The notes beneath the pieces are model-generated. The model did no database searches, had not been told where the DNA came from, and saw only the letters and a list, made by a program, of their open reading frames with translations. Both the position numbers and the translations under genes were made by a program. From assembly GCF_003334315.1 (NCBI RefSeq), contig NZ_QOWR01000076.1: a stretch of DNA of 15,313 bases. One strand, given 5' to 3'. The stretch is from Escherichia coli. Lineage in GTDB: Bacteria > Pseudomonadota > Gammaproteobacteria > Enterobacterales > Enterobacteriaceae. Positions 1 through 15,313 of the stretch are shown here, piece by piece. How positions within the stretch are numbered: the stretch's first letter is position 1; each line of letters begins with the position of its first letter.

Positions 1-452
1 CTTTTCAAAAGGGTATTTTGGCTTTGACATATTAGGGGCTATTCCATTTCATCGTCCAACAAAATGGGTGCAGTACAGGGTTGATAGAAATATCTCCTGG
101 GGCTTCATCTTTCCAGACCTCAGAGTAAACCTGAAACCGGAAAGCTTCAGGCACCCGCCGTTATCTTACCCTTCCTCAACAAAATAGCTGTTTATTTATA
201 CAGTGAGTCCTGTTTCGGACTTCTCACTCCTCATTTAATCAACTGAAGCTGAACCCGTTTTTTTCTGCATGACTCAATCGTCAAAATTCTTCGCCACCAG
301 TCAGCACTGCCATAACTTGTCACATTGCAAAAGTAGCCAAATTGCTTCAGGCACCATCAGTTCACCATCACCAAAAAAAAGAAACATTCCAGAACTTCCG
401 CATCTCGCCCAGCCGCTCCGACTTCTATACTGAATAGAAAACGCCAACATAA

Positions 453-1580
<1,128 letters not shown>

Positions 1581-1645
1581 GTCGGGAATTGCCTTACAGA
1601 AGAATATCCCTGACAATGGTGTTTTAACTTACATTTAACAATGTT

Positions 1646-1894
1646 ATGAAACACCCTTTAGAAACCTTGACCACCGCAGCAGGCATTTTGCTGATGGCTT
1701 TCCTCTCTTGCCTGCTGCTTCCCGCCCCCGCATTGGGGCTGACGCTGGCACAAAAACTGGTGAGCACGTTCCATCTGATGGATCTTAGTCAGCTTTACAC
1801 TTTATTGTTTTGTCTGTGGTTTTTAGTGCTGGGCGCTATTGAGTATTTTGTTCTGCGCTTTATCTGGCGACGCTGGTTCTCGCTGGCGGATTAA
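1646..1894 (+). CDS. ybdJ: YbdJ, small inner-membrane protein of unknown function (DUF1158-type)
   Basis: 82-aa ORF, ATG at 1646. Strongly hydrophobic with two predicted transmembrane stretches ([18 protein letters not shown] and [18 protein letters not shown]). Length and position between ybdK and ybdF match E. coli ybdJ. No obvious Shine-Dalgarno upstream. Confidence 0.8.
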
Positions 1895-1958
1895 ACGTCG
1901 ATTATCGCCGTACTTCGCGGCATACTTTGCTTATTCTCCTTCGCCTAAAGGAACGTTT

Positions 1959-2327
1959 ATGGATAAGCAATCACTGCACGAAACGGCGAAACGCCTGGCC
2001 CTTGAGTTACCCTTTGTCGAGCTTTGCTGGCCTTTTGGCCCGGAGTTCGATGTTTTTAAAATTGGCGGCAAGATTTTTATGCTGTCGTCGGAGCTACGCG
2101 GCGTCCCCTTTATCAATCTGAAGTCCGATCCACAAAAATCCCTGTTAAATCAGCAAATATACCCAAGCATTAAGCCAGGGTATCACATGAATAAAAAGCA
2201 CTGGATTTCGGTGTATCCCGGCGAGGAAATCTCCGAAGCGTTACTTCGCGATCTGATCAACGATTCGTGGAATCTGGTGGTTGATGGTCTGGCTAAACGC
2301 GATCAAAAAAGAGTGCGTCCAGGCTAA
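1959..2327 (+). CDS. ybdF: YbdF, small cytoplasmic protein of unknown function (MmcQ/YjbR-like)
   Basis: The track ORF (1839..2327) overlaps the 3' end of ybdJ. I chose the internal in-frame ATG at 1959, which is preceded by AAAGGAA at 1947-1953 and gives a 122-aa product ([42 protein letters not shown]...). Length and synteny match ybdF. Confidence 0.8.
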
Positions 2328-2420
2328 AGCGGAAATCTATAGCGCATTTTTCTCGCTTACCATTTCTCGTTGAACCTTGTAATCTGCTGGCACGCAAAAT
2401 TACTTTCACATGGAGTCTTT

Positions 2421-3074
2421 ATGGATATCATTTCTGTCGCCTTAAAGCGTCATTCCACTAAGGCATTTGATGCCAGTAAAAAACTTACCCCGGAACAGGC
2501 CGAGCAGATCAAAACTCTCCTGCAATACAGCCCATCCAGCACCAACTCCCAGCCGTGGCATTTTATTGTTGCCAGCACGGAAGAAGGTAAAGCGCGTGTT
2601 GCCAAATCCGCTGCCGGTAATTATGTGTTCAACGAACGTAAAATACTTGATGCCTCGCACGTCGTGGTGTTCTGTGCAAAAACCGCGATGGACGATGCCT
2701 GGCTGAAGCTGGTTGTTGACCAGGAAGATGCTGATGGCCGCTTTGCCACGCCGGAAGCGAAAGCCGCGAACGATAAAGGTCGCAAGTTCTTCGCTGATAT
2801 GCACCGTAAAGATCTGCATGATGATGCAGAGTGGATGGCAAAACAGGTTTATCTCAACGTCGGTAACTTCCTGCTCGGCGTGGCGGCGCTGGGTCTGGAC
2901 GCGGTACCCATCGAAGGTTTTGACGCCGCCATCCTCGATGCAGAATTTGGTCTGAAAGAGAAAGGCTACACCAGTCTGGTGGTTGTTCCGGTAGGTCATC
3001 ACAGCGTTGAAGATTTTAACGCTACGCTGCCGAAATCACGTCTGCCGCAAAACATCACCTTAACCGAAGTGTAA
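2421..3074 (+). CDS. nfsB: NfsB, oxygen-insensitive NAD(P)H nitroreductase / dihydropteridine reductase
   Basis: In-frame ATG at 2421 preceded by GGAG at 2412-2415, giving a 217-aa product ([52 protein letters not shown]...). This matches my recollection of E. coli NfsB (nitroreductase fold). The track's upstream TTG start at 2370 has no ribosome-binding site and was rejected. Confidence 0.92.
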
Positions 3075-3083
3075 TTCTCTCTT

Positions 3084-3108
3084 GCCGGGCATCTGCCCGG
3101 CTATTTCC
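3084..3108 (+). terminator. Probable intrinsic terminator downstream of nfsB
   Basis: Perfect GC-rich hairpin GCCGGGC-ATCT-GCCCGGC (3084..3101), 10 nt after the nfsB TAA stop, followed by a T-rich run (TATTTCCCC). Confidence 0.55.
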
Positions 3109-3133
3109 CCTCAGATTCTCCTGATTTGCATAA

Positions 3134-4429
<1,296 letters not shown>

Positions 4430-4438
4430 TTAAAAAAA

Positions 4439-4465
4439 CCGCTCTCATCGAATGGATGAGAGCGG
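4439..4465. terminator. Bidirectional intrinsic terminator between convergent ybdG and pheP
   Basis: 11-bp perfect stem CCGCTCTCATC / GATGAGAGCGG with a 5-nt loop (4439..4465). An A7 run at 4432-4438 gives a U7 tail for the minus-strand (pheP) transcript; GTTTTG at 4471-4476 gives a weaker tail for the plus-strand (ybdG) transcript. Confidence 0.7.
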
Positions 4466-4496
4466 ACATCGTTTTGTCGGATGTAGCGTGAATGCC

Positions 4497-5873
4497 TTAT
4501 TTCCGACGCAGCGTTTTAAATGCCACAAACAGGAATACAATCCACACCGGCAGCAGGATCGCTGACAAGCGCATATCATCCATCGTGCACATCAGCAGCA
4601 AAATCATGCCGAGGAAGGCGATGCAAAGATAGTTGCCGAACGGATAAAGCAGCGCCTTAAACTGTGTTTCACGCCCCTGACGTCGCATCGCTGCACGAAA
4701 ACGCAGATGCGCCAGACAAATCATAATCCAGTTCAACAGCAGCGTTGCTACCACCAGCGCCATCAGCAGACCAAACGCTTTATGCGGCAGCAGATAGTTG
4801 ATTAACACCACCAGCGAAGTGATCGCTCCGGAAAGCATCAGCGAGTTAATCGGCACACCGCGACGGCTGACGCGAGTCAAAAACTTCGGCGCATTACCCT
4901 GCACAGAAAGGCCAAACAGCATGCGGCTGTTAGAGTAAACCCCGCTATTATACACTGACAGCGATGCTACCAGAATGACGAAGTTCAGCGCAGAAGCTAC
5001 CACGTTGCTGTCGAGATTATGGAAAATCATCACAAACGGGCTACTGTTGGATTTCACTTCCATCCACGGATAGAGCGCCAGTAAAACCACCAGTGAACCG
5101 ATGTAAAACAGCAGGATGCGATACACCACCTGATTTACCGCTTTTGGAATGCTTTTTTCCGGATCGCGCGCTTCAGCGGCAGTAATCCCAATCAGCTCCA
5201 GACCGCCGAAGGAGAACATAATTACCGCCAGCGACAAAATCAGCCCATTCCAGCCGGTGACGAAGAAACCACCGTAGCGCCAGAGGTTGTCGATACTGGC
5301 TTTCTCGCCGCCGTGACCAGAAAACAGCAGCCACAGGCCAAAGCCGATCATACCGATGATCGCCAGCACTTTAATCAGCGCAAACCAGAACTCGGTTTCG
5401 CCATATAAGCGCACGTTCACCAGGTTAACGGCGTTGATGATAATAAAGAAGGCGGCAGCCCAAATCCACGTTGGAACATCCGGGAACCAGTACTGCATAT
5501 AGATGCCCGCAGCGGTCAGCTCTGCCATTCCCACCAGCACGAACATTACCCAGTAGTTCCAGCCAGAGAGGAAGCCCGCAAACGGTCCCCAGTATTTATA
5601 GGCAAAGTGGGCAAATGAACCGGATACCGGCTCCTCAACCACCATTTCGCCAAGCTGGCGCATAATCAGGAAAGCGATGATCCCGGCGACGCCGTAGCCC
5701 AGCAATACAGCCGGACCCGCCATCTGAATCGCCGGGCCAATGCCAAGAAACAGACCAGTACCAATTGCGCCACCCAACGCAATCAGTTGAATATGACGGT
5801 TATGTAATCCGCGATGAAGCGTCGGCTCTTGATTCGACGCAGTATCTTCCGATACGGTTGACGCGTTTTTCAC
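4497..5873 (-). CDS. pheP: PheP, phenylalanine-specific permease (APC-family amino acid transporter)
   Basis: Minus-strand ORF. I chose the GTG start at 5873, preceded on the minus strand by CAGGGGAAAGGC, giving a 458-aa product (MKNASTVSEDTASNQEPTLHRGLHNRHIQLIALGGAIGTGLFLG...). Polytopic membrane protein that matches my recollection of E. coli PheP. The track's longer ORF (to 5909) starts at a non-canonical codon. Confidence 0.9.
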   Translation of the reverse strand: MKNASTVSEDTASNQEPTLHRGLHNRHIQLIALGGAIGTGLFLGIGPAIQMAGPAVLLGYGVAGIIAFLIMRQLGEMVVEEPVSGSFAHFAYKYWGPFAGFLSGWNYWVMFVLVGMAELTAAGIYMQYWFPDVPTWIWAAAFFIIINAVNLVNVRLYGETEFWFALIKVLAIIGMIGFGLWLLFSGHGGEKASIDNLWRYGGFFVTGWNGLILSLAVIMFSFGGLELIGITAAEARDPEKSIPKAVNQVVYRILLFYIGSLVVLLALYPWMEVKSNSSPFVMIFHNLDSNVVASALNFVILVASLSVYNSGVYSNSRMLFGLSVQGNAPKFLTRVSRRGVPINSLMLSGAITSLVVLINYLLPHKAFGLLMALVVATLLLNWIMICLAHLRFRAAMRRQGRETQFKALLYPFGNYLCIAFLGMILLLMCTMDDMRLSAILLPVWIVFLFVAFKTLRRK

Positions 5874-5974
5874 GCCTTTCCCCTGTGTGTCTTTTTTGTT
5901 GAGGGGCACCTTTTAACATTTAGTGCCCATCGTCGCAAGACACAATCCACACGGTTAAACGGGGTATCCTGCTT

Positions 5975-8900
5975 TTATTTCCGTACCCGATGTCGGTGCA
6001 GCCACATCAGCTTATACGCCGCCGGGATAATAAACAGCGACAGCAAAGGTGCGGTGATCATGCCGCCAATCATCGGCGCGGCAATCCGGCTCATCACCTC
6101 TGAACCAGCCCCCGTTCCCCACAGAATCGGCAGCAGACCGGCGATAATCACCGCCACCGTCATCGCTTTCGGGCGCACGCGCAGGACCGCGCCGTGATAT
6201 AACGCCTCATCCAGCTTCTGCTCGCTGAATGTTTGTGGATTATTCAACGACGGCACGGCCTCTATGGCGTGACGTAAATACATCAGCATCACCACGCCAA
6301 ATTCGGCGGCGACCCCGGCGAGGGCGATAAAGCCAGTGCCCGTCGCCACGGAAAGATGAAAGCCCATCCACCACAGCAACCAGATGCCGCCCACCAGCGC
6401 AAACGGTACGCTGCTGATAATCAGCAACGCTTCGCCCACCCGACGGAACGCCAGATACAACAGCACGAAGATAATCATCAACGTCATCGGCACCATGAGT
6501 TTAAGCTTATGGTTGGCGCGCTCCAGTAGCTCGAACTGCCCGGAGAATGCCACGCTGGTGCCCGGTTTTAACTGCACTTTTTCAGCTATCGCTTTTTGCA
6601 AATCGTGAACCACCGACACCATGTCACGATCGCGGGCATCGATATAAATCCAGCTCGTCGGGCGCGCATTCTCGGTTTTCAGCATCGACGGTCCGGTAGA
6701 GACTTTAATGTCGGCCACGTCTGCCAGGGTGATTTGCTGCTTCATCGGCGTCAGGATCGGCAGCTGGCGCAGTGCCTGCGGACTATCGCGCCAGCTTTGC
6801 GGATAACGCAGATTAATTGGATAACGGGCAATCCCTTCCACCGTTTCGCCAACCATCGCCCCGCCCACCGCAGAAGTCACAAACAACTGCACATCCGCCA
6901 CCGTCATACCGTAACGTGCGGCTTTTTCACGGTTAATCTCAACGTTGATATAGCGCCCACCTTCCAGCCGCTCGGCAAGCGCAGAAGCTACGCCTGGCAC
7001 CGTTCGCGCTACTTCTTCAATTTGCTCAGCCATCGCGTCGATATCCGCCAGCACAGTGCCGGAAACTTTAATGCCGATGGGGCTTTTAATGCCGGTTGAG
7101 AGCATATCGATACGGTTACGAATTGGCGGCACCCACAGATTCGCCAGCCCCGGCAGCCGCACGGTGTTATCCAGTTCCTCAATGATTTTGTCCATCGTCA
7201 TGCCTGGCCGCCACTGCTCCTGCGGCTTAAGCTGGATGGTCGTTTCTACCATCTCCAGCGGAGCAGAATCGGTGGCGGTTTCCGCTTTCCCGGTTTTGCC
7301 AAATACCCGCGCCACTTCAGGTACGCTCATAATTAGCTTGTCGGTTTTTTGCAGCATACTCGCCGCCTCTGCTGCGGAAATCCCCGGCAGCGTCGATGGC
7401 ATATACAACAAGTCGCCTTCATTGATCTGCGGTAAAAATTCCCCGCCAACTTTATTGAGCGGCCAGAGAACCGTCAGCACCGAAAGCGCCGCCACCAGCA
7501 GCGTGGTTTTCGGCCAGTGCAGTACTTTCAGCAACAGCGGATGATAAACACGAATCAAAAAGCGATTGAGCGGGTTACTGCTTTCCGGCGGAATTTTGCC
7601 ACGGATCCAGTAGCCCATCAGGATCGGGATCACTACGATCGCCAGCAGCGCCGCACCCGCCATCGCATACGTTTTGGTGAACGCCAACGGGCCAAACAGA
7701 CGCCCTTCCTGCCCTTCCAGGGTGAAGATCGGGATAAACGACAACGTGATAATCAGCAGACTGATAAATAGCGCCGGCCCCACTTCAACAGACGCATCGG
7801 TGATCACCTGCCAGCGCGTTTTATTATCCAGCGTGGCGTCAGGATGCTGGTGCTGCCACTCTTCCAGCCGTTTATGCGCATTCTCGATCATGACGATAGC
7901 AGCATCGACCATCGCCCCGACGGCAATCGCAATGCCACCCAACGACATAATATTGGCATTCAGTCCCTGGAAGTGCATGACAATAAAAGCAATACACAAC
8001 CCCAGCGGCAACGAAATAATCGCCACCAGCGCCGAGCGCACATGCCAGAGAAACAGCGCACAGACTACCGCCACCACAATAAACTCTTCCAGCAACTTGC
8101 CGCTGAGGTTGTCGATGGCGCGGTCAATGAGCTGGCTGCGATCGTATGTTGTAACTATCTCCACGCCTTCCGGCAGACTACTTTTCAGCGTTTCCAGTTT
8201 GTCCTTCACGGCGGCGATCACTTCTCGGGCGTTTTTGCCGGATCGCAGGATCACCACCCCGCCCGCCACTTCGCCTTCGCTGTTTAGTTCGGCAATGCCC
8301 CGGCGCATCTCCGGGCCAATCTGGACCTTCGCAACATCGCGCAGATAAACGGGCACGCCATTTTCACTGGCTTTTAAAACGATGTGATTAAAGTCGTCGA
8401 GCGTTTGCAGATAGCCGCTGGCGCGCACCATATATTCCGCTTCCGCCAGTTCGATCGACGAACCGCCCGCTTCCTGGTTTGAAGCATCCAGCGCGCTTTT
8501 TACTTCGGCGAGACTGATGCCATACTGCGCCAGGCGCTGGGGATCGATAACCACCTGATACTCTTTCACCACACCACCCACCGACGCCACTTCCGCAACG
8601 TCAGGGATGGTTTTCAGCTCATATTTGAGAAACCAGTCCTGTAATGAGCGTAAATCGGCCAGATCGTGCTTACCGCTGCGATCCACCAGTGCATATTCAT
8701 AGATCCAGCCAACACCCGTGGCATCTGGCCCCAGCTCGGCGCTGACTCCCGCAGGCAGCTTACCCTGTACCTGGTTGAGGTACTCCAGCACCCGCGAACG
8801 CGCCCAGTACGGATCGGTGCCATCTTCGAAAATGACATACACATAAGAGTCGCCAAACTGTGAGAAACCGCGCACAGTCTTCGCGCCAGGCACCGACAAC

Positions 8901-9118
8901 ATGGTGGTGGTTAGCGGATAAGTCACCTGATTTTCAACGATTTGTGGTGCCTGACCGGGATAGCTGGTTTTAATAATAACCTGCACATCGGAGAGATCCG
9001 GCAGCGCATCCACTGGCGTATTAATGATGGTCCAGGTGCCCCAGATGCTCAGAAACAACGCGCCCATCAGCACCAAAAAACGGTTCGCCACCGAGCGACG
9101 AATAATCCATTCAATCAT
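5975..9118 (-). CDS. cusA: CusA, RND-family inner-membrane Cu(I)/Ag(I) efflux pump
   Basis: 1047-aa ORF with typical RND architecture (12 transmembrane helices, two large periplasmic loops). The translation ([50 protein letters not shown]...) matches my recollection of E. coli CusA at full length. On the minus strand it starts 11 nt after the cusB stop, preceded by GGGA. Confidence 0.95.
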
Positions 9119-9129
9119 TGGTTATTCCC

Positions 9130-10353
9130 TCAATGCGCATGGGTAGCACTTTCAGAGCGCATCCGCTCCAGTGCGCCAGAAATATTGGCTTCGGAATCAA
9201 TCAGGAACAGGCCGCTGGAAACCACCTTTTCACCTTCCGCCAGACCAGAGCGTAATGCGGTGACGCCTTGCGATGCCTGGAAAACAGCAACGCGTTTCGG
9301 TACAAAGCGCCCGTCGGCATCAACGGTAATCACCCGCTGTTCGCTGCCGGTATCAATCAGCGCTTGTGACGGAATGAGCAGCATCGGTTCGCTGGCGGTG
9401 TTGAGTTGCAACCAGGCGTTCATGCCCGGTTTTAGCGCCTCGTCGGCGTTGTCGACTTCCAGACGCAGCTGCAGCGTGCGGGTCGCGGCATCCACGCCAG
9501 GTAGCAGCGTCCATTTGCGGATGGTGAGTGTTTTATCCGGTCGCGCCGGAACGGTGAGGGTAAACTGCGAGGCATCTTTCACCAGCCAGGCGATAGACTC
9601 CGGGATCGCAGCAGTGACCCACACCGGGTCCATACCCTGAATTTTCGCTACCACGTTATCTTTGGCGATATTCATTCCCGCGCGCAGATCAAACGCGGTG
9701 ATCACGCCATCAATGGGCGCTTTGAGCGTAAAGCGAGTCTGGATTTTTTGCGTGGCGATCAGGCGGCGAATATCCGCCTCCGGCATTCCCGCCAGTCGCA
9801 GCCGCTCAAGAATGCCTTCAGTCTGGGTCGCCGTACCGCCGGTTTCGCGCAGCAGTAAATACTCACTCTGCGCTTCCACCCAGTCAGGAATGGTCAGGTC
9901 GAGAAGCGGTGTGCCCTTTTGTACTTTATCGCCCACGGTAAGCGGATACACCTTGTCGATAAACCCGGCAGCGCGAGCCTGCACAATGGCATACTGATAC
10001 TCGTTGTAACTGACATTCGCCGGGAAACTCTGGGCAAAAGTCAGCGGTCCGCGCGTGACGGTAGCCGTTTTCACCCCCAGATTCTGCGTCTGAGTCGGGT
10101 CAATGCGCACACCAGACGCAGAACTCTCTTCATCGGCATATTTCGGCACCAGATCCATATCCATAAACGGCGATTTACCTGGTTTATCGAACCGCGTATT
10201 GGGATACATTAGGTCGTACCAGAATAAGATTTTACGTTCTGCGGTCGACGTTTTTTCTGCAGGCGGTTCCGCCTTTGCAACCCAGGTAAAACCTGCCGCA
10301 GAAATAATACCGCCCGCGATCATGCTGCCGATAATAAGCGCGATTTTTTTCAT
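9130..10353 (-). CDS. cusB: CusB, periplasmic membrane-fusion adaptor of the Cus efflux system
   Basis: 407-aa ORF with an N-terminal signal/anchor (MKKIALIIGSMIAGGIISAAGF). The N-terminal metal-binding methionines are visible in LMYPNTRFDKPGKSPFMDMDL. Correct size and position between cusF and cusA. Confidence 0.95.
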   Translation of the reverse strand: MKKIALIIGSMIAGGIISAAGFTWVAKAEPPAEKTSTAERKILFWYDLMYPNTRFDKPGKSPFMDMDLVPKYADEESSASGVRIDPTQTQNLGVKTATVTRGPLTFAQSFPANVSYNEYQYAIVQARAAGFIDKVYPLTVGDKVQKGTPLLDLTIPDWVEAQSEYLLLRETGGTATQTEGILERLRLAGMPEADIRRLIATQKIQTRFTLKAPIDGVITAFDLRAGMNIAKDNVVAKIQGMDPVWVTAAIPESIAWLVKDASQFTLTVPARPDKTLTIRKWTLLPGVDAATRTLQLRLEVDNADEALKPGMNAWLQLNTASEPMLLIPSQALIDTGSEQRVITVDADGRFVPKRVAVFQASQGVTALRSGLAEGEKVVSSGLFLIDSEANISGALERMRSESATHAH

Positions 10354-10368
10354 CTCATTAAACCTGGG

Positions 10369-10701
10369 TTACTGGCTGACTTTAATATCCTGTAATAAAG
10401 AAAGGTTGCCCTGCTGGACAAAATTAAACGCCACTTTGTCGCCGGTTTTAATTTCACTCATTTTCGTCTGCGGGGTGATGGTAAAGCGCATGGTCATCTC
10501 CGGCCAGTTCACAGCAGCAATCGGATCGTGATGGATGGTGATTTTTTTGCTTTCCAGATCAATACCCTTTACCTCGCCAGTGGCACTAATAACCTGTGGT
10601 TGTGCTTCGCTCATGGTTTCATGATGATGTTCGTTAGCCTGGGCATTAAAGCCAATAACGGTAAACAGACTGAACATTGCGACTTGCAGTGCTTTTTTCA
10701 T
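10369..10701 (-). CDS. cusF: CusF, periplasmic Cu(I)/Ag(I) metallochaperone
   Basis: 110-aa ORF with a signal peptide (MKKALQVAMFSLFTVIGFNAQA). The His/Trp/Met-x-Met ligand cluster is visible in ITIHHDPIAAVNWPEMTMRF. Good AGGAGAG Shine-Dalgarno on the minus strand just upstream of the ATG. Confidence 0.95.
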   Translation of the reverse strand: MKKALQVAMFSLFTVIGFNAQANEHHHETMSEAQPQVISATGEVKGIDLESKKITIHHDPIAAVNWPEMTMRFTITPQTKMSEIKTGDKVAFNFVQQGNLSLLQDIKVSQ

Positions 10702-10719
10702 TTATTCTCTCCTGGAGTT

Positions 10720-10855
10720 AAAAGTCATACTCTAAATAATTCGAGTTGCAGGAAGGCGACAAGCGAGTGAATCCCCAGGAGCTTACATAAGTAAGTGACT
10801 GGGGTGAGCGAACGCAGACGCAGCACATGCAACTTGAAGTATGACGAGTATATTG
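10720..10855. repeat. ERIC (enterobacterial repetitive intergenic consensus) element in the cusC-cusF spacer
   Basis: The core contains exact matches to both classical ERIC primer sites: GTGAATCCCCAGGAGCTTACAT at 10767..10788 (reverse complement of ERIC1R) and AAGTAAGTGACTGGGGTGAGCG at 10789..10810 (ERIC2). Imperfect palindromic arms flank it (GTCATAC at 10724-10730, GTATGAC at 10839-10845). The outer boundaries are approximate. Confidence 0.85.
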
Positions 10856-10858
10856 CTG

Positions 10859-12232
10859 TCAACCGCCACCAAGTGCGGTATACAAAGAAATTTCGTTAAC
10901 CTGACGGGCATAATTCAGGTCGAGTAAAGTTTGTCGGGTTGCAAATAAAGAACGCTCGGCATCCAGCACTTCCAGATAACTTACTGCGCCGTGCTGATAT
11001 AATGCCCGCGCCCGTTGCAAAGTAATTTGCAGCGATGCCAGATAACGCTGCTGGGCGCTAATTTGATCGTTCAGGCTTTGACGTAATGCCAGCGCATCTG
11101 CCACTTCTTTAAAGGCGTTCTGGATTTTCTGTTCATAATTCACCACCGACTGCTGCTGGCGAATTTCGGCGATATCCAGATTGGCCTGGTTGCGTCCGGC
11201 ATTAAAAATGGGGATCTCAATTTTGGGTATAAAATTCCACATCCCGCTGCTGGCGTTAAATAATGACGATAGATCGCTACTGGCGGTCGATATTCCGCTG
11301 GTCAGGCTTATAGACGGAAAAAATGCCGCGCGTGCAGCGCCAATATTGGCATTAGCCGCCATTAACGCGTGTTCAGCTTCCATAATATCCGGGCGCTGCA
11401 ATAAGATTTGCGACGACAATCCCGCCGGTAATTTAACGCTTTGCAGGCTGTCGCTGTTTACTGTCTGCGCTTGCGGCAGCTTGCCGTAGCTTCCCAATAA
11501 CAGTTGCAATGCATTATTCGCCTGCGCCAGTTCCCCCTGACGTTTAGCGATGTCGCTGCGGGTACTTTCAATCACCCCGCGAGCCTGTTCCAGCGCCAGA
11601 ACATTACTGCTACCTGTCAACAGTTGTTTTTCGACAAACGCATATGACTGCTGATAATTACGCAGCGTTTCTTCGGCTATTTGCAATTGCGCATACGCTA
11701 GCTGCTGATTGAAATAACTTTGCGCGACATTAGAAACCAGCAAAATATGCACCGCGCGCTGGGCTTCCTCAGTGGCTAAATAATTTTGGCGCTCGGCTTC
11801 GCTCATGTTCTTTAAGCGACCGAAAAAATCGAGGTCAAAGCTGGCGTTAAGGCCGGTCGAAAACTCCCGTGTCGTGGCGGTATTCCCTTTAAGATTACCG
11901 CTCCAGCTGCCGCTGCCCTCGCCATTGAGCTGTGGGTAGCGGTCGGCATCGGTCAGACGATATTGCGCCCGTGCCTCCTGCACTTTCAGCGTCGCCATGC
12001 GCAAATCCCGATTATTCACCAGCGCCTCGCTAATCAGCGTCTTCACCTGATTATCAACAAAAAAGGTGCGCCAGCCCGCGTTCTGATAGTTATCTGCTGC
12101 GTTAACCAGGCCGTTCTGGCTGAGTGAGAACTGCTGCGGCACGGGCATTGCCGGACGCTGATAATCCGGTGCCAGTGAACAACCGGTTAGCGCAAGGGCC
12201 ACACAAAATGGCAGAAGTTTACAAGGAGACAT
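10859..12232 (-). CDS. cusC: CusC, outer-membrane channel lipoprotein of the Cus efflux system (TolC-like)
   Basis: 457-aa ORF with a lipoprotein signal and lipobox (MSPCKLLPFCVALALTGCSLAP). Outer-membrane-factor family sequence, divergent from cusR and first gene of the cusCFBA operon. Confidence 0.95.
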   Translation of the reverse strand: MSPCKLLPFCVALALTGCSLAPDYQRPAMPVPQQFSLSQNGLVNAADNYQNAGWRTFFVDNQVKTLISEALVNNRDLRMATLKVQEARAQYRLTDADRYPQLNGEGSGSWSGNLKGNTATTREFSTGLNASFDLDFFGRLKNMSEAERQNYLATEEAQRAVHILLVSNVAQSYFNQQLAYAQLQIAEETLRNYQQSYAFVEKQLLTGSSNVLALEQARGVIESTRSDIAKRQGELAQANNALQLLLGSYGKLPQAQTVNSDSLQSVKLPAGLSSQILLQRPDIMEAEHALMAANANIGAARAAFFPSISLTSGISTASSDLSSLFNASSGMWNFIPKIEIPIFNAGRNQANLDIAEIRQQQSVVNYEQKIQNAFKEVADALALRQSLNDQISAQQRYLASLQITLQRARALYQHGAVSYLEVLDAERSLFATRQTLLDLNYARQVNEISLYTALGGG

Positions 12233-12301
12233 AGGCTCATAATTTCTGGTGATTTTATACCGCCAACTTTACTCGCCAGGCTCTGATTTTCCGGTGACAG
12301 G

Positions 12302-12323
12302 AAAATGACAAAATTGTCATTTT
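12302..12323. promoter_or_regulatory. CusR box (response-regulator binding palindrome) in the cusC/cusRS divergent control region
   Basis: AAAATGACAA-AA-TTGTCATTTT: two perfect 10-bp inverted arms around a 2-bp spacer, which is the published CusR-box consensus AAAATGACAANNTTGTCATTTT. It lies between a candidate cusC -10 (TATAAA on the minus strand, plus coordinates 12259..12254) and the candidate cusR promoter. Confidence 0.85.
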
Positions 12324-12335
12324 GCCAATAAGCGA

Positions 12336-12363
12336 TTGCCATCTGATCCCGCTACTCTAGAAT
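12336..12363 (+). promoter_or_regulatory. Candidate sigma70 promoter for cusRS
   Basis: -35 TTGCCA (12336-12341), 16-bp spacer, -10 TAGAAT (12358-12363), about 25 nt upstream of the cusR ATG. Predicted by eye only. Confidence 0.4.
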
Positions 12364-12388
12364 TGCCCGGGCAACATGCGGAGGAAAT

Positions 12389-13072
12389 ATGAAACTGTTG
12401 ATTGTCGAAGATGAAAAGAAAACCGGAGAATACTTGACCAAAGGGTTAACCGAAGCCGGTTTTGTGGTCGATTTGGCCGACAACGGGCTGAATGGCTACC
12501 ATCTGGCGATGACCGGTGATTATGATCTGATAATCCTCGATATTATGCTGCCGGACGTGAACGGCTGGGATATCGTGCGCATGTTACGCTCCGCCAATAA
12601 AGGGATGCCGATTCTGTTGCTTACCGCGCTTGGCACCATTGAACATCGCGTCAAGGGGCTGGAGTTGGGGGCAGATGACTACCTGGTGAAGCCATTCGCT
12701 TTTGCTGAACTGCTGGCGCGGGTGCGCACATTACTGCGGCGCGGGGCGGCGGTGATTATCGAAAGTCAGTTTCAGGTTGCCGATTTGATGGTCGATCTCG
12801 TCAGCCGCAAAGTCACCCGCAGCGGCACGCGCATCACTTTGACCAGTAAAGAGTTTACTCTGCTGGAGTTCTTCCTTCGCCATCAGGGCGAAGTGCTGCC
12901 CCGCTCGCTTATCGCCTCGCAGGTATGGGACATGAATTTTGACAGCGATACCAATGCTATTGATGTGGCGGTGAAGCGGCTGCGCGGCAAAATCGACAAC
13001 GACTTTGAGCCGAAGCTAATTCAGACCGTGCGCGGCGTGGGTTACATGCTTGAGGTGCCGGATGGTCAGTAA
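12389..13072 (+). CDS. cusR: CusR, OmpR-family response regulator of the CusS/CusR two-component system
   Basis: 227-aa ORF, GGAGG at 12380-12384. Receiver domain with the conserved phospho-acceptor context ([17 protein letters not shown]) and a C-terminal winged-helix domain ([21 protein letters not shown]...). Matches my recollection of E. coli CusR. Confidence 0.95.
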
Positions 13073-14510
13073 GCCATTTCAGCGCCCGTTTTCGCTGGCA
13101 ACCCGCCTGACCTTTTTTATCAGCCTGGCCACCATCGCGGCGTTTTTCGCCTTTGCATGGATCATGATCCACTCAGTAAAAGTTCATTTTGCCGAGCAGG
13201 ATATTAATGATTTAAAAGAGATTAGCGCCACCCTTGAACGGGTACTAAATCACCCTGACGAAACGCAAGCCCGACGCTTAATGACGCTGGAAGATATCGT
13301 CAGTGGTTATTCCAATGTGTTGATTTCCCTGGCAGATAGTCAGGGTAAAACGGTGTATCACTCCCCCGGTGCGCCGGATATCCGCGAGTTTACGCGTGAC
13401 GCCATACCCGATAAAGACGCTCAGGGTGGCGAGGTGTATCTCCTTTCCGGCCCGACGATGATGATGCCAGGCCACGGTCACGGGCATATGGAACACAGCA
13501 ACTGGCGGATGATTAACTTGCCGGTTGGCCCGTTGGTGGACGGCAAACCGATTTATACGCTCTACATCGCGCTTTCGATCGATTTTCATCTTCATTACAT
13601 AAATGATTTGATGAATAAACTTATTATGACCGCATCGGTAATCAGCATCCTGATCGTCTTTATCGTACTGTTGGCGGTACATAAAGGTCACGCGCCGATC
13701 CGCAGCGTCAGCCGTCAAATCCAGAATATTACCTCGAAAGATCTCGACGTTCGCCTCGACCCGCAGACCGTGCCGATTGAGCTGGAACAGCTGGTACTGT
13801 CGTTCAACCATATGATCGAGCGTATTGAGGATGTCTTTACCCGCCAGTCCAATTTCTCAGCGGATATCGCTCACGAAATTCGCACGCCGATTACCAATCT
13901 CATCACGCAAACGGAAATCGCCCTCAGCCAGTCTCGCAGCCAGAAGGAGCTGGAAGATGTGCTCTACTCTAATCTCGAAGAGCTGACGCGAATGGCGAAA
14001 ATGGTCAGCGATATGCTGTTTCTCGCTCAGGCCGATAACAACCAGCTAATCCCCGAAAAGAAAATGCTCAACCTGGCGGATGAAGTCGGCAAAGTGTTCG
14101 ATTTTTTCGAGGCGTTAGCGGAAGATCGCGGCGTGGAGTTGCGATTTGTTGGCGACAAATGTCAGGTTGCGGGCGATCCGCTGATGCTGCGTCGGGCGTT
14201 AAGCAACCTGCTTTCTAATGCCCTGCGTTATACGCCACCCAGTGAGGCTATTGTAGTGCGCTGCCAGACGGTCAATCATCAGGTGCAAGTTTCCGTCGAA
14301 AACCCCGGTACGCCCATTGCGCCCGAGCACTTACCGCGATTGTTTGACCGTTTCTATCGCGTTGACCCTTCCCGCCAGCGAAAAGGCGAAGGTAGCGGCA
14401 TTGGGCTGGCGATAGTGAAATCGATTGTTGTCGCGCATAAAGGCACGGTTGCAGTAACGTCAGATGCGCGGGGGACAAGGTTTGTGATTATGCTGCCAGA
14501 GAGAGAGTGA
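13062..14510 (+). CDS. cusS: CusS, copper/silver-sensing histidine kinase
   Basis: ATG at 13062 preceded by GAGG at 13052-13055, giving a 480-aa product ([41 protein letters not shown]...). Two transmembrane helices flank a periplasmic sensor domain, followed by HAMP, an H-box ([15 protein letters not shown]) and an ATPase domain ([13 protein letters not shown]). The start overlaps the cusR stop by 11 nt. The track's TTG at 13050 was rejected. Confidence 0.95.
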
Positions 14511-15246
14511 TTATTAAGTTCAAATTCAGGGCGTGGTGCATCACCTCCTGGTATTGTTGATCAACAAATTAGAGAAAAACTTATTAAACATATGAAATAT
14601 CGAAGGCTTTTATTTTTCAAAGTTTCACGAGATGTTTGTATATGAAACTTAGTTAAATCTGTGTTTCTTCCAATTGTAGATCACAATGCCCTTTCTAAAT
14701 TTTCATCGTTATAAACAAGCCATCTATCATATAAAGCAATGAATAATTTAATCGCGATTAATCATCATTAATTGTTATATTATTCACTCAATCTATTTAT
14801 CAAGTGAATTTGATAAATTCCTAATTTAAAATATCCACTATTGAGCCAGTATTTAACAACGTTAAGATGTGCAATGTGCAGATCATGTTATCAGGGTGGA
14901 GCGGTAGCATATATTTCTTATGCAATCATTCATTTTAATAATGTTAATTGGATTATTTATTGCTGTGAATAAAAATATATTATGAATATTGGTTTAACTT
15001 TACGTTTTTGTTACTCGTTGTGATATGCGTACCTGTCCTGAATAACGCCAAGAAACAAGAGGTTGAGCTTGTGATTATTTTTTTGACTGAACAGACACCC
15101 GTTTCTGTAAAGTAATATTTAAACAAAATTCTCACATAACCATAGCATTTTCTGTTCCTTCCCTAATAACGTCTGAAGTCGTCCCGCTTATCACATTATC
15201 CGCAGTTGTACGGTACGGATCATTATTCATTTTACTGGAGGTTGCT
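14511..15246. other. AT-rich non-coding spacer between cusS and the VgrG-like gene; likely promoter / xenogeneic-silencing region
   Basis: No ORF of 60 aa or more on either strand in the track. Two 60-nt lines I counted by hand (14761-14820 and 14941-15000) are each about 20% G+C, against roughly 50% in the flanking genes. Contains interleaved short palindromes at 14782-14820. Confidence 0.6.
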
Positions 15247-15313
15247 ATGTCAACCGGATTACGTTTCACACTGGAAGTGGACGGCCTGCCGCCGGATGCT
15301 TTTGCGGTGGTTT
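15247..15313 (+). CDS. vgrG: 5' end (22 codons) of a VgrG-like type VI secretion spike protein gene, truncated by the window edge
   Basis: ATG at 15247 preceded by GGAGG at 15237-15241 with a 5-nt spacer. The translation MSTGLRFTLEVDGLPPDAFAVV fits the N-terminal pattern of VgrG/gp27-like proteins as I recall it (compare V. cholerae VgrG1, which I recall as MATLAYSIEVEGLEDETLVV...). Only 22 residues are visible, so the family call is provisional. Confidence 0.5.
   Translation, partial: MSTGLRFTLEVDGLPPDAFAVV

Follow-up and report, generated by a model that had tools for sequence, protein, structure and literature searches.

A hairpin between the convergent ybdG and pheP genes of Escherichia coli: the known terminator of pheP, probably shared unequally by ybdG

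Organization of the ybdG–pheP gap

The window, by which we mean the whole stretch of 15,313 nucleotides of Escherichia coli DNA that was analyzed, carries ybdK, ybdJ, ybdF, nfsB, and ybdG on the plus strand, and these genes converge on pheP and cusA on the minus strand (RefSeq annotation; the records were identical over 4300–4620). The ends of ybdG and pheP at 4429 and 4497 leave a gap of 67 bp (4430–4496), in agreement with the sequence-only reading that was the starting point of this work. From the ybdG end, positions 4430–4476 read TTAAAAAAA-CCGCTCTCATC-GAATG-GATGAGAGCGG-ACATCGTTTTG. The features of the locus are listed in Table 1.

Table 1. Features of the ybdG–pheP locus (positions in the window)
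Feature	Position	Strand	Remarks
ybdG (mechanosensitive channel YbdG/MscM), coding sequence	3182–4429	+	415-aa translation; stop codon TAA at 4427–4429; name from 100%-identical RefSeq records
A7 on the plus strand, U7 tract of the pheP transcript	4432–4438	−	Directly after the stem; pheP 3′ ends expected at about 4435
Terminator hairpin	4439–4465	Transcribed in both directions	Arms 4439–4449 and 4455–4465, loop 4450–4454 (GAATG); the 'pheP' hairpin CCGCTCTCATCCATTCGATGAGAGCGG
ybdG-side tail ACATCGTTTTG	4466–4476	+	Lacks a proximal U-tract; a derived 13-bp deletion (relative to K-12) maps to the junction 4465/4466
REP (repetitive extragenic palindrome) remnant GTCGGATGTAGCGTGAATGCCTTATTTCCGAC	4477–4508	—	Second, weaker hairpin; includes the pheP stop codon
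pheP (phenylalanine:H+ symporter), coding sequence	4497–5873	−	GTG start; 458 aa; stop codon at 4497–4499 (TTA on the plus strand); from translation, RefSeq annotation, and comparison of C-termini

Elsewhere in the window, a perfect 10-bp A+T-rich palindrome, AAAATGACAA-nn-TTGTCATTTT (12302–12323), was found between the ORFs 10859–12232 (minus strand) and 12389–13072 (plus strand). Judging from the known gene order, we take these two ORFs to be cusC and cusR, and the palindrome presumably matches the CusR-binding box.

A single perfect hairpin in the gap

The arms of the hairpin, CCGCTCTCATC and GATGAGAGCGG, are 11 nt long, 100% complementary, and 5 nt apart, and the resulting 11-bp stem contains seven G-C pairs. 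An inverted-repeat search identified it as the sole perfect inverted repeat of at least 11 bp with a real loop in the window, so that the single perfect 11-bp stem-loop proposed by the sequence-only reading was borne out. Predicted folding gave −21.5 kcal/mol (z = −5.6) for the plus-strand RNA (the ybdG direction) and −19.8 kcal/mol (z = −6.4) for the minus-strand RNA (the pheP direction), and in each case none of 200 shuffled sequences was as stable. The G+C-rich stem-loop of an intrinsic terminator is thus present in both directions. By our own estimate (about 41 positions × 6 loop sizes / 4^11), about 6 × 10^−5 such hairpins would be expected by chance in a 67-bp gap. A generic terminator scan of the window ranked the hairpin as the best terminator-like match on both strands. 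The scan as a whole yielded 25 matches versus 17.3 ± 4.2 in shuffled sequences, a total not clearly over chance, and therefore only the match at the hairpin stands out.

The rest of the gap, which the sequence-only reading had passed over, is filled by the REP remnant, which overlaps the pheP stop codon. At the homologous position, strain CFT073 and E. albertii have a complete pair of inverted REPs, about 95 bp long. The Rfam model naRNA4, which is REP-derived, scored 34–38 bits on the REP pairs of CFT073 and E. albertii and 18 bits, a sub-threshold value, on the remnant in the window. Through a deletion with TCC(G/T)AC microhomology, the first REP became joined to the pheP end, and as a result pheP lost two codons and takes its stop from a REP motif: PheP was shortened from 460 to 458 residues, ending in ...RRK* in the window and K-12 versus ...RRKVN*, ...RRKAR*, or ...RRKSR* in relatives, and the TAA stop codon is now supplied by the REP motif CCTTAT. 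The REP remnant is unannotated in MG1655. An Rfam scan of 4000–5000 returned sub-threshold matches only. Among these, a match to mir-3618, a eukaryotic miRNA precursor (4391–4473; 25 bits versus a gathering score of 99), was spurious and due only to the long perfect hairpin, and a sub-threshold match to SNORD52 was likewise spurious.

Termination in the pheP direction

The A7 tract, correctly noted by the sequence-only reading on one side of the stem, abuts the stem, and the pheP transcript accordingly continues from the hairpin directly into the tail UUUUUUUAAUU, an uninterrupted U-tract. The tail score T was 5.03, and the d'Aubenton-Carafa discriminant d, of which a positive value predicts a terminator and which is only semi-quantitative with the 1990 coefficients and modern folding energies used here, was +42.9 in both the window allele and K-12. 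An A6–A7 tract was kept in all Escherichia examined and is Escherichia-specific.

Published maps of K-12 agree with this prediction. In MG1655, where the hairpin lies at 603380–603406, the terminus of pheP has been mapped on the plus strand to 603405–603417 with a dominant end at 603410 ("E. coli – Barsheshet" sheet of the TRS study, PMC10687069). This range corresponds to 4440–4428 of the window, and the dominant end falls at about 4435, the fourth U of the U7 tract. In addition, the hairpin denoted 'pheP' in the supplement of a recent study, CCGCTCTCATCCATTCGATGAGAGCGG, coincides letter for letter with the minus strand of the window from 4465 to 4439 (10.64898/2026.06.17.733018). It is described there as a strong E. 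coli terminator, with reference to the terminator study of Chen et al. (2013), and it terminates transcription in reporter and in-vitro transcription constructs. From the structure, the identity to a tested terminator hairpin, and the K-12 3′ end within the U-tract, we conclude that pheP has in this hairpin a strong intrinsic terminator of the canonical type.

The other sources consulted were silent about this site. A look-up by gene name and by coordinate gave no 3′ end of either gene in the curated Term-seq tables of Adams et al. (2021), an absence that low expression may plausibly explain, although this is our own assumption. The TERMITe and SMRT-Cappable-seq supplements contain no entries for pheP or ybdG, and full-text literature searches for a pheP terminator and for the hairpin sequence gave no match. 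A search for the paper that first described the pheP sequence was equally unproductive. The idea of a 3′-UTR-derived sRNA was dropped, as a literature search gave nothing bearing on the pheP 3′ end. The only paper found to join pheP, RIL-seq, and Hfq reportedly deals with the regulation of aromatic amino acid metabolism by GcvB.

Termination in the ybdG direction and a 13-bp deletion

The situation in the ybdG direction depends on the allele. Alignment with K-12, CFT073, and other strains showed that K-12 reads GAGAGCGG-TTTCGGATGGTTG-ACATCG, whereas the window reads GAGAGCGG-ACATCG. The 13-bp segment TTTCGGATGGTTG is thus missing at the window junction 4465/4466, while it is present in one of our comparison loci (L001, 467–479). 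Since the homologous segment of 13–14 nt is retained in E. albertii, in a divergent Escherichia lineage (L008), and in CFT073, CE10, and strain 98194, the sequence comparison indicates that the window allele is a derived deletion. It is also the commonest allele, occurring in 3223 of 5426 complete E. coli genomes (59%), and its carriers include O157:H7, O111, and O145 strains. K-12, CFT073, CE10, and others carry the ancestral allele, and a K-12-type junction was counted in at least 1385 of the 5426 genomes.

In K-12, the hairpin is a symmetric AAA-stem-UUU structure of 14–15 bp (−28.6 and −27.8 kcal/mol by folding), and it is followed in the ybdG direction by UUUCGGAUGG, with d = +2.9. The deletion takes away three things: the nucleotides at which ybdG transcripts end in K-12, the proximal UUU, and the A-U extension of the stem. 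In the window, the three nucleotides adjacent to the stem are A, C, and A instead of the UUU of K-12, and the ybdG-direction tail is ACAUCGUUUUG, in which a U4 run starts at +7 and no U-tract lies within 0–2 nt of the stem. Consequently, T fell from 2.58 in K-12 to 0.44 in the window and d from +2.9 to −36, a value at which no terminator is predicted. The symmetry of A-tract, hairpin, and T-tract is also absent from the window, where A7 has no adjacent T-tract as its counterpart. The second U-tract claimed by the sequence-only reading, GTTTTG, does exist, but its T4 run (4472–4475) begins 6 nt past the stem and does not abut it.

For the K-12 allele, the ybdG 3′ end has been mapped. The primary terminus in MG1655 is on the minus strand at 603369–603377, with a dominant end at 603371 and a listed upstream sequence ending in ...GAGAGCGGUUUCGGAUGG (Supplementary Data 2, 3, and 4, PMC10687069), and a second terminus is given at 603370–603378 with a dominant end at 603374 ("E. 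coli – Barsheshet" sheet, PMC10687069). Position 603371 is the ninth nucleotide past the stem and lies within the 13-nt segment deleted from the window. Both convergent transcripts of K-12 therefore end at the hairpin, and they overlap by 37 nt (603374 on the minus strand and 603410 on the plus strand). Mapping of 3′ ends had been suggested by the sequence-only reading as a check of a shared bidirectional terminator, and the published MG1655 maps provide it: for the K-12 allele, termini on both strands flank the hairpin. The claim of a shared bidirectional terminator accordingly stood on the pheP side, which is canonical, and for K-12, in which ends were mapped on both strands. It did not hold in full for the window allele, whose ybdG side has no proximal U-tract, has lost the K-12 end nucleotides, and gives d = −36.

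Transcription on the ybdG strand beyond the hairpin is touched on by Adams et al. (2021), who reported a Rho termination region (Rho score 3.3) at MG1655 602863 on the minus strand, that is, on the ybdG strand and antisense within pheP, and another one inside ybdG at 604637. The former corresponds to about 4969 on the plus strand of the window, some 470 nt into pheP. It is compatible with read-through from ybdG but is no proof of it, as it could come from internal antisense promoters in pheP.

Conservation of the stem in Enterobacteriaceae

In a comparative set of 80 loci encoding YbdG relatives, the convergent pair of ybdG and pheP was found in Escherichia, Citrobacter, and Pluralibacter, and the homologous hairpin accompanied it in Escherichia and Citrobacter but not in Pluralibacter. 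In the four Citrobacter loci, the hairpin reads CCGATCTCATC-loop-GATGAGATCGG, in which 10 pairs are unchanged and one is replaced by a compensatory change from C-G to A-U, while the loop and both flanks have diverged between the two genera. All 11 pairs were kept in the 10 Escherichia and Citrobacter sequences read as plus-strand RNA, whereas slid controls paired in 26–49% of cells. These comparisons suggest that the stem is under selection, for which the compensatory change, a single event, is modest but real support, and they indicate that the stem is older than the Escherichia–Citrobacter split. Covariation beyond this one event was not obtained among the 80 loci, the test being limited by synteny. 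The tails, unlike the stem, are not conserved, and in Citrobacter neither direction gives a positive discriminant (−18 to −52).

Three natural substitutions in the stem were observed (window positions 4446, 4449, and 4456; L003, L088, L089, L008, L009, and L092): C8 to T in the CE10/5132 class, C11 to T in L008, and A to G in the 3′ arm in E. albertii and strain 98194. All three yield a G·U pair in the ybdG-sense RNA and an A·C mismatch in the pheP-sense RNA, and they weaken the pheP-sense hairpin from −19.1 kcal/mol to between −12.7 and −15.5 kcal/mol. This strand bias is the opposite of what would be predicted if pheP were the main client of the hairpin; with n = 3 the sample is too small, and three of three is not significant.

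Several other arrangements were seen at homologous positions. In Kluyvera, Pseudocitrobacter, Enterobacter, Lelliottia, and others (L012–L028, at about 1846–1960), the gene after ybdG is not pheP, and in several of these loci TCAGGCGCTGGCGCG just past the ybdG stop resembles the end of a putative convergent ORF that abuts the stop codon. In at least two strains, IS200C is inserted inside the A7 tract (L004, 1630–2201; L091, 334–642; corresponding to window positions 4433–4438) and replaces the terminator, and in L004 the genes beyond it are those of a lambdoid prophage (ren and the gene for replication protein P) and not pheP. A 7.8-kb contig deposited as 'Marinobacter sp. B9-2' (L007, PYVH01000101.1) is identical to the window over the ybdG end and the gap, and its PheP match shows 98.9% amino acid identity; we regard the contig as almost certain E. 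coli contamination of a Marinobacter assembly.

Discussion

We consider it likely that the hairpin represents the Rho-independent terminator already known for pheP and that ybdG shares it unequally. In the pheP direction, the polymerase would transcribe the REP remnant, then the 11-bp G+C-rich stem, and then the uninterrupted U7, and transcripts would end at about 4435. In the ybdG direction, the same stem would form 10 nt past the stop codon and would be followed in the window by ACAUCGUUUUG, because the derived deletion removed the K-12 tail UUUCGGAUGGUUG. The hairpin of the window allele may still cause some pausing or termination of ybdG transcription and may act as a 3′-protective stem. 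The ybdG side would then be leaky, and the polymerases reading through would proceed antisense into pheP, where they would be stopped by Rho. While the hairpin demonstrably marks the ybdG 3′ end in K-12, efficient termination of ybdG in the window strain would have to be inferred from the sequence. The asymmetry between the two sides follows from sequence rules, from which we infer that termination on the ybdG side is less efficient in the deletion allele. Termination of ybdG could nevertheless persist after the loss of the proximal U's, because many bidirectional terminators of E. coli without canonical features give sharp 3′ ends. Moreover, any defect caused by the deletion is presumably well tolerated, as the deletion allele is the majority one.

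Several alternative explanations were considered. One of them regards the hairpin as no more than an RNA-stability element for ybdG, with Rho terminating transcription downstream and 3′–5′ exonucleases trimming the RNA back to the stem. The Rho termination region on the ybdG strand inside pheP, the spread of the K-12 ybdG ends from +3 to +11 past the stem, which is compatible with trimming, and the conservation of the stem where the tails are not conserved all speak for it. We nevertheless regard it as unlikely, since the distance of the dominant K-12 end (+9) agrees with the 7–9 nt typical of intrinsic termination, the K-12 tail opens with UUU and lengthens the stem by A-U pairs, and Rho scoring over 800-nt windows does not allow read-through from ybdG to be told apart from internal starts on the antisense strand.

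The reading proposed from the sequence, in which the hairpin of the window allele efficiently terminates both transcripts by the intrinsic mechanism and the distal UUUU (4472–4475) serves as the U-tract of ybdG, seems rather doubtful to us. The same stem is present in both RNAs, ends are mapped on both strands in K-12, and the U4 at +7 to +10 coincides with the position of the polymerase when the hairpin is completed; the scan also lists a plus-strand site, since the tail window contains at least five T. Against this, the stem is followed immediately by A, C, and A and not by the UUU of K-12, the discriminant is −36 compared with +2.9, and the deletion has removed both the nucleotides at which ybdG ends in K-12 and the A-U extension of the stem. 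The sequence-only reading was thus partly supported: it was right in kind and for K-12, and over-stated for the window allele on the ybdG side. Its description of the hairpin as a marker of the boundary between ybdG and pheP was sound, as a genuine terminator hairpin lies at that boundary.

Termination could also be driven by collision (the model of Ju 2019 and Wang 2022): the hairpin would pause the polymerases, head-on and trailing collisions would release them, and the U-tracts would be secondary. This would account for the Citrobacter stem, which is kept although neither side has a canonical U-tract (d from −18 to −52), and for the 37-nt overlap of the K-12 termini across the hairpin. We consider it improbable, because the model predicts heavy convergent traffic, whereas ybdG coverage is low, pheP appears to be weakly transcribed, and the curated Term-seq tables of Adams et al. 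give no end for either gene; for the pheP side, already canonical, it is unnecessary. Finally, the palindrome might be a DNA-level repeat or a target of mobile elements (REP-like or an IS landing site) and not an RNA signal; it adjoins the REP remnant and IS200C entered its A-tract in at least two strains, but the hairpin is single-copy (a median of one place per genome) and has no similarity to REP, the compensatory change preserves its pairing, and it works as a terminator hairpin in heterologous constructs, so that this explanation is hardly credible. A role of the hairpin as a dispersed repeat was rejected because it is single-copy, REP/BIME elements being defined by dispersed copies.

Taken together with the published data, the hairpin, probably shared unequally by pheP and ybdG, is real, functional, ordinary, and already known. 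It delimits the pheP and ybdG transcription units at their 3′ ends, and, as a signal of a textbook type that is already in use as a terminator part, it has little significance beyond annotation. The added value of the present analysis is comparative and modest: the stem has persisted since before the Escherichia–Citrobacter split, while U-tracts come and go. The tail nucleotides on the ybdG side are precisely where two common E. coli alleles differ, and this pair could provide a clean test of how the tail sets the directionality of a terminator. It is conceivable, if rather unlikely, that the 13-bp indel switches the terminator from two-way to essentially one-way, in which case ybdG transcription in the deletion allele would run antisense into pheP and alter expression of the phenylalanine transporter by transcriptional interference. 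If this were true, the locus would be a ready-made natural experiment on what makes terminators bidirectional.

Comparison with known systems

Using SEnd-seq, Ju et al. in 2019 reportedly found overlapping bidirectional terminators where E. coli genes converge. Those described for E. coli convergent genes, such as ynaJ–uspE, include many without canonical features that nevertheless give sharp 3′ ends (10.1101/2022.10.23.513370). The ybdG–pheP hairpin resembles these terminators in that one hairpin lies between convergent genes and the K-12 3′ ends overlap across it, and it resembles ynaJ–uspE in the asymmetry of its U-tracts in the two directions. It differs from them in that its pheP side is fully canonical and strong, and in that the other side of the window allele has lost its proximal U's by the 13-bp deletion.

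One close relative is the pheP terminator part used in the study of a tug-of-war riboswitch (10.64898/2026.06.17.733018), in which the hairpin is identical to that of the window and is followed by a U-rich tail. The constructs of that study carry a synthetic poly-U or the tail of another element and not the native UUUUUUUAAUU, and they use the pheP orientation only.

REPs are present in about 30% of convergent gaps (10.64898/2026.03.23.713779). A REP-derived hairpin lies in the same gap as the terminator (4477–4508), a situation similar to that of the REP/BIME elements acting as 3′-UTR terminators or stabilizers. Unlike these, the terminator hairpin is single-copy and of unrelated sequence, and the REP of the window is a decayed remnant.

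The same convergent gene pair in Pluralibacter (L016) also has a single hairpin in its gap of 49 bp (1845–1894), as in the window. The sequence of that hairpin, AAAGAAATCCCGCC-AGAT-GGCGGGATTTCTTT, is unrelated, and its perfect symmetry of A-tract and T-tract represents the textbook two-way design that is absent from the window allele. It seems that Pluralibacter solved the same problem independently.

Follow-up and report, generated by a model that had tools for sequence, protein, structure and literature searches.

At which codon does translation of pheP begin? The window, by which we mean the whole 15,313-nucleotide stretch of Escherichia coli DNA analysed here (NCBI RefSeq assembly GCF_003334315.1, contig NZ_QOWR01000076.1), offers two in-frame candidates on its minus strand. 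The longest open reading frame (ORF) opens at a GTG at 5909-5907 and codes for 470 aa. A second GTG, 36 nt downstream at 5873-5871, gives a protein of 458 aa. The original prediction chose the second codon and set the difference between the two forms at 12 residues, which is exact; the extension reads MPLNKKDTQGKG. Our analysis leads to the same choice: PheP translation almost certainly starts at GTG 5873, read as the initiator Met, and the protein begins MKNASTVSEDT. Annotation, a curated family model, a comparison of 81 sequences, the leader, and initiation peaks and a peptide from K-12 all bear this out. The annotation match, the conservation and the family alignment were obtained here together with the sequence reading itself, and the transcript 5' end, the initiation peaks and the peptide are taken from published K-12 data.

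The gene and its surroundings

The gene and a feature at its 3' side are placed as follows.

4497-5873, minus strand: pheP coding sequence, 458 codons plus stop (ORF listing, RefSeq match and NCBIfam NF007602)
4439-4465, no strand assigned: terminator-like hairpin in the spacer of the convergent pair ybdG and pheP; its stem has 11 bp, and both strands carry T runs

The ORF from GTG 5873-5871 to the stop codon at 4499-4497 is 1377 nt long (458 aa, minus strand) and is E. coli pheP, the gene for a phenylalanine:H+ symporter of the amino-acid permease (APC) family. The 458-aa form scores 1035.9 bits against the NCBIfam equivalog NF007602 (PRK10249), whose cut-off is 851, and its residues 1-458 align end to end with the 458 positions of the model. 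From its near-identity to K-12 PheP, the protein probably serves high-affinity phenylalanine uptake. In the window, pheP lies between cusA, which is upstream, and ybdG, which is downstream and convergent; the cusA stop is at 5975, leaving a cusA-pheP gap of 101 nt.

The locus is widespread in the species. When a 1.7-kb pheP region was compared with 5426 complete E. coli genomes, 5403 of them matched 80% or more of its length, and the order cusA - pheP - ybdG is found in all full-length matches among those listed. The closest match among the complete E. coli genomes is strain CP53 (99.9% identical). In the RefSeq annotation of both CP53 and K-12 MG1655, pheP is 1377 nt long and occupies the same position as in the window, and the annotated starts, including that of K-12 b0576 (601959..603335), are the GTG equivalent to 5873. 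The public protein collection contains an entry identical to the 458-aa window protein and none identical to the 470-aa window form. Downstream of the gene, the scan that found the terminator-like hairpin returned two terminators where 0.2 were expected. An insertion of about 96 bp, carried by some E. coli lineages, is also 3' of pheP and outside the 5' region that concerns us here.

Two in-frame GTG codons

The elements that bear directly on the choice of start are these.

5871-5873, minus strand: GTG start codon, decoded as initiator Met (sequence, annotation, orthologues and K-12 initiation data)
5880-5884, minus strand: Shine-Dalgarno (SD) sequence AGGGG, 6-nt spacer to the GTG, -6.5 kcal/mol against the anti-SD
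5907-5909, minus strand: in-frame GTG that opens the longest ORF and is not the start; SD pairing at background; -6 to -4 relative to 5903
5913-5915, minus strand: in-frame TAA that bounds the longest ORF, 13 open codons upstream of the start; falls within the -10 hexamer

Around the start, the minus strand reads ...ACACAGGGGAAAGGC GTG AAA AAC GCG TCA... with the GTG at 5873-5871, and over a longer span ...AAAAAAGACACACAGGGGAAAGGC GTG AAA AAC GCG TCA ACC.... After the bounding TAA (5915-5913), the GTGs at 5909 and 5873 are the only in-frame candidates; the next start-like codon in frame is a TTG at codon 33, which falls in the conserved first helix, and no in-frame ATG occurs before that of Met62. 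Within 13 open upstream codons, an in-frame start-like codon is expected by chance about half the time, and the existence of the longer ORF is therefore unremarkable.

The two GTGs differ in their potential to pair with the ribosome. We took the 20 nt upstream of each ATG, GTG or TTG from 5960 to 5780 and paired them with the 3' end of 16S rRNA. GTG 5873 reaches -6.5 kcal/mol and GTG 5909 reaches -2.4 kcal/mol, against a background, from 20-mers of the window, with a mean of -2.26 and 8% of values at -6 or lower. No ATG, GTG or TTG between 5960 and 5780 other than GTG 5873 scores -6 kcal/mol or better. The purine-rich SD named in the original prediction is the AGGGG at 5884-5880, whose 6-nt distance from the GTG is inside the expected 5-9 nt and makes this an SD-led GUG site. 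The same prediction called the upstream start non-canonical and devoid of a ribosome-binding site. The second half of that description agrees with its background-level pairing, but the first does not hold, the codon being GTG just as at the preferred start.

The curated family model separates the two forms in the same way. When the 470-aa form is scored against NF007602, its residues 13-470 align to model positions 1-458, giving 1034.5 bits vs 1035.9 for the short form, and the 12 extra residues are unmatched.

Starts downstream of GTG 5873, at the TTG at 5777 (codon 33) or at Met62, can be weighed on the same evidence. In favor of Met62, it is the first ATG that the frame provides, and no start codon is commoner than ATG. 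However, with either start the protein would lose some of its first membrane helix and the conserved N-terminal stretch before it, and the lost part aligns to the models of PheP, AroP and other permeases from about residue 4-15 onward. Nor is there a better SD in the region, which was scored down to 5780, and the published peptide discussed below covers residues 1-21. The probability of a downstream start is vanishingly small.

Conservation of the start region

Orthologous loci were collected from one genome per species, giving 80 loci and, with the window, 81 sequences from Enterobacteriaceae (genera including Escherichia, Citrobacter, Salmonella, Enterobacter, Klebsiella, Kosakonia, Kluyvera and others). 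The codon aligned to 5873 is GTG in 80 of the 81 and TTG in the other one. An alignment of 52 species from -85 to +45 around the start has four conserved islands amid diverged sequence, namely CTTGC, TGTTAAAAGGTGCCCCTT, ACAGGGG and G(A/G)CGTGAAAAACGCGTCA. The SD block ACAGGGG is invariant or almost so in the 52 aligned species. By itself, the SD match in the window is only modestly beyond chance; its conservation in these species makes the SD convincing. Coding conservation (V/M-K-N/D-A-S) starts exactly at GTG 5873, and upstream of it only promoter-like and SD blocks are kept. The Salmonella and Citrobacter proteins are annotated from MKNAS too.

The proposal that PheP starts at the upstream GTG 5909, as a 470-residue protein, has some points in its favor. 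It takes the longest ORF in the frame, and the 470-aa form of another E. coli allele (P0012) stands in GenBank (GAB8737923.1 and GAB8869782.1) with an identical 12-residue extension. In 16 of the 81, moreover, the extension from the conserved GGTG is open and in frame for 11 or 12 codons; among these are E. coli, E. albertii and some Klebsiella, Raoultella and Trabulsiella. Everywhere else, however, the extension is not in frame, is mutated or meets a stop. An in-frame TAG two codons upstream of the aligned start makes the extension impossible in 32 of the 81, and the CCCC run of Escherichia sp. MOD1-EC7003 has a 1-nt deletion, which takes the upstream GTG out of frame. Apart from these cases, both the length and the content of the upstream frame vary freely. 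The block GGTGCCCC is kept as promoter DNA and not as codons, and the extension lies outside the curated model and follows a codon with background anti-SD pairing. Two further points against a 470-residue start, the position of the transcript 5' end and the N-terminal peptide, are taken up in the sections below.

Predicted promoter and leader

Upstream of the start, the following elements are predicted or taken from published constructs.

5933-5938, minus strand: predicted -35 TTGCGA, 17 nt from the -10 hexamer (geometry and invariant TTG)
5910-5918, minus strand: predicted extended -10, with TG at 5918-5917, one base, and TAAAAG at 5915-5910 (conservation)
5874-5903, minus strand: 30-nt C/A-rich 5' untranslated leader, with its 5' end at 5903 as in published constructs

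The promoter hexamers are inferred from the sigma-70 geometry of the first two conserved islands. The TTG of the predicted -35 is invariant in the 52 species, and TGTTAAAA, which spans the extended -10 region, is invariant or almost so across genera. From this geometry, transcription is predicted to start at about 5904-5903, the -10 hexamer ending 6 nt before 5903. A simple promoter scan reported no promoter in the region upstream of pheP, because it demanded a T at the last -10 position, where the hexamer here, TAAAAG, has another base.

A single pheP transcript start, 30 bp upstream, is said to have been mapped by primer extension by Pi, Wookey and Pittard in 1991. The same authors reportedly confirmed the GTG using mutagenesis together with pheP-lacZ fusions; one of the checks proposed with the original prediction is a start-codon mutant fusion of this kind.

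Two laboratories' K-12 constructs take 5903 as the transcript 5' end, 30 nt upstream of GUG 5873. The pheP::gfp insert in pXG-10sf starts at CTCAACAAAA, which is window 5903, and holds 30 bp of leader and 120 bp of coding sequence (PMC11878033, Tables S3/S4). The synthetic pheP template used in INRI-seq starts at the same CTCAACAAAA and hence at the same position, 5903 (PMC9825163). If the leader begins there, the upstream GTG is in the promoter and outside the mRNA, 4-6 nt upstream of the leader 5' end. With +1 at 5903, this GTG occupies -6 to -4 and the bounding TAA falls in the -10 hexamer, so that the long ORF is a by-product of promoter sequence.

In the explanation that we favor, pheP would be transcribed from a promoter of its own, located in the 101 nt that follow cusA and made of the -35 TTGCGA, a 17-nt spacer and TG-n-TAAAAG, and its mRNA would begin at about 5903 with the 30-nt C/A-rich leader. 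The 30S subunit would pair with AGGGG (5884-5880) and initiate at GUG 5873, read as formyl-methionine. The GTG 36 nt upstream would be an accident of promoter sequence, placed between the -10 and the transcript start, without a ribosome-binding site and not conserved as coding sequence.

Other elements were considered in the same region. The conserved GCCCCU after the -10 might have formed an anti-SD stem with AGGGG. This was rejected: the CCCC variants CGGC, CGCC, CTCC and CGCA are uncompensated in the SD, and most of the block precedes the 5' end (5903). A TyrR box at TGTTAAAAGGTGCCCC was likewise set aside, only one half-site resembling the TyrR box consensus used for comparison. No Rfam covariance model matched window 5780-6000 on either strand at E <= 1.

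Published initiation and N-terminal data from K-12

The experimental start-site data all come from K-12, whose sequence matches the window letter for letter between the cusA stop and codon 21 of pheP. In INRI-seq, retapamulin-arrested initiation peaks are found at pheP (b0576, 601959) in five of five replicates, with values of 20.8, 21.6, 28.8, 21.7 and 29.8 (PMC9825163, Table S2). The in vivo Ribo-RET peak at the pheP start is 28.04 and is marked TRUE (Meydan et al. 2019 value, via the INRI-seq table, PMC9825163).

N-terminal proteomics, the other check proposed with the original prediction, is available in TRAINSPOTTER (2026), whose table lists N-termini indicative of initiation from a search of UniProt and a six-frame database (PMC13245402). 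Row 120 of its Table S1 gives for pheP the start codon GTG and the peptide MKNASTVSEDTASNQEPTLHR, residues 1-21 of the 458-aa proteoform; the entry is a database translation initiation site (TIS) at 601959-601961 with Ribo-RET and INRI support (PMC13245402). The peptide starts at the GTG codon, and the window encodes the same 21 residues; the predicted N-terminus MKNASTVSEDT is matched by the K-12 peptide. Since its Met at position 1 is encoded by GTG, initiation must have occurred at that GTG. A peptide beginning MKNAS with Met requires initiation at GTG 5873 and argues against the 470-residue start, which on all the evidence is extremely improbable.

Neither the INRI-seq template nor the GFP fusion contains the upstream GTG, and together they show that GTG 5873 is sufficient; whether GTG 5909 is never used is outside their reach. 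The GFP construct carries an in-frame ATG within its NsiI cloning site.

A mixed situation is also conceivable, in which most PheP starts at GTG 5873 and a minor 470-aa form is made from GTG 5909 on copper-induced read-through from cusCFBA. From the cusA stop (5975) to pheP, the terminator scan detected no terminator-like site on the minus strand, and read-through cus transcripts would therefore contain GTG 5909. GTG is usable as a start codon, and 17 upstream TISs are reported in other E. coli genes (PMC13245402). However, GTG 5909 has no SD and in the read-through RNA it would lie within a predicted -13 kcal/mol hairpin (GGGCACU...GGUGCCC), and the extension is not conserved. Among the TRAINSPOTTER Table S1 rows listed, pheP has the annotated TIS only and no upstream-TIS row (PMC13245402). 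We consider two proteoforms very unlikely, and the longer one, even if it occurred, would be translational noise without evidence of function.

Initiation at GTG 5873 is the reading that we retain. A literature search on the pheP GTG start codon returned no relevant match. The start is already known from the reference annotation, the curated family model and the published initiation and N-terminal data. Taking the longest ORF places the pheP start 12 codons too far upstream, an error present in at least two GenBank records from E. coli, where the 470-aa form is deposited. The relevance of the start is in this respect one of annotation hygiene only, and the biology is unchanged.

A conserved predicted hairpin at the start codon

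The pheP start codon lies inside a 6-bp hairpin predicted in 52 of 52 aligned species, and codons 2-5 are kept even at synonymous sites.

5860-5876, minus strand: predicted RNA hairpin GGCGUG-AAAAA-CGCGUC, 6-bp stem including the GUG start, 5-nt loop, -7.2 to -7.4 kcal/mol

In a 148-column alignment, RNAalifold gives this 6-bp stem as the sole consensus structure. Of the cells in the hairpin alignment 99.7% pair, and all variants are pair-preserving (A-U/G-U, U-G/U-A, C-G/U-G and G-C/G-U), every one-sided change in the stem keeping its pairing. No pair in the alignment is changed on both sides, and a shuffle control is therefore uninformative for this hairpin. Across pheP as background, 205 4-fold sites have a median major-allele frequency of 0.70, and the median 4-fold divergence from the window is 0.45. 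The third base of the start codon does not vary across species, nor do codon 2 (AAA) and codon 4 (GCG); among non-leucine 4-fold sites, only codon 4 and one other have a major allele at 0.97 or above. That the element is instead a DNA palindrome recognized by a protein was judged less likely: in E. coli, G-U wobbles make up two of the six pairs, and only pairing in RNA accommodates the one-sided changes.

Changing GUG to AUG is predicted to weaken the stem from -7.4 to about -2 kcal/mol and to raise the accessibility of the start from 0.19 to 0.71. Loss of the stem on a change to AUG may be a reason why the start stays GTG. Extending this, one could suppose that the GUG is held by selection, its G, kept in 80 of 81 sequences, pairing in a conserved hairpin that buries the start codon; the weak start and the hairpin would then hold synthesis of this membrane transporter low or make it tunable, for instance in concert with GcvB, which is reported to pair in the C/A-rich leader. 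Published work describes pheP as a modest target of GcvB, at 58% in a reporter assay, and an R1 seed is predicted. We regard the model of a functional start-codon hairpin as possible but rather doubtful. Folding of -30 to +15 gives -7.2 kcal/mol; annotated E. coli starts have a median of -5.1 (interquartile range -6.9 to -3.4), and the pheP value is only just past their lower quartile, which limits the case for a selected hairpin. The conservation after the start could also have causes other than the hairpin. To the known start the present analysis adds that the GTG, the promoter core and the predicted start-codon hairpin are strictly conserved across Enterobacteriaceae, a possible case of selected weak initiation.

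Comparison with known systems

Other GTG-initiated E. coli genes have proteomic support, with 50 GTG database TISs in TRAINSPOTTER, for example cra (PMC13245402). Like pheP, they have an SD-led GUG read as Met, with Ribo-RET or INRI-seq support. Retention of GTG in 80 of 81 Enterobacteriaceae sequences and a conserved predicted hairpin are properties surveyed here for pheP alone.

The window protein was also compared with the models of AroP, ProY, CycA and other paralogous permeases, and the second-best family model after PheP is that of AroP, the general aromatic amino-acid permease (NF007594). AroP belongs to the same permease family and fold class, and the window protein aligns to its model over residues 15-453; the N-terminal 14 residues are not common to AroP. 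The score of 681 bits is below the AroP cut-off of 848 and that of 1036 is above the PheP cut-off, and the window protein is therefore PheP and not AroP.

The nearest known system is K-12 pheP itself (b0576, NP_415108.1, UniProt P24207), which has the same neighbours, the same 1377-nt length and the same GTG start as the window. The pheP-ybdG spacer differs, being 67 nt in the window vs 80 nt in K-12. A few amino-acid substitutions also set the body of the window protein apart, for example FFVTGW, PWMEVK and LPHKAF vs FFATGW, PWVEVK and LPQKAF in the E. coli allele P0012. In the start region, the window and K-12 are the same.

Start-codon calls in database records

The original prediction started pheP at the GTG at 5873 and cautioned against a longer reading frame that adds 12 residues at the N-terminus. 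This mis-call does occur: in two GenBank records of E. coli (GAB8737923.1 and GAB8869782.1), both carrying the PheP allele P0012, the protein is annotated in a long form of 470 aa, with the N-terminus MPLNKKDTQGKG. The 470-aa form in these records is a rare mis-annotation. The pheP locus L003, from an assembly named 'Marinobacter sp. B9-2' (PYVH01000101.1, a 7.8-kb contig with coverage of about 8), has a 5' region identical to that of E. coli and encodes a protein 99% identical to the E. coli one; the contig is most likely E. coli contamination.

The start-codon region

The GUG start codon lies inside a predicted hairpin:

5860-5876, minus strand: GGCGUG-AAAAA-CGCGUC, 6 bp

The prediction holds in all aligned Enterobacteriaceae (52 of 52), every variant among them keeping the pairing, and in the same alignment the synonymous sites of pheP codons 2-4 are invariant. 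Replacing GUG with AUG would, by the folding model, make the hairpin less stable.

The predicted promoter region

Further upstream, TGTTAAAAGGTGCCCCTT (5901-5920, minus strand) forms a block that is near-invariant across genera, and its conservation reaches beyond what the -10 hexamer requires. Part of the block is the G+C-rich GGTGCCCC, which follows the -10 element and precedes the transcript start. The Shine-Dalgarno sequence was considered as a pairing partner of the block and rejected. An inverted repeat is also present here:

5904-5928, minus strand: GGGCAC (5928-5923) and GTGCCC (5909-5904), on either side of the -10 element

The repeat is Escherichia-specific and not conserved in other genera; if transcribed, its predicted folding energy is -13 kcal/mol.

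Flanking genes and the leader

On the downstream side, ybdG (3164-4429, plus strand) shows the same longest-ORF artefact: the ORF list has a TTG start at 3164 and 421 aa, and RefSeq has 1248 nt and 415 aa, that is, an ATG start at 3182 (MQDLISQ...). ybdG and pheP are convergent, and the spacer between them (4430-4496) varies in length within E. coli: it measures 67 nt in the window, K-12 has 80 nt, and JJ1887-type strains have 157 nt. The annotated pheP of JJ1887 is, in addition, 6 nt longer. The spacer contains a candidate terminator:

4439-4465, T runs on both strands: terminator-like hairpin, 11 bp

On the upstream side, the copper-induced cus transcripts may run on into pheP, because no terminator-like site was found between the cusA stop codon and pheP (5874-5974, minus strand). 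The pheP leader itself (5874-5903, minus strand) is 30 nt long and C/A-rich, CAACAAAAAAGACACACA; the small RNA GcvB is reported to target pheP modestly, via its G/U-rich R1 seed (PMC11878033).

Follow-up and report, generated by a model that had tools for sequence, protein, structure and literature searches.

The short gap between cusA and pheP in Escherichia coli: a hairpin that is the pheP core promoter, and a probably leaky junction of two transcription units

The cusCFBA genes of Escherichia coli are followed on the same strand by pheP, and the question raised by this arrangement is where transcripts that start at the cus promoter end and whether some of them continue into pheP. The window, i.e. 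the whole stretch of 15,313 nucleotides that was analysed, is the cusRS/cusCFBA–pheP–ybdG region of E. coli in reverse complement relative to K-12, with cus and pheP on the minus strand; its coordinates are converted by NC_000913.3 position = 607832 − window position. The 451 nt around the cusA–pheP gap show 100% identity with many complete E. coli genomes, in which the RefSeq annotation also reads cusA followed by pheP. An earlier note, made from the letters alone, had described a 101-bp gap with a weak hairpin of GGGCAC and GTGCCC around a 13-nt loop and a T6 run on the wrong side of it, all of which we confirm (on the plus strand GGGCAC lies at 5904-5909, GTGCCC at 5923-5928 and T6 at 5892-5897). 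What it overlooked is that this hairpin is the pheP core promoter itself and not a failed terminator: the 5' arm falls in the spacer, the extended -10 is in the loop and the discriminator forms the 3' arm. The features are collected in Table 1.

Table 1. Features of the cusA–pheP junction and of the transcription units around it (window positions)
Feature	Position	Strand	Details
PcusC	12258..12320	minus	CusR box ATGACAAAATTGTCAT 12305-12320; -10 TAAAGT 12271-12266; Cappable-seq TSS 12258; presumed source of read-through
cusA ORF	5975..9118	minus	
cusA stop TAA	5977-5975	minus	end of the cusCFBA coding block
cusA–pheP gap	5874-5974		101 bp
CAGGATACCCCG, resembling loop and 3' arm of a GC-rich hairpin	5960..5971	minus	sequence resemblance and position
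-35 hexamer TTGCGA	5933..5938	minus	CTTGC (5939–5935) at least 90% conserved in 80 species
Hairpin	5904..5928	minus	5' arm GGGCAC 5928-5923; loop 5922-5910; 3' arm GTGCCC 5909-5904
Extended -10 TGtTAAAAG	5910..5918	minus	TG 5918-5917; TAAAAG 5915-5910
pheP TSS	5903	minus	Cappable-seq; 7 nt past the -10
pheP 5' UTR, 30 nt	5874..5903	minus	A/CA-rich 5901-5884 (includes A6); Shine-Dalgarno region ACAGGGG 5886-5880
pheP ORF	GTG start 5873-5871, runs to 4497	minus	translation VKNASTVSEDTASNQEPTLH... agrees with PheP
First strong canonical intrinsic terminator downstream of PcusC	4432..4465 (4465-4439)	minus	11-bp stem (7 G-C), 5-nt loop, T7

The gap hairpin resembles a canonical intrinsic terminator, such as the one between pheP and ybdG, in being a GC-rich inverted repeat placed past a stop codon on the transcribed strand, and its stem of six Watson-Crick pairs (five of them G-C) plus one U.G pair reaches the GC-rich 5 bp or more that is expected of such elements. 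It differs from them in the modest length of this stem (6-7 bp), in a loop of 13 nt, or 11 nt when the U.G closing pair is counted, where intrinsic terminators have loops of about 3-8 nt, and in what follows: the sense RNA 3' of the hairpin is CUCAACAAAAAAG, with one U among its first 8 nt, so that there is no U-tract. Further differences are that the pairing is unconserved outside Escherichia and that the hairpin coincides with the core of a promoter. The T6 run, which lies 5' of the hairpin on the plus strand, is read as A6 in the sense RNA. A terminator scan with loops of 3-8 nt, run on both strands, detected no terminator-like site in the gap, and the earlier statement that no canonical intrinsic terminator is found there thus stands. 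The only strong one on the minus strand downstream of PcusC is that between pheP and ybdG, which is bidirectional and shared with the convergent ybdG.

As an inverted repeat the hairpin exceeds chance only marginally: among 2000 dinucleotide-preserving shuffles of the gap, 21% contain a perfect repeat of at least 6 bp with a loop of 3-15 nt, and 3.5% contain one with at least five G-C pairs. The 37-nt segment that contains the hairpin has a predicted folding energy of -13 kcal/mol (z = -3.9), this segment having been picked post hoc, and the gap taken in full shows no exceptional structure (z = -1.6, equalled by 13 of 200 shuffles). A search of positions 5600-6250 against Rfam at a permissive E-value returned only chance-level matches, none of them inside the gap.

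The pheP promoter, which the earlier note expected in this interval, is indeed found there, since the -35, the TG and the -10 are conserved in 80 species and a published transcription start maps to position 5903. The -35 and -10 hexamers are 17 nt apart, within the 16-18 nt expected of a sigma-70 promoter, and the -10 agrees with the consensus at four of six positions, lacking the usual T at -7. In accordance with extended -10 sigma-70 promoters of the TGnTATAAT class, the TG stands one base upstream of the hexamer, the -35 is present at 17-nt spacing and the start lies 7 nt past the -10; unlike them, the pheP promoter has a hexamer without T at -7 and a GC-rich discriminator, GGTGCCC. The conserved -10 is TAAAAG or TAAAAC, never with T at -7 among the species examined, beside the invariant TG and this discriminator. 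So consistent a departure from the consensus is unusual, and it may bear on regulation, for example on sensitivity to ppGpp/DksA. A scan for consensus promoters called none in the gap. In view of the conserved elements and of the mapped start we count this as a false negative; the promoter was missed because the scan requires T at the last -10 position and the hexamer ends in G or C.

To place published start sites in the window we took the shift from U00096.2 to U00096.3 to be +777, which puts the start 601152(+) at window position 5903. With the same shift the cusC start, 594797, falls on A12258, 8 nt past TAAAGT and downstream of the CusR box, and an internal pheP start, 601272 in U00096.2, falls on A5783 of the minus strand, 7 nt past CATATT and 90 nt inside pheP. 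The offset is supported by these checks of internal consistency, and the assigned pheP start is possibly off by 1-2 nt. The start itself is a 5'-triphosphate end seen by Cappable-seq at U00096.2 601152(+) in MG1655 grown in M9 glucose, with a relative read score of 2.37 and an enrichment of 3.65. The hairpin lies wholly upstream of this position, and as RNA it could therefore be present only in transcripts that read through from cus.

How much of the gap is under constraint was examined on PheP loci from 80 species representatives, which gave 76 distinct sequences for hairpin pairing. A cusA gene directly upstream of pheP was found only in Escherichia, namely in K-12, in a sister lineage (L003) and in Escherichia sp. 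MOD1-EC7003 (L004), as well as in a contaminated contig labelled 'Marinobacter'; the E. albertii contig ends 88 nt upstream of pheP. The 'Marinobacter sp. B9-2' contig (PYVH01000101.1, L002) has a cusA–pheP intergenic sequence identical to that of the window and matches to CusA and PheP as for K-12, and it is almost certainly an E. coli contamination of that assembly. Elsewhere pheP is preceded by unrelated DNA; the genera obtained include Citrobacter, Salmonella arizonae and diarizonae, Enterobacter, Klebsiella, Kluyvera and Kosakonia. Whichever the upstream neighbour, the last ~75 nt before the pheP GTG are conserved in the 80 species, in the order CTTGC, a variable spacer, A(A/G)TGTTAAAA(G/C)GTGCCCCTT, an A-rich stretch, ACAGGGG and GTG; T5938, TG 5918-5917, AAAA 5914-5911, G5907 and C5906 are invariant. 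The distance from the cus cluster to the pheP -35 is 36 nt in Escherichia. The restriction of the cusA–pheP juxtaposition to this genus makes it look like an accident of gene order and not like a designed operon.

The pairing of the hairpin does not follow this conservation. Of the cells in the 80-species alignment only 51.5% are paired, and the two outermost pairs are possible in just 11 and 27 of the 76 distinct sequences. The equivalent segment reaches -13 kcal/mol in three Escherichia lineages out of four, the median being -3.8. Pairing is absent in Salmonella and Citrobacter, the nearest genera, and in L004, the closest Escherichia outside E. coli, an A-to-T change in the 5' arm is uncompensated. 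The 3' arm is conserved for promoter reasons, and the 5' arm is a non-conserved spacer sequence specific to Escherichia. Since the hairpin here is a promoter core, conservation of a single arm is not to be read as structural conservation; more generally, a hairpin adjacent to a stop codon can be the core of a promoter instead of an RNA element.

An alternative would be that the hairpin, alone or with an outer stem GUGUCUU/AAGACAC, is a functional RNA element of cus transcripts, either a weak terminator lacking a U-tract or a barrier to 3' exonucleases that sets a stable cusA 3' end once the RNA has been terminated or cleaved farther downstream. This idea draws on the local fold given above, on the whole-gap fold, in which the hairpin is nested inside a longer interrupted stem, and on the low variation of the gap among E. 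coli genomes (at least 99% identity in 5367 of 5404), which is, however, expected of a promoter and accounted for by it. It also draws on a precedent: Rho-terminated transcripts with hairpin-protected 3' ends are known (Dar and Sorek 2018, PMC6061677), and the gap is similar to these in having a stable hairpin without U-tract past the stop codon at which exonuclease trimming could possibly stop, and dissimilar in having no rut-like composition nearby. We regard such an element as unlikely, because the 3' arm and the loop are kept as promoter sequence also where the 5' arm cannot pair, the stem is broken without compensation in L004 and lost in the nearest genera, the U-tract is missing, the loop is long and inverted repeats of this kind are common by chance. 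One observation on its side comes from Phytobacter (L038, L046, L049 and L065), the sole other clade with a stable structure here: an independent, strong hairpin of -8 to -14 kcal/mol surrounds the -10, ~35-70 nt upstream of pheP, with arms CCGTGCC and GGTGCGG that are both unlike those of E. coli. In view of it, some selection for pairing around the -10 is conceivable.

A second, partial structure is located directly after the cusA stop, where CAGGATACCCCG resembles the loop and 3' arm of a GC-rich hairpin. In the sister lineage L003 (3886-3905) 11 additional nucleotides (AGCCGGGGAGG) complete an intact hairpin, CCGGG-GAGGGATA-CCCGG, followed by UUUAAC, and Enterobacter, Lelliottia, Citrobacter and others have a closely similar hairpin, CCGGGGCAGGGATGCCCC(GG), ahead of the pheP promoter. 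A search for an insertion of the L003 type in E. coli gave no hit among 5392 matching complete genomes. Judged from these sequences, E. coli and L004 appear to retain half of an ancestral hairpin whose 5' arm has been lost; the ancestral hairpin itself appears to have had no U-tract.

If no terminator separates cusA from pheP, induction of cus is expected to be visible in pheP, and published RNA-seq data are in accordance with this. In a constitutive cusS R15L strain and in silver-evolved lines pheP changes by a logFC of +2.4 to +3.5 and cusA by +2.3 to +4.0 (PMC11510482), and in lists of differentially expressed genes of cusS mutants pheP recurs together with cusF, cusB and cusA, while the convergent neighbour ybdG never does (PMC10920338). 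The authors of the published cusS-mutant RNA-seq place pheP with the genes that had so far not been linked to CusR function. A search of the window for CusR boxes with up to three mismatches gave a single match, at 12305-12320 between cusR and cusC, and nothing like it near pheP. Co-induction of pheP with cusA, combined with this lack of a CusR box near pheP, makes read-through the simplest explanation, and the induction of pheP in silver-resistant cusS mutants, which two recent RNA-seq studies leave unexplained, can most simply be ascribed to read-through from cusCFBA. The earlier note had left the choice between a Rho-dependent end and read-through, and of the two these data support a partial read-through. 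In the literature on cusA/pheP read-through or on a Rho-dependent terminator of cusA we found nothing explicit.

Direct activation of the pheP promoter by CusR or HprR, in place of read-through, would likewise explain why pheP is grouped with cus, hprRS and hiuH in the gene sets of cusS mutants. We consider it very improbable: apart from the missing box, the pheP promoter is conserved in genera that have no cusA beside pheP, and Genomic SELEX gives pheP as a target of PgrR and not of CusR.

The extent of read-through was estimated from the PRECISE compendium (PMC6892915), in which cusA ranges from 5–188 TPM in 49 samples. Across these samples pheP and cusA are not correlated overall (Pearson 0.15, Spearman 0.00), which we attribute to the dominance of pheP's own promoter and its variation with growth state, and which also implies that most cus RNA does not accumulate over pheP and that attenuation takes place at or near the junction. 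Roughly matched contrasts gave 0.09 pheP TPM per cusA TPM (paraquat series, ΔoxyR versus other strains) and 0.15 (M9 without versus with trace elements). These values suggest that pheP RNA gains ~10–15% of the cusA level, a rough figure drawn from gene-level, steady-state RNA in few contrasts that are not strictly matched. Part of the loss belongs to the operon itself, as ~65% of the signal is lost between cusB and cusA; this polarity extrapolates to a slope of 0.33 for a junction without effect of its own, so that transmission at the junction would be ~0.3-0.45. In cusS mutants the fold changes of pheP and cusA are almost equal, which is more than a coupling of 10-15% predicts, unless the pheP promoter is weak in the media used. 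In the ΔoxyR samples with paraquat cusF, cusB and cusA (620-750, 485 and 183 TPM) are ~5-10-fold above the other paraquat samples, and cusC (10859-12232), at ~200-270 TPM, is discordant with the cusF, cusB and cusA genes (5975-10701, minus strand).

From these results we consider it probable that the gap is a leaky junction of two co-directional transcription units with an internal promoter, and not a terminator. The promoter-proximal 66 nt of the gap are the ancestral sigma-70 promoter of pheP together with its 30-nt CA/A-rich leader. Upon activation of PcusC by CusR, a minor share of the polymerases or transcripts would pass the pheP promoter into pheP and add a copper- and silver-inducible component to the pheP mRNA on top of that from its own promoter; these transcripts would then end at the pheP–ybdG terminator (4465-4439). 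What else is lost at the junction is most likely lost diffusely, through factor-dependent termination or decay, and not by the action of the hairpin. Possible causes are Rho, working at a poor rut site or on early pheP if this is weakly translated, RNA processing, or a small effect of the hairpin.

A stronger role of Rho, in which it ends most cusCFBA transcripts in the gap or in early pheP and a minority of polymerases escape, seems to us possible but doubtful. Ribosomes would leave at the cusA stop, and Rho would then load on the 101 nt of untranslated RNA up to the pheP GUG, or on pheP itself if its GUG start is poorly used. The missing intrinsic terminator and the PRECISE attenuation beyond ordinary operon polarity agree with this. 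The composition of the RNA does not: the gap holds 27 G and 22 C (C/G at most 0.9 within the gap), and in 78-nt windows from 6274 to 5477, sought for a C-rich and G-poor, rut-like region, none was seen, C amounting to 19-29% and G to 22-42%, with C/G at most 1.12 across the junction. C/G stays below 1 throughout the gap, a composition that does not favour Rho, and the gap RNA is moreover predicted to be structured.

Rho mutants give an ambiguous picture. The substitutions R66C and G63V affect residues of the primary RNA-binding domain of Rho. Without silver, the logFC of pheP falls farther below that of cusA in the rho+ R15L strain (a difference of -0.74) than in lines with rho R66C or G63V (-0.02 to -0.50), in favour of the Rho reading, but this trend is reversed with silver. 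In all four silver-evolved populations with cusS R15L one of these rho mutations was also fixed (PMC11510482), which raises the question whether reduced Rho activity aids expression of the long cus operon.

In Term-seq and bicyclomycin data (Adams 2021) no sense-strand 3' end is present at the gap and the Rho regions reported here are antisense only, at NC_000913.3 601157(-) and 602863(-), which is uninformative on cus transcripts, as cus was not induced in those media and is barely expressed in LB. The two antisense regions correspond to window positions 6675 (+), antisense to cusA, and 4969 (+), antisense to pheP. A promoter-like site on the plus strand is also present inside pheP (5416-5444), and it could feed antisense RNA across the gap.

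The leaky junction that we favour shares with other cases of operon read-through past an internal promoter the co-directional genes, a promoter of pheP's own, a first strong terminator placed after pheP and a rise of pheP upon induction of the upstream operon; the coupling looks weak here, at ~10-15% of the cusA RNA level. The cusA–pheP pair is an ordinary example of a known arrangement that is common in E. coli, and no long-standing question hangs on it. A further reading goes beyond this: the Escherichia-specific placement of cus and the lost 5' arm of the ancestral hairpin could reflect a selected coupling, in which the hairpin acts as a partial attenuator or insulator that tunes copper- and silver-inducible uptake of phenylalanine. 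We think this quite unlikely; if it were true, the hairpin that Phytobacter has at this place would suggest that a structural role of RNA or DNA around the -10 recurs.

Several other candidate elements were inspected by eye and rejected. For a sigma-54 promoter, TGGGCAC..GTTA has no GC at -12 and its 5' part is not conserved; for a sigma-32 promoter the spacing of CTTG...CCCC is wrong; a TyrR box lacks its right half-site. Pairing of CCCCU with AGGGG, by which the Shine-Dalgarno region would be sequestered in the 5' UTR, was also discarded, as the changes of CCCC in L016, L029, L038 and L079 are not compensated in GGGG. The CA/A-rich stretch of the pheP 5' UTR (5884-5901, minus strand), CAACAAAAAAGACACACA, is a typical target of the GcvB R1 seed, and GcvB is reported to repress pheP modestly, with an R1 interaction predicted (2025 study, PMC11878033).

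Follow-up and report, generated by a model that had tools for sequence, protein, structure and literature searches.

An ERIC element between cusC and cusF of Escherichia coli occupies the ancestral stop codon of cusC

The DNA analyzed here, a stretch of 15,313 nucleotides that we refer to as the window, contains the copper/silver efflux locus of Escherichia coli, with cusCFBA on the minus strand and cusRS on the plus strand. On the minus strand, cusA occupies positions 5975-9118, cusB 9130-10353 and cusF 10369-10701. The latter encodes 110 aa, and the names were taken from RefSeq annotation of identical or near-identical DNA. The cusC gene (10859-12232, minus strand) is present as a 457-aa allele, which carries its RefSeq name and matches the NCBIfam model NF007347 (Cu/Ag efflux outer membrane protein) with 899.6 bits. 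Between the stop of cusC (10859) and the start of cusF (10701) lies a spacer of 157 nt, the length given for it in the first-pass annotation of this DNA. The Shine-Dalgarno sequence of cusF, GGAGAG, is located at 10707-10712 on the minus strand; it lies outside of the repeat element described below and is the same in alleles with the element (filled) and without it (empty). At the left edge of the window (positions 1-156, minus strand), the full-length Rfam model of the sok antitoxin RNA (RF01794) matched with 63.7 bits against a gathering score of 59, which points to a toxin-antitoxin locus of the hok/sok type.

The cusC-cusF spacer harbors a full-length ERIC element (IRU/RU-1) of 127 nt including its TA-type termini, located at 10726-10852 on the minus strand as delimited by a gap-free consensus alignment and by alignment of filled against empty alleles. 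On the cus sense strand it reads TATACTCG...GAGTATG. Its central core is composed of two adjacent 22-mers, i.e. the exact ERIC1R primer sequence ATGTAAGCTCCTGGGGATTCAC at 10767-10788 (minus strand) and the exact ERIC2 primer sequence AAGTAAGTGACTGGGGTGAGCG at 10789-10810 (plus strand). Each of them is found at this one place in the window, and 200 shuffles gave no match to either one, even with three mismatches allowed. We compared positions 10852-10726 (cus sense) with two sequences of 127 nt taken from Table 1a of Delihas 2007 (PMC2759123), where the E. coli consensus is given as the reverse complement of that of Wilson & Sharp 2006. The element agrees with the E. coli ERIC consensus at 112 of 127 positions and with the Salmonella SeRU-1 copy at 118 of 127, in both cases over the full length and with no gaps, the consensus alignments extending from the first TATAC to the last GTAT. 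Thus, the similarity is not confined to the short core, as the flanking arms align over all 127 nt, and both the primer sites and the gap-free alignment bear out the first-pass annotation in its identification of an ERIC element. Its statement that the spacer is almost entirely ERIC was right in substance, with 127 of 157 bases covered (81%), and the range of 10720-10855 that it gave overshoots the element by a few bases on either side. The coordinates and the annotation also place the element where it had been assigned, inside the cusCFBA transcription unit between cusC and cusF. With respect to identity and history, we consider the spacer to hold, almost certainly, an ordinary and complete ERIC miniature inverted-repeat element.

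At the gathering threshold, Rfam returned no match at the ERIC site, and no curated RNA family covers the element. Under a relaxed E-value, a single genuine signal emerged, V_AS5 (Vibrio RNA AS5, RF02818) at window positions 10725-10844 on the plus strand. This match is clearly non-random and spans the whole model (1-129) with E = 1.2e-8, and its 44.5 bits fall short of the gathering score of 96. It suggests that ERIC-related repeats underlie the 'antisense RNA' family AS5 of Vibrio. Near full-length relatives of the cus element are found in all of 5426 complete E. coli genomes, at a median of 11 places per genome (range 2-21). One such copy, situated beside ybhI in O157:H7 and O55:H7 strains (e.g. 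NZ_CP062780.1 3869579-3869706), is 100% identical to window positions 10727-10854 over 128 nt, and the strains that carry it are devoid of the cus copy. The identity of the two suggests a recent common source copy or homogenization among copies.

To describe the distribution of the cus element, we searched the 5426 complete E. coli genomes with an 801-nt query spanning the junction, which located the cus junction locus in 5335 of them. A site was counted as filled when a 281-nt query, 45% of which is ERIC, was covered by at least 80%. In this way, 1608 of the 5426 genomes (~30%) were found to be filled and ~3700 (~70%) to be empty. K-12, ATCC 8739 and several large bovine or STEC-sized genomes are among the filled examples, and the empty alleles that we fetched came from dog, cattle, poultry and salad isolates. 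TR01, the one O157:H7 strain checked directly, has an empty site. Strain-variable presence had been expected by the first-pass annotation, and it was confirmed by these counts.

In empty alleles, cusC comprises 1383 nt (460 aa) and is separated from cusF by a gap of 23 nt. The empty junction reads ...GGC GGT TGG CAG CAA TAA CTTTTAACTCCAGGAGAGAATAAATG and the filled junction ...GGC GGT TGA CAG CAA TA[125 nt]A CTTTTAAC.... Relative to the empty alleles, the net insert thus amounts to 125 nt (10726-10850) and is flanked by CAGCAATA and ACTTTT. Judging from this alignment, the 157-nt spacer is not native, a point that had escaped the first-pass annotation, and the ancestral gap is that of 23 nt. 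The alignment furthermore shows that the target TA (10851-10852, minus strand) once began the ancestral stop codon TAA of cusC, the third base of which is now found at 10725, across the insert. ERIC elements insert at TA and duplicate it (Delihas 2007, PMC2759123; reviews). Where a second copy of the TA is expected (10727-10726), all six of the filled alleles inspected have TG, so that the reading as a TA duplication needs one extra substitution. The TA...TG flanks fit a duplication that was followed by a single substitution.

Filled and empty alleles also differ within cusC. All typical filled alleles carry TGA instead of TGG three codons before the ancestral stop, and in the allele alignment this difference tracks the filled or empty state. 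The TGA is the present stop codon of cusC (10859-10861, minus strand), and the corresponding codon is TGG (Trp458) in empty E. coli, in E. whittamii and in plasmid silC. As a consequence of the change, cusC ends three codons early and encodes 457 rather than 460 aa, and the whole ERIC element comes to lie between cusC and cusF in a part of the cusCFBA mRNA that is not translated. The C-terminus of CusC therefore reads ...ALGGG in the filled and ...ALGGGWQQ in the empty form. The tryptophan missing from the 457-aa protein is kept in the 460-aa CusC, in SilC including its newer structure and in OprM; plasmid SilC ends with ...ALGGGWVE* (the silC-silF gap measures 31 nt) and OprM with ...ALGGGWNQ. 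All of the solved CusC structures that we found (3PIK, 4K7K, 4K7R and 4K34) represent the truncated K-12 form followed by a tag. In an allele that combines TGG with the insert, the cusC frame is open through the whole ERIC and stops two codons past the element. The predicted read-through CusC has 504 aa including an ERIC-encoded tail of 44 aa, YTRHTSSCMCCVCVRSPQSLTYVSSWGFTRLSPSCNSNYLEYDF, and this tail is in the frame of the RU-1 peptide of Delihas 2007 (PMC2759123). This form is predicted for only two of the 5426 genomes. As an explanation of the locus as a whole, it is likely that an ordinary ERIC element inserted once into the TA of the cusC stop codon, that the TGA is linked to this insertion, and that the element now resides untranslated in the junction.

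A 20-nt pattern covering the 3' end of cusC was run against GTDB, with one genome representing each species. Of its 15 hits, 12 were spurious matches to DNA of unrelated phyla and three were Escherichia loci. Two of the latter, in E. whittamii and in a divergent 'E. coli', share 92-95% identity with the window; both are empty and carry TGG as well as TAA, which confirms this as the ancestral state of the junction. The third, in Escherichia sp. MOD1-EC7003, agrees with the window at 95.2% of 4972 ungapped nt and nevertheless shares its filled junction, with the TGA, an identical 127-nt ERIC and the same TG end. In this alignment, the longest run free of mismatches extends over 202 nt (10666-10867) and contains the TGA, the ERIC and the start of cusF; the next-longest runs measure 145 and 131 nt. 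Most simply, one insertion allele would have been transferred between the lineages within a short patch of recombination, and a slower evolution of the ERIC element could also account for the identical patch. MOD1-EC7003 carries a second ERIC at 899-1026 of its extracted locus, ~130 nt beyond the end of cusS, which points the other way from the copy between cusC and cusF; no ERIC is present at the matching position of the window. Within E. coli, the region from cusC over cusF to cusB (window positions 9300-12400) is strongly mosaic, with SNP blocks combined differently between strains, which indicates frequent recombination. The same filled allele has spread into different cus backgrounds.

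The order of insertion and stop change was addressed through haplotypes, which we obtained by exact-context queries of the 5426 E. coli genomes together with a SNP table of 10 alleles. The common filled allele (~1600 genomes) combines TGA with a G at position 10883, a linked synonymous site. Two genomes, 1919D3 and BHUCD02, are filled and have TGG together with A at 10883. Their read-through cusC lies at positions 151-1675 of the extracted locus and is annotated by PGAP as a pseudogene with 'missing C-terminus', and the ERIC of BHUCD02 differs from the window copy by two bases. Two further genomes, 1919D62 and Z1323PEC0010, are empty and have TGA with G at 10883; their CusC is identical to the K-12 protein, and the empty junction is found at about 1522-1557 of the extracted locus. 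One genome is empty with TGG and G at 10883. The combination of filled, TGA and A at 10883 occurs in none of the E. coli genomes and was seen in MOD1-EC7003. Z1323PEC0010 has the base of the window at all but 1 of 146 variable sites over ~3 kb and hence represents a natural near-isogenic control without ERIC. The state of the linked site implies that the rare haplotypes differ by exchange of a segment and not by point reversion. An exchange ending at the edge of the 125-nt heterology would yield both of the rare types, i.e. filled with TGG and empty with TGA.

Two orders of events can be put forward on these grounds. Insertion might have come first, in which case the ERIC would have broken the cusC stop and extended CusC to 504 aa, and the TGA would then have been selected as a rescue at the cost of Trp458; we place this order slightly short of an even chance. 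It finds support in the ancestral TAA that is split by the insert, in the read-through frame that stays open across the ERIC and ends two codons beyond it, and in the two filled genomes with TGG whose cusC PGAP calls a pseudogene. Moreover, conservation of the tryptophan in the 460-aa CusC, SilC and OprM makes its earlier neutral loss less likely, and a rare nonsense change about 8-9 nt away from a rare insertion is a coincidence that asks for a causal link. ERIC fusions that removed a normal stop, followed by new stops, are also described by Delihas 2007 (PMC2759123). This order is weakened by the two empty genomes with TGA and a K-12-identical CusC, given that one of them, Z1323PEC0010, is a single site of 146 away from the window. 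Furthermore, an empty TGG allele with the linked G at 10883 exists, so that the opposite path has every intermediate, and both filled alleles with TGG have the empty-type base at 10883, which looks less like an ancestral condition than like recombination at the insert boundary.

That opposite path would begin with the stop change: TGG turned into TGA in an empty allele, the old stop became untranslated, and an ERIC that later entered its TA was harmless. We hold this permissive order to be nearly, and not quite, an even proposition. Its strength is a chain of single steps that are all extant, from empty TGG with 10883A over empty TGG with 10883G (one genome) and empty TGA with 10883G (two genomes) to filled TGA with 10883G (~1600 genomes). 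In addition, there is no flanking microhomology that would favor exact restoration of CAATAACTTTT by deletion. This order needs, however, an earlier loss of the conserved tryptophan with no obvious benefit, it leaves the closeness (8 nt) of two rare events to chance, and the rare haplotypes on which it draws are equally explicable as recombinants of an exchange ending at the edge of the insert. With rare recombinant haplotypes in both directions and a mosaic locus, the haplotypes are compatible with either order of events.

We then considered what the element may do to the cus transcript. A consensus scan found no promoter-like or terminator-like sites on the cus sense strand of the spacer. 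This fits a probable co-transcription of the ERIC within cusCFBA. The terminal arms of the ERIC comprise 24 nt each and are 79% complementary, and the core arms comprise 14 nt. In folding predictions, the 157-nt spacer RNA reached -44.7 kcal/mol in the cus sense (z = -3.7 versus shuffled controls) and -55.0 kcal/mol in antisense (z = -5.0), and the ERIC alone -42.9 kcal/mol in the sense and -52.4 kcal/mol on the opposite strand. The pairing of the terminal arms and a spacer fold well below that of the shuffles thus agree with the long stem-loop that had been proposed from the sequence. As the sense fold is weaker than the antisense fold, the operon would transcribe the ERIC in its weaker-folding orientation, in which its ORF is open. 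The transcribed element is predicted to form a self-contained hairpin that starts 7 nt past the TGA of cusC. Masking of the cusF ribosome-binding site by the ERIC was evaluated as a candidate effect and rejected, since the predicted mean unpaired probability from the Shine-Dalgarno sequence to the AUG is 0.68 with the element and 0.67 in the near-isogenic empty allele. The ribosome-binding site should hence be equally accessible despite the hairpin. The increase of the stop-to-start distance from 23 to 157 nt would plausibly abolish any translational coupling of cusC and cusF.

The 3' arm of the ERIC as transcribed contains an AU-rich stretch, GAAUUAUUUAG (10732-10742, minus strand), in which GA|AUU fits the sequence RN|WUU and which is a candidate RNase E site by analogy only. 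RN|WUU is reportedly the motif of RNase E, a finding ascribed to Chao et al. 2017; being short, it is also common, with three matches in the 205 nt examined. We modeled a ribosome at the TGA of cusC by forbidding pairing through +12 nt. Under this constraint, the basal helix of 7 bp is lost and the stem shifts its register, with AAUUAUUUA of the 3' arm now unpaired in a loop of 9 nt that includes GA|AUU. Hence, a ribosome terminating at the TGA would be expected to open the basal helix and expose the AU-rich stretch of the 3' arm. For Yersinia, the work of De Gregorio 2005, as relayed by reviews, describes stop-proximal ERICs that are unfolded by the ribosome; an RNase E site in their 3' terminal repeat is thereby exposed and less of the upstream transcript remains, depending on the orientation of the element. 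This is a published precedent for the differing stability or processing of the cusC and cusFBA segments that the first-pass annotation had raised as a possibility. By this model, RNase E might cleave the exposed stretch of the cus transcript and leave less mRNA of the upstream cusC than of the downstream cusFBA. That the element has a measurable regulatory effect of this kind on cus is a tentative idea, borrowed by analogy and on the whole rather doubtful. Moreover, as the predicted accessibility of the cusF ribosome-binding site is unchanged, any effect may be small. Our literature search found nothing specific that links an ERIC to cusC/cusF, or cusCFBA to RNase E or processing.

A neutral passenger is at least as likely as a measurable effect of the Yersinia type. 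The element would then be a selfish insertion with no measurable consequence for cus, and its frequency of 30% as well as its occurrence in several backgrounds would have arisen from drift, hitch-hiking and ordinary homologous recombination, a scenario that comes close to being an even call. Several observations agree with neutrality: ERIC is a mobile family found in many copies and at numerous sites that vary between strains; the cus element folds on itself, and the predicted accessibility of the cusF ribosome-binding site stays as it was; 70% of E. coli and the outgroups examined (E. whittamii and the divergent 'E. coli') do without it; and the cus region is visibly mosaic. On the other hand, the insertion has turned a compact junction of 23 nt into a structured one of 157 nt right after a stop codon, a geometry that reviews report to be important in Yersinia. 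In addition, MOD1-EC7003 has the same allele, and there it falls into the longest stretch of identity in the alignment, which might point to selection without requiring it.

A more ambitious version of the regulatory model would view the allele of K-12 and ~30% of E. coli as a rescued stop knockout, in which a compensatory nonsense mutation removed the conserved tryptophan, with the unit of ERIC and TGA having spread by short-patch recombination across E. coli backgrounds and into a cryptic Escherichia lineage because it retunes the ratio of CusC to CusFBA via an RNase E site that the ribosome exposes; we regard this as unlikely. Still less probable is an attenuator or insulator, in which the hairpin partly terminates or pauses transcription or abolishes coupling and thereby lowers cusFBA relative to cusC, the opposite of the RNase E model. 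The CUUUU that follows the hairpin on the sense strand and the greater stop-to-start distance (23 to 157 nt) would suit such a role. It is at odds with the consensus scan, which called no terminator, with an AU-rich stem base and a U run of only four bases, and with the predicted accessibility of the cusF ribosome-binding site, which is the same for the two alleles.

Much of what we describe is already known as a property of the ERIC family, since the elements as such, their hairpin, their variability between strains and their occurrence at the 3' ends of genes were described from 1990 to 2007, and a place within an operon and an overlap with stop codons are likewise on record for them. As K-12 has the cus copy, it should already be contained in published ERIC catalogs of K-12. 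Three points may not have been spelled out before, namely that the ERIC occupies the ancestral stop codon of cusC, that the K-12-type CusC is a minority form shorter by three residues, and that the unit of insertion and stop has moved between lineages. For those working on Cus, these are useful footnotes and a convenient natural experiment rather than a new type of system. The allele on which laboratory studies of Cus are based is that of K-12, which is the minority one, is devoid of the conserved terminal tryptophan and has a structured junction of 157 nt, compared to 23 nt in most E. coli. The natural near-isogenic alleles (empty with TGA, filled with TGA and filled with TGG) offer a clean test of whether an ERIC alters the stoichiometry of an efflux-pump operon in E. 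coli. Furthermore, the cusC-cusF site provides a simple presence/absence marker that divides E. coli at ~30:70.

The cus element can be compared with several known systems. REP/BIME and Correia elements are, like the cus ERIC, repeated palindromes in intercistronic mRNA that are able to alter segmental stability or processing. Their sequences are unrelated to it, however, and they act differently, REP as a barrier to 3' exonucleases and Correia elements as substrates of RNase III. Fusions of ERIC/RU-1 to the 3' ends of genes, e.g. the amidase ECA3499 of Erwinia carotovora, were described by Delihas 2007 (PMC2759123). The orientation of the ERIC in the cus mRNA is the ORF-open one used by these 3'-end fusions. 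The cus locus resembles them in that the normal stop is removed, the frame of the gene enters the 42-codon ORF of the ERIC (...NSNYLEY) and a new stop limits read-through. It differs in that the new stop lies upstream of the ERIC, so that the common allele translates none of the element, and in that CusC is shorter by three residues and not lengthened. With the stop-proximal ERICs of Yersinia, as far as the reviews portray them, the cus copy shares its probable co-transcription, its position next to the upstream stop (7 nt) and an AU-rich 3' arm that becomes single-stranded once the modeled ribosome has opened the basal helix. The host in the present case is E. coli and not Yersinia. The closest relationship is to the family itself, the ERIC/IRU/RU-1 elements of Enterobacteriaceae, which are reportedly treated in Sharples & Lloyd 1990, Hulton et al. 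1991 and Wilson & Sharp 2006. The cus copy agrees with the family in its 127 nt, the exact primer core, the full-length match to the consensus, the long imperfect terminal inverted repeats and the TA-type termini, as well as in the presence of multiple copies per genome, a probably transcribed intergenic place and a presence/absence pattern with clean empty sites. It departs from the family in one flanking TA that reads TG, and in nothing else of substance.

Follow-up and report, generated by a model that had tools for sequence, protein, structure and literature searches.

The copper and silver response of Escherichia coli K-12 is the closest described system to the control region analyzed here. 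According to the K-12 literature, copper induction of both cus operons needs CusRS, and in the published model periplasmic Cu(I) or Ag(I) would cause CusS to phosphorylate CusR. Both operons are activated by phosphorylated CusR from the CusR box (PMC10920338). The recognition sequence is given as AAAATGACAAnnTTGTCATTTT and placed between cusRS and cusC(F)BA in the passage of PMC11195947 that quotes it, and the passages on the K-12 box in PMC11195947 and PMC10920338 credit it to Yamamoto & Ishihama (2005). CusR ChIP-chip gave one peak in the E. coli chromosome, which lies within the cusC/cusR spacer (bioRxiv 10.1101/2020.08.17.251918), and genomic SELEX identified this spacer as a CusR target and as the strongest target of HprR (PMC8249747). 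HprR recognizes the sequence used by CusR, with an affinity that differs, and each of the two regulators binds both boxes, the one at cus and the one at hiuH-hprR (PMC8249747). The cusR promoter has been described as having a single binding site and ~5-fold induction (PMC9725139). PhoB has been placed at the same locus: TGTCATTTTTCTGTCACC of K-12 was the motif under a PhoB ChIP-seq peak at cusR/cusC with a score of 3, against 20 at phoA, cusC RNA was 208 in the wild type but 50 when phoB was deleted, and the authors described the site as conserved in related species (PMC10294691).

Two systems outside E. coli are useful for comparison. For AgrR of Cupriavidus metallidurans, a homologue, mutations in the inverted repeat and in the promoter-proximal direct repeat each impair activation (PMC7380067), so that an inverted repeat combined with an in-phase direct repeat provides a precedent for the composite layout that we describe below for cus. 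AgrR differs from cus in its half-site (ATTACA), in a type II box that overlaps the -35, and in having the unphosphorylated protein as its active form. The CusR palindrome of Pseudomonas paraeruginosa, ATTCATnnATGTAAT (PMC11195947), is like that of cus a single perfect palindrome, located between cusRS and a divergent structural operon, and it too serves several response regulators, whose effects differ. The half-site sequence is a different one, however, and the competitors are CopR and CzcR, whereas in E. coli they are HprR and PhoB.

The stretch of E. coli DNA that was analyzed, referred to here as the window, is 15,313 nucleotides long and carries, in order, sok/hokE, ybdK, ybdJ, ybdF, nfsB, ybdG, pheP, cusA, cusB, cusF, cusC, cusR, cusS and the start of vgrG. 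The genes of the cus locus are the following:

5975 to 9118: cusA, member of the cusCFBA operon
9130 to 10353: cusB, member of the cusCFBA operon
10369 to 10701: cusF, member of the cusCFBA operon
10859 to 12232, minus strand: cusC, first gene of cusCFBA (NCBIfam NF007347, 899.6 bits)
12389 to 13072, plus strand: cusR, response regulator (NCBIfam equivalog NF007346, 507.9 bits at a cut-off of 420)
13062 to 14510, plus strand: cusS, sensor kinase (NCBIfam NF007345, 986 bits, and a cusS annotation)

The spacer between the cusC (minus) and cusR (plus) reading frames, 12233 to 12388, is exactly 156 bp long and holds the site that is the subject of this analysis:

12302 to 12323: CusR/HprR box, a perfect palindrome AAAATGACAA-AA-TTGTCATTTT with its centre at 12312.5

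NCBIfam and RefSeq agree in placing this palindrome in the divergent cusCFBA/cusRS spacer, adjoining cusR. The 356-bp stretch from 12133 to 12488 was found in 5333 of 5426 complete E. coli genomes, all at 95% identity or more and at 100% in strain 214-4, and in every matching genome the annotation around it is cusC on one side and cusR on the other.

Both ends of the window lie in other surroundings. Positions 1-156 of the minus strand match the sok antitoxin RNA over its full length (Rfam RF01794, 63.7 bits compared to a gathering score of 59), and in the identical strain the hokE toxin gene is annotated just past the left end, so the window starts within a hok/sok-type module. On the other side, 14511-15313 consists of about 735 bp with no annotated gene 3' of cusS, followed by the type VI secretion gene vgrG from about 15247, and beyond vgrG the matching strain has DcrB-like and frameshifted Rhs genes. 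The region 3' of cusS looks like a strain-variable island adjoining the cus locus.

The sequence-only reading had reported a perfect palindrome that exactly matches the published CusR recognition sequence and had called it known biology, and all of this holds. Bases 12302-12323 read AAAATGACAAAATTGTCATTTT, a 10+2+10 palindrome whose arms (12302-12311 and 12314-12323) are complementary at 100% with 2 nt between them, and the sequence equals the CusR box consensus in the part of PMC11195947 where it is quoted. The pattern AAAATGACAANNTTGTCATTTT matches once in the 15.3-kb window, even with 3 mismatches allowed, and was matched by 0 of 200 dinucleotide-preserving shuffles. Additionally, the 32-mer 12302-12333, which is the box and the next 10 bases, matches 5148 of the 5426 complete E. 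coli genomes, a count in which the last query base or bases may vary unseen. The K-12 box is identical to that of the window in its 22-bp sequence and in its position between cusC and cusR, and the two strains also share the CusR protein (WP_000770953.1). The published binding of CusR and HprR is to the K-12 spacer, and the box of the window would presumably be bound as well.

The spacers of the window and of K-12 differ by two single bases, both outside the palindrome. One is at 12259 (A in the window, G in K-12), near the predicted cusC start, and the other is at 12301 (G in the window, A in K-12), which adjoins the box and falls inside the spacer of the pho box described below. An alignment of six strains gave 12249, 12259, 12261 and 12301 as the variable sites, all outside the conserved blocks, with G at 12301 in four of the six when the window is counted. 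The spacer also contains a direct repeat of 20 nt with 80% identity, AGGCTCATAATTTCTGGTGA at 12233-12252 and AGGCTCTGATTTTCCGGTGA at 12278-12297, 45 bp apart. Its first copy spans the cusC leader, and its second takes in the CTCTG block and the first part of the extra half-site listed below; this repeat may be due to chance.

On this basis we consider it very probable that the palindrome is the operator of the CusS/CusR copper/silver two-component system, from which the divergent cusCFBA and cusRS promoters are activated, with an overlapping PhoB input. Phosphorylated CusR would bind the palindrome and turn on a divergent pair of sigma-70 promoters, that of cusCFBA on the left side and that of cusRS on the right, and the paralogue HprR would recognize the same box.

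To place the promoters we relied on relatives of the locus. Metagenome contigs were scanned for the box together with the geometry of the cusR side, leaving the cusC side free and excluding E. coli, which gave 120 loci, 87 distinct control regions and finally 26 representatives that are mutually more than 12% different; a cusC-like gene lies directly left of the box in 23 of the 26. The cross-genus scan patterns fixed the core of both arms, so that the right arm was free at its first base alone, which varies between T and C. In total about 90 distinct cus/sil control regions were compared, and as these loci share ancestry the counts overstate the number of independent observations. It was a protein search that led to the sil loci, which blastn of the spacer against plasmids had missed.

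The cusR promoter is the simpler of the two:

12336 to 12341, plus strand: cusR -35 TTGCCA, from the promoter scan and conserved spacing
12358 to 12363, plus strand: cusR -10 TAGAAT, from the promoter scan and conserved spacing

Separated by a 16-nt spacer, these hexamers agree with the consensus at 10 of 12 positions and are the sole promoter-like match of the consensus scan. In an ungapped alignment anchored on the box centre, in which the promoter elements were not imposed, TTG(C/A)(C/T)A begins 23.5 bp from the centre and TA(G/A/C)AAT 45.5 bp from it, and this holds for each of the six loci aligned (E. coli, two Citrobacter species, the Klebsiella pneumoniae chromosome, a sil plasmid and Denitrificimonas). 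A sigma-70 -35/-10 pair with a spacer of 16-18 nt is thus kept in relatives, and the cusR promoter that had been proposed from the sequence stands, at a fixed distance to the box in every related locus examined. The predicted start is at about 12370, and GGAGG (12380-12384) and the ATG (12389) come after it. Given the conserved -10 hexamer, and with the start 7 nt away as is usual, the box centre would lie at about -57.5 from the cusR start. A near-consensus -35/-10 would fit the modest, ~5-fold induction reported for this promoter. Just upstream of the -35, at 12329-12334 (17-22 bp right of the centre), a TAA..C element is kept in most related regions, and the C right after the -35 hexamer is conserved as well; neither was imposed by the search pattern.

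The cusC side is where our analysis departs from the sequence-only reading, which had taken TATAAA as the cusC -10. The two candidates are:

12266 to 12271, minus strand: proposed cusC -10 TAAAGT, a TAnnnT conserved at a fixed distance
12254 to 12259, minus strand: earlier candidate cusC -10 TATAAA, at or just past the predicted start

On the cusC-ward strand each of the 23 diverged control regions has a TAnnnT that begins 41.5 bp from the box centre, with TAAAGT as the commonest form. It sits 12 bp closer to the box than TATAAA, at whose position no hexamer is conserved across the same 23 regions. TATAAA also depends on the A at 12259, and the G of K-12 gives CATAAA. The 32-mer 12244-12275 is present with the TATAAA allele of the window in 1071 complete E. 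coli genomes and with the CATAAA allele of K-12 in 2533, and other variants occur elsewhere; the genomes with the A allele include O157:H7. TATAAA is therefore probably not the cusC -10, judging from the conservation of sequence. It could still be argued that the -10 is TATAAA (12259 to 12254) or the overlapping TAAAAT, with a start at about 12245-12247 and the box at about -66. The TATAAA hexamer is present in the strain of the window, TAAAAT (12257 to 12252) matches the consensus at 5 of 6 positions in both alleles, and an ATAAAT-like stretch is loosely conserved in Citrobacter and Klebsiella, at a variable distance. We regard this layout as improbable, as it has to contend with the invariant TAnnnT, with CATAAA in K-12 and most genomes, with a promoter scan that gave no match on the minus strand, and with the silE, pcoE and hiuH promoters, all of which have their -10 at 40.5-41.5 bp.

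With TAAAGT as the -10, the usual 7-nt distance predicts a cusC start at about 12259 (12257-12260), a leader of about 27 nt and a box centre at about -53.5. This is also the value that we take to be recorded in a database for CusR at the cusC promoter, and footprinting by conservation agrees with it. The earlier estimate that the box centre lies 55-65 bp from both starts would hold for cusR and be slightly too high for cusC, where the predicted distance is just below that range, both figures being derived from the -10 hexamers. No -35-like hexamer is conserved in the comparison of the cusC side, which is as expected of an activator-dependent promoter, and a -35 role for CTGTCA was rejected since the spacer would be 23 nt. 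The cusC promoter, with TAAAGT as its -10 and no -35, would then depend on its activator, in contrast to the near-consensus cusR promoter.

Once the starts are placed it can be asked if the palindrome acts as a nucleic acid structure, a DNA cruciform or an RNA hairpin of the terminator or attenuator kind, rather than as a protein site. The single strand does fold, with a 9-bp stem at -7.7 kcal/mol and a z-score of -3.1. Yet the stem, A/T-rich and weak, lacks a T-tract, a scan for terminators gave no match, and no Rfam family matches at the box. In addition, both predicted starts are outside the box and direct transcription away from it, so that the box would not be transcribed. The hairpin or terminator reading was rejected for the weak stem, the missing T-tract and the absence of a terminator or Rfam match, and we give it next to no credence.

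Two metagenomic loci in the comparison, L167 and L226, bear directly on the CusR operator and its two promoters. In both of them about 1.8 kb is inserted between cusC and cusR, and the box is present in two copies:

L167, 4831 to 4846 and 6684 to 6699: the two boxes of the first split locus
L226, 1276 to 1291 and 3008 to 3023: the two boxes of the second split locus

The copy next to cusC is still accompanied by the extra half-site, by the AACAG block and by the -10, and the copy next to cusR by the -35 and -10. Because each promoter has retained one box together with only its own elements, the split loci support the view that both promoters need the box and that the additional elements are part of the cusC promoter. 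The proposal of a single site serving both directions is in keeping with the literature and with these two loci, where the duplicated box provides one copy per promoter. The insert of L167 holds an ORF of 428 aa.

The extra elements of the cusC side are, in the window:

12294 to 12300, minus strand: extra half-site CTGTCAC, 11 bp past the left arm of the palindrome
12293 to 12310, minus strand: pho box TGTCAT-TTTC-CTGTCAC-C, which overlaps the CusR box at its left arm
12281 to 12285, minus strand: CAGAG block (CTCTG on the plus strand), with the wider motif AA(A/T)CAG, at about -26 to -22 from the predicted cusC start

At the exact position of the extra half-site, GTCA (GTAA in two) is found in all 23 diverged cus/sil control regions, and the AA(A/T)CAG block follows 11 bp past it in 23 of 23 representatives. 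A mirror-image half-site on the cusR side is absent among the 23. In three cus-like loci the extra half-site is GTTACAG instead of GTGACAG, a G-to-T change that is the same as the difference between CusR-type and HprR-type half-sites.

Together with the left arm, the in-phase extra half-site makes a tandem repeat that exists on the cusC side only. It consists of two direct 7-bp repeats with a 4-bp A/T-rich spacer, TTGTCAT-TTTC-CTGTCAC, from 12311 to 12294 on the minus strand. We located TGTCATTTTTCTGTCACC in K-12, and the copy in the window has one mismatch, at spacer base 12301; the pho box at cus, 7-bp repeats with an 11-bp period (TGTCAT-N4-CTGTCAC), is thus one spacer base off the sequence of PMC10294691. 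The G allele at 12301 might change the affinity of PhoB. The tandem repeat is the published PhoB site, which makes phosphate starvation a second activating input to cusC. A classical pho box replaces the -35 and ends about 10 bp upstream of the -10. The one at cus departs from this spacing, as its repeat ends at 12294, 22 bp from the predicted -10 at 12271, and it differs further in sharing one half-site with the palindrome of another regulator.

Given this overlap, one could take the site as chiefly a PhoB site in which the symmetry of the palindrome is incidental. The pho box is near-perfect, and PhoB binds there and activates cusC in K-12 (PMC10294691). However, the right arm lies outside the pho box, and yet the 32-mer spanning the whole CusR box is kept in 5148 of 5426 E. 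coli genomes. The conservation of the right arm across genera is not independent evidence here because the scan patterns fixed the core of the arms. The cusR-side copies of the split loci have the full palindrome without the extra half-site, and the PhoB ChIP score is low, 3 compared to 20 at phoA. CusR ChIP and genomic SELEX map to the spacer, and copper induction needs CusRS. A purely PhoB site was rejected on the CusR binding data, the CusRS-dependent induction and the split-locus copies that do without the extra half-site, and we think it very unlikely that PhoB is the main regulator acting here.

With CusR retained as the primary regulator, we infer by analogy to AgrR that CusR itself may also use the extra half-site. 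The AgrR-type arrangement, an extra half-site on the promoter side one helical turn off, is found 11 bp from the proximal arm in the 23 of 23 cus/sil control regions and at silE, pcoE and hiuH. A larger view, which we put forward tentatively and at somewhat less than even chances, is that the palindrome is the high-affinity core of a one-sided module made up of the palindrome, an in-phase promoter-proximal half-site, the AACAG block and a -10 at 41.5 bp, and that CusR and its relatives use the extra half-site, not only PhoB. Apart from the AACAG block, which hiuH lacks, the parts of this module are common to the promoters of cusC, silC, silE, pcoE and hiuH, with the -10 of silE at 40.5 bp. If this is true, the promoters of the structural genes would be activated in a different mode from that of the regulator gene, and the PhoB input to cusC would exist because the tandem half-site happens to be a pho box.

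A comparison with HprR/CusR-box variants elsewhere, which the sequence-only reading had suggested, was run. The hiuH-hprR box CATTACAAAATTGTAATG (PMC9302797) has the same inverted 6-2-6 layout as the cus box, with TTACAA as its half-site where cus has TGACAA. It also has an in-phase extra half-site, CTGTAAG, toward the structural gene, as on the cusC side, and in K-12 the hiuH -10 begins 41.5 bp from the centre, as at cusC. Unlike cusC, hiuH has no AACAG block, and the hprR promoter is much nearer to its own box than the cusR promoter is to the cus box. The PhoB study (PMC10294691) does not mention hiuH or hprR and reports no PhoB peak there.

The plasmid silver and copper systems are closer still to cus in this respect. 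The sil and pco promoters share the order and spacing of cusC, with the box, the extra half-site 11 bp on, AACAG and the -10, and this recurs in six silE-type promoters and in pcoE, with the -10 at 40.5 bp (silE) or 41.5 bp (pcoE). The -35 and -10 of silR are at the same distances from the box as those of cusR. Differences are seen in the flanks of the sil/pco boxes, ATAATGACAATGTTGTCATTTT, and in silE and pcoE being one-directional promoters with a consensus TATAAT, unlike the divergent cus. PMC11195947 places pcoE under CusR control. At pcoA only about 30 bp separate the box TTACAC-GA-TTGTAA (741-754 of locus L125) from TAGATT, the -10-like hexamer closest to it, a geometry that differs from the 41.5 bp of the cusC, silE, pcoE and hiuH promoters.

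The box on its own, when scanned against 100,044 species genomes, gave at least 120 matches, and most of those listed are not cus-related; the cus-like ones among the matches listed are only Citrobacter (two loci), Denitrificimonas and Collimonas. Two groups recur among the others. The 18-mer AATGACAACGCTGTCATT occurs, often 2-3 times per genome, in fourteen loci of Pseudoalteromonas, Shewanella, Colwellia and Rheinheimera. These loci have no nearby CusR-like gene, several of them precede a conserved gtgtaacattaattcaac stretch, and AATGACAACGCTGTCATT is probably the operator of an unrelated regulator. Eleven Collinsella loci carry AATGACAACGTTGTCATT with a partial copy, AATGACAACGT, 5 bp later, and this locus is unrelated to cus.

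The finding is correct and already known, and belongs to textbook-level biology. The box is the copper/silver efflux switch of E. coli, intact in the strain of the window, which is useful for annotation without being new. Two points go beyond the earlier assignment. The position of the cusC promoter is probably corrected relative to TATAAA, and the published PhoB input, which had been overlooked, is carried by the same short stretch. The promoter layout common to chromosomal and plasmid copper/silver genes could guide the design of biosensors and studies of cross-talk between response regulators.

Follow-up and report, generated by a model that had tools for sequence, protein, structure and literature searches.

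Genes and features of the cus locus

The window analysed here is a stretch of 15,313 nt of chromosomal DNA from Escherichia coli (contig NZ_QOWR01000076.1). It carries cusR and cusS, the genes of a response regulator and its sensor histidine kinase, which follow each other on the plus strand and share 11 nt. The features of the cusRS region are, in window positions:

12302..12323, cusC-cusR intergenic region: perfect palindrome AAAATGACAA-AA-TTGTCATTTT, read from the sequence
12336..12363, plus strand: promoter-like site upstream of cusR, with TTGCCA and TAGAAT separated by a spacer of 16 nt (10 of 12 positions matched in a consensus scan)
12389..13072, plus strand: cusR coding sequence, 227 aa, ATG start, OmpR-family copper/silver response regulator (ORF list, translation, RefSeq)
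13050-13052, plus strand: TTG from which the ORF lister begins cusS, a decoy and not the true start of the gene
13052..13057, plus strand: Shine-Dalgarno sequence GAGGTG of cusS, within the cusR codons Leu-Glu-Val (sequence, conservation)
13062..13072, plus strand: dual-coding overlap of cusR and cusS, ATGGTCAGTAA, 11 nt, read from the sequence
13062..14510, plus strand: coding sequence of cusS, a sensor histidine kinase of 482 aa, with ATG 13062-13064 as start codon (translation, NCBIfam, RefSeq)
13070-13072, plus strand: stop codon TAA of cusR, read from the sequence

CusR matched the NCBIfam equivalog NF007346 with 507.9 bits (cut-off 420) over residues 1-227 of 227. CusS, when translated from ATG 13062, reached 986.1 bits (cut-off 423) against the Cu(+)/Ag(+) sensor kinase model NF007345, its residues 1-481 being aligned to profile positions 1-481 of 482, and 522.8 bits (cut-off 292.55) against TIGR01386. 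The CusS sensor domain of PDB 5KU5 corresponds to residues 39-187 in the present numbering. On the minus strand, four ORFs of 457, 110, 407 and 1047 aa at 5975-12232 represent cusCFBA, which is divergent from cusRS; cusC is annotated beside cusR. The palindrome at 12302-12323 lies between the two, and we take it to be the CusR box of Yamamoto and Ishihama 2005. A CusR box in the cusC-cusR intergenic region drives both divergent operons, according to PMC10920338 (citing Yamamoto and Ishihama 2005). The CusR equivalog, the end-to-end match of the CusS model and a divergent cusCFBA operon with an intergenic palindrome together identify the locus as the CusRS copper/silver system.

The region 12250-14600 is 100% identical to E. 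coli strain 2018-11-3CC (NZ_AP021895.1), and similar DNA is found in 5337 of 5426 complete E. coli genomes. RefSeq places the boundaries of cusR and cusS at matching positions in this identical strain as well as in one of K-12 type (RefSeq locus coordinates: cusR 1640-2323, cusS from 2313). In E. coli K-12 itself (b0571/b0570) the junction is identical, including the overlap of 11 nt, and CusR is the same protein, WP_000770953.1.

Positions 1-156 on the minus strand, at the left end of the window, match the full model of the Rfam sok antitoxin RNA (RF01794, 63.7 bits, gathering score 59), which indicates a hok/sok-type toxin-antitoxin locus beside a 372-aa ORF at 462-1580.

Differences from K-12 in CusS and downstream of it

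CusS has 482 aa in the window and ends in FVIMLPERE, whereas the K-12 protein has 480 aa and ends in FVITLPA. Similarity to K-12-type strains stops within roughly the last five codons of the cusS gene (window 14487-15313). On the 3’ side of the gene, 736 nt without an annotated gene follow, with the GC content down to 26-31% in the part from about 14550 to 15150; after this stretch comes the type VI secretion gene vgrG (ATG 15247). In K-12 the gene downstream of cusS is instead a glycosyltransferase gene (nfrB; labelled ‘nrfB’ in the RefSeq record). Downstream sequence of the type seen in the window is present in about 2369 of the 5426 complete E. coli genomes. Since the similarity to K-12 ends here and the downstream DNA is different, an island junction appears to lie within the 3’ end of cusS.

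A second group of differences was noticed in the ATP-binding domain, where residues 393-411 (14238-14294) differ from K-12 at six positions within 19 residues (PSEA vs TGET, N405D, Q407L, S411I). Elsewhere the protein is identical to K-12 CusS, save for the divergent tail and a single substitution located four residues from the C-terminus. The cluster looks like a small recombination patch.

The cusR/cusS overlap and the start codon of cusS

Within the overlap, cusR is read as (G)AT GGT CAG TAA, encoding Asp-Gly-Gln-stop, and cusS, in a frame shifted by one base, as ATG GTC AGT AA(G), encoding Met-Val-Ser-Lys. The cusS AUG is thereby formed from the Asp codon (GAT) of the cusR tail together with the first base of the Gly codon, and it lies 8 nt upstream of the TAA at 13070-13072 on the same strand. 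An 11-nt overlap at 13062-13072, with cusS starting at the ATG inside the end of cusR, had already been proposed in the first-pass annotation. The overlap is confirmed by the sequence, the ORF list and RefSeq; the start is borne out by the NCBIfam alignment, by RefSeq and by conservation in orthologues and in a paralogue. We regard the start at 13062 and the 11-nt overlap as next to certain.

Two other start codons had to be weighed. The ORF list gives cusS as 13050..14510 on the plus strand, a 486-aa protein with a TTG start in which ATG 13062 is only the fifth codon; the overlap with cusR would then be 23 nt. The cusS frame is open upstream to 13020. Its in-frame stop lies at 13017-13019, and from there to the conserved N-terminus of the kinase the only start-type codons are TTG 13050 and ATG 13062. 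TTG 13050 is the first of these after the stop, which is what the ORF lister reports by rule (the first ATG, GTG or TTG after a stop). Against its use stands the JJ1887 haplotype of E. coli. Here the Leu codon of cusR reads CTA and not CTT, a synonymous change in cusR that turns TTG 13050 into an in-frame TAG, four codons upstream of the ATG. The 70-nt haplotype of JJ1887 is matched at 99% or more by at least 842 E. coli records. The corresponding codon in silS is TGG. By reading the sequence we found no ribosome-binding match upstream of TTG 13050 that is comparable to GAGGTG, and both the NCBIfam profile and RefSeq begin at the ATG. As the profile start, silRS, Citrobacter and the TAG of JJ1887 all favour ATG 13062, we consider the TTG an artefact of the ORF lister; as a start of cusS it is effectively refuted, with a vanishingly small chance of being correct. 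The first-pass annotation had seen in the overlap the explanation for the upstream non-canonical start. It was right insofar as the TTG is an artefact of ORF listing, but the overlap alone does not account for the TTG: the lister follows its first-start-after-stop rule, and the cusS frame happens to be open.

The second candidate is a downstream in-frame ATG (Met35, ~13164), with which cusR and cusS would not overlap at all. Its sole support is that this ATG exists. A protein starting there would lack the first membrane-spanning segment as well as the N-terminal motif RPFSLATRL; SilS and the Citrobacter orthologues have kept both from residue 1 on, the SLxxRL motif is conserved throughout the family and the curated profile matches CusS from residue 1. 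Conservation thus effectively refutes Met35 as the start, and we attach practically no probability to it.

On the minus strand, a 71-aa ORF with a GTG start (12957-13172) runs antisense over the cusR/cusS junction. It is contained in the ORF list and absent from the RefSeq annotation, and is probably not a gene.

The ribosome-binding site of cusS

The GAGG at 13052-13055 to which the first-pass annotation pointed is indeed embedded in the cusR coding sequence, and it extends to GAGGTG. The spacer between GAGGTG and ATG 13062 is 4 nt long (CCGG). All six contiguous bases are complementary to CACCUC of the 16S rRNA 3’ tail. Scanning for ribosome-binding sites upstream of ATG 13062 returned only 5-mer matches and this 6-mer. 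A 6-nt match was found in only 6 of 93 loci of the family (see the survey below), and the cusS site is stronger than that of 87 of the 93. GAGGT is kept in Citrobacter and in silRS.

Leu-Glu in the regulator tail is widely conserved in the regulator family (GY[VM]LE), so that part of the ribosome-binding match is a by-product of the protein sequence. We also compared the window with shuffled versions of it: a 4-mer ribosome-binding match combined with an ATG occurs at 155 sites vs 131 in shuffles, a 6-mer match with an ATG at 13 sites vs 6.5. The pairing of GAGG and ATG taken alone had no significance in the window relative to the shuffles, and the case is therefore built on position and conservation. 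Judged from the sequence, what is above chance is the location of the site at the beginning of a kinase ORF of 482 codons, together with its conservation in orthologues and in the paralogue.

Conservation of the junction in Citrobacter and silRS

The sequence of the 11-nt overlap is identical in the window and in three aligned chromosomal E. coli variants. In Citrobacter werkmanii it contains one change, which is synonymous in cusR, and two Citrobacter species have kept the ATG, the GAGGT and the 11-nt overlap.

The copper/silver paralogue silRS of IncHI2-type plasmids shows a closely related layout. As in cusRS, the ATG of the kinase arises at the regulator's Asp codon (tail ...EVPD), the ribosome-binding site (GGAGGT) is located at the homologous position in Leu-Glu-Val, and the N-terminus of the kinase is homologous from residue 1 (MHSKPSRRPFSLALRL). 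DNA identity of silS is 71%. Unlike in cusRS, the overlap measures 8 nt, as silR stops one codon earlier: the CAG (Gln) of cusR corresponds to TAG in silR, and the TAA of cusR to CAA. The length of the overlap has thus changed between 8 and 11 nt by substitutions at the stop codon, without insertion or deletion, and the Ser-Lys codons of the kinase are preserved across these substitutions.

One further copy of cusRS was found in E. coli GN06156, on a linear ‘plasmid’ record of 14.6 kb (NZ_CP095532.1). It has ~93% identity at the junction, a gap within the 11-nt overlap, and multiple frameshifts and internal stops, and its genes are annotated as pseudogenes. The record may be a low-quality contig and not a real plasmid copy.

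Survey of heavy-metal regulator-kinase junctions

For a survey of the family, one genome per species was scanned for the regulator motif VWDMNFD. This motif is located ~140 nt upstream of the junction, so that the survey is unbiased as to the junction itself. The adjacent kinase was located by HMM and the nearest plausible start was assigned by a heuristic. Seven of 100 loci with an adjacent kinase gave no start under the heuristic and were excluded, leaving 93 chromosomal loci, all from other genomes, which were distributed as follows:

Overlap of at least 1 nt, all lengths: 72 of 93 loci (77%)
Overlap of 4 nt: 35 of 93 loci
Overlap of 1 nt: 17 of 93 loci
Overlap of 11 nt: 5 of 93 loci
Overlaps of 8, 10 and 28 nt: 3 loci each
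Gap of 0-15 nt: 16 of 93 loci
Larger gap: 5 of 93 loci

Overlap is not obligatory, since 21 of the 93 loci have none, with gaps of up to 137 nt; 88 loci are within 15 nt. The 11-nt group consists of two Citrobacter loci and one each from Burkholderiales, Porticoccus and Pseudoalteromonas. Pairs such as copRS, czcRS and their relatives (TIGR01387/TIGR01386) share with cusRS the gene order and the tendency to overlap, but their overlaps are mostly of 4 nt (ATGA/GTGA) or 1 nt. Annotated plasmid copies in Ralstonia, Pseudomonas and Enterobacter have 4-nt overlaps, and homologous pairs of Pseudomonas have been described as overlapping genes (PMC11195947). Survey counts, annotated plasmid copies and literature thus agree that overlap is the norm in this family. 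In calling the junction a classic arrangement for a regulator-kinase pair, the first-pass annotation was correct about the overlap as such; the 11-nt form, by contrast, belongs to a minority.

The apparent 28-nt overlaps, unusually long and with starts assigned by the heuristic, come from three Pseudomonas spp. loci (L015, L046, L093). Their regulator has an extended tail, YVCEVRPCxPDAxxP followed by the stop, and the ATG of the kinase lies inside it.

A proposed model for translational coupling of cusR and cusS

Coordinates, reading frames, choice of the start codon and conservation of the layout are matters of observation, and translational coupling of cusRS is a plausible reading of this geometry. 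In the model that we propose, cusR and cusS would form a two-gene operon on the plus strand, with translation of cusS starting at AUG 13062 and GAGGUG (13052-13057), encoded by Leu-Glu-Val of cusR, as its ribosome-binding site. Ribosomes finishing cusR would cross the start region of cusS and terminate at the UAA 8 nt past the cusS AUG. In passing they would open up the base pairing that is otherwise predicted for this start region. A new 30S subunit could then bind the exposed site, or the terminating ribosome could re-initiate a few bases back. Synthesis of CusS would in this way be tied to that of CusR at a fixed and probably low proportion, not at 1:1. We consider this explanation as a whole, i.e. 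one operon, initiation at AUG 13062 and coupling of cusS translation to that of cusR, to be likely.

The scan for promoters is consistent, as weak evidence, with a single cusRS transcript. The site at 12336..12363 is the only plus-strand promoter-like site between 12200 and 14800, and consensus scanning showed no plus-strand promoter-like site inside cusR and no terminator-like site, again weak evidence.

We then compared the accessibility of translation starts. The predicted energy needed to open the cusS start (-20 to +13; 13042-13074) is 18.1 kcal/mol, compared with 4.4-10.8 kcal/mol for the other starts in the window (cusR, cusC, cusF, cusB, cusA and the ORF at 462), a comparison made with a thermodynamic model and only these six reference starts. 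Random internal positions gave 13.7 +/- 4.1 kcal/mol. The RNA around the junction (13012-13112) does not fold more stably than its shuffles (z = 0.18), which argues against a dedicated hairpin masking the cusS start. A specific structural element of this kind was therefore rejected, and only the generic accessibility result was kept.

An experimental parallel comes from ompR-envZ (ompB operon), which serves as the model for OmpR-family regulator-kinase pairs. As in cusRS the regulator comes first and the start of the kinase lies inside the end of the regulator gene. PMC3843671 describes ompR and envZ as co-transcribed and their coupling as shown experimentally: translation of envZ falls ten-fold or more when ompR stops early (Liljestrom 1988, in PMC3843671). 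In contrast to cusRS, the overlap is of 4 nt (ATGA), which places the terminating ribosome directly on the start codon. In cusRS the stop lies 8 nt beyond the AUG, so that a re-initiating ribosome would have to shift back a short distance. By analogy to ompR-envZ, translation of cusS probably depends on translation of cusR, a point on which we are slightly less confident than on the explanation as a whole.

The overlap might also reflect nothing but genome compaction, with ribosomes binding the strong site of cusS itself whether or not cusR is translated. GAGGTG, a 6-nt match with a 4-nt spacer, could support such independent initiation, the structure at the junction does not go beyond that of shuffled controls, and 21 of the 93 relatives do without an overlap. 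Set against this are the start region of cusS, which is predicted to be largely base-paired and costs far more to open than the other starts in the window, the presence of an overlap in 77% of the relatives with 88 of 93 within 15 nt, and the experimentally shown dependence of a kinase on translation of its regulator in ompR-envZ, as related in the source cited above. We therefore judge compaction without coupling to be rather unlikely, though it keeps an appreciable share of the probability, and retain translational coupling as the preferred reading.

A literature search on cusRS and translational coupling found no paper, and one on the start codons and overlap of cusR and cusS found no direct statement on the E. 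coli junction. A paper on CsrA and evgA was set aside as it deals with coupling to a leader peptide, not with regulator-kinase coupling.

Proportions of CusR and CusS

The first-pass annotation had spoken of stoichiometric coupling. If equimolar amounts are meant, this is misleading, because regulators are normally far more numerous than their kinases. EnvZ reportedly (Cai and Inouye 2002) numbers roughly 100 copies per cell. For OmpR about 3500 copies per cell have been given (PMC5175337), so the ompR-envZ pair is not equimolar in spite of its 4-nt overlap. More generally, response regulators typically exceed their cognate kinases in abundance (PMC10368727, citing Li et al. 2014 and others). 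Estimates for CusR range from about 170 to more than 500 copies per cell (PMC9725139), and a chromosomal CusS-YFP fusion gave minimal fluorescence even with 100 uM copper (PMC11522558). Coupling would accordingly link the rates of CusR and CusS synthesis in a fixed but skewed proportion, not 1:1. A gene overlap does not imply equal amounts of both proteins, and caution is needed wherever one is read in that way.

With its AUG 8 nt before the stop and a terminating ribosome that has to move back, the overlap might by its geometry act as a built-in attenuator that sets a low CusS:CusR ratio, and the stop-codon substitutions behind the 8-nt (silRS) and 11-nt (cusRS) forms might tune this ratio between the paralogues. 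We mention this as a speculation of low probability.

Meaning for annotation and for the family

The cusRS junction is already annotated in E. coli and its layout is routine for regulator-sensor pairs of OmpR-family two-component systems, from whose pattern it does not deviate, which makes the overlap a correct but ordinary finding, of little significance beyond correct annotation. Mildly new are the TAG polymorphism that excludes the TTG start, the switch between 8 and 11 nt by stop-codon substitution, and the survey numbers. In practice, the true N-terminus of CusS (MVSKPF...) matters for cusS expression constructs and for copper/silver biosensors. A cusS gene cloned from its ATG loses the native ribosome-binding site, which is located inside cusR; conversely, a deletion of cusR up to its stop codon takes out the start of cusS. 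For the family, the figure that can be reused is that roughly three in four heavy-metal regulator-kinase pairs have an overlap, which in most of them measures 4 or 1 nt.

Follow-up and report, generated by a model that had tools for sequence, protein, structure and literature searches.

The structure of the Ag(I)-bound sensor domain of CusS (PDB 5KU5) is reportedly due to Affandi, Issaian & McEvoy (2016), and Affandi & McEvoy (2019) are said to have found that the interface site alone is required for metal-induced dimerisation. According to papers citing this structure, the dimer holds four Ag(I), two of which are bound at the dimer interface by H42, F43 and H176, while one per monomer resides in an outer loop with S84, M133, M135 and H145 as ligands; in the same papers, H138, H140 and H142, the histidines of a Gly-His repeat, are absent from the reported Ag(I) ligands (PMC10100754; PMC7763554). 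These papers furthermore describe the side chain of M134 in two positions in 5KU5 (PMC10100754) and an affinity of the sensor domain for Ag(I) that is only micromolar (PMC7763554). As stated in two other papers, metal-induced dimerisation needs the interface site only, and dimerisation in turn activates autophosphorylation (PMC8399564; PMC12589874). Since the metal in 5KU5 is Ag(I) and not Cu(I), the ligands offered by the loop to Cu(I) could differ from those listed.

The role of the loop in copper resistance was approached by three deletions in CusS, comprising residues 129-138 (the Met triad), 136-148 (the His-rich part) and 129-152 (both). One of the partial deletions left resistance fully intact and the other preserved most of it, while deletion of residues 129-152 yielded a null-like phenotype (PMC10100754). 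The Discussion of that study holds the loss of the His-rich part to be fully tolerated and that of the Met triad to be largely so; in its Results, the labels of the two partial deletions are swapped with respect to the paper's own definitions, and hence it is uncertain to which half the mild defect belongs. As for the deletion of residues 129-152, its null phenotype could result from misfolding instead of lost metal binding. In experimental evolution with silver, mutations in cusS arose in the N-terminal tail, in TM1 and in the kinase core, and none in the sensor domain (PMC10920338).

The stretch of DNA analysed here, referred to as the window, comprises 15,313 nucleotides and matches the E. 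coli L6-21 chromosome, as well as other strains, with 100% identity over its whole length. In the RefSeq annotation of L6-21, the genes ybdK, ybdJ, ybdF, nfsB, ybdG, pheP and cusA-cusB-cusF-cusC are assigned to the minus strand, while cusR-cusS are divergently oriented on the plus strand. The cusCFBA efflux operon, which constitutes the regulated output of the sensor and is divergent from cusRS, occupies positions 5975-12232 (minus strand) according to the annotation of this 100%-identical locus. The response regulator gene cusR (12389-13072, plus strand) overlaps by 11 bases with the start of cusS, the coding sequence of which (13062-14510, plus strand) specifies 482 amino acids arranged into TM1, the sensor domain, TM2, HAMP, HisKA with H271, and HATPase_c.

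The product of cusS scores 986 bits against the NCBIfam model of Cu(+)/Ag(+) sensor histidine kinases, NF007345 (cutoff 423; residues 1-481), and 523 bits against TIGR01386, which represents heavy-metal sensor kinases (cutoff 293), while CusR reaches 508 bits against NCBIfam NF007346 (cutoff 420). Pfam places the sensor domain PF21085 at residues 8-180, HAMP at 210-257, HisKA at 262-326 and HATPase_c at 371-481, and the phospho-acceptor H271 is invariant in an alignment of orthologues. The periplasmic sensor domain (residues 39-187; 13176-13622, plus strand) is of the PDC/PAS-like fold, as indicated by PF21085 and by 100% identity to 5KU5, from which it differs nowhere, S84, M133, M135, H145 and the entire loop included. 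Residues 266-479 match the kinase-core structure 7ZP0; a difference exists at the C-terminus, which reads ...VIMLPERE in the 482-residue CusS of this strain and ...VITLP in 7ZP0. Judged by these sequence comparisons, the protein is CusS, encoded in a standard E. coli cusRS/cusCFBA locus.

All ligands reported for both metal sites are present in the CusS of the window. According to the papers citing 5KU5, H42-F43 (13185-13190, plus strand) form the N-terminal helix half of the Ag(I)/Cu(I) signalling site at the dimer interface and H176 (13587-13589, plus strand) contributes the C-terminal helix half from the other monomer, while S84 (13311-13313, plus strand) is the fourth ligand of the internal Ag(I) site in the loop.

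The Met/His-rich stretch of CusS is located at 13458-13496 (plus strand), in frame with the open reading frame 13050-14510. Counted from the annotated start codon ATG at 13062, it hence corresponds to residues 133-145 of the 482. Its codons, ATG ATG ATG CCA GGC CAC GGT CAC GGG CAT ATG GAA CAC, translate exactly into the Met3-Pro-(Gly-His)3-Met-Glu-His cluster which a preliminary description of this DNA, made from the sequence alone, had placed in the CusS sensor domain. Three parts can be discerned on the plus strand, the Met triad M133-M134-M135 (13458-13466), in which M133 and M135 are Ag(I) ligands according to the papers mentioned, the (Gly-His)3 segment of residues 137-142 (13470-13487), and M143-E144-H145 (13488-13496), the last residue of which is likewise a reported ligand.

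Eight of the 13 residues are Met or His, and if the 12 proteins encoded in the window supply the background frequency of Met+His, the binomial probability of at least 8 in 13 amounts to 6e-8 per segment of 13 residues. The expected count of such a density is 2.6e-4 across these 12 proteins and about 0.08 per proteome of 1.3 million residues. Moreover, a single one of 20,000 residue shuffles of CusS matched the Met/His density of the motif, which is also the sole stretch with at least 7 Met/His per 13 residues in all six reading frames of the window. The composition of the motif is far from chance expectation, and its ligand density is that of Met/His-rich Cu(I)/Ag(I) capture segments, which constitute a functional class and not a homologous family. 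The three Gly-His units differ from one another in their DNA (GGCCAC / GGTCAC / GGGCAT), so that the repeat is imperfect at this level, and no repeat was called at these codons by Tandem Repeats Finder. An antisense open reading frame of 177 amino acids (13278-13811, minus strand) extends across the motif; it is not annotated by RefSeq in the identical locus and was taken as a chance frame.

Mapping onto the structure of the sensor domain, which had been suggested along with the motif, identifies the segment as a beta-hairpin loop between strands 125-131 and 145-159 in an AlphaFold2 model. This model of full-length CusS was based on an alignment of 77 sequences and has a mean pLDDT of 76.7; its sensor domain superimposes on 5KU5 with a TM-score of 0.90 and an rmsd of about 2.2 A and is flanked by helices 12-62 and 174-209. 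In the model, strand 125-131 runs into M133-M135 and H145 opens strand 145-159, while residues 136-143 (PGHGHGHM) are the only ones of the sensor domain with a pLDDT below 50. The predicted strand borders would place the reported ligands at the base of the hairpin, on either side, while its flexible tip would be formed by the Gly-His repeat. In the four chains of 5KU5, 144-148 of the 150 construct residues are modelled, and hence the crystal with bound Ag shows the loop for the most part.

From the ligand list S84/M133/M135/H145 it follows that, apart from S84, all ligands of the second site lie within the motif. The preliminary description had thus been right to expect a segment of Cu(I)/Ag(I) ligand type, the motif being the internal Ag(I) loop site of the published work (PMC10100754; PMC7763554). 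Its question as to whether the stretch is among the experimentally assigned ligands receives a divided answer from the same papers, affirmative for M133, M135 and H145 and negative for H138, H140 and H142. In a similar manner, its proposal of a metal-capture segment holds in so far as the loop binds Ag(I), but the loop is accessory, the switch being the interface site of H42, F43 and H176 (PMC8399564; PMC12589874).

With good confidence, the motif can be regarded as the known internal soft-metal site of CusS, which is accessory and redundant and does not constitute the switch, and to which a part in capture, buffering or tuning is ascribed by inference. In this explanation, M133 and M135 at the end of one strand, H145 at the start of the next and S84 together hold one metal ion per monomer, with PGHGHGHM serving as the flexible tip of the hairpin. 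The switch is the interface site, composed of H42 and F43 of one monomer and H176 of the other. Metal binding at the interface causes the sensor domains to dimerise and activates autophosphorylation at H271, upon which CusR is phosphorylated and cusCFBA induced. Published work and sequence identity to the crystallised protein establish what the protein is, which ligands it uses, that a dimer carries four Ag(I), that each half of the loop is dispensable and that the interface site suffices for dimerisation; autophosphorylation and cusC induction in dependence on Cu(I)/Ag(I) are likewise known for the identical sensor domain (PMC10100754; PMC7763554; PMC8399564; PMC12589874). Beyond this, the loop would function as a low-specificity capture or buffering antenna, in which selection maintains Met/His density and not a fixed geometry, so that M134, H138, H140, H142 and M143 could interchange. 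It might also adjust how sensitive the sensor is, or lend stability to the domain when metal is bound.

The foremost alternative is that the loop is neutral. It would then be a rapidly evolving hairpin on the protein surface, Met/His-rich by coincidence in E. coli, to which Ag(I) binds adventitiously at crystallisation concentrations, and would lack any sensing role in vivo. The absence of adaptive mutations from the sensor domain in the evolution experiment with silver (PMC10920338) and the only micromolar Ag(I) affinity of the domain (PMC7763554) are in line with this explanation, as is the observation that the loss of either half of the loop has little or no consequence (PMC10100754), and it is opposed by the loss of function upon deletion of the whole loop (PMC10100754).

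For the comparison among orthologues, 102 full-length CusS-like proteins of 470-500 amino acids and 57-100% identity were collected from Enterobacterales, comprising Citrobacter, Salmonella, Klebsiella, Enterobacter, Serratia, Yersinia, Erwinia and other genera. Full-length CusS served as query; the sensor domain alone gave almost only gene fragments. Likewise, a search of a representative library with the sensor domain returned 41 matches, mostly fragments, the domain being too divergent for sensors of the CopS/PcoS type to be detected with a single sequence; statements on the wider family are therefore based on PMC7763554. Across the 102 orthologues, H42, F43, H176, H178 and R149 are invariant, while the ligands of the loop site are conserved to 37% (S84), 11% (M133), 25% (M135) and 37% (H145), and M143 to 37%. 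The mean identity to E. coli CusS is 25% for residues 133-145, as compared with 45-63% elsewhere in the sensor domain and 75% for the cytoplasmic part, and the exact 13-residue motif was encountered solely in E. coli clusters. This drift of the ligand positions, along with the restriction of the exact motif to E. coli, is what a neutral loop would display.

The composition of the loop, on the other hand, persists. The Met+His fraction is 0.20 in the loop and 0.055 in the remaining periplasmic domain of the 102 orthologues, i.e. a 3.7-fold enrichment, and at least three Met/His/Cys occur in 73% of the loops as opposed to 0.6% of segments of 15 residues taken at random from these domains, with the loop of E. 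coli and its 8 Met/His being the richest. In addition, no residue of the loop is kept better than H138, with which the series of three His in the repeat begins, this position being His in 90 of the 102 orthologues and in 47 of 58 non-redundant ones (81-88%). Both observations speak against neutrality. Two findings would, according to the preliminary description, count against a role in metal capture. The first, a disordered and non-conserved linker of which the deletion has no effect on signalling, is encountered in part, given that the tip is flexible, the sequence drifts and half-deletions have little or no effect, but deletion of residues 129-152 abolishes function. Concerning the second, absence of the segment from most functional orthologues, the exact motif is indeed confined to E. 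coli and the functional sensor CopS has no such loop (PMC7763554), which is also compatible with neutrality.

Within the species, the cusS segment was found in 5,334 of 5,426 complete E. coli genomes. Length variants were sought with synthetic (GH)2 and (GH)4 queries, to which variants match without gap and the wild type with a gap of 6 bases. The supposition that the length of the segment may vary between strains proved correct, yet such variation is rare: (GH)2 occurs in one of the 5,334 genomes (LR-71-1) and (GH)4 in three (PSS-08-2, SY033 and TUM11353), whereas (GH)3 is kept in about 99.9% of the cusS-bearing genomes. In all four variants cusS is intact and in frame. The three (GH)4 expansions all duplicate GGTCAC in genes that are 25-56 substitutions apart, and hence expansion is recurrent. 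The (GH)4 CusS of SY033 measures 482 amino acids as well and ends in ...VITLPA, which is equivalent to a 480-residue form with three repeats. Nevertheless, the segment is not a hypervariable coding repeat of the contingency type, as it features no perfect tandem DNA repeat and four length variants in 5,334 genomes. Indels of at least 12 bases were absent from the cusS segment among the records of these genomes, and a search for Met2 and Met4 alleles, effective up to about 2 substitutions from the present allele, detected none; in more distant backgrounds such variants could be missed.

Three further candidates for length variation were rejected. A deletion of 9 bases by the motif, residing on a 14.6-kb 'plasmid' contig of GN06156, belongs to an indel-ridden and frameshifted pseudogene that still encodes three Gly-His and was attributed to assembly noise. 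The singletons P0075 (residues 113-139 deleted) and P0078 (103-140 deleted) also lose neighbouring structure and were judged to be defective alleles or artefacts and not loop-length variants.

Codon 133 was typed with allele-specific queries of 31 bases, and because genomes with other changes in the 31-mer are not counted, all resulting figures are lower bounds. By this procedure, M133I (ATG -> ATT) is carried by at least 880 + 337 = 1,217 of the 5,334 genomes, i.e. about 23%, and ATG is found in at least 2,493. A literature search for M133I in CusS yielded no report of it. The cluster representative P0070 also carries G141R. The sampled cusS alleles differ by up to about 5% in DNA, and in all 12 of those chosen to span the identity range the residues of the motif other than 133 are unchanged, with synonymous differences at T132, P136, G137 and G141.

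The frequency of M133I, at least 23% of genomes, again suits a neutral loop, but the remainder of the motif is fixed in the sampled alleles in spite of synonymous changes within it, and (GH)3 is nearly universal. As far as can be told from sequence comparison, the Met/His enrichment, the retention of H138 and the near-fixed motif with its (GH)3 would argue against pure neutrality, which is considered unlikely, though it remains the strongest of the rival explanations; the two others, discussed in the following, are less likely.

One of these proposes that the hairpin is chiefly structural, i.e. required for folding, stability or the correct arrangement of beta-sheet and signalling helices, with metal binding being incidental. 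Such a role would account for the null phenotype of the 129-152 deletion, which leaves the interface site untouched (PMC10100754), and fits a rather constant length, given that positions 131-147 span 17 residues in 72 of the 102 orthologues and that the invariant R149 follows directly after the loop. However, CusS tolerates the partial deletions, which remove 10-13 residues, and a strict need for length or shape is thus hard to maintain (PMC10100754), Citrobacter-type orthologues possess a loop that is four residues shorter, and the conserved Met/His enrichment would be left unexplained. A predominantly structural role is therefore regarded as improbable.

Proteins that pass on Cu(I) in the periplasm typically possess Met/His/Trp sites. 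The last proposal, that the loop serves for docking or hand-off and accepts Cu(I)/Ag(I) from CusF or another partner in the periplasm, whereby occupancy of the sensor would be coupled to pump loading, has circumstantial appeal in view of an exposed and flexible loop with soft ligands and of cusF in the neighbouring operon, but is most improbable, because no supporting data were found in the literature, the isolated domain binds Ag(I) directly (PMC10100754; PMC7763554), and the sequence of the loop, unlike that of usual protein-protein interfaces, is unconserved.

An accessory metal site thus remains the preferred explanation. The invariant interface, the drifting loop ligands, the preserved ligand density and the tolerance of M133I and of half-deletions, considered jointly, would fit capture or tuning better than sensing by a fixed geometry. 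A more far-reaching extension, in which the natural alleles M133I, (GH)2 and (GH)4 set the Cu/Ag threshold or the balance between Ag and Cu, and H138, though no ligand in the Ag(I) crystal, is the Cu(I) ligand of the loop that matters physiologically, is doubtful.

The Met/His loop of CusS is already known, and its recognition in this DNA is correct but ordinary: metal binding by the loop dates from crystallography in 2016 and the deletions from 2023, so that confirmation adds nothing new on CusS. What is new are small details, namely the frequency of M133I, the rare and recurrent repeat-number alleles and the conservation of H138. About a quarter of E. coli genomes do without M133, one of the crystallographic ligands. 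M133I, the (GH)n variants and H138 provide cheap alleles for probing the tuning of the sensor, which is of relevance for the way in which clinical and farm isolates tolerate silver and copper.

Among the known relatives, SilS, the copper/silver sensor kinase of the plasmid-borne sil operon, belongs to the same family, shares the architecture of CusS and is 57% identical to it overall, while the sensor domains are only about 30% identical. SilS shares the interface residues of CusS (HF and FHLH) and features, in the position of the CusS loop, one that resembles it in length, EDPAGPMDTGSEMKMET, which contains three Met but no His; H138 is replaced by Asp and H145 by Met, while M143 is kept. The Cu-sensing histidine kinase CopS of Pseudomonas aeruginosa shares the His/Phe/His site at the dimer interface with CusS (PMC7763554). 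CopS is devoid of the loop and binds 2 Cu per dimer as compared with 4 metal ions in CusS, yet it senses copper, and it acts as a Cu-dependent phosphatase (PMC7763554). Beyond the sensor kinases, the Met triad of CusS has been likened to the Met-rich loops of copper oxidases (PMC10100754). In the Met-rich insert of CueO and in SilE/PcoE, as in the loop of CusS, a flexible and exposed cluster of thioether and imidazole groups is found, the composition of which is more conserved than its sequence. These proteins share no homology with the CusS loop, which is a 13-residue hairpin within a PDC-like fold.

The number of Gly-His repeats in the Met/His-rich periplasmic loop of CusS (residues 133-145, window 13458-13496) is subject to variation among E. 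coli strains. The window carries three repeats, (GH)3, at 13470-13487, while rare, in-frame alleles (loci L004-L007) feature either two repeats, as in strain LR-71-1, or four, as in PSS-08-2, SY033 and TUM11353. In all three (GH)4 alleles the duplicated unit is GGTCAC, and since these duplications reside in cusS backgrounds that are 25-56 substitutions apart, the expansion to four repeats is recurrent.

Among the loop residues, the highest conservation in Enterobacterales orthologues is displayed by H138, the first histidine of the repeat (codon 138, window 13473-13475), which is kept in 90 of 102 sequences and in 47 of the 58 non-redundant ones. The reported Ag(I) ligands of the loop site, namely S84, M133, M135 and H145 (PDB 5KU5), do not include H138. 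At the first of the loop methionines, isoleucine replaces M133 (ATG to ATT, window 13458-13460) in at least 1,217 of 5,334 complete E. coli genomes bearing cusS, a total that is the sum of two haplotypes represented by 880 and 337 genomes. Natural M133I swaps out a crystallographic Ag(I) ligand; no mention of this substitution in CusS was found in the searchable literature. Periplasmic deletions have been described in PMC10100754, where the Results assign loss of the histidine-rich stretch to the 129-138 deletion and loss of the methionine triad to the 136-148 deletion, whereas the definitions of the same paper and its Figure 2 legend give the reverse assignment. Owing to these reversed labels, it is ambiguous which half of the loop causes the mild copper-resistance defect.

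Beyond the sensor domain, E. coli CusS occurs with two C-terminal forms, encoded at the 3' end of cusS (window 14487-14510). The 482-aa protein of the window terminates in ...VIMLPERE, while the SY033 (GH)4 allele, likewise of 482 aa (480 aa if three repeats were present), terminates in ...VITLPA; the kinase-core construct of structure 7ZP0 ends in ...VITLP and thus corresponds to the second form. At the 5' end, cusS shares its first 11 bases (window 13062-13072) with cusR, as is typical of translationally coupled genes in two-component operons. An antisense ORF of 177 aa (13278-13811, minus strand) overlaps the motif; it is devoid of RefSeq annotation in the 100%-identical cus locus of E. coli L6-21 and is probably a chance ORF.

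The junction 3' of cusS (window 14511-15313; locus L010) differs between strains. Here, beyond a gap of 736 bases, a type VI secretion island comprising VgrG, a DcrB-like protein and a truncated PAAR protein, and then an ISAs1 transposase, are inserted ahead of a frameshifted nfrB, whereas nfrB immediately follows cusS in SY033, and LR-71-1 as well as pEcFELIX533.1 harbor an IS1 element at this junction. Upstream of ybdK, at the left edge of the window, positions 1-30 hold the end of an IS150 transposase gene on the minus strand, and positions 29-246 a hypothetical pseudogene with a frameshift.

Copies of cus genes are also found on plasmid-labelled contigs. The 128.8-kb E. coli 'non-mobilizable plasmid' pEcFELIX533.1 (NZ_CP137697.1, locus L011) contains a segment that usually lies on the chromosome, running from ybdG via pheP, cusABFC, cusRS, nfrA and ybcH up to envY, and the sensor domain of its CusS is identical to that of the window; it may be a product of misassembly or a piece excised from the chromosome. 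The cusRS copy on the 14.6-kb linear 'plasmid' of strain GN06156 (NZ_CP095532.1, locus L001) is full of small indels, is annotated as frameshifted pseudogenes and appears to reflect low-quality assembly and not real biology.

In the silver system, SilS, encoded on plasmid pKP110-3 (L009:1093-2562), exhibits the loop EDPAGPMDTGSEMKMET in place of the CusS motif. As this loop contains three methionines and is devoid of histidine, the paralogue retains a thioether-only version, and classical plasmid SilS features Asp at the position of CusS H138.

What the first reader, a model, noticed from the sequence alone, without database searches (positions are those of the whole stretch)
14511..15313. Core-to-accessory junction: cusS is followed by an AT-rich spacer and a VgrG-like gene start
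As I recall E. coli K-12, cusS is followed in the same orientation by nfrB, a membrane glycosyltransferase, which I would expect to begin with a hydrophobic transmembrane segment. Here the next gene instead begins MSTGLRFTLEVDGLPPDAFAVV, a VgrG-like N-terminus, after a 736-bp spacer of strikingly low G+C. That is the signature of a horizontally acquired T6SS vgrG / Rhs-type island abutting the cus locus. Such islands usually carry variable effector-immunity cargo downstream of vgrG, which is where anything novel would be; none of it is inside this window.
Basis: partly seen in the sequence, partly recalled or inferred. Interest (0 to 1): 0.6.

Follow-up and report, generated by a model that had tools for sequence, protein, structure and literature searches.

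The report
Known vgrG–Rhs island beside cusS
The AT-rich stretch and gene start after cusS are the left edge of a well-known E. coli type VI secretion "vgrG–EagR–Rhs" toxin island that about half of all E. coli strains carry, and in this strain's lineage the island has lost its toxin, so the finding is real but ordinary.

Summary
cusS stops at 14510, a 736-bp spacer of 31% GC follows (6 SD below the rest of the window), and a gene with a strong Shine-Dalgarno site starts at 15247. In genomes about 100% identical to the window, that gene is a 633-aa VgrG with gp27, gp5-OB and gp5-C domains. It is followed by a DUF1795/DcrB (EagR) chaperone gene, a prePAAR–PAAR–Rhs gene, ISAs1, and then nfrB.

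About 7.97 kb replaces about 15 bp of the K-12-type cusS–nfrB junction. The left breakpoint lies in the last codons of cusS, so the whole spacer belongs to the island. Of 5,426 complete E. coli genomes, about 2,700–2,800 carry the island, 2,326 have the empty site and 153 have a vgrG-less remnant.

The locus is already published as Rhs "locus 4" (Jackson 2009), rhsW3 in E. coli W, and the vgrG-2/vgrG1 orphan locus Z0700–Z0707 of O157:H7 EDL933. In the window's lineage the island is decayed. The Rhs gene is cut at codon 1135 next to ISAs1, with no toxin or immunity gene. The T6SS cluster examined lacks tssK, tssL and tssH.

The parts
13062..14510 (+). cusS (Cu/Ag sensor kinase), the last core gene. 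Its final ~25 nt (14485-14510) are allele-specific and co-vary with the island.
   Evidence: The annotated start corresponds to L005 697. Nucleotide homology to empty-site genomes ends at 14485. The CusS tail is VIMLPERE* here, VIILPA* in empty sites, VLPERG* in O157 and KLPEKG* in the divergent allele.
14485..14524 (.). Left junction of the island: the interval within which homology to the empty site is lost.
   Evidence: BLAST of the occupied site against the empty site: L005 1-2120 and 10106-12600 match, and 7,985 bp between them do not. Junction sequences are shown. No flanking direct repeat was seen.
14511..14793 (+). Proximal spacer, 29% GC, specific to this locus and single-copy.
   Evidence: A distant-mode BLAST finds it in 2,802 genomes, median one place per genome, always unannotated. 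It is absent from the RhsE leader. O157:H7 lacks about 14534-14689. The divergent allele is about 58-82% identical here.
14794..15246 (+). Distal leader of vgrG, 33% GC, shared with the vgrG(vgrE)/RhsE locus downstream of yncH.
   Evidence: Homology to locus 6 begins at query position 284 (window 14794) and runs into vgrG. Identity is 72-91% in the leader. K-12 RhsE retains this leader to about 15190.
14791..14915 (+). Best-conserved block of the leader. It contains the only + strand sigma-70-like match (TTATCA-16-TATATT, 14888-14915). It is a candidate promoter/operator; this is inferred, not shown.
   Evidence: Identity is 98%/88%/82% in 50-nt bins against the divergent locus-4 allele, whose other spacer bins are 54-82%. 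Identity to locus 6 is 91%. The promoter scan is, and its hit count is not above shuffles. There is no significant RNA structure (z = -1.4/-1.7).
15238..15242 (+). Shine-Dalgarno GGAGG, 4 nt upstream of the vgrG ATG.
   Evidence: Read directly from the sequence. It is invariant in all seven aligned leaders.
15247..15313 (+). First 22 codons of vgrG (633 aa in full); the gene runs off the window.
   Evidence: Translation. The full gene is L005 2882-4783, with TIGR03361 at 620 bits and Pfam Phage_GPD + Phage_base_V + Gp5_trimer_C.

Best explanation
Window 14511-15313 is the left end of the E. coli Rhs element that sits between cusS and nfrB. This element is published as Jackson's Rhs 'locus 4' (Clade IV rhs), rhsW3 in E. 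coli W, and the vgrG-2 / vgrG1 / vgrGO1 orphan locus Z0700-Z0707 in O157:H7.

The island is about 8 kb in this lineage and up to about 17 kb elsewhere. It consists of an AT-rich leader, vgrG, an EagR (DUF1795/DcrB) chaperone gene, a prePAAR-PAAR-Rhs effector gene with a strain-specific C-terminal toxin, the cognate immunity gene, arrays of orphan rhs tips with immunity genes, and a terminal ISAs1 (H-repeat) element.

How intact copies work is inferred from homologous systems, not tested here. VgrG trimers form the T6SS spike. The VgrG C-terminal region, which differs from that of its paralogues, recruits the PAAR domain of the cognate Rhs. EagR shields the N-terminal transmembrane helices of Rhs. 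The YD-repeat shell encloses the toxin, which is released by autoproteolysis and delivered into neighbouring bacteria. The immunity gene protects siblings.

The 736-bp spacer is the island's own untranslated leader. The distal 453 bp is a module shared with the vgrG/RhsE locus and most likely carries the promoter. Its low GC makes it a probable H-NS target that keeps the island silent in the laboratory. Both of these points are inferred.

In the lineage the window comes from, the module is a decaying remnant. rhs is truncated at codon 1135 by a deletion adjacent to ISAs1. There is no toxin tip or immunity gene. The aspV-linked T6SS cluster has lost tssK, tssL and tssH.
For: Identity of the gene: VgrG domains above curated cut-offs; DcrB, PF08786, 1.3e-27. 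One search also shows YD repeats (1.2e-64) and a weak PAAR match in the Rhs protein. One search shows the prePAAR motif AARLGDEIQH followed by hydrophobic helices.

Island boundaries and size.

Presence/absence polymorphism: 2,694 genomes with at least 80% of window 14300-15313; 2,802 with the proximal spacer; 2,326 empty junctions; 153 remnants.

Variable cargo in intact copies: searches (restriction-endonuclease-fold toxin, SUKH-3; Imm26, three orphan rhs fragments, a zincin toxin), and (O157:H7).

Compositional mosaic typical of Rhs elements: leader 31%, vgrG 57%, rhs core 61%, toxin tip 37%, immunity gene 28%, ISAs1 segment 41% GC.

Prior description: PMC2935791 Table 3, locus 4 nfrB/cusS with a Clade IV rhs. 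PMC3032704 lists rhsW3 at b0570-b0569. PMC7216683, PMC5363993 and PMC12981562 describe z0707 vgrG, z0706 EagR, z0705 RhsF and z0702 RhsG with a metallopeptidase tip. That gene order matches the O157:H7 locus.

Mechanism in homologues: vgrGO1 and eagR are required for Rhs-CT delivery in E. coli (Ma et al. 2017b, as summarised in PMC6730261). The VgrG-EagR-Rhs complex and autocleavage are described in PMC8636562.

Silence: Z0706 had 0 reads in 10 of 11 conditions in EDL933 (PMC4048457). H-NS represses the EHEC T6SS cluster (PMC5363993).

Decay in this lineage: (rhs ends at nt 3405 joined to the ISAs1 segment; the ORF leaves the intact sequence at residue 1135 and has no DPxGL motif or toxin). 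Searches show a 6.1-kb deletion from tssJ to tssA relative to an intact cluster.
Against: Only 67 nt of vgrG lie inside the window. Everything downstream is read from genomes that match the window at about 100% (H31 and H1), not from the source itself, which could differ.

H-NS binding and the promoter position are not shown for this leader. The promoter-like match count in the spacer is not above the shuffle expectation.

I examined only one T6SS cluster of strain L6-21. A second, intact cluster elsewhere in that genome is not excluded.

The direction of the event (gain versus loss) is not resolved.
Confidence: 0.93

Rival explanations
1. The island is an old resident of the E. coli chromosome, and the K-12-type empty junction arose by deletion. 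On this reading the junction marks repeated loss rather than a horizontal insertion.
For: Two locus-4 alleles share the same borders while their spacers are only about 55-80% identical and their flanks are 96-99% identical, which implies long residence. A vgrG-less remnant with the island-type cusS tail (PERE*) and the same ISAs1 border exists in 153 genomes. Different ISAs1-adjacent deletions show ongoing erosion.
Against: The empty site carries about 15-26 bp (CCGCTTAATCCTTCA) and a cusS tail that are not a subset of any occupied sequence. The strong compositional mosaic and Jackson et al.'s placement of a Clade IV rhs only at this position fit acquisition. The two histories are not mutually exclusive: one gain could be followed by many losses.
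Confidence: 0.3
2. In the source strain the island is a working T6SS effector module delivering an Rhs toxin.
For: vgrG and the eagR-like gene are intact and 99% identical to those of strains with complete Rhs genes.
Against: Rhs lacks the last ~465 residues, including the cleavage motif and the toxin. No immunity gene is present. The aspV T6SS cluster lacks tssK, tssL, tssH and vasI, its own tssI is frameshifted, and tssJ is truncated.
Confidence: 0.05
3. The 736-bp spacer encodes a product of its own, either a small protein or a structured or small RNA, rather than being a leader.
For: ORFs of 43-51 codons exist on both strands. A block of about 125 bp is conserved.
Against: The 43-codon ORF (14841-14972) is frameshifted by a 1-nt indel in locus-6 copies and in the divergent locus-4 allele. 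The minus-strand ORFs are interrupted by 8-11-nt indels. No Rfam match comes near a gathering score. Folding z-scores range from -1.7 to +1.0. No terminator-like site is present.
Confidence: 0.04
4. The gene at 15247 is nfrB or another ordinary core gene.
For: None.
Against: The VgrG domain hits. nfrB lies about 7.4 kb further downstream in matching genomes.
Confidence: 0

Closest known systems
E. coli O157:H7 EDL933 vgrG-2 (also called vgrG1) orphan locus Z0700-Z0707, which is Rhs 'locus 4' of Jackson et al. 2009 and rhsW3 of E. coli W
   Same: The chromosomal site is the same (between cusS and nfrB). The gene order is the same: leader-vgrG-DUF1795/EagR-PAAR-Rhs-...-ISAs1. The cusS-to-vgrG junction is 94-100% identical.
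   Different: The window's lineage has lost the Rhs C-terminus, toxin, immunity gene and orphan tips. O157 lacks about 156 bp of the proximal spacer.
RhsE element / vgrE locus of E. coli (yncH-vgrG-rhsE; Jackson locus 6)
   Same: It shares the distal 453-bp leader (72-91% identity) and the first ~1.5 kb of vgrG, of which about 1.1 kb is near 100% identical. It also ends in ISAs1-type H-repeats.
   Different: It sits at a different chromosomal site and has a different VgrG C-terminal region (703 aa against 633 aa). It has no DUF1795 gene, and its Rhs is of the 'RHS element core protein' type, a different clade. The proximal 283 bp of the spacer is not shared.
VgrG-EagR-Rhs effector modules characterised in Photorhabdus laumondii (Rhs1/Tre23), Serratia marcescens and Pseudomonas (prePAAR effectors with Eag chaperones)
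   Same: The three-gene logic is the same: a DUF1795 chaperone, a prePAAR motif plus transmembrane helices plus PAAR at the Rhs N-terminus, and a YD-repeat cage.
   Different: They are homologues in other genera. No experiment has been done on this exact copy, and this copy is truncated.

Membership tests
VgrG / TssI (T6SS spike) | gp27-like domain, gp5 OB-fold and gp5 C-terminal beta-helix, with a family HMM score above the curated cut-off | tested here: met
   TIGR03361 scores 620.4 bits (cut-off 186) and TIGR01646 438 bits. Pfam gives Phage_GPD 4.8e-75, Phage_base_V 1.4e-14 and Gp5_trimer_C 1.3e-21. The test used the full gene from a genome about 100% identical to the window; only 22 codons lie inside the window.
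Rhs element (composite described by Hill; Jackson locus 4) | Located between nfrB and cusS | tested here: met
   Searches agree with PMC2935791 Table 3.
Rhs element (composite described by Hill; Jackson locus 4) | GC-rich YD-repeat core, AT-rich C-terminal tip with a downstream immunity gene, orphan tips, and an H-repeat (ISAs1) | tested here: inconclusive
   The core (61% GC, YD repeats 1.2e-64) and ISAs1 (413 bits) are present in the window's lineage. The tip, immunity gene and orphan tips are absent there but present in other strains. This lineage therefore holds a truncated member.
prePAAR effector with Eag (DUF1795) chaperone | AARxxDxxxH prePAAR motif, N-terminal transmembrane helices, a PAAR domain, and an adjacent DUF1795 gene | tested here: met
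   AARLGDEIQH lies at residues 54-63, followed by a long hydrophobic stretch (helices judged by eye, with no TM predictor run). The PAAR match is at residues 263-305, E = 1.5e-11 but below the equivalog cut-off. DcrB PF08786 scores 1.3e-27 for the adjacent gene.
Functional T6SS effector-immunity module in the source lineage | Complete Rhs with cleavage motif and toxin, a cognate immunity gene, and a complete T6SS core (tssA-M) | tested here: not met
   Rhs is truncated at residue 1135 and no immunity gene is present. A 6.1-kb deletion removes tssK, tssL, tssH and vasI from the aspV cluster of strain L6-21. The rest of that genome was not scanned.
Classical integrative genomic island | Integrase, tRNA attachment site and flanking direct repeats | tested here: not met
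   No integrase or tRNA is annotated at the borders. No direct repeat is present at the junctions. The only mobility gene is ISAs1 at the right end. The feature is an island in the sense of a presence/absence polymorphism with deviant composition, not this class.
H-NS-silenced xenogeneic leader | H-NS occupancy and derepression in an hns mutant | not testable with these tools
   Support is indirect only: 31% GC, near-zero expression of Z0706 in EDL933, and H-NS repression of the main EHEC T6SS cluster.

The most novel reading that the evidence does not exclude
No intrinsic terminator is predicted between cusS and vgrG, nor at the empty site, and the island begins at the cusS stop codon in the same orientation. 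Read-through from the CusR-activated cusRS transcript could therefore couple copper/silver stress to expression of the orphan vgrG-eagR-rhs module. The conserved block at 14791-14915 would then act as a second, dedicated control point. This would be an undescribed metal-responsive input into T6SS effector loading in E. coli.
Probability: 0.04. Interest if true: 0.4.

Novelty: already known. Interest (0 to 1): 0.1.

Why it matters
It matters little beyond correct annotation. The result shows that a striking compositional break after cusS is the border of a catalogued Rhs/vgrG element, and it fixes that border to the last codons of cusS.

It also gives population frequencies from 5,426 complete genomes: about 50% occupied, 43% empty and 3% remnant. 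The copy in this lineage is a toxin-less remnant in a genome whose examined T6SS cluster is itself broken.

The only mildly useful by-products are a conserved block of about 125 bp in an otherwise fast-evolving leader, which is a candidate promoter/operator for orphan vgrG islands, and evidence for sequence exchange between the two orphan vgrG loci.

Tried and rejected
**Rfam.** A permissive E-value scan of 14400-15313 gave only three hits at 18-24 bits, far below their gathering scores. I rejected these as chance.

**Small ORFs in the spacer.** They are not conserved. Indels break them in paralogous and allelic copies.

**RNA structure of the conserved block and putative 5' UTR.** Folding z-scores ranged from -1.7 to +1.0, so there is no support for structure.

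**Repeats in the spacer.** Only one 13-nt two-copy match and no inverted repeats were found. No target-site duplication is present at the island borders.

**Terminator after cusS.** None is predicted at the occupied or the empty site.

**Search for the conserved leader 20-mer in one genome per species.** There was a single hit, on a MAG contig labelled Citrobacter sp. It is in fact an Escherichia-like yncG/RhsE locus. The leader therefore seems confined to Escherichia, and no material for covariation analysis was obtained.

**Possible diverged copy of the conserved block in the vgrG-less remnant L003.** The local alignment score was 44, against shuffles of 32.5 ± 4.3 with a maximum of 53. This is not significant.

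**Literature search pairing cusS with vgrG/Rhs.** It returned nothing relevant. The locus was found under nfrB and under locus-tag names instead.

**Pfam on the Rhs protein.** The job could not be submitted because the queue was full. NCBIfam was used instead.

Full report
**1. The observation**

The window is E. coli chromosome: ybdK-ybdJ-ybdF-nfsB-ybdG-pheP-cusABFC-cusRS. cusS ends with TGA at 14508-14510. The next start codon with a ribosome-binding site (GGAGG at 15238-15242) is the ATG at 15247, so the spacer is exactly 736 bp.

The spacer's GC content is 31.4%. All other 736-bp windows of the sequence average 51.9% (sd 3.3%, minimum 45.0%), giving z = -6.2. The other intergenic regions are 43-46% GC. 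The 22 in-window codons read MSTGLRFTLEVDGLPPDAFAVV.

**2. What the gene is**

The last 1,014 bases of the window are 100% identical to E. coli 13C1065T. The whole 15,313-base window is about 100% identical to eight genomes, the best being strain L6-21. In both genomes the ORF starting at window 15247 is a 633-aa protein annotated as a T6SS tip protein VgrG.

I tested the full-length sequence directly. TIGR03361 (TssI/VgrG) scores 620 bits against a cut-off of 186. Pfam finds Phage_GPD (gp27-like, 4.8e-75), Phage_base_V (gp5 OB, 1.4e-14) and Gp5_trimer_C (1.3e-21).

**3. What follows it**

In L6-21 and 13C1065T the order is as follows:
- vgrG
- a 153-aa DcrB-related protein
- a PAAR/Rhs pseudogene
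- an ISAs1 transposase gene
- nfrB (frameshifted), then nfrA and ybcH

The 153-aa protein matches Pfam DcrB at 1.3e-27. This is the DUF1795/Eag chaperone fold. The Rhs protein has YD repeats (1.2e-64) and a PAAR segment. Its N-terminus carries the prePAAR motif AARLGDEIQH followed by long hydrophobic helices. That is the arrangement that needs an Eag chaperone.

Other strains have a complete Rhs protein of about 1,600 aa at this site, with different toxin tips and immunity genes:
- **TW08637:** a restriction-endonuclease-fold toxin with a small downstream ORF, plus a SUKH-3 protein.
- **B-766:** an Imm26-linked tip, three orphan rhs fragments and a zincin toxin.
- **CUVET20-416:** another tip.
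- **O157:H7:** an Rhs gene plus an orphan zincin-metallopeptidase tip.

All of these end in ISAs1. The compositional mosaic is the classical Rhs-element pattern: leader 31%, vgrG 57%, rhs core 61%, tip 37%, immunity gene 28%, ISAs1 segment 41% GC.

**4. The insertion point**

I compared the occupied site (L005) with an empty site (L004, strain EcPF5, where cusS is directly followed by nfrB). Nucleotide homology stops at window 14485 and resumes about 140 bp upstream of nfrB. On this comparison 7,985 bp in the occupied site stand against 26 bp in the empty site.

At the protein level CusS still aligns through ...LP, so the effective replacement is about 7.97 kb for about 15 bp. CusS ends ...VIMLPERE* here and ...VIILPA* in empty sites. 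O157 has ...PERG* and a divergent allele has ...PEKG*.

The whole 736-bp spacer is therefore island DNA. The core/accessory boundary is at the cusS stop codon, not near vgrG. There are no flanking direct repeats, no integrase and no tRNA. The right border lies just beyond ISAs1 and is the same in all strains examined.

**5. How common it is**

Counts among 5,426 complete E. coli genomes:

| State | Genomes | Source |
|---|---|---|
| At least 80% of window 14300-15313 in one place | 2,694 | |
| Locus-specific proximal spacer present at any identity | 2,802 | |
| Empty cusS-nfrB junction (includes K-12 derivatives and Nissle 1917) | 2,326 | |
| vgrG-less remnant, bounded by the same cusS tail and ISAs1 but with unrelated cargo (an HNH-fold tip, three beta-propeller proteins, a PAAR-like protein) | 153 | |

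This is a common accessory polymorphism.

**6. Anatomy of the spacer**

The proximal 283 bp (14511-14793, 29% GC) occurs only at this locus, once per genome. It is partly dispensable, because O157:H7 lacks about 14534-14689.

From 14794 onward, the leader and the first ~1.5 kb of vgrG are shared with the vgrG (vgrE)/RhsE locus downstream of yncH. K-12, which has the empty cusS site, keeps this leader at its truncated RhsE.

Leader identity between the two loci is 72-91%. The first ~1.1 kb of vgrG is near 100% identical. The VgrG C-terminal ~125 residues are unrelated.

A divergent locus-4 allele (91 genomes; example CUVET20-416) has flanks 96-99% identical to the window but a spacer only about 55-80% identical. 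The exception is 14791-14915, which is 82-98% identical. This block contains the only + strand sigma-70-like match (TTATCA-16-TATATT, 14888-14915). However, the number of such matches in the spacer is not above the shuffle expectation.

I found no conserved small ORF, no Rfam family, no significant RNA structure, no repeats and no terminator. The exact core of the block occurs in only one other species-representative genome, an Escherichia-like RhsE contig.

My reading is that the spacer is the island's promoter-bearing, probably H-NS-bound leader. This is inferred. The indirect support is its composition, the near-zero expression of Z0706 in 10 of 11 conditions in EDL933 (PMC4048457), and H-NS repression of the EHEC T6SS cluster (PMC5363993).

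**7. State of the island in this lineage**

The L6-21 rhs aligns with intact genes up to nt 3405 and is then joined directly to the ISAs1 segment. The ORF departs from the intact sequence at residue 1135 and stops at residue 1156. It never reaches the DPxGL autocleavage motif or a toxin, and no immunity gene follows.

The left end of ISAs1 (CAGGGAAAGATCA...) abuts a different sequence in each of four strains, which indicates independent IS-adjacent deletions.

The T6SS cluster next to tRNA-Asp/dnaQ in L6-21 has a 6.1-kb deletion that removes most of tssJ and all of tssK, tssL (icmH), tssH and vasI. This is relative to an intact cluster in strain 755. Its own tssI is frameshifted.

Unless a second cluster exists elsewhere, which I did not check, the intact vgrG and eagR genes here have neither a payload nor a machine.

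**8. Comparison with what is known**

The locus is already catalogued:
- **Jackson et al. 2009** list it as Rhs locus 4 (nfrB/cusS) and note that it holds a Clade IV rhs (PMC2935791).
- **The E. coli W genome paper** lists rhsW3 and EcolC_3079 at b0570-b0569 (PMC3032704).
- **In EDL933** it is the vgrG-2 (or vgrG1) orphan locus Z0700-Z0707, with EagR (z0706), RhsF (z0705) and an orphan RhsG with a metallopeptidase tip (PMC7216683, PMC5363993, PMC12981562). This matches the gene order I see in O157:H7 strain Z1834.

For the mechanism, vgrGO1 and eagR are reported as needed for Rhs-CT delivery in E. coli (Ma et al. 2017b, as summarised in PMC6730261). The structural model of VgrG-EagR-Rhs loading and autocleavage comes from Photorhabdus (PMC8636562).

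**9. Verdict**

The feature is an already known, very common E. coli Rhs/vgrG element, and the copy in this lineage is degenerate. Interest is low (0.1).

The least ordinary points are listed under things noticed in passing:
- the conserved leader block
- the near-identity of the vgrG 5' regions at two loci, set against their diverged leaders, which suggests gene conversion
- the allele-specific CusS tails

Noticed in passing
window 15247 onward; L005 2882-4000 vs L008 9477-10600: The first ~1.1 kb of vgrG is about 100% identical between the cusS locus (strain L6-21) and the yncH/RhsE locus (strain AR_0114), while the leaders immediately upstream are only 72-91% identical. The divergent locus-4 allele (L013) also carries locus-6-type indels in its distal leader. 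This pattern suggests gene conversion between the two orphan vgrG loci.
   Followed up: partly
window 14485-14510: The last ~8 codons of cusS differ by locus state: VIMLPERE* (window), VIVLPERG* (O157), MIKLPEKG* (divergent allele) and VIILPA* (empty site). The rest of cusS is 96-97% identical. The island border therefore reshapes the C-terminus of the CusS kinase.
   Followed up: partly
window 14791-14915: This block of about 125 bp is 82-98% conserved between alleles whose surrounding spacer is 54-82% identical, and 91% conserved against the RhsE leader. It contains TTATCA-16-TATATT and is a candidate promoter/operator for orphan vgrG islands. No RNA structure signal was found.
   Followed up: partly
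L009 11920-12021 (NZ_CP123963.1 about 3671920) vs L015 7225-13332: In strain L6-21, the genome about 100% identical to the window, a 6.1-kb deletion in the aspV-linked T6SS cluster removes most of tssJ and all of tssK, tssL/icmH, tssH and vasI. The cluster's own tssI is frameshifted and its Rhs lacks the N-terminus.
   Followed up: yes
L005 8690-8720; L006 about 25610; L013 about 21060; L007 about 32480: The left end of the terminal ISAs1 element (CAGGGAAAGATCA...) is joined to a different rhs or tip sequence in each of four strains. This indicates independent IS-adjacent deletions that erode the cargo from the right.
   Followed up: partly
L003 6212-11150 (NZ_OZ392470.1): 153 genomes have a vgrG-less cassette between the same cusS tail and ISAs1. 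It holds an HNH/EndoVII-fold toxin fragment, three WD40/beta-propeller proteins, a PAAR-like protein and a small ORF, and it is unrelated at the DNA level to the four sampled islands. About 100 bp past the cusS stop there is a weak, non-significant resemblance to the conserved leader block.
   Followed up: partly
L005 10248-12484; L001 28313-30549: nfrB, the phage N4 receptor glycosyltransferase gene immediately downstream of the island, is annotated as frameshifted in both genomes closest to the window.
   Followed up: no
window 10702-10858 (cusF-cusC gap) and cusC 10859-12232: Two allelic forms of the cusC/cusF junction exist. In the window, TW08637 and 13C1065T, cusC is 1,374 bp with a 157-bp gap to cusF. 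In EcPF5, CB7286, B-766, CUVET20-416 and O157, cusC is 1,383 bp with a 23-bp gap.
   Followed up: no
L014 (DXKH01000108.1): A MAG contig labelled Citrobacter sp. carries an Escherichia-type yncG (92-96% identical to E. coli) and the core of the vgrG leader block. It is probably a binning or labelling issue, or a near-Escherichia lineage.
   Followed up: partly
L001 7697-8665 vs window about 3075-3163: Strain 13C1065T has an IS903B between nfsB and ybdG, and an IS421 near hokE, that the window lacks. It is otherwise identical at the cusS-vgrG junction.
   Followed up: no

Follow-up and report, generated by a model that had tools for sequence, protein, structure and literature searches.

The 15,313-nt stretch analyzed here (the window) corresponds to the E. 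coli ybdK-nfsB-ybdG-pheP-cusABFC-cusRS region. The cus locus is followed by a vgrG/EagR-like/PAAR-Rhs island that is inserted between cusS and nfrB, and the features discussed below are collected in Table 1. Strain 13C1065T is 100% identical to the window over 14400-15313, and its gene order continues with vgrG, a DcrB/EagR-like gene, a PAAR-Rhs gene, an ISAs1 element and nfrB-nfrA. An earlier sequence-only reading of the cusS-vgrG spacer had reported three interleaved palindromes and an H-NS-like 10-mer upstream of a VgrG-like gene. This gene is indeed vgrG, starting at 15247 behind a GGAGG.

Table 1. Features of the cusS-vgrG spacer and its borders (window coordinates).
Feature	Position	Strand	Description
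cusS (Cu/Ag sensor kinase)	13062-14510	+	RefSeq annotation of the 100%-identical stretch, strain 13C1065T
AT-rich spacer, cusS to vgrG	14511-15246		736 bp; ~69% AT, 31% GC
Conserved upstream module	14760-14912	+	Common to three Escherichia vgrG/effector island classes: cusS, yncH-rhsE and ansP loci
Palindrome 1 (P1)	14782-14809		ATTCACT (14782-14788) and AGTGAAT (14803-14809), 14-nt loop
Palindrome 2 (P2)	14795-14818		ATTTATCAA (14795-14803) and TTGATAAAT (14810-14818), 6-nt loop
Block A, conserved asymmetric block AGTGAATTTGATAAATTCCTAATTTAAAATATCCACT	14803-14839	+	Holds every right-hand arm
Sigma-70 promoter-like pair GTGAAT-17-TAAAAT	14804-14832	+	Inside block A; own position-weight scan
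Palindrome 3 (P3)	14806-14820		GAATTT (14806-14811), GAT, AAATTC (14815-14820)
H-NS-like 10-mer TTGATAAATT	14810-14819	+	High-affinity template fit 9/10; TpA at 14814-14815
Block B, ACGTTAAGAT..GTGCAGAT..TATCAGGGTGGRGCGGTAGCRTAT	14858-14912	+	Most conserved stretch of the module: RhsE 51/55, ansP 46/55
Candidate small ORF MCRSCYQGGAVAY...	14874-14972	+	32 aa here, 15-39 aa elsewhere; weakly supported
Best-scoring sigma-70-like site of the spacer, TTGACT(15083)-19-TAAAGT(15108)	15083-15113	+	Position-weight scan; surroundings conserved with the RhsE paralog
vgrG 5' end (T6SS tip protein)	15247-15313	+	GGAGG at 15237-15241

The island between cusS and nfrB

Comparison with an empty-site strain (L007), in which cusS is directly followed by nfrB, places the left junction of the island at 14492, within the final 19 nt of cusS. 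In the same comparison the left-end sequence does not recur at the right junction in either orientation, and the island is without terminal repeats. The cusS gene measures 1449 nt in island-bearing strains versus 1443 nt, with a different C-terminal end, in the empty-site strain ZLWT. The full 914-nt query has a match in about half of the complete E. coli genomes (2697 of 5426). Based on the gene content (vgrG, eagR, rhs) we take the island to be the EHEC vgrG1-eagR-rhsF island, known as S-loop 44. The nfrB/cusS site is rhs locus 4 in Jackson 2009 (PMC2935791), and the setting itself was already known, rhs locus 4 being EHEC S-loop 44, a laboratory-silent island.

The cusS-nfrB site is a hotspot for different islands. 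Strain KK19-02 (L006, 3112-6112) carries another island at this position, encoding an HNH/EndoVII toxin, two WD40-like proteins and a PAAR-like protein. In strain 2EC1 (L009, 2555-3700) an IS1 is inserted at window position ~14775 and a deletion reaches envY. Further upstream, an IS903B separates nfsB from ybdG in strain 13C1065T (L001, 1597-2565); it is absent from the window (~2330-2420), which therefore derives from another strain.

The spacer shows no enrichment of promoter-like sites. The best-scoring one, TTGACT-19-TAAAGT, is a possible vgrG promoter, which would then lie ~135 nt upstream of the start codon. Two elements described for the K-12 paralog of the spacer have diverged in the window: an 8-bp deletion at ~15000-15010 (region ~14994-15014) interrupts the predicted promoter TTGACT-17-TATTAC (Shimada 2014), and the PhoB ChIP site CATGACATTTTTCTGATA (Fitzgerald 2023) reads CATAGCATTTTCTGTTCC at ~15141-15158.

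Palindromes and the H-NS-like 10-mer against chance expectation

All three overlapping inverted repeats of the sequence-only reading are present at their coordinates. The second one, first noted as TTTATCAA / TTGATAAA, is longer than stated and extends to 9+9 nt. Their frequency was judged against dinucleotide-preserving shuffles of 14511-15247 (737 bp, the spacer plus one base; 31% GC), counting perfect inverted repeats with an arm of at least 6 nt and a loop of at most 25 nt. At least three such repeats inside 45 bp were reached by 18% of 1000 shuffles and at least one repeat with a 9-nt arm by 15%, while a summed arm length of at least 22 was reached by 5.6%, which is borderline.

The 10-mer TTGATAAATT differs, as reported, by one base from the H-NS motif TCGATAAATT and is the sole such site in the whole window. 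It fits the degenerate template tCG(t/a)TA(a/t)ATT at 9/10, equal to the proV sites themselves. Since experimentally defined H-NS sites fit the template of Lang 2007 at only 5.5-9/10 (PMC2094087), the H-NS motif is a loose one. A site within one mismatch of the strict 10-mer occurred in 19% of 2000 shuffles and a 9/10 fit to the Lang template in 51%; in the window itself another 9/10 template site lies at 14772, and the spacer (69% AT) contains three sites within two mismatches of the 10-mer. Both the palindromes and the 10-mer are at chance level for the AT-rich composition.

These frequencies speak against the reading in which TTGATAAATT is a genuine high-affinity nucleation site, from which H-NS would spread along the spacer to silence the vgrG promoter. 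Its match to the Lang template is as good as that of the proV sites, the surrounding AT-rich DNA offers more sites within two mismatches, and the corresponding spacer of the K-12 paralog is H-NS-bound; yet a match of this quality is a common chance event by either measure, and the site at 14772 fits the template equally well. The 10-mer is also retained at 8-9/10 in all Escherichia alleles and classes, reading TTAATAAATT at the RhsE locus, TTGATATATT at ansP and TTAATATATT in the ansP-locus strain CI5, but in the aligned sequences this conservation cannot be separated from that of block A as a whole. As the published H-NS data moreover resolve the spacer only as a whole, and in a paralog, we regard a dedicated nucleation site at this position as unlikely.

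Conservation across alleles and paralogous islands

Paralogs of the spacer from ~14760 onward were found by BLAST against complete E. coli genomes. The yncH-vgrG-rhsE paralog is ~82% identical as far as vgrG, its K-12 copy being the yncH-rhsE spacer, and an ansP-linked paralog is ~73% identical over 14758-14908 only. At the ansP locus the module is followed downstream by genes for a small putative effector and a T6SS immunity-like lipoprotein and by a vgrG. At the cusS locus itself, diverged alleles exist of the O157 type (94%) and in strain 31B22 (82%). From block B on, the cusS-locus allele of 31B22CPO057 (L012, 2767-3510) is closer to the RhsE paralog than the window allele is, a pattern that suggests recombination or gene conversion between the cusS and RhsE loci. 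The flanks 5' of ~14760 are unrelated between the island classes, and the 39-bp palindrome stretch sits just inside this 5' edge of the module. In an exact-pattern scan with TATCAGGGTGGNGCGGTAGC across 100,044 species genomes, one per species, matches were confined to E. whittamii, Escherichia sp. E1V33 and Superficieibacter electus, so the module is nearly confined to Escherichia; the copies in E. whittamii and Escherichia sp. E1V33 belong to the ansP class.

Nine distinct sequences from the cusS, yncH-rhsE (including K-12) and ansP loci were compared for the pairing of the palindromes. P1 declines from 7/7 pairs in the window to 6/7 in both the O157 and 31B22 alleles, 4/7 at the RhsE loci and 4-5/7 at the ansP loci. 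For P2 the corresponding values are 9/9 (window), 8/9 (O157), 9/9 (31B22), 6/9 (RhsE) and 6-7/9 (ansP), and for P3 they are 6/6 throughout except at the ansP loci (5/6). Conservation of the palindromes among homologous upstream regions, the test set by the sequence-only reading, therefore holds for P3 (5-6/6) and fails for P1 (4-6/7) and for P2, which is reduced to 6-8/9 in seven of the eight other sequences and complete only in 31B22. Even the O157 allele, about 94-100% identical across the module, has degraded P1 and P2, with three changes in the 21-nt left-arm stretch. No compensatory substitutions in P1-P3 are present across the nine sequences. In a search with a 66-nt query, 2239 records were at least 99% identical, 479 were of the O157 type and 1067 had the RhsE paralog only; this high identity within the species reflects low divergence rather than demonstrated constraint.

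The two sides of the palindromes diverge at different rates. The left arms (14782-14802) match the window at 15/21 positions in RhsE, 14/21 in ansP and 18/21 in O157, and the right arms (14803-14820) at 16/18, 17/18 and 18/18, respectively. Identity to the paralogs thus amounts to 89-94% for the right arms versus 67-71% for the left arms, from which it follows that the conserved entity is the asymmetric block AGTGAATTTRATAWATTCC, continuing to ~14839, and not the symmetry. Since the left arms belong to a stretch of low conservation and fast divergence and the right arms to the conserved asymmetric block GTGAATTTRATAWATTCC, the dyad symmetry is incidental in the window strain. A dyad serving as operator of a dimeric transcription factor is not maintained across the homologous regions, save for P3.

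Block A could in principle serve as operator or activator site of a regulator with sequence specificity that is encoded elsewhere and controls several vgrG islands together, for instance by counter-silencing, with either GAATTT-N3-AAATTC or the asymmetric GTGAATTTRATAWATTCC as the recognized sequence. The conservation of P3 (5-6/6) and block A (89-94%) in three island classes that occupy different loci points in this direction, as does the overlap of block A with the promoter-like pair GTGAAT-17-TAAAAT. The geometry of this pair differs between the island classes, however: it is kept at GTGAAT(14804) and TAAAAT(14827) in the cusS-locus alleles, its -10 element is degraded at the RhsE loci, and in the ansP alleles it is shifted by a few bases to TTGATA-18-TACATT. 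In Superficieibacter block B alone is kept, and block A is unrecognizable. None of 11 consensus motifs scanned (Fur, ArgR, CRP, IHF, Fis, RcsAB, GAD box, PhoP, Lrp, the H-NS template and sigma-54) scored above shuffle expectation, and the island lacks a regulator gene, encoding VgrG, a DcrB/EagR-like protein, PAAR-Rhs and IS only. The earlier proposal of a binding site for a dedicated regulator finds no footing in these results, the island having no such gene and the spacer none of the scanned consensus motifs above chance, and a regulator encoded elsewhere seems improbable to us as well.

Block B (~55 bp) is nearly invariant upstream of the three island classes and relatively G+C-rich amid AT-rich DNA. 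Further copies lie at ~1527560-1527615 of K-12 (NC_000913.3) and at ~3855-3915 of L013 (minus strand), and block B is recognizable in S. electus with an 8-nt insertion. The candidate small ORF running through it translates in full in the window as MCRSCYQGGAVAYISYAIIHFNNVNWIIYCCE, and its first 13-14 residues, with the N-terminal pattern M-x4-YQGGAVA(Y/F), are common to most alleles and S. electus. It was set aside as a weakly supported gene candidate. Its length and C-terminus vary, E. whittamii has no ATG, and S. electus conserves GTGCAGAT in another frame. When 5.8 billion proteins were searched with a profile, six matches resulted, all of them unnamed hypothetical proteins, and the two with a named source are from Escherichia. 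Substitutions in the YQGGAVAY core fall on third codon positions in 4/6 cases (hand count; binomial p ~0.1). Just 5' of the candidate start, at 14867-14880, a tandem ATGTGCA ATGTGCA has arisen from a 1-nt insertion (GATGTGCAATG versus GATG-GCAATG elsewhere) and is limited to the window and O157 alleles. Folding of block B with RNAalifold (10 sequences) gave -5.45 kcal/mol with 0 compensatory pairs. The sequence GGAGCGGTAG presumably resembles the 5' end of tRNA-Asp; ARAGORN detected no tRNA or tRNA remnant in the module.

The whole module may be pictured as a dedicated cis-regulatory cassette moving along with the T6SS accessory (vgrG/effector) islands of Escherichia, with a promoter in block A and block B as the conserved leader, possibly encoding the short peptide M-x4-YQGGAVA(Y/F). 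We give this picture only a slim chance. If true, the leader might account for the post-transcriptional block reported for EHEC vgrG1-rhsF.

The weakest alternative, in which the repeats form a DNA cruciform, an RNA hairpin or a pseudoknot (loop GTGAAT pairing with ATTCAC further upstream) with a role in transcription or in the control of mRNA, can appeal to a 9-bp stem with a 6-nt loop complementary to the upstream hexamer and to a minus-strand RNA fold of -9.8 kcal/mol (z = -2.7), but is largely refuted because the pairing is not conserved: pairs are broken without compensation in the paralogs and O157, and no covariation is seen. In addition, the stems are nearly all A-T, single-strand folds of 14775-14830 are weak overall (-5.2 to -9.8 kcal/mol, z -1.75 to -2.7; plus strand -5 to -6 kcal/mol, z ~-1.8 to -2.0), and an Rfam scan of 14450-15313 at E<=10 gave chance-level matches only, none near gathering score.

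Probable H-NS silencing of the spacer and comparison with known systems

Published work on related DNA bears on the spacer as a region. The paralogous yncH-rhsE spacer of K-12 contains an H-NS site according to genomic SELEX and is also bound by RpoD holoenzyme (Shimada 2014, PMC3946193). The K-12 spacer moreover belongs to an H-NS ChIP-seq region: Fitzgerald 2023 (PMC10294691), citing Kahramanoglou 2011, marks the PhoB ChIP peak at 1527862, upstream of rhsE, as falling inside one. The EHEC T6SS is under H-NS repression, and the start site upstream of S-loop 44 (rhsF) is inactive in EHEC Sakai (Zammit 2025, PMC7618764). A promoter swap at EHEC vgrG1 yielded neither VgrG1 nor RhsF, and the authors suggest post-transcriptional repression (PMC13141884). 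The H-NS binding of the K-12 paralog, together with the inactive start site of the EHEC island, makes regional silencing plausible. These H-NS data come at whole-spacer resolution from an 82%-identical paralog, and the 39-bp palindrome stretch lies below their resolution. The original suggestion of H-NS silencing of an acquired island promoter is thus reasonable for the region, given its ~69% AT and the published data, whereas the specific role it suggested for the palindromes and the 10-mer is not supported, both being at chance level.

We therefore favor, with moderate confidence, an account in which the palindrome stretch is not a discrete palindromic element but part of an ordinary AT-rich upstream region, silenced in the manner of H-NS, that precedes an acquired T6SS effector island. 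By analogy with the related loci, the spacer 14511-15246 is probably H-NS-coated and silenced. H-NS would polymerize over the whole spacer through many degenerate AT-rich sites, TTGATAAATT being one good, unexceptional site among several, and this coating would keep the vgrG-eagR-rhs operon off in laboratory conditions. Should block A be specific, it would more likely act as a promoter element or an asymmetric protein contact than as a hairpin or a symmetric operator. The nucleation site, the regulator site using P3 or block A and the hairpin or cruciform all rank below this H-NS-region account, and the last is essentially excluded. Some observations run against the account. The retention of block A and TTGATAAATT in all Escherichia classes would be compatible with a specific site, P3, kept at 5-6/6, could possibly represent a small symmetric operator, and both the summed-arm statistic (5.6%, borderline) and the z of -2.7 for the minus-strand RNA fold stand out.

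As it stands, the finding matters little: interleaved short palindromes and near-consensus H-NS 10-mers are the chance expectation in AT-rich island DNA. The shared module, block B above all, is an only mildly interesting by-product. Blocks A and B, and not the palindromes, provide a concrete starting point for switching on orphan E. coli vgrG-rhs islands.

The H-NS nucleation sites of proU/proV (Bouffartigues 2007; Lang 2007, tCGATAAATT) are the first known system for comparison. Like those sites, TTGATAAATT is a 10-bp AT-rich element with a central TpA and a 9/10 template fit, situated within AT-rich DNA upstream of a horizontally acquired operon. Unlike them, it has a T for the C of the CG step, and a match as good as this one is expected by chance here (19-51% of shuffles). 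The T6SS regions of EHEC, with a bidirectional promoter and the h3R region between hcp3 and vgrG3, likewise have long AT-rich non-coding DNA upstream of a vgrG gene silent in vitro. The vgrG1-eagR-rhsF island (S-loop 44) of EHEC is unexpressed even after the promoter swap. No DNA homology to h3R was found: the window module matches no more than three places per genome, and all those examined are at cusS or ansP/yncH. The elements reported for h3R (a terminator and predicted Fis, MalT and NarP sites) went undetected in the window spacer. In the case of the K-12 yncH-rhsE spacer, P1 and P2 are missing (4/7 and 6/9 pairs) and the 10-mer reads TTAATAAATT. The homology of the K-12 and BH212 paralogs stops where vgrG is deleted, and it reaches the vgrG start in strains that keep vgrG. 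This K-12 spacer is a true paralog of the window spacer, 82% identical from ~14765, and has block A, block B and P3.

Follow-up and report, generated by a model that had tools for sequence, protein, structure and literature searches.

The pairs tnaC-tnaA and toiL-topAI are examples of Rho-dependent control by a leader peptide. A 14-codon open reading frame (mini-ORF) in the leader of a vgrG gene of Escherichia coli resembles them: it is a short upstream ORF (uORF), the leader that holds it is long, and a stretch rich in C and poor in G begins at the uORF stop codon or just after it. It differs in having neither a conserved arrest motif nor a conserved Shine-Dalgarno (SD) sequence, and its stop codon is not adjacent to the RBS structure of the downstream gene. 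No nascent-peptide arrest or sensor motif conserved across the four peptide variants of the mini-ORF was found. A rut-like region of the tnaC/toiL type is present by composition (15096–15201). The leader peptides trpL, pheL, hisL, thrL, ilvL, and pyrL offer a second comparison. Here too an ORF of 14 codons with an SD precedes a structural gene, and trpL itself has 14 codons. Unlike the classical attenuators, the mini-ORF is accompanied by no regulatory codon run, intrinsic terminator, alternative hairpins, or Rfam leader match, and the gene downstream of it (vgrG) is not biosynthetic. The window peptide, MIIFLTEQTPVSVK, contains no run of codons for a sensed amino acid, its only repeat being Ile-Ile at codons 2–3. 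An attenuator of this kind needs a translated short ORF with an RBS; the window type of the leader has the ORF and the SD, and the other haplotypes have no SD.

Stringer, Smith, Mangano & Wade (10.1101/2021.07.02.450978) describe translation of a non-selected ('pervasive') kind, in intergenic regions and leaders of E. coli, for most of the short ORFs newly found there. The mini-ORF resembles these: it is a very short leader ORF with a non-ATG start and without purifying selection on its peptide, and one lineage has an SD where the others have none. The ORFs described there were defined by ribosome occupancy at start and stop codons, whereas the mini-ORF is a candidate read from the sequence.

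Orphan islands of EHEC carry vgrG1-eagR-rhsF beside cusS and vgrG-rhsE beside yncH (PMC7216683). The locus analyzed here is the cusS-adjacent vgrG/eagR/rhs island of that study, with the same gene order after cusS, and the cusS-side and yncH-side islands have their leader in common. The studies of these islands consulted here, PMC7216683 among them, cover the proteins, and no regulatory element of the vgrG leader was found in them. The window, by which we mean the whole stretch of 15,313 nucleotides that was analyzed, is E. coli chromosome; megablast of 14400–15313 matched 5417 of 5426 complete E. coli genomes, with more than 80% of the query present in 2697. RefSeq annotation of an identical record places cusA-cusB-cusF-cusC, cusR, and cusS on the left flank. 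On the right it gives VgrG, a tip protein of type VI secretion systems (T6SS), as the preliminary description had anticipated in calling the gene VgrG-like, then a DcrB-related/EagR-like gene and a PAAR/Rhs gene. For cusS, the mechanical ORF begins at TTG 13050; RefSeq sets the start 12 nt downstream, and the gene overlaps the end of cusR (12389–13072). Between cusS and vgrG lies a spacer of 737 nt that is AT-rich (29–37% G+C). The features discussed below are as follows.

13062–14510, + strand: cusS, the chromosomal gene flanking the island on the left (megablast, RefSeq)
14794–15247, + strand: island-borne upstream region (promoter and leader) of vgrG, about 80% identical to the yncH-vgrG/rhsE locus, GC 0.33
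14876–14912, + strand: nearly invariant 37-nt block, GTGCAGATCATGTTATCAGGGTGGAGCGGTAGCATAT, which holds GATC and overlaps the promoter-like site
14888–14915, + strand: promoter-like TTATCA-16-TATATT, with the same site in K-12; the only such site conserved at both loci
15008–15115, + strand: full stop-to-stop open frame in the ORF listing, 35 codons from TTG 15008, with an in-frame GTG at 15020
15057–15062, + strand: SD-like AAGAGG, 8 nt before the GTG, confined to the window-type haplotype
15071–15115, + strand: mini-ORF, 14 codons, GTG to TAA, read and translated as (M)IIFLTEQTPVSVK
15096–15201, + strand: rut-like stretch, rich in C and poor in G, from within the 3' part of the mini-ORF on into the leader
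15143–15149, + strand: CATAGCA, the exact complement of TGCTATG (15244–15250), which covers the vgrG start
15238–15313, + strand: RBS (GGAGG, 15238–42), ATG (15248), and first 22 codons of vgrG, which exits the window

The basic reading given in the preliminary description is exact to the base: AAGAGG (15057–15062), an 8-nt gap, GTG (15071–15073), 14 codons, and TAA (15113–15115). The codons are GTG ATT ATT TTT TTG ACT GAA CAG ACA CCC GTT TCT GTA AAG TAA. The distance to the vgrG ATG, put there at about 130 nt, measured 132 nt, and vgrG has its own GGAGG at 15238–42. The SD had been called strong. An SD-like site is indeed present, but the predicted duplex with the 16S 3' end (−6.5 kcal/mol) grades it as moderately strong. 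The mini-ORF is the 3' part of the 15008–15115 open frame; since that frame is open further upstream, GTG 15071 is an internal start, picked because of the SD. The + strand of the spacer has 37 start codons; apart from GTG 15071, none has both an SD of this quality and at least 10 codons. The frequency of this pattern was assessed with 500 dinucleotide-preserving shuffles of the 737-nt spacer, each scored for at least one equally good site (SD, start, and at least 10 codons). On the + strand, 16% of the shuffles held such a site; with either strand allowed, the figure was 33%, so the pattern of the mini-ORF alone is not beyond chance. Chance in AT-rich DNA, offered originally as the fallback reading, fits better than a leader peptide. 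A general caution follows for AT-rich acquired spacers of this sort, in a sixth to a third of which an SD-like hexamer with a short frame is expected by chance.

Relatives elsewhere exist only for the last 454 nt of the spacer (14794–15247). The related copy lies between yncH and a second vgrG-Rhs island or, in K-12, where vgrG is deleted, between yncH and the rhsE pseudogene. Because the 454-nt stretch recurs at the yncH locus, it is part of the island and not of the cus locus. The scan of metagenome contigs used a 21-mer that does not touch the mini-ORF, so as not to pick sequences by the ORF itself, and yielded at least 120 stretches. With the RefSeq loci added, five main haplotypes can be distinguished.

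A: window type, at the cusS locus
A2: O157 type, at the cusS locus
B: K-12 type, at the yncH locus
C: L020/L026, beside a cusS of only 95% identity
D: L055, at the yncH locus

The 95% identity of the cusS beside haplotype C places it in a more distant Escherichia lineage. A contig scan with an 18-mer from the conserved block returned one relevant match, on a 'Citrobacter' MAG contig that ends 144 nt past the block, and the vgrG leader seems to be confined to Escherichia-like genomes. An 81-nt query around the mini-ORF was 100% identical in 2162 of the 5426 complete genomes (about 40%), while about 450 genomes differ from it at 1–4 positions and mostly carry the O157 allele. Carriers of the window-type allele include B strains such as BL21; in NEBExpress (NZ_CP053599.1) the allele occupies 3853851–3853931, with the GTG 26 nt into that interval. 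In B-type strains (L138, NEBExpress) and in L006, vgrG is truncated after ~270 nt or otherwise decayed; in L138 and L006 the leader and mini-ORF are still 100% identical despite the decayed gene. At a further locus (L013), an IS1 insertion in the cusS-vgrG spacer lies upstream of the conserved leader, from which it removes the first 63 nt.

The GTG, phase, and TAA of the mini-ORF are intact in 9/9 other distinct sequences. Some 25 nested ORFs of at least 10 codons occur on the two strands of the leader, and the mini-ORF is the sole frame among them that is conserved (kept in 9/9), whether it is counted from GTG 15071 or from the nested in-frame TTG 15083. Three longer ORFs were rejected as conserved, each being disrupted in other haplotypes: one of 43 aa on the + strand (14841–14972) and two on the − strand, of 51 aa (14980–15135) and 45 aa (15132–15269). 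Comparison with related islands, proposed in the preliminary description as a check, gave a divided answer. The ORF and its start are kept, but the SD is not, and the substitutions show no synonymous bias. The hexamer at the SD position is AAGAGG in haplotype A, AATAAG in A2, CATCCG in B, and CGTCAG in C and D, with duplex energies of −6.5 (A), −2.0 (A2), +1.2 (B), −1.5 (C), and −1.5 (D) kcal/mol, so that four of the five haplotypes have no SD. The bin that holds the SD (15049–15063) is variable at 9 of 15 positions, which ranks it second among the 15-nt bins of the leader and first among those upstream of the ORF. T occupies position three of the hexamer in A2 as well as in B, which makes the window type's GAGG a derived change, at least in part. 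Among these haplotypes, AAGAGG arose in the window lineage only, and at least one of its Gs is derived.

As nucleotides, the 45 nt of the mini-ORF are fairly well conserved because they lie in an indel-free block of the leader. Seven of the 45 positions are variable, compared with 27% leader-wide (Fisher p = 0.08), which places the mini-ORF within the best 15% of 45-nt windows. The upstream block 14854–14912 is much better conserved. An intact frame in paralogues can merely reflect a conserved non-coding block, and we put at roughly 65% the probability that the mini-ORF is an incidental open frame in the conserved AT-rich non-coding promoter/leader of RhsG/RhsE-type vgrG islands. The suggestion of a regulatory uORF or leader peptide, made in the preliminary description, found no support as a conserved feature, given the unconserved SD, a pN/pS of 0.65–1.0, the missing terminator, and the 132-nt gap to vgrG.

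The encoded peptides vary. Across the haplotypes there are four, MIIFLTEQTPVSVK (the window), MIILLTKQTPVSLK (with a T9A variant), MIILLTQQPPVSLK, and MIILLSQQTPVSLK, with changes at positions 4, 6, 7, 9, and 13. No synonymous bias was found among the substitutions in the mini-ORF, with pN/pS between haplotypes of 0.65–1.0. These values bear on the idea of a free-standing gene for a small protein, either the 14-aa peptide or an extended form of 31–35 aa, to which we give hardly any credence. The frame is open, and gene finders call a yncH-type form of 30 aa; this ATG-started frame has been deposited only as an automatic 'hypothetical protein' (EcHS_A1543). Against such a gene stand the pN/pS values and an extension that is interrupted or startless in most haplotypes. 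The upstream extension of the frame is kept in only 3/9 and 0/9 haplotypes; the O157 type has an in-frame TAA where the SD would be, which cuts it. The 14 residues have no hydrophobic or signal features, and there is no family match, no NCBIfam model having matched the extended frames. The MG1655 RefSeq annotation, which includes experimentally supported small proteins, holds no feature between yncH (ends 1527152) and rhsE (starts 1527890), where the paralogous site is NC_000913.3 1527784–1527828. Since the K-12 allele has no SD and the locus is bound by H-NS, the missing MG1655 annotation is weak evidence. Hücker 2017, which considered ORFs of at least 30 aa in O157 Sakai, has no entry at the locus and is uninformative for 14 codons; the PIRT-Seq supplements likewise have no entry at the locus and are uninformative.

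Rare natural variants affect the mini-ORF in several ways. One carries a synonymous GTA>GTT change (L015) and another a change within the spacer between the SD and the start (L014). The others are disruptive. Loss of 1 nt from the T7 run shortens the frame to VIIF* and leaves vgrG intact (L016), an IS1 has inserted inside the mini-ORF at about 15105 (L017), and the start is lost by GTG>GTA (L081). On metagenome contig QZLS01002240.1 (L018), a 164-nt deletion corresponding to window positions 15055–15218 takes out most of the leader, including the SD and mini-ORF, and keeps the vgrG RBS and gene; at the junction, ...CCAAGAA is joined directly to CATTATTCATTTTACTGGAGGTTGCTATG. Disruption of the frame in close homologues, which had been named as evidence against the ORF, presents a mixed picture: the main haplotypes are intact, but frameshift, lost start, IS1, and deletion occur among singletons. 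These disrupting variants are all singletons, some of them from low-coverage metagenome assemblies or in a homopolymer run and possibly sequencing or assembly errors. Taken at face value, they would show that loss of the mini-ORF is tolerated at least transiently; singleton variants do not prove neutrality.

The RNA features of the leader are relevant to whether the window lineage might have acquired a regulatory uORF of its own. According to this alternative, which we regard as unlikely, the new SD would cause the mini-ORF to be translated and so tune vgrG in the manner of tnaC or toiL. Ribosomes translating the frame, or terminating at 15113–15115, would either modulate Rho loading on the C-rich leader beyond it or remodel the hairpin at 15070–15137 and, with it, access to the vgrG RBS. 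An SD of −6.5 kcal/mol placed 8 nt from the GTG, a frame open in all haplotypes, and the fixation of the SD-bearing allele in about 40% of complete E. coli genomes are all consistent with it. So is the C-over-G bias of 15096–15201, which starts at the 3' end of the ORF. C/G reaches 3.3–3.4 in 78-nt windows there, above the 99th percentile of 2.30 over the 15-kb window, and is a measure of composition only. The rut-like stretch suggests that premature termination by Rho may occur in this AT-rich leader of the H-NS type. H-NS-bound regions are frequent Rho targets. The paralogous region of K-12 is bound by H-NS (PMC3946193). Prediction has the SD and AUG of vgrG almost wholly paired, and the RBS thereby occluded, in the window type and less so in the other haplotypes, which also fits this alternative. 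CATAGCA (15143–15149) is a possible RBS-occluding partner for vgrG in this model; its pairing with TGCTATG has two compensatory pairs among only three sequences (alifold).

The geometry and history of the mini-ORF argue against such a uORF. From its stop codon it is 28 nt to the CATAGCA partner and 132 nt to the ATG, and the SD is not kept in sister haplotypes that share both the ORF and vgrG. Base-pairing is predicted for the GTG (P unpaired 0.00–0.04), with the SD about one-third to two-thirds unpaired, and the leader is not significantly structured, folding as a whole no better than shuffles (z = +1.36). The hairpin in question, in which UGUGA (15070–74) pairs with UCACA (15133–37), is a predicted weak AU-rich one. 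Variants without the ORF retain vgrG. The peptide varies and carries no conserved motif of the arrest type; a uORF acting through the act of translation, though, can dispense with constraint on the peptide. No terminator-like sites were found in 14400–15313, and thus no intrinsic terminator follows the mini-ORF. An Rfam scan of the same interval (E ≤ 10) returned only chance matches and no leader or riboswitch family, the best at 24 bits against a gathering score of 170. The 132 nt between the stop codon and the vgrG start make translational coupling impossible. With no terminator, no Rfam family, a leader that folds no better than shuffles, and a distant stop codon, classical attenuation and coupling are both excluded on sequence grounds. 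In its most specific form, in which two point changes made an SD before a pre-existing conserved frame and the translated uORF controls access of Rho to the C-rich leader, the idea is a long shot. Were the mini-ORF a working uORF, it would be a rare instance of a T6SS vgrG/Rhs effector island controlled at the level of translation or through Rho. It would also show a uORF in the course of its birth by gain of an SD, as a recently born translational/Rho switch.

Conservation of the mini-ORF could also be secondary to that of a cis-acting element. On this account, a conserved 50-nt block (15063–15118) is a core promoter, an operator, or an RNA motif, and the ORF is conserved only through it; one example would be T[G/A/C]AACA-17-TAA[T/A]AT with a TSS near 15125, the mini-ORF then being promoter DNA. 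Nucleotide conservation without a codon-position pattern is what such an element would give, and the block contains the hexamers TTGACT and TAATAT/TAAAAT. TTGACT (15085) and TAATAT (15113) are separated by a 22-nt spacer and were rejected as a canonical sigma-70 promoter, and conservation is no higher in the hexamers than in the putative spacer between them. A consensus promoter scan reports none here in either the window or K-12. As an RNA motif the block fares no better, having no Rfam match and a weak local hairpin whose inner stem is broken in the other haplotypes. Genomic SELEX showed that RpoD holoenzyme and H-NS bind the K-12 spacer from yncH to rhsE (Shimada et al. 2014, PMC3946193), and binding of RNAP holoenzyme to this paralogous spacer is in keeping with a promoter. 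The promoter proposed in that study for K-12 (TTGACT-17-TATTAC; PMC3946193) lies upstream, and in the window it is destroyed by an 8-nt deletion. We judge an element of this kind to be distinctly unlikely. A search of the spacer for a Fur box gave a best match of 12/19, no better than shuffles.

The reading of the mini-ORF as an incidental frame in a non-coding leader accounts for the locus without assigning the peptide a role. The leader would be transcribed from the conserved promoter-like site at 14888–14915, and this predicted promoter would give a leader of ~325 nt containing the mini-ORF. Low-level initiation might occur at GTG 15071 in the window lineage, as translation of the non-selected kind, and neither the peptide nor the act of translating it would regulate vgrG in a conserved way. 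Control of vgrG would more probably be exerted through the promoter block and H-NS, possibly with Rho or RBS occlusion in the C-rich leader. The analysis has, as a by-product, mapped the common 454-nt vgrG leader, with its 37-nt promoter-like block, its rut-like stretch, and a possible RBS-occluding partner, and these elements are better candidates for vgrG regulation than the mini-ORF.

The 37-nt block is a landmark of the left part of the vgrG island leader, at cusS and at yncH alike. Copies also lie downstream of yncG, flanked on both sides by unrelated sequence (L008, L057, L110, L130, L131), and are followed by the N-terminus of an ISAs1-type transposase or by another vgrG. The appearance of the block is that of a common promoter module or of a recombination joint. 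Its identity as an IS terminal repeat was rejected, there being no inverted copy in any locus. About 335 nt past the block, three loci (L110, L108, and L090) have an SD-led mini-ORF before a vgrG, consisting of AAGGAGAACAAAATG and 13 codons (MKLNTRQQFVLLK*). Judged against L131, this second mini-ORF is evidently what decay has left of the start of an ISAs1-family transposase, an apparent case of mini-ORFs arising as debris.
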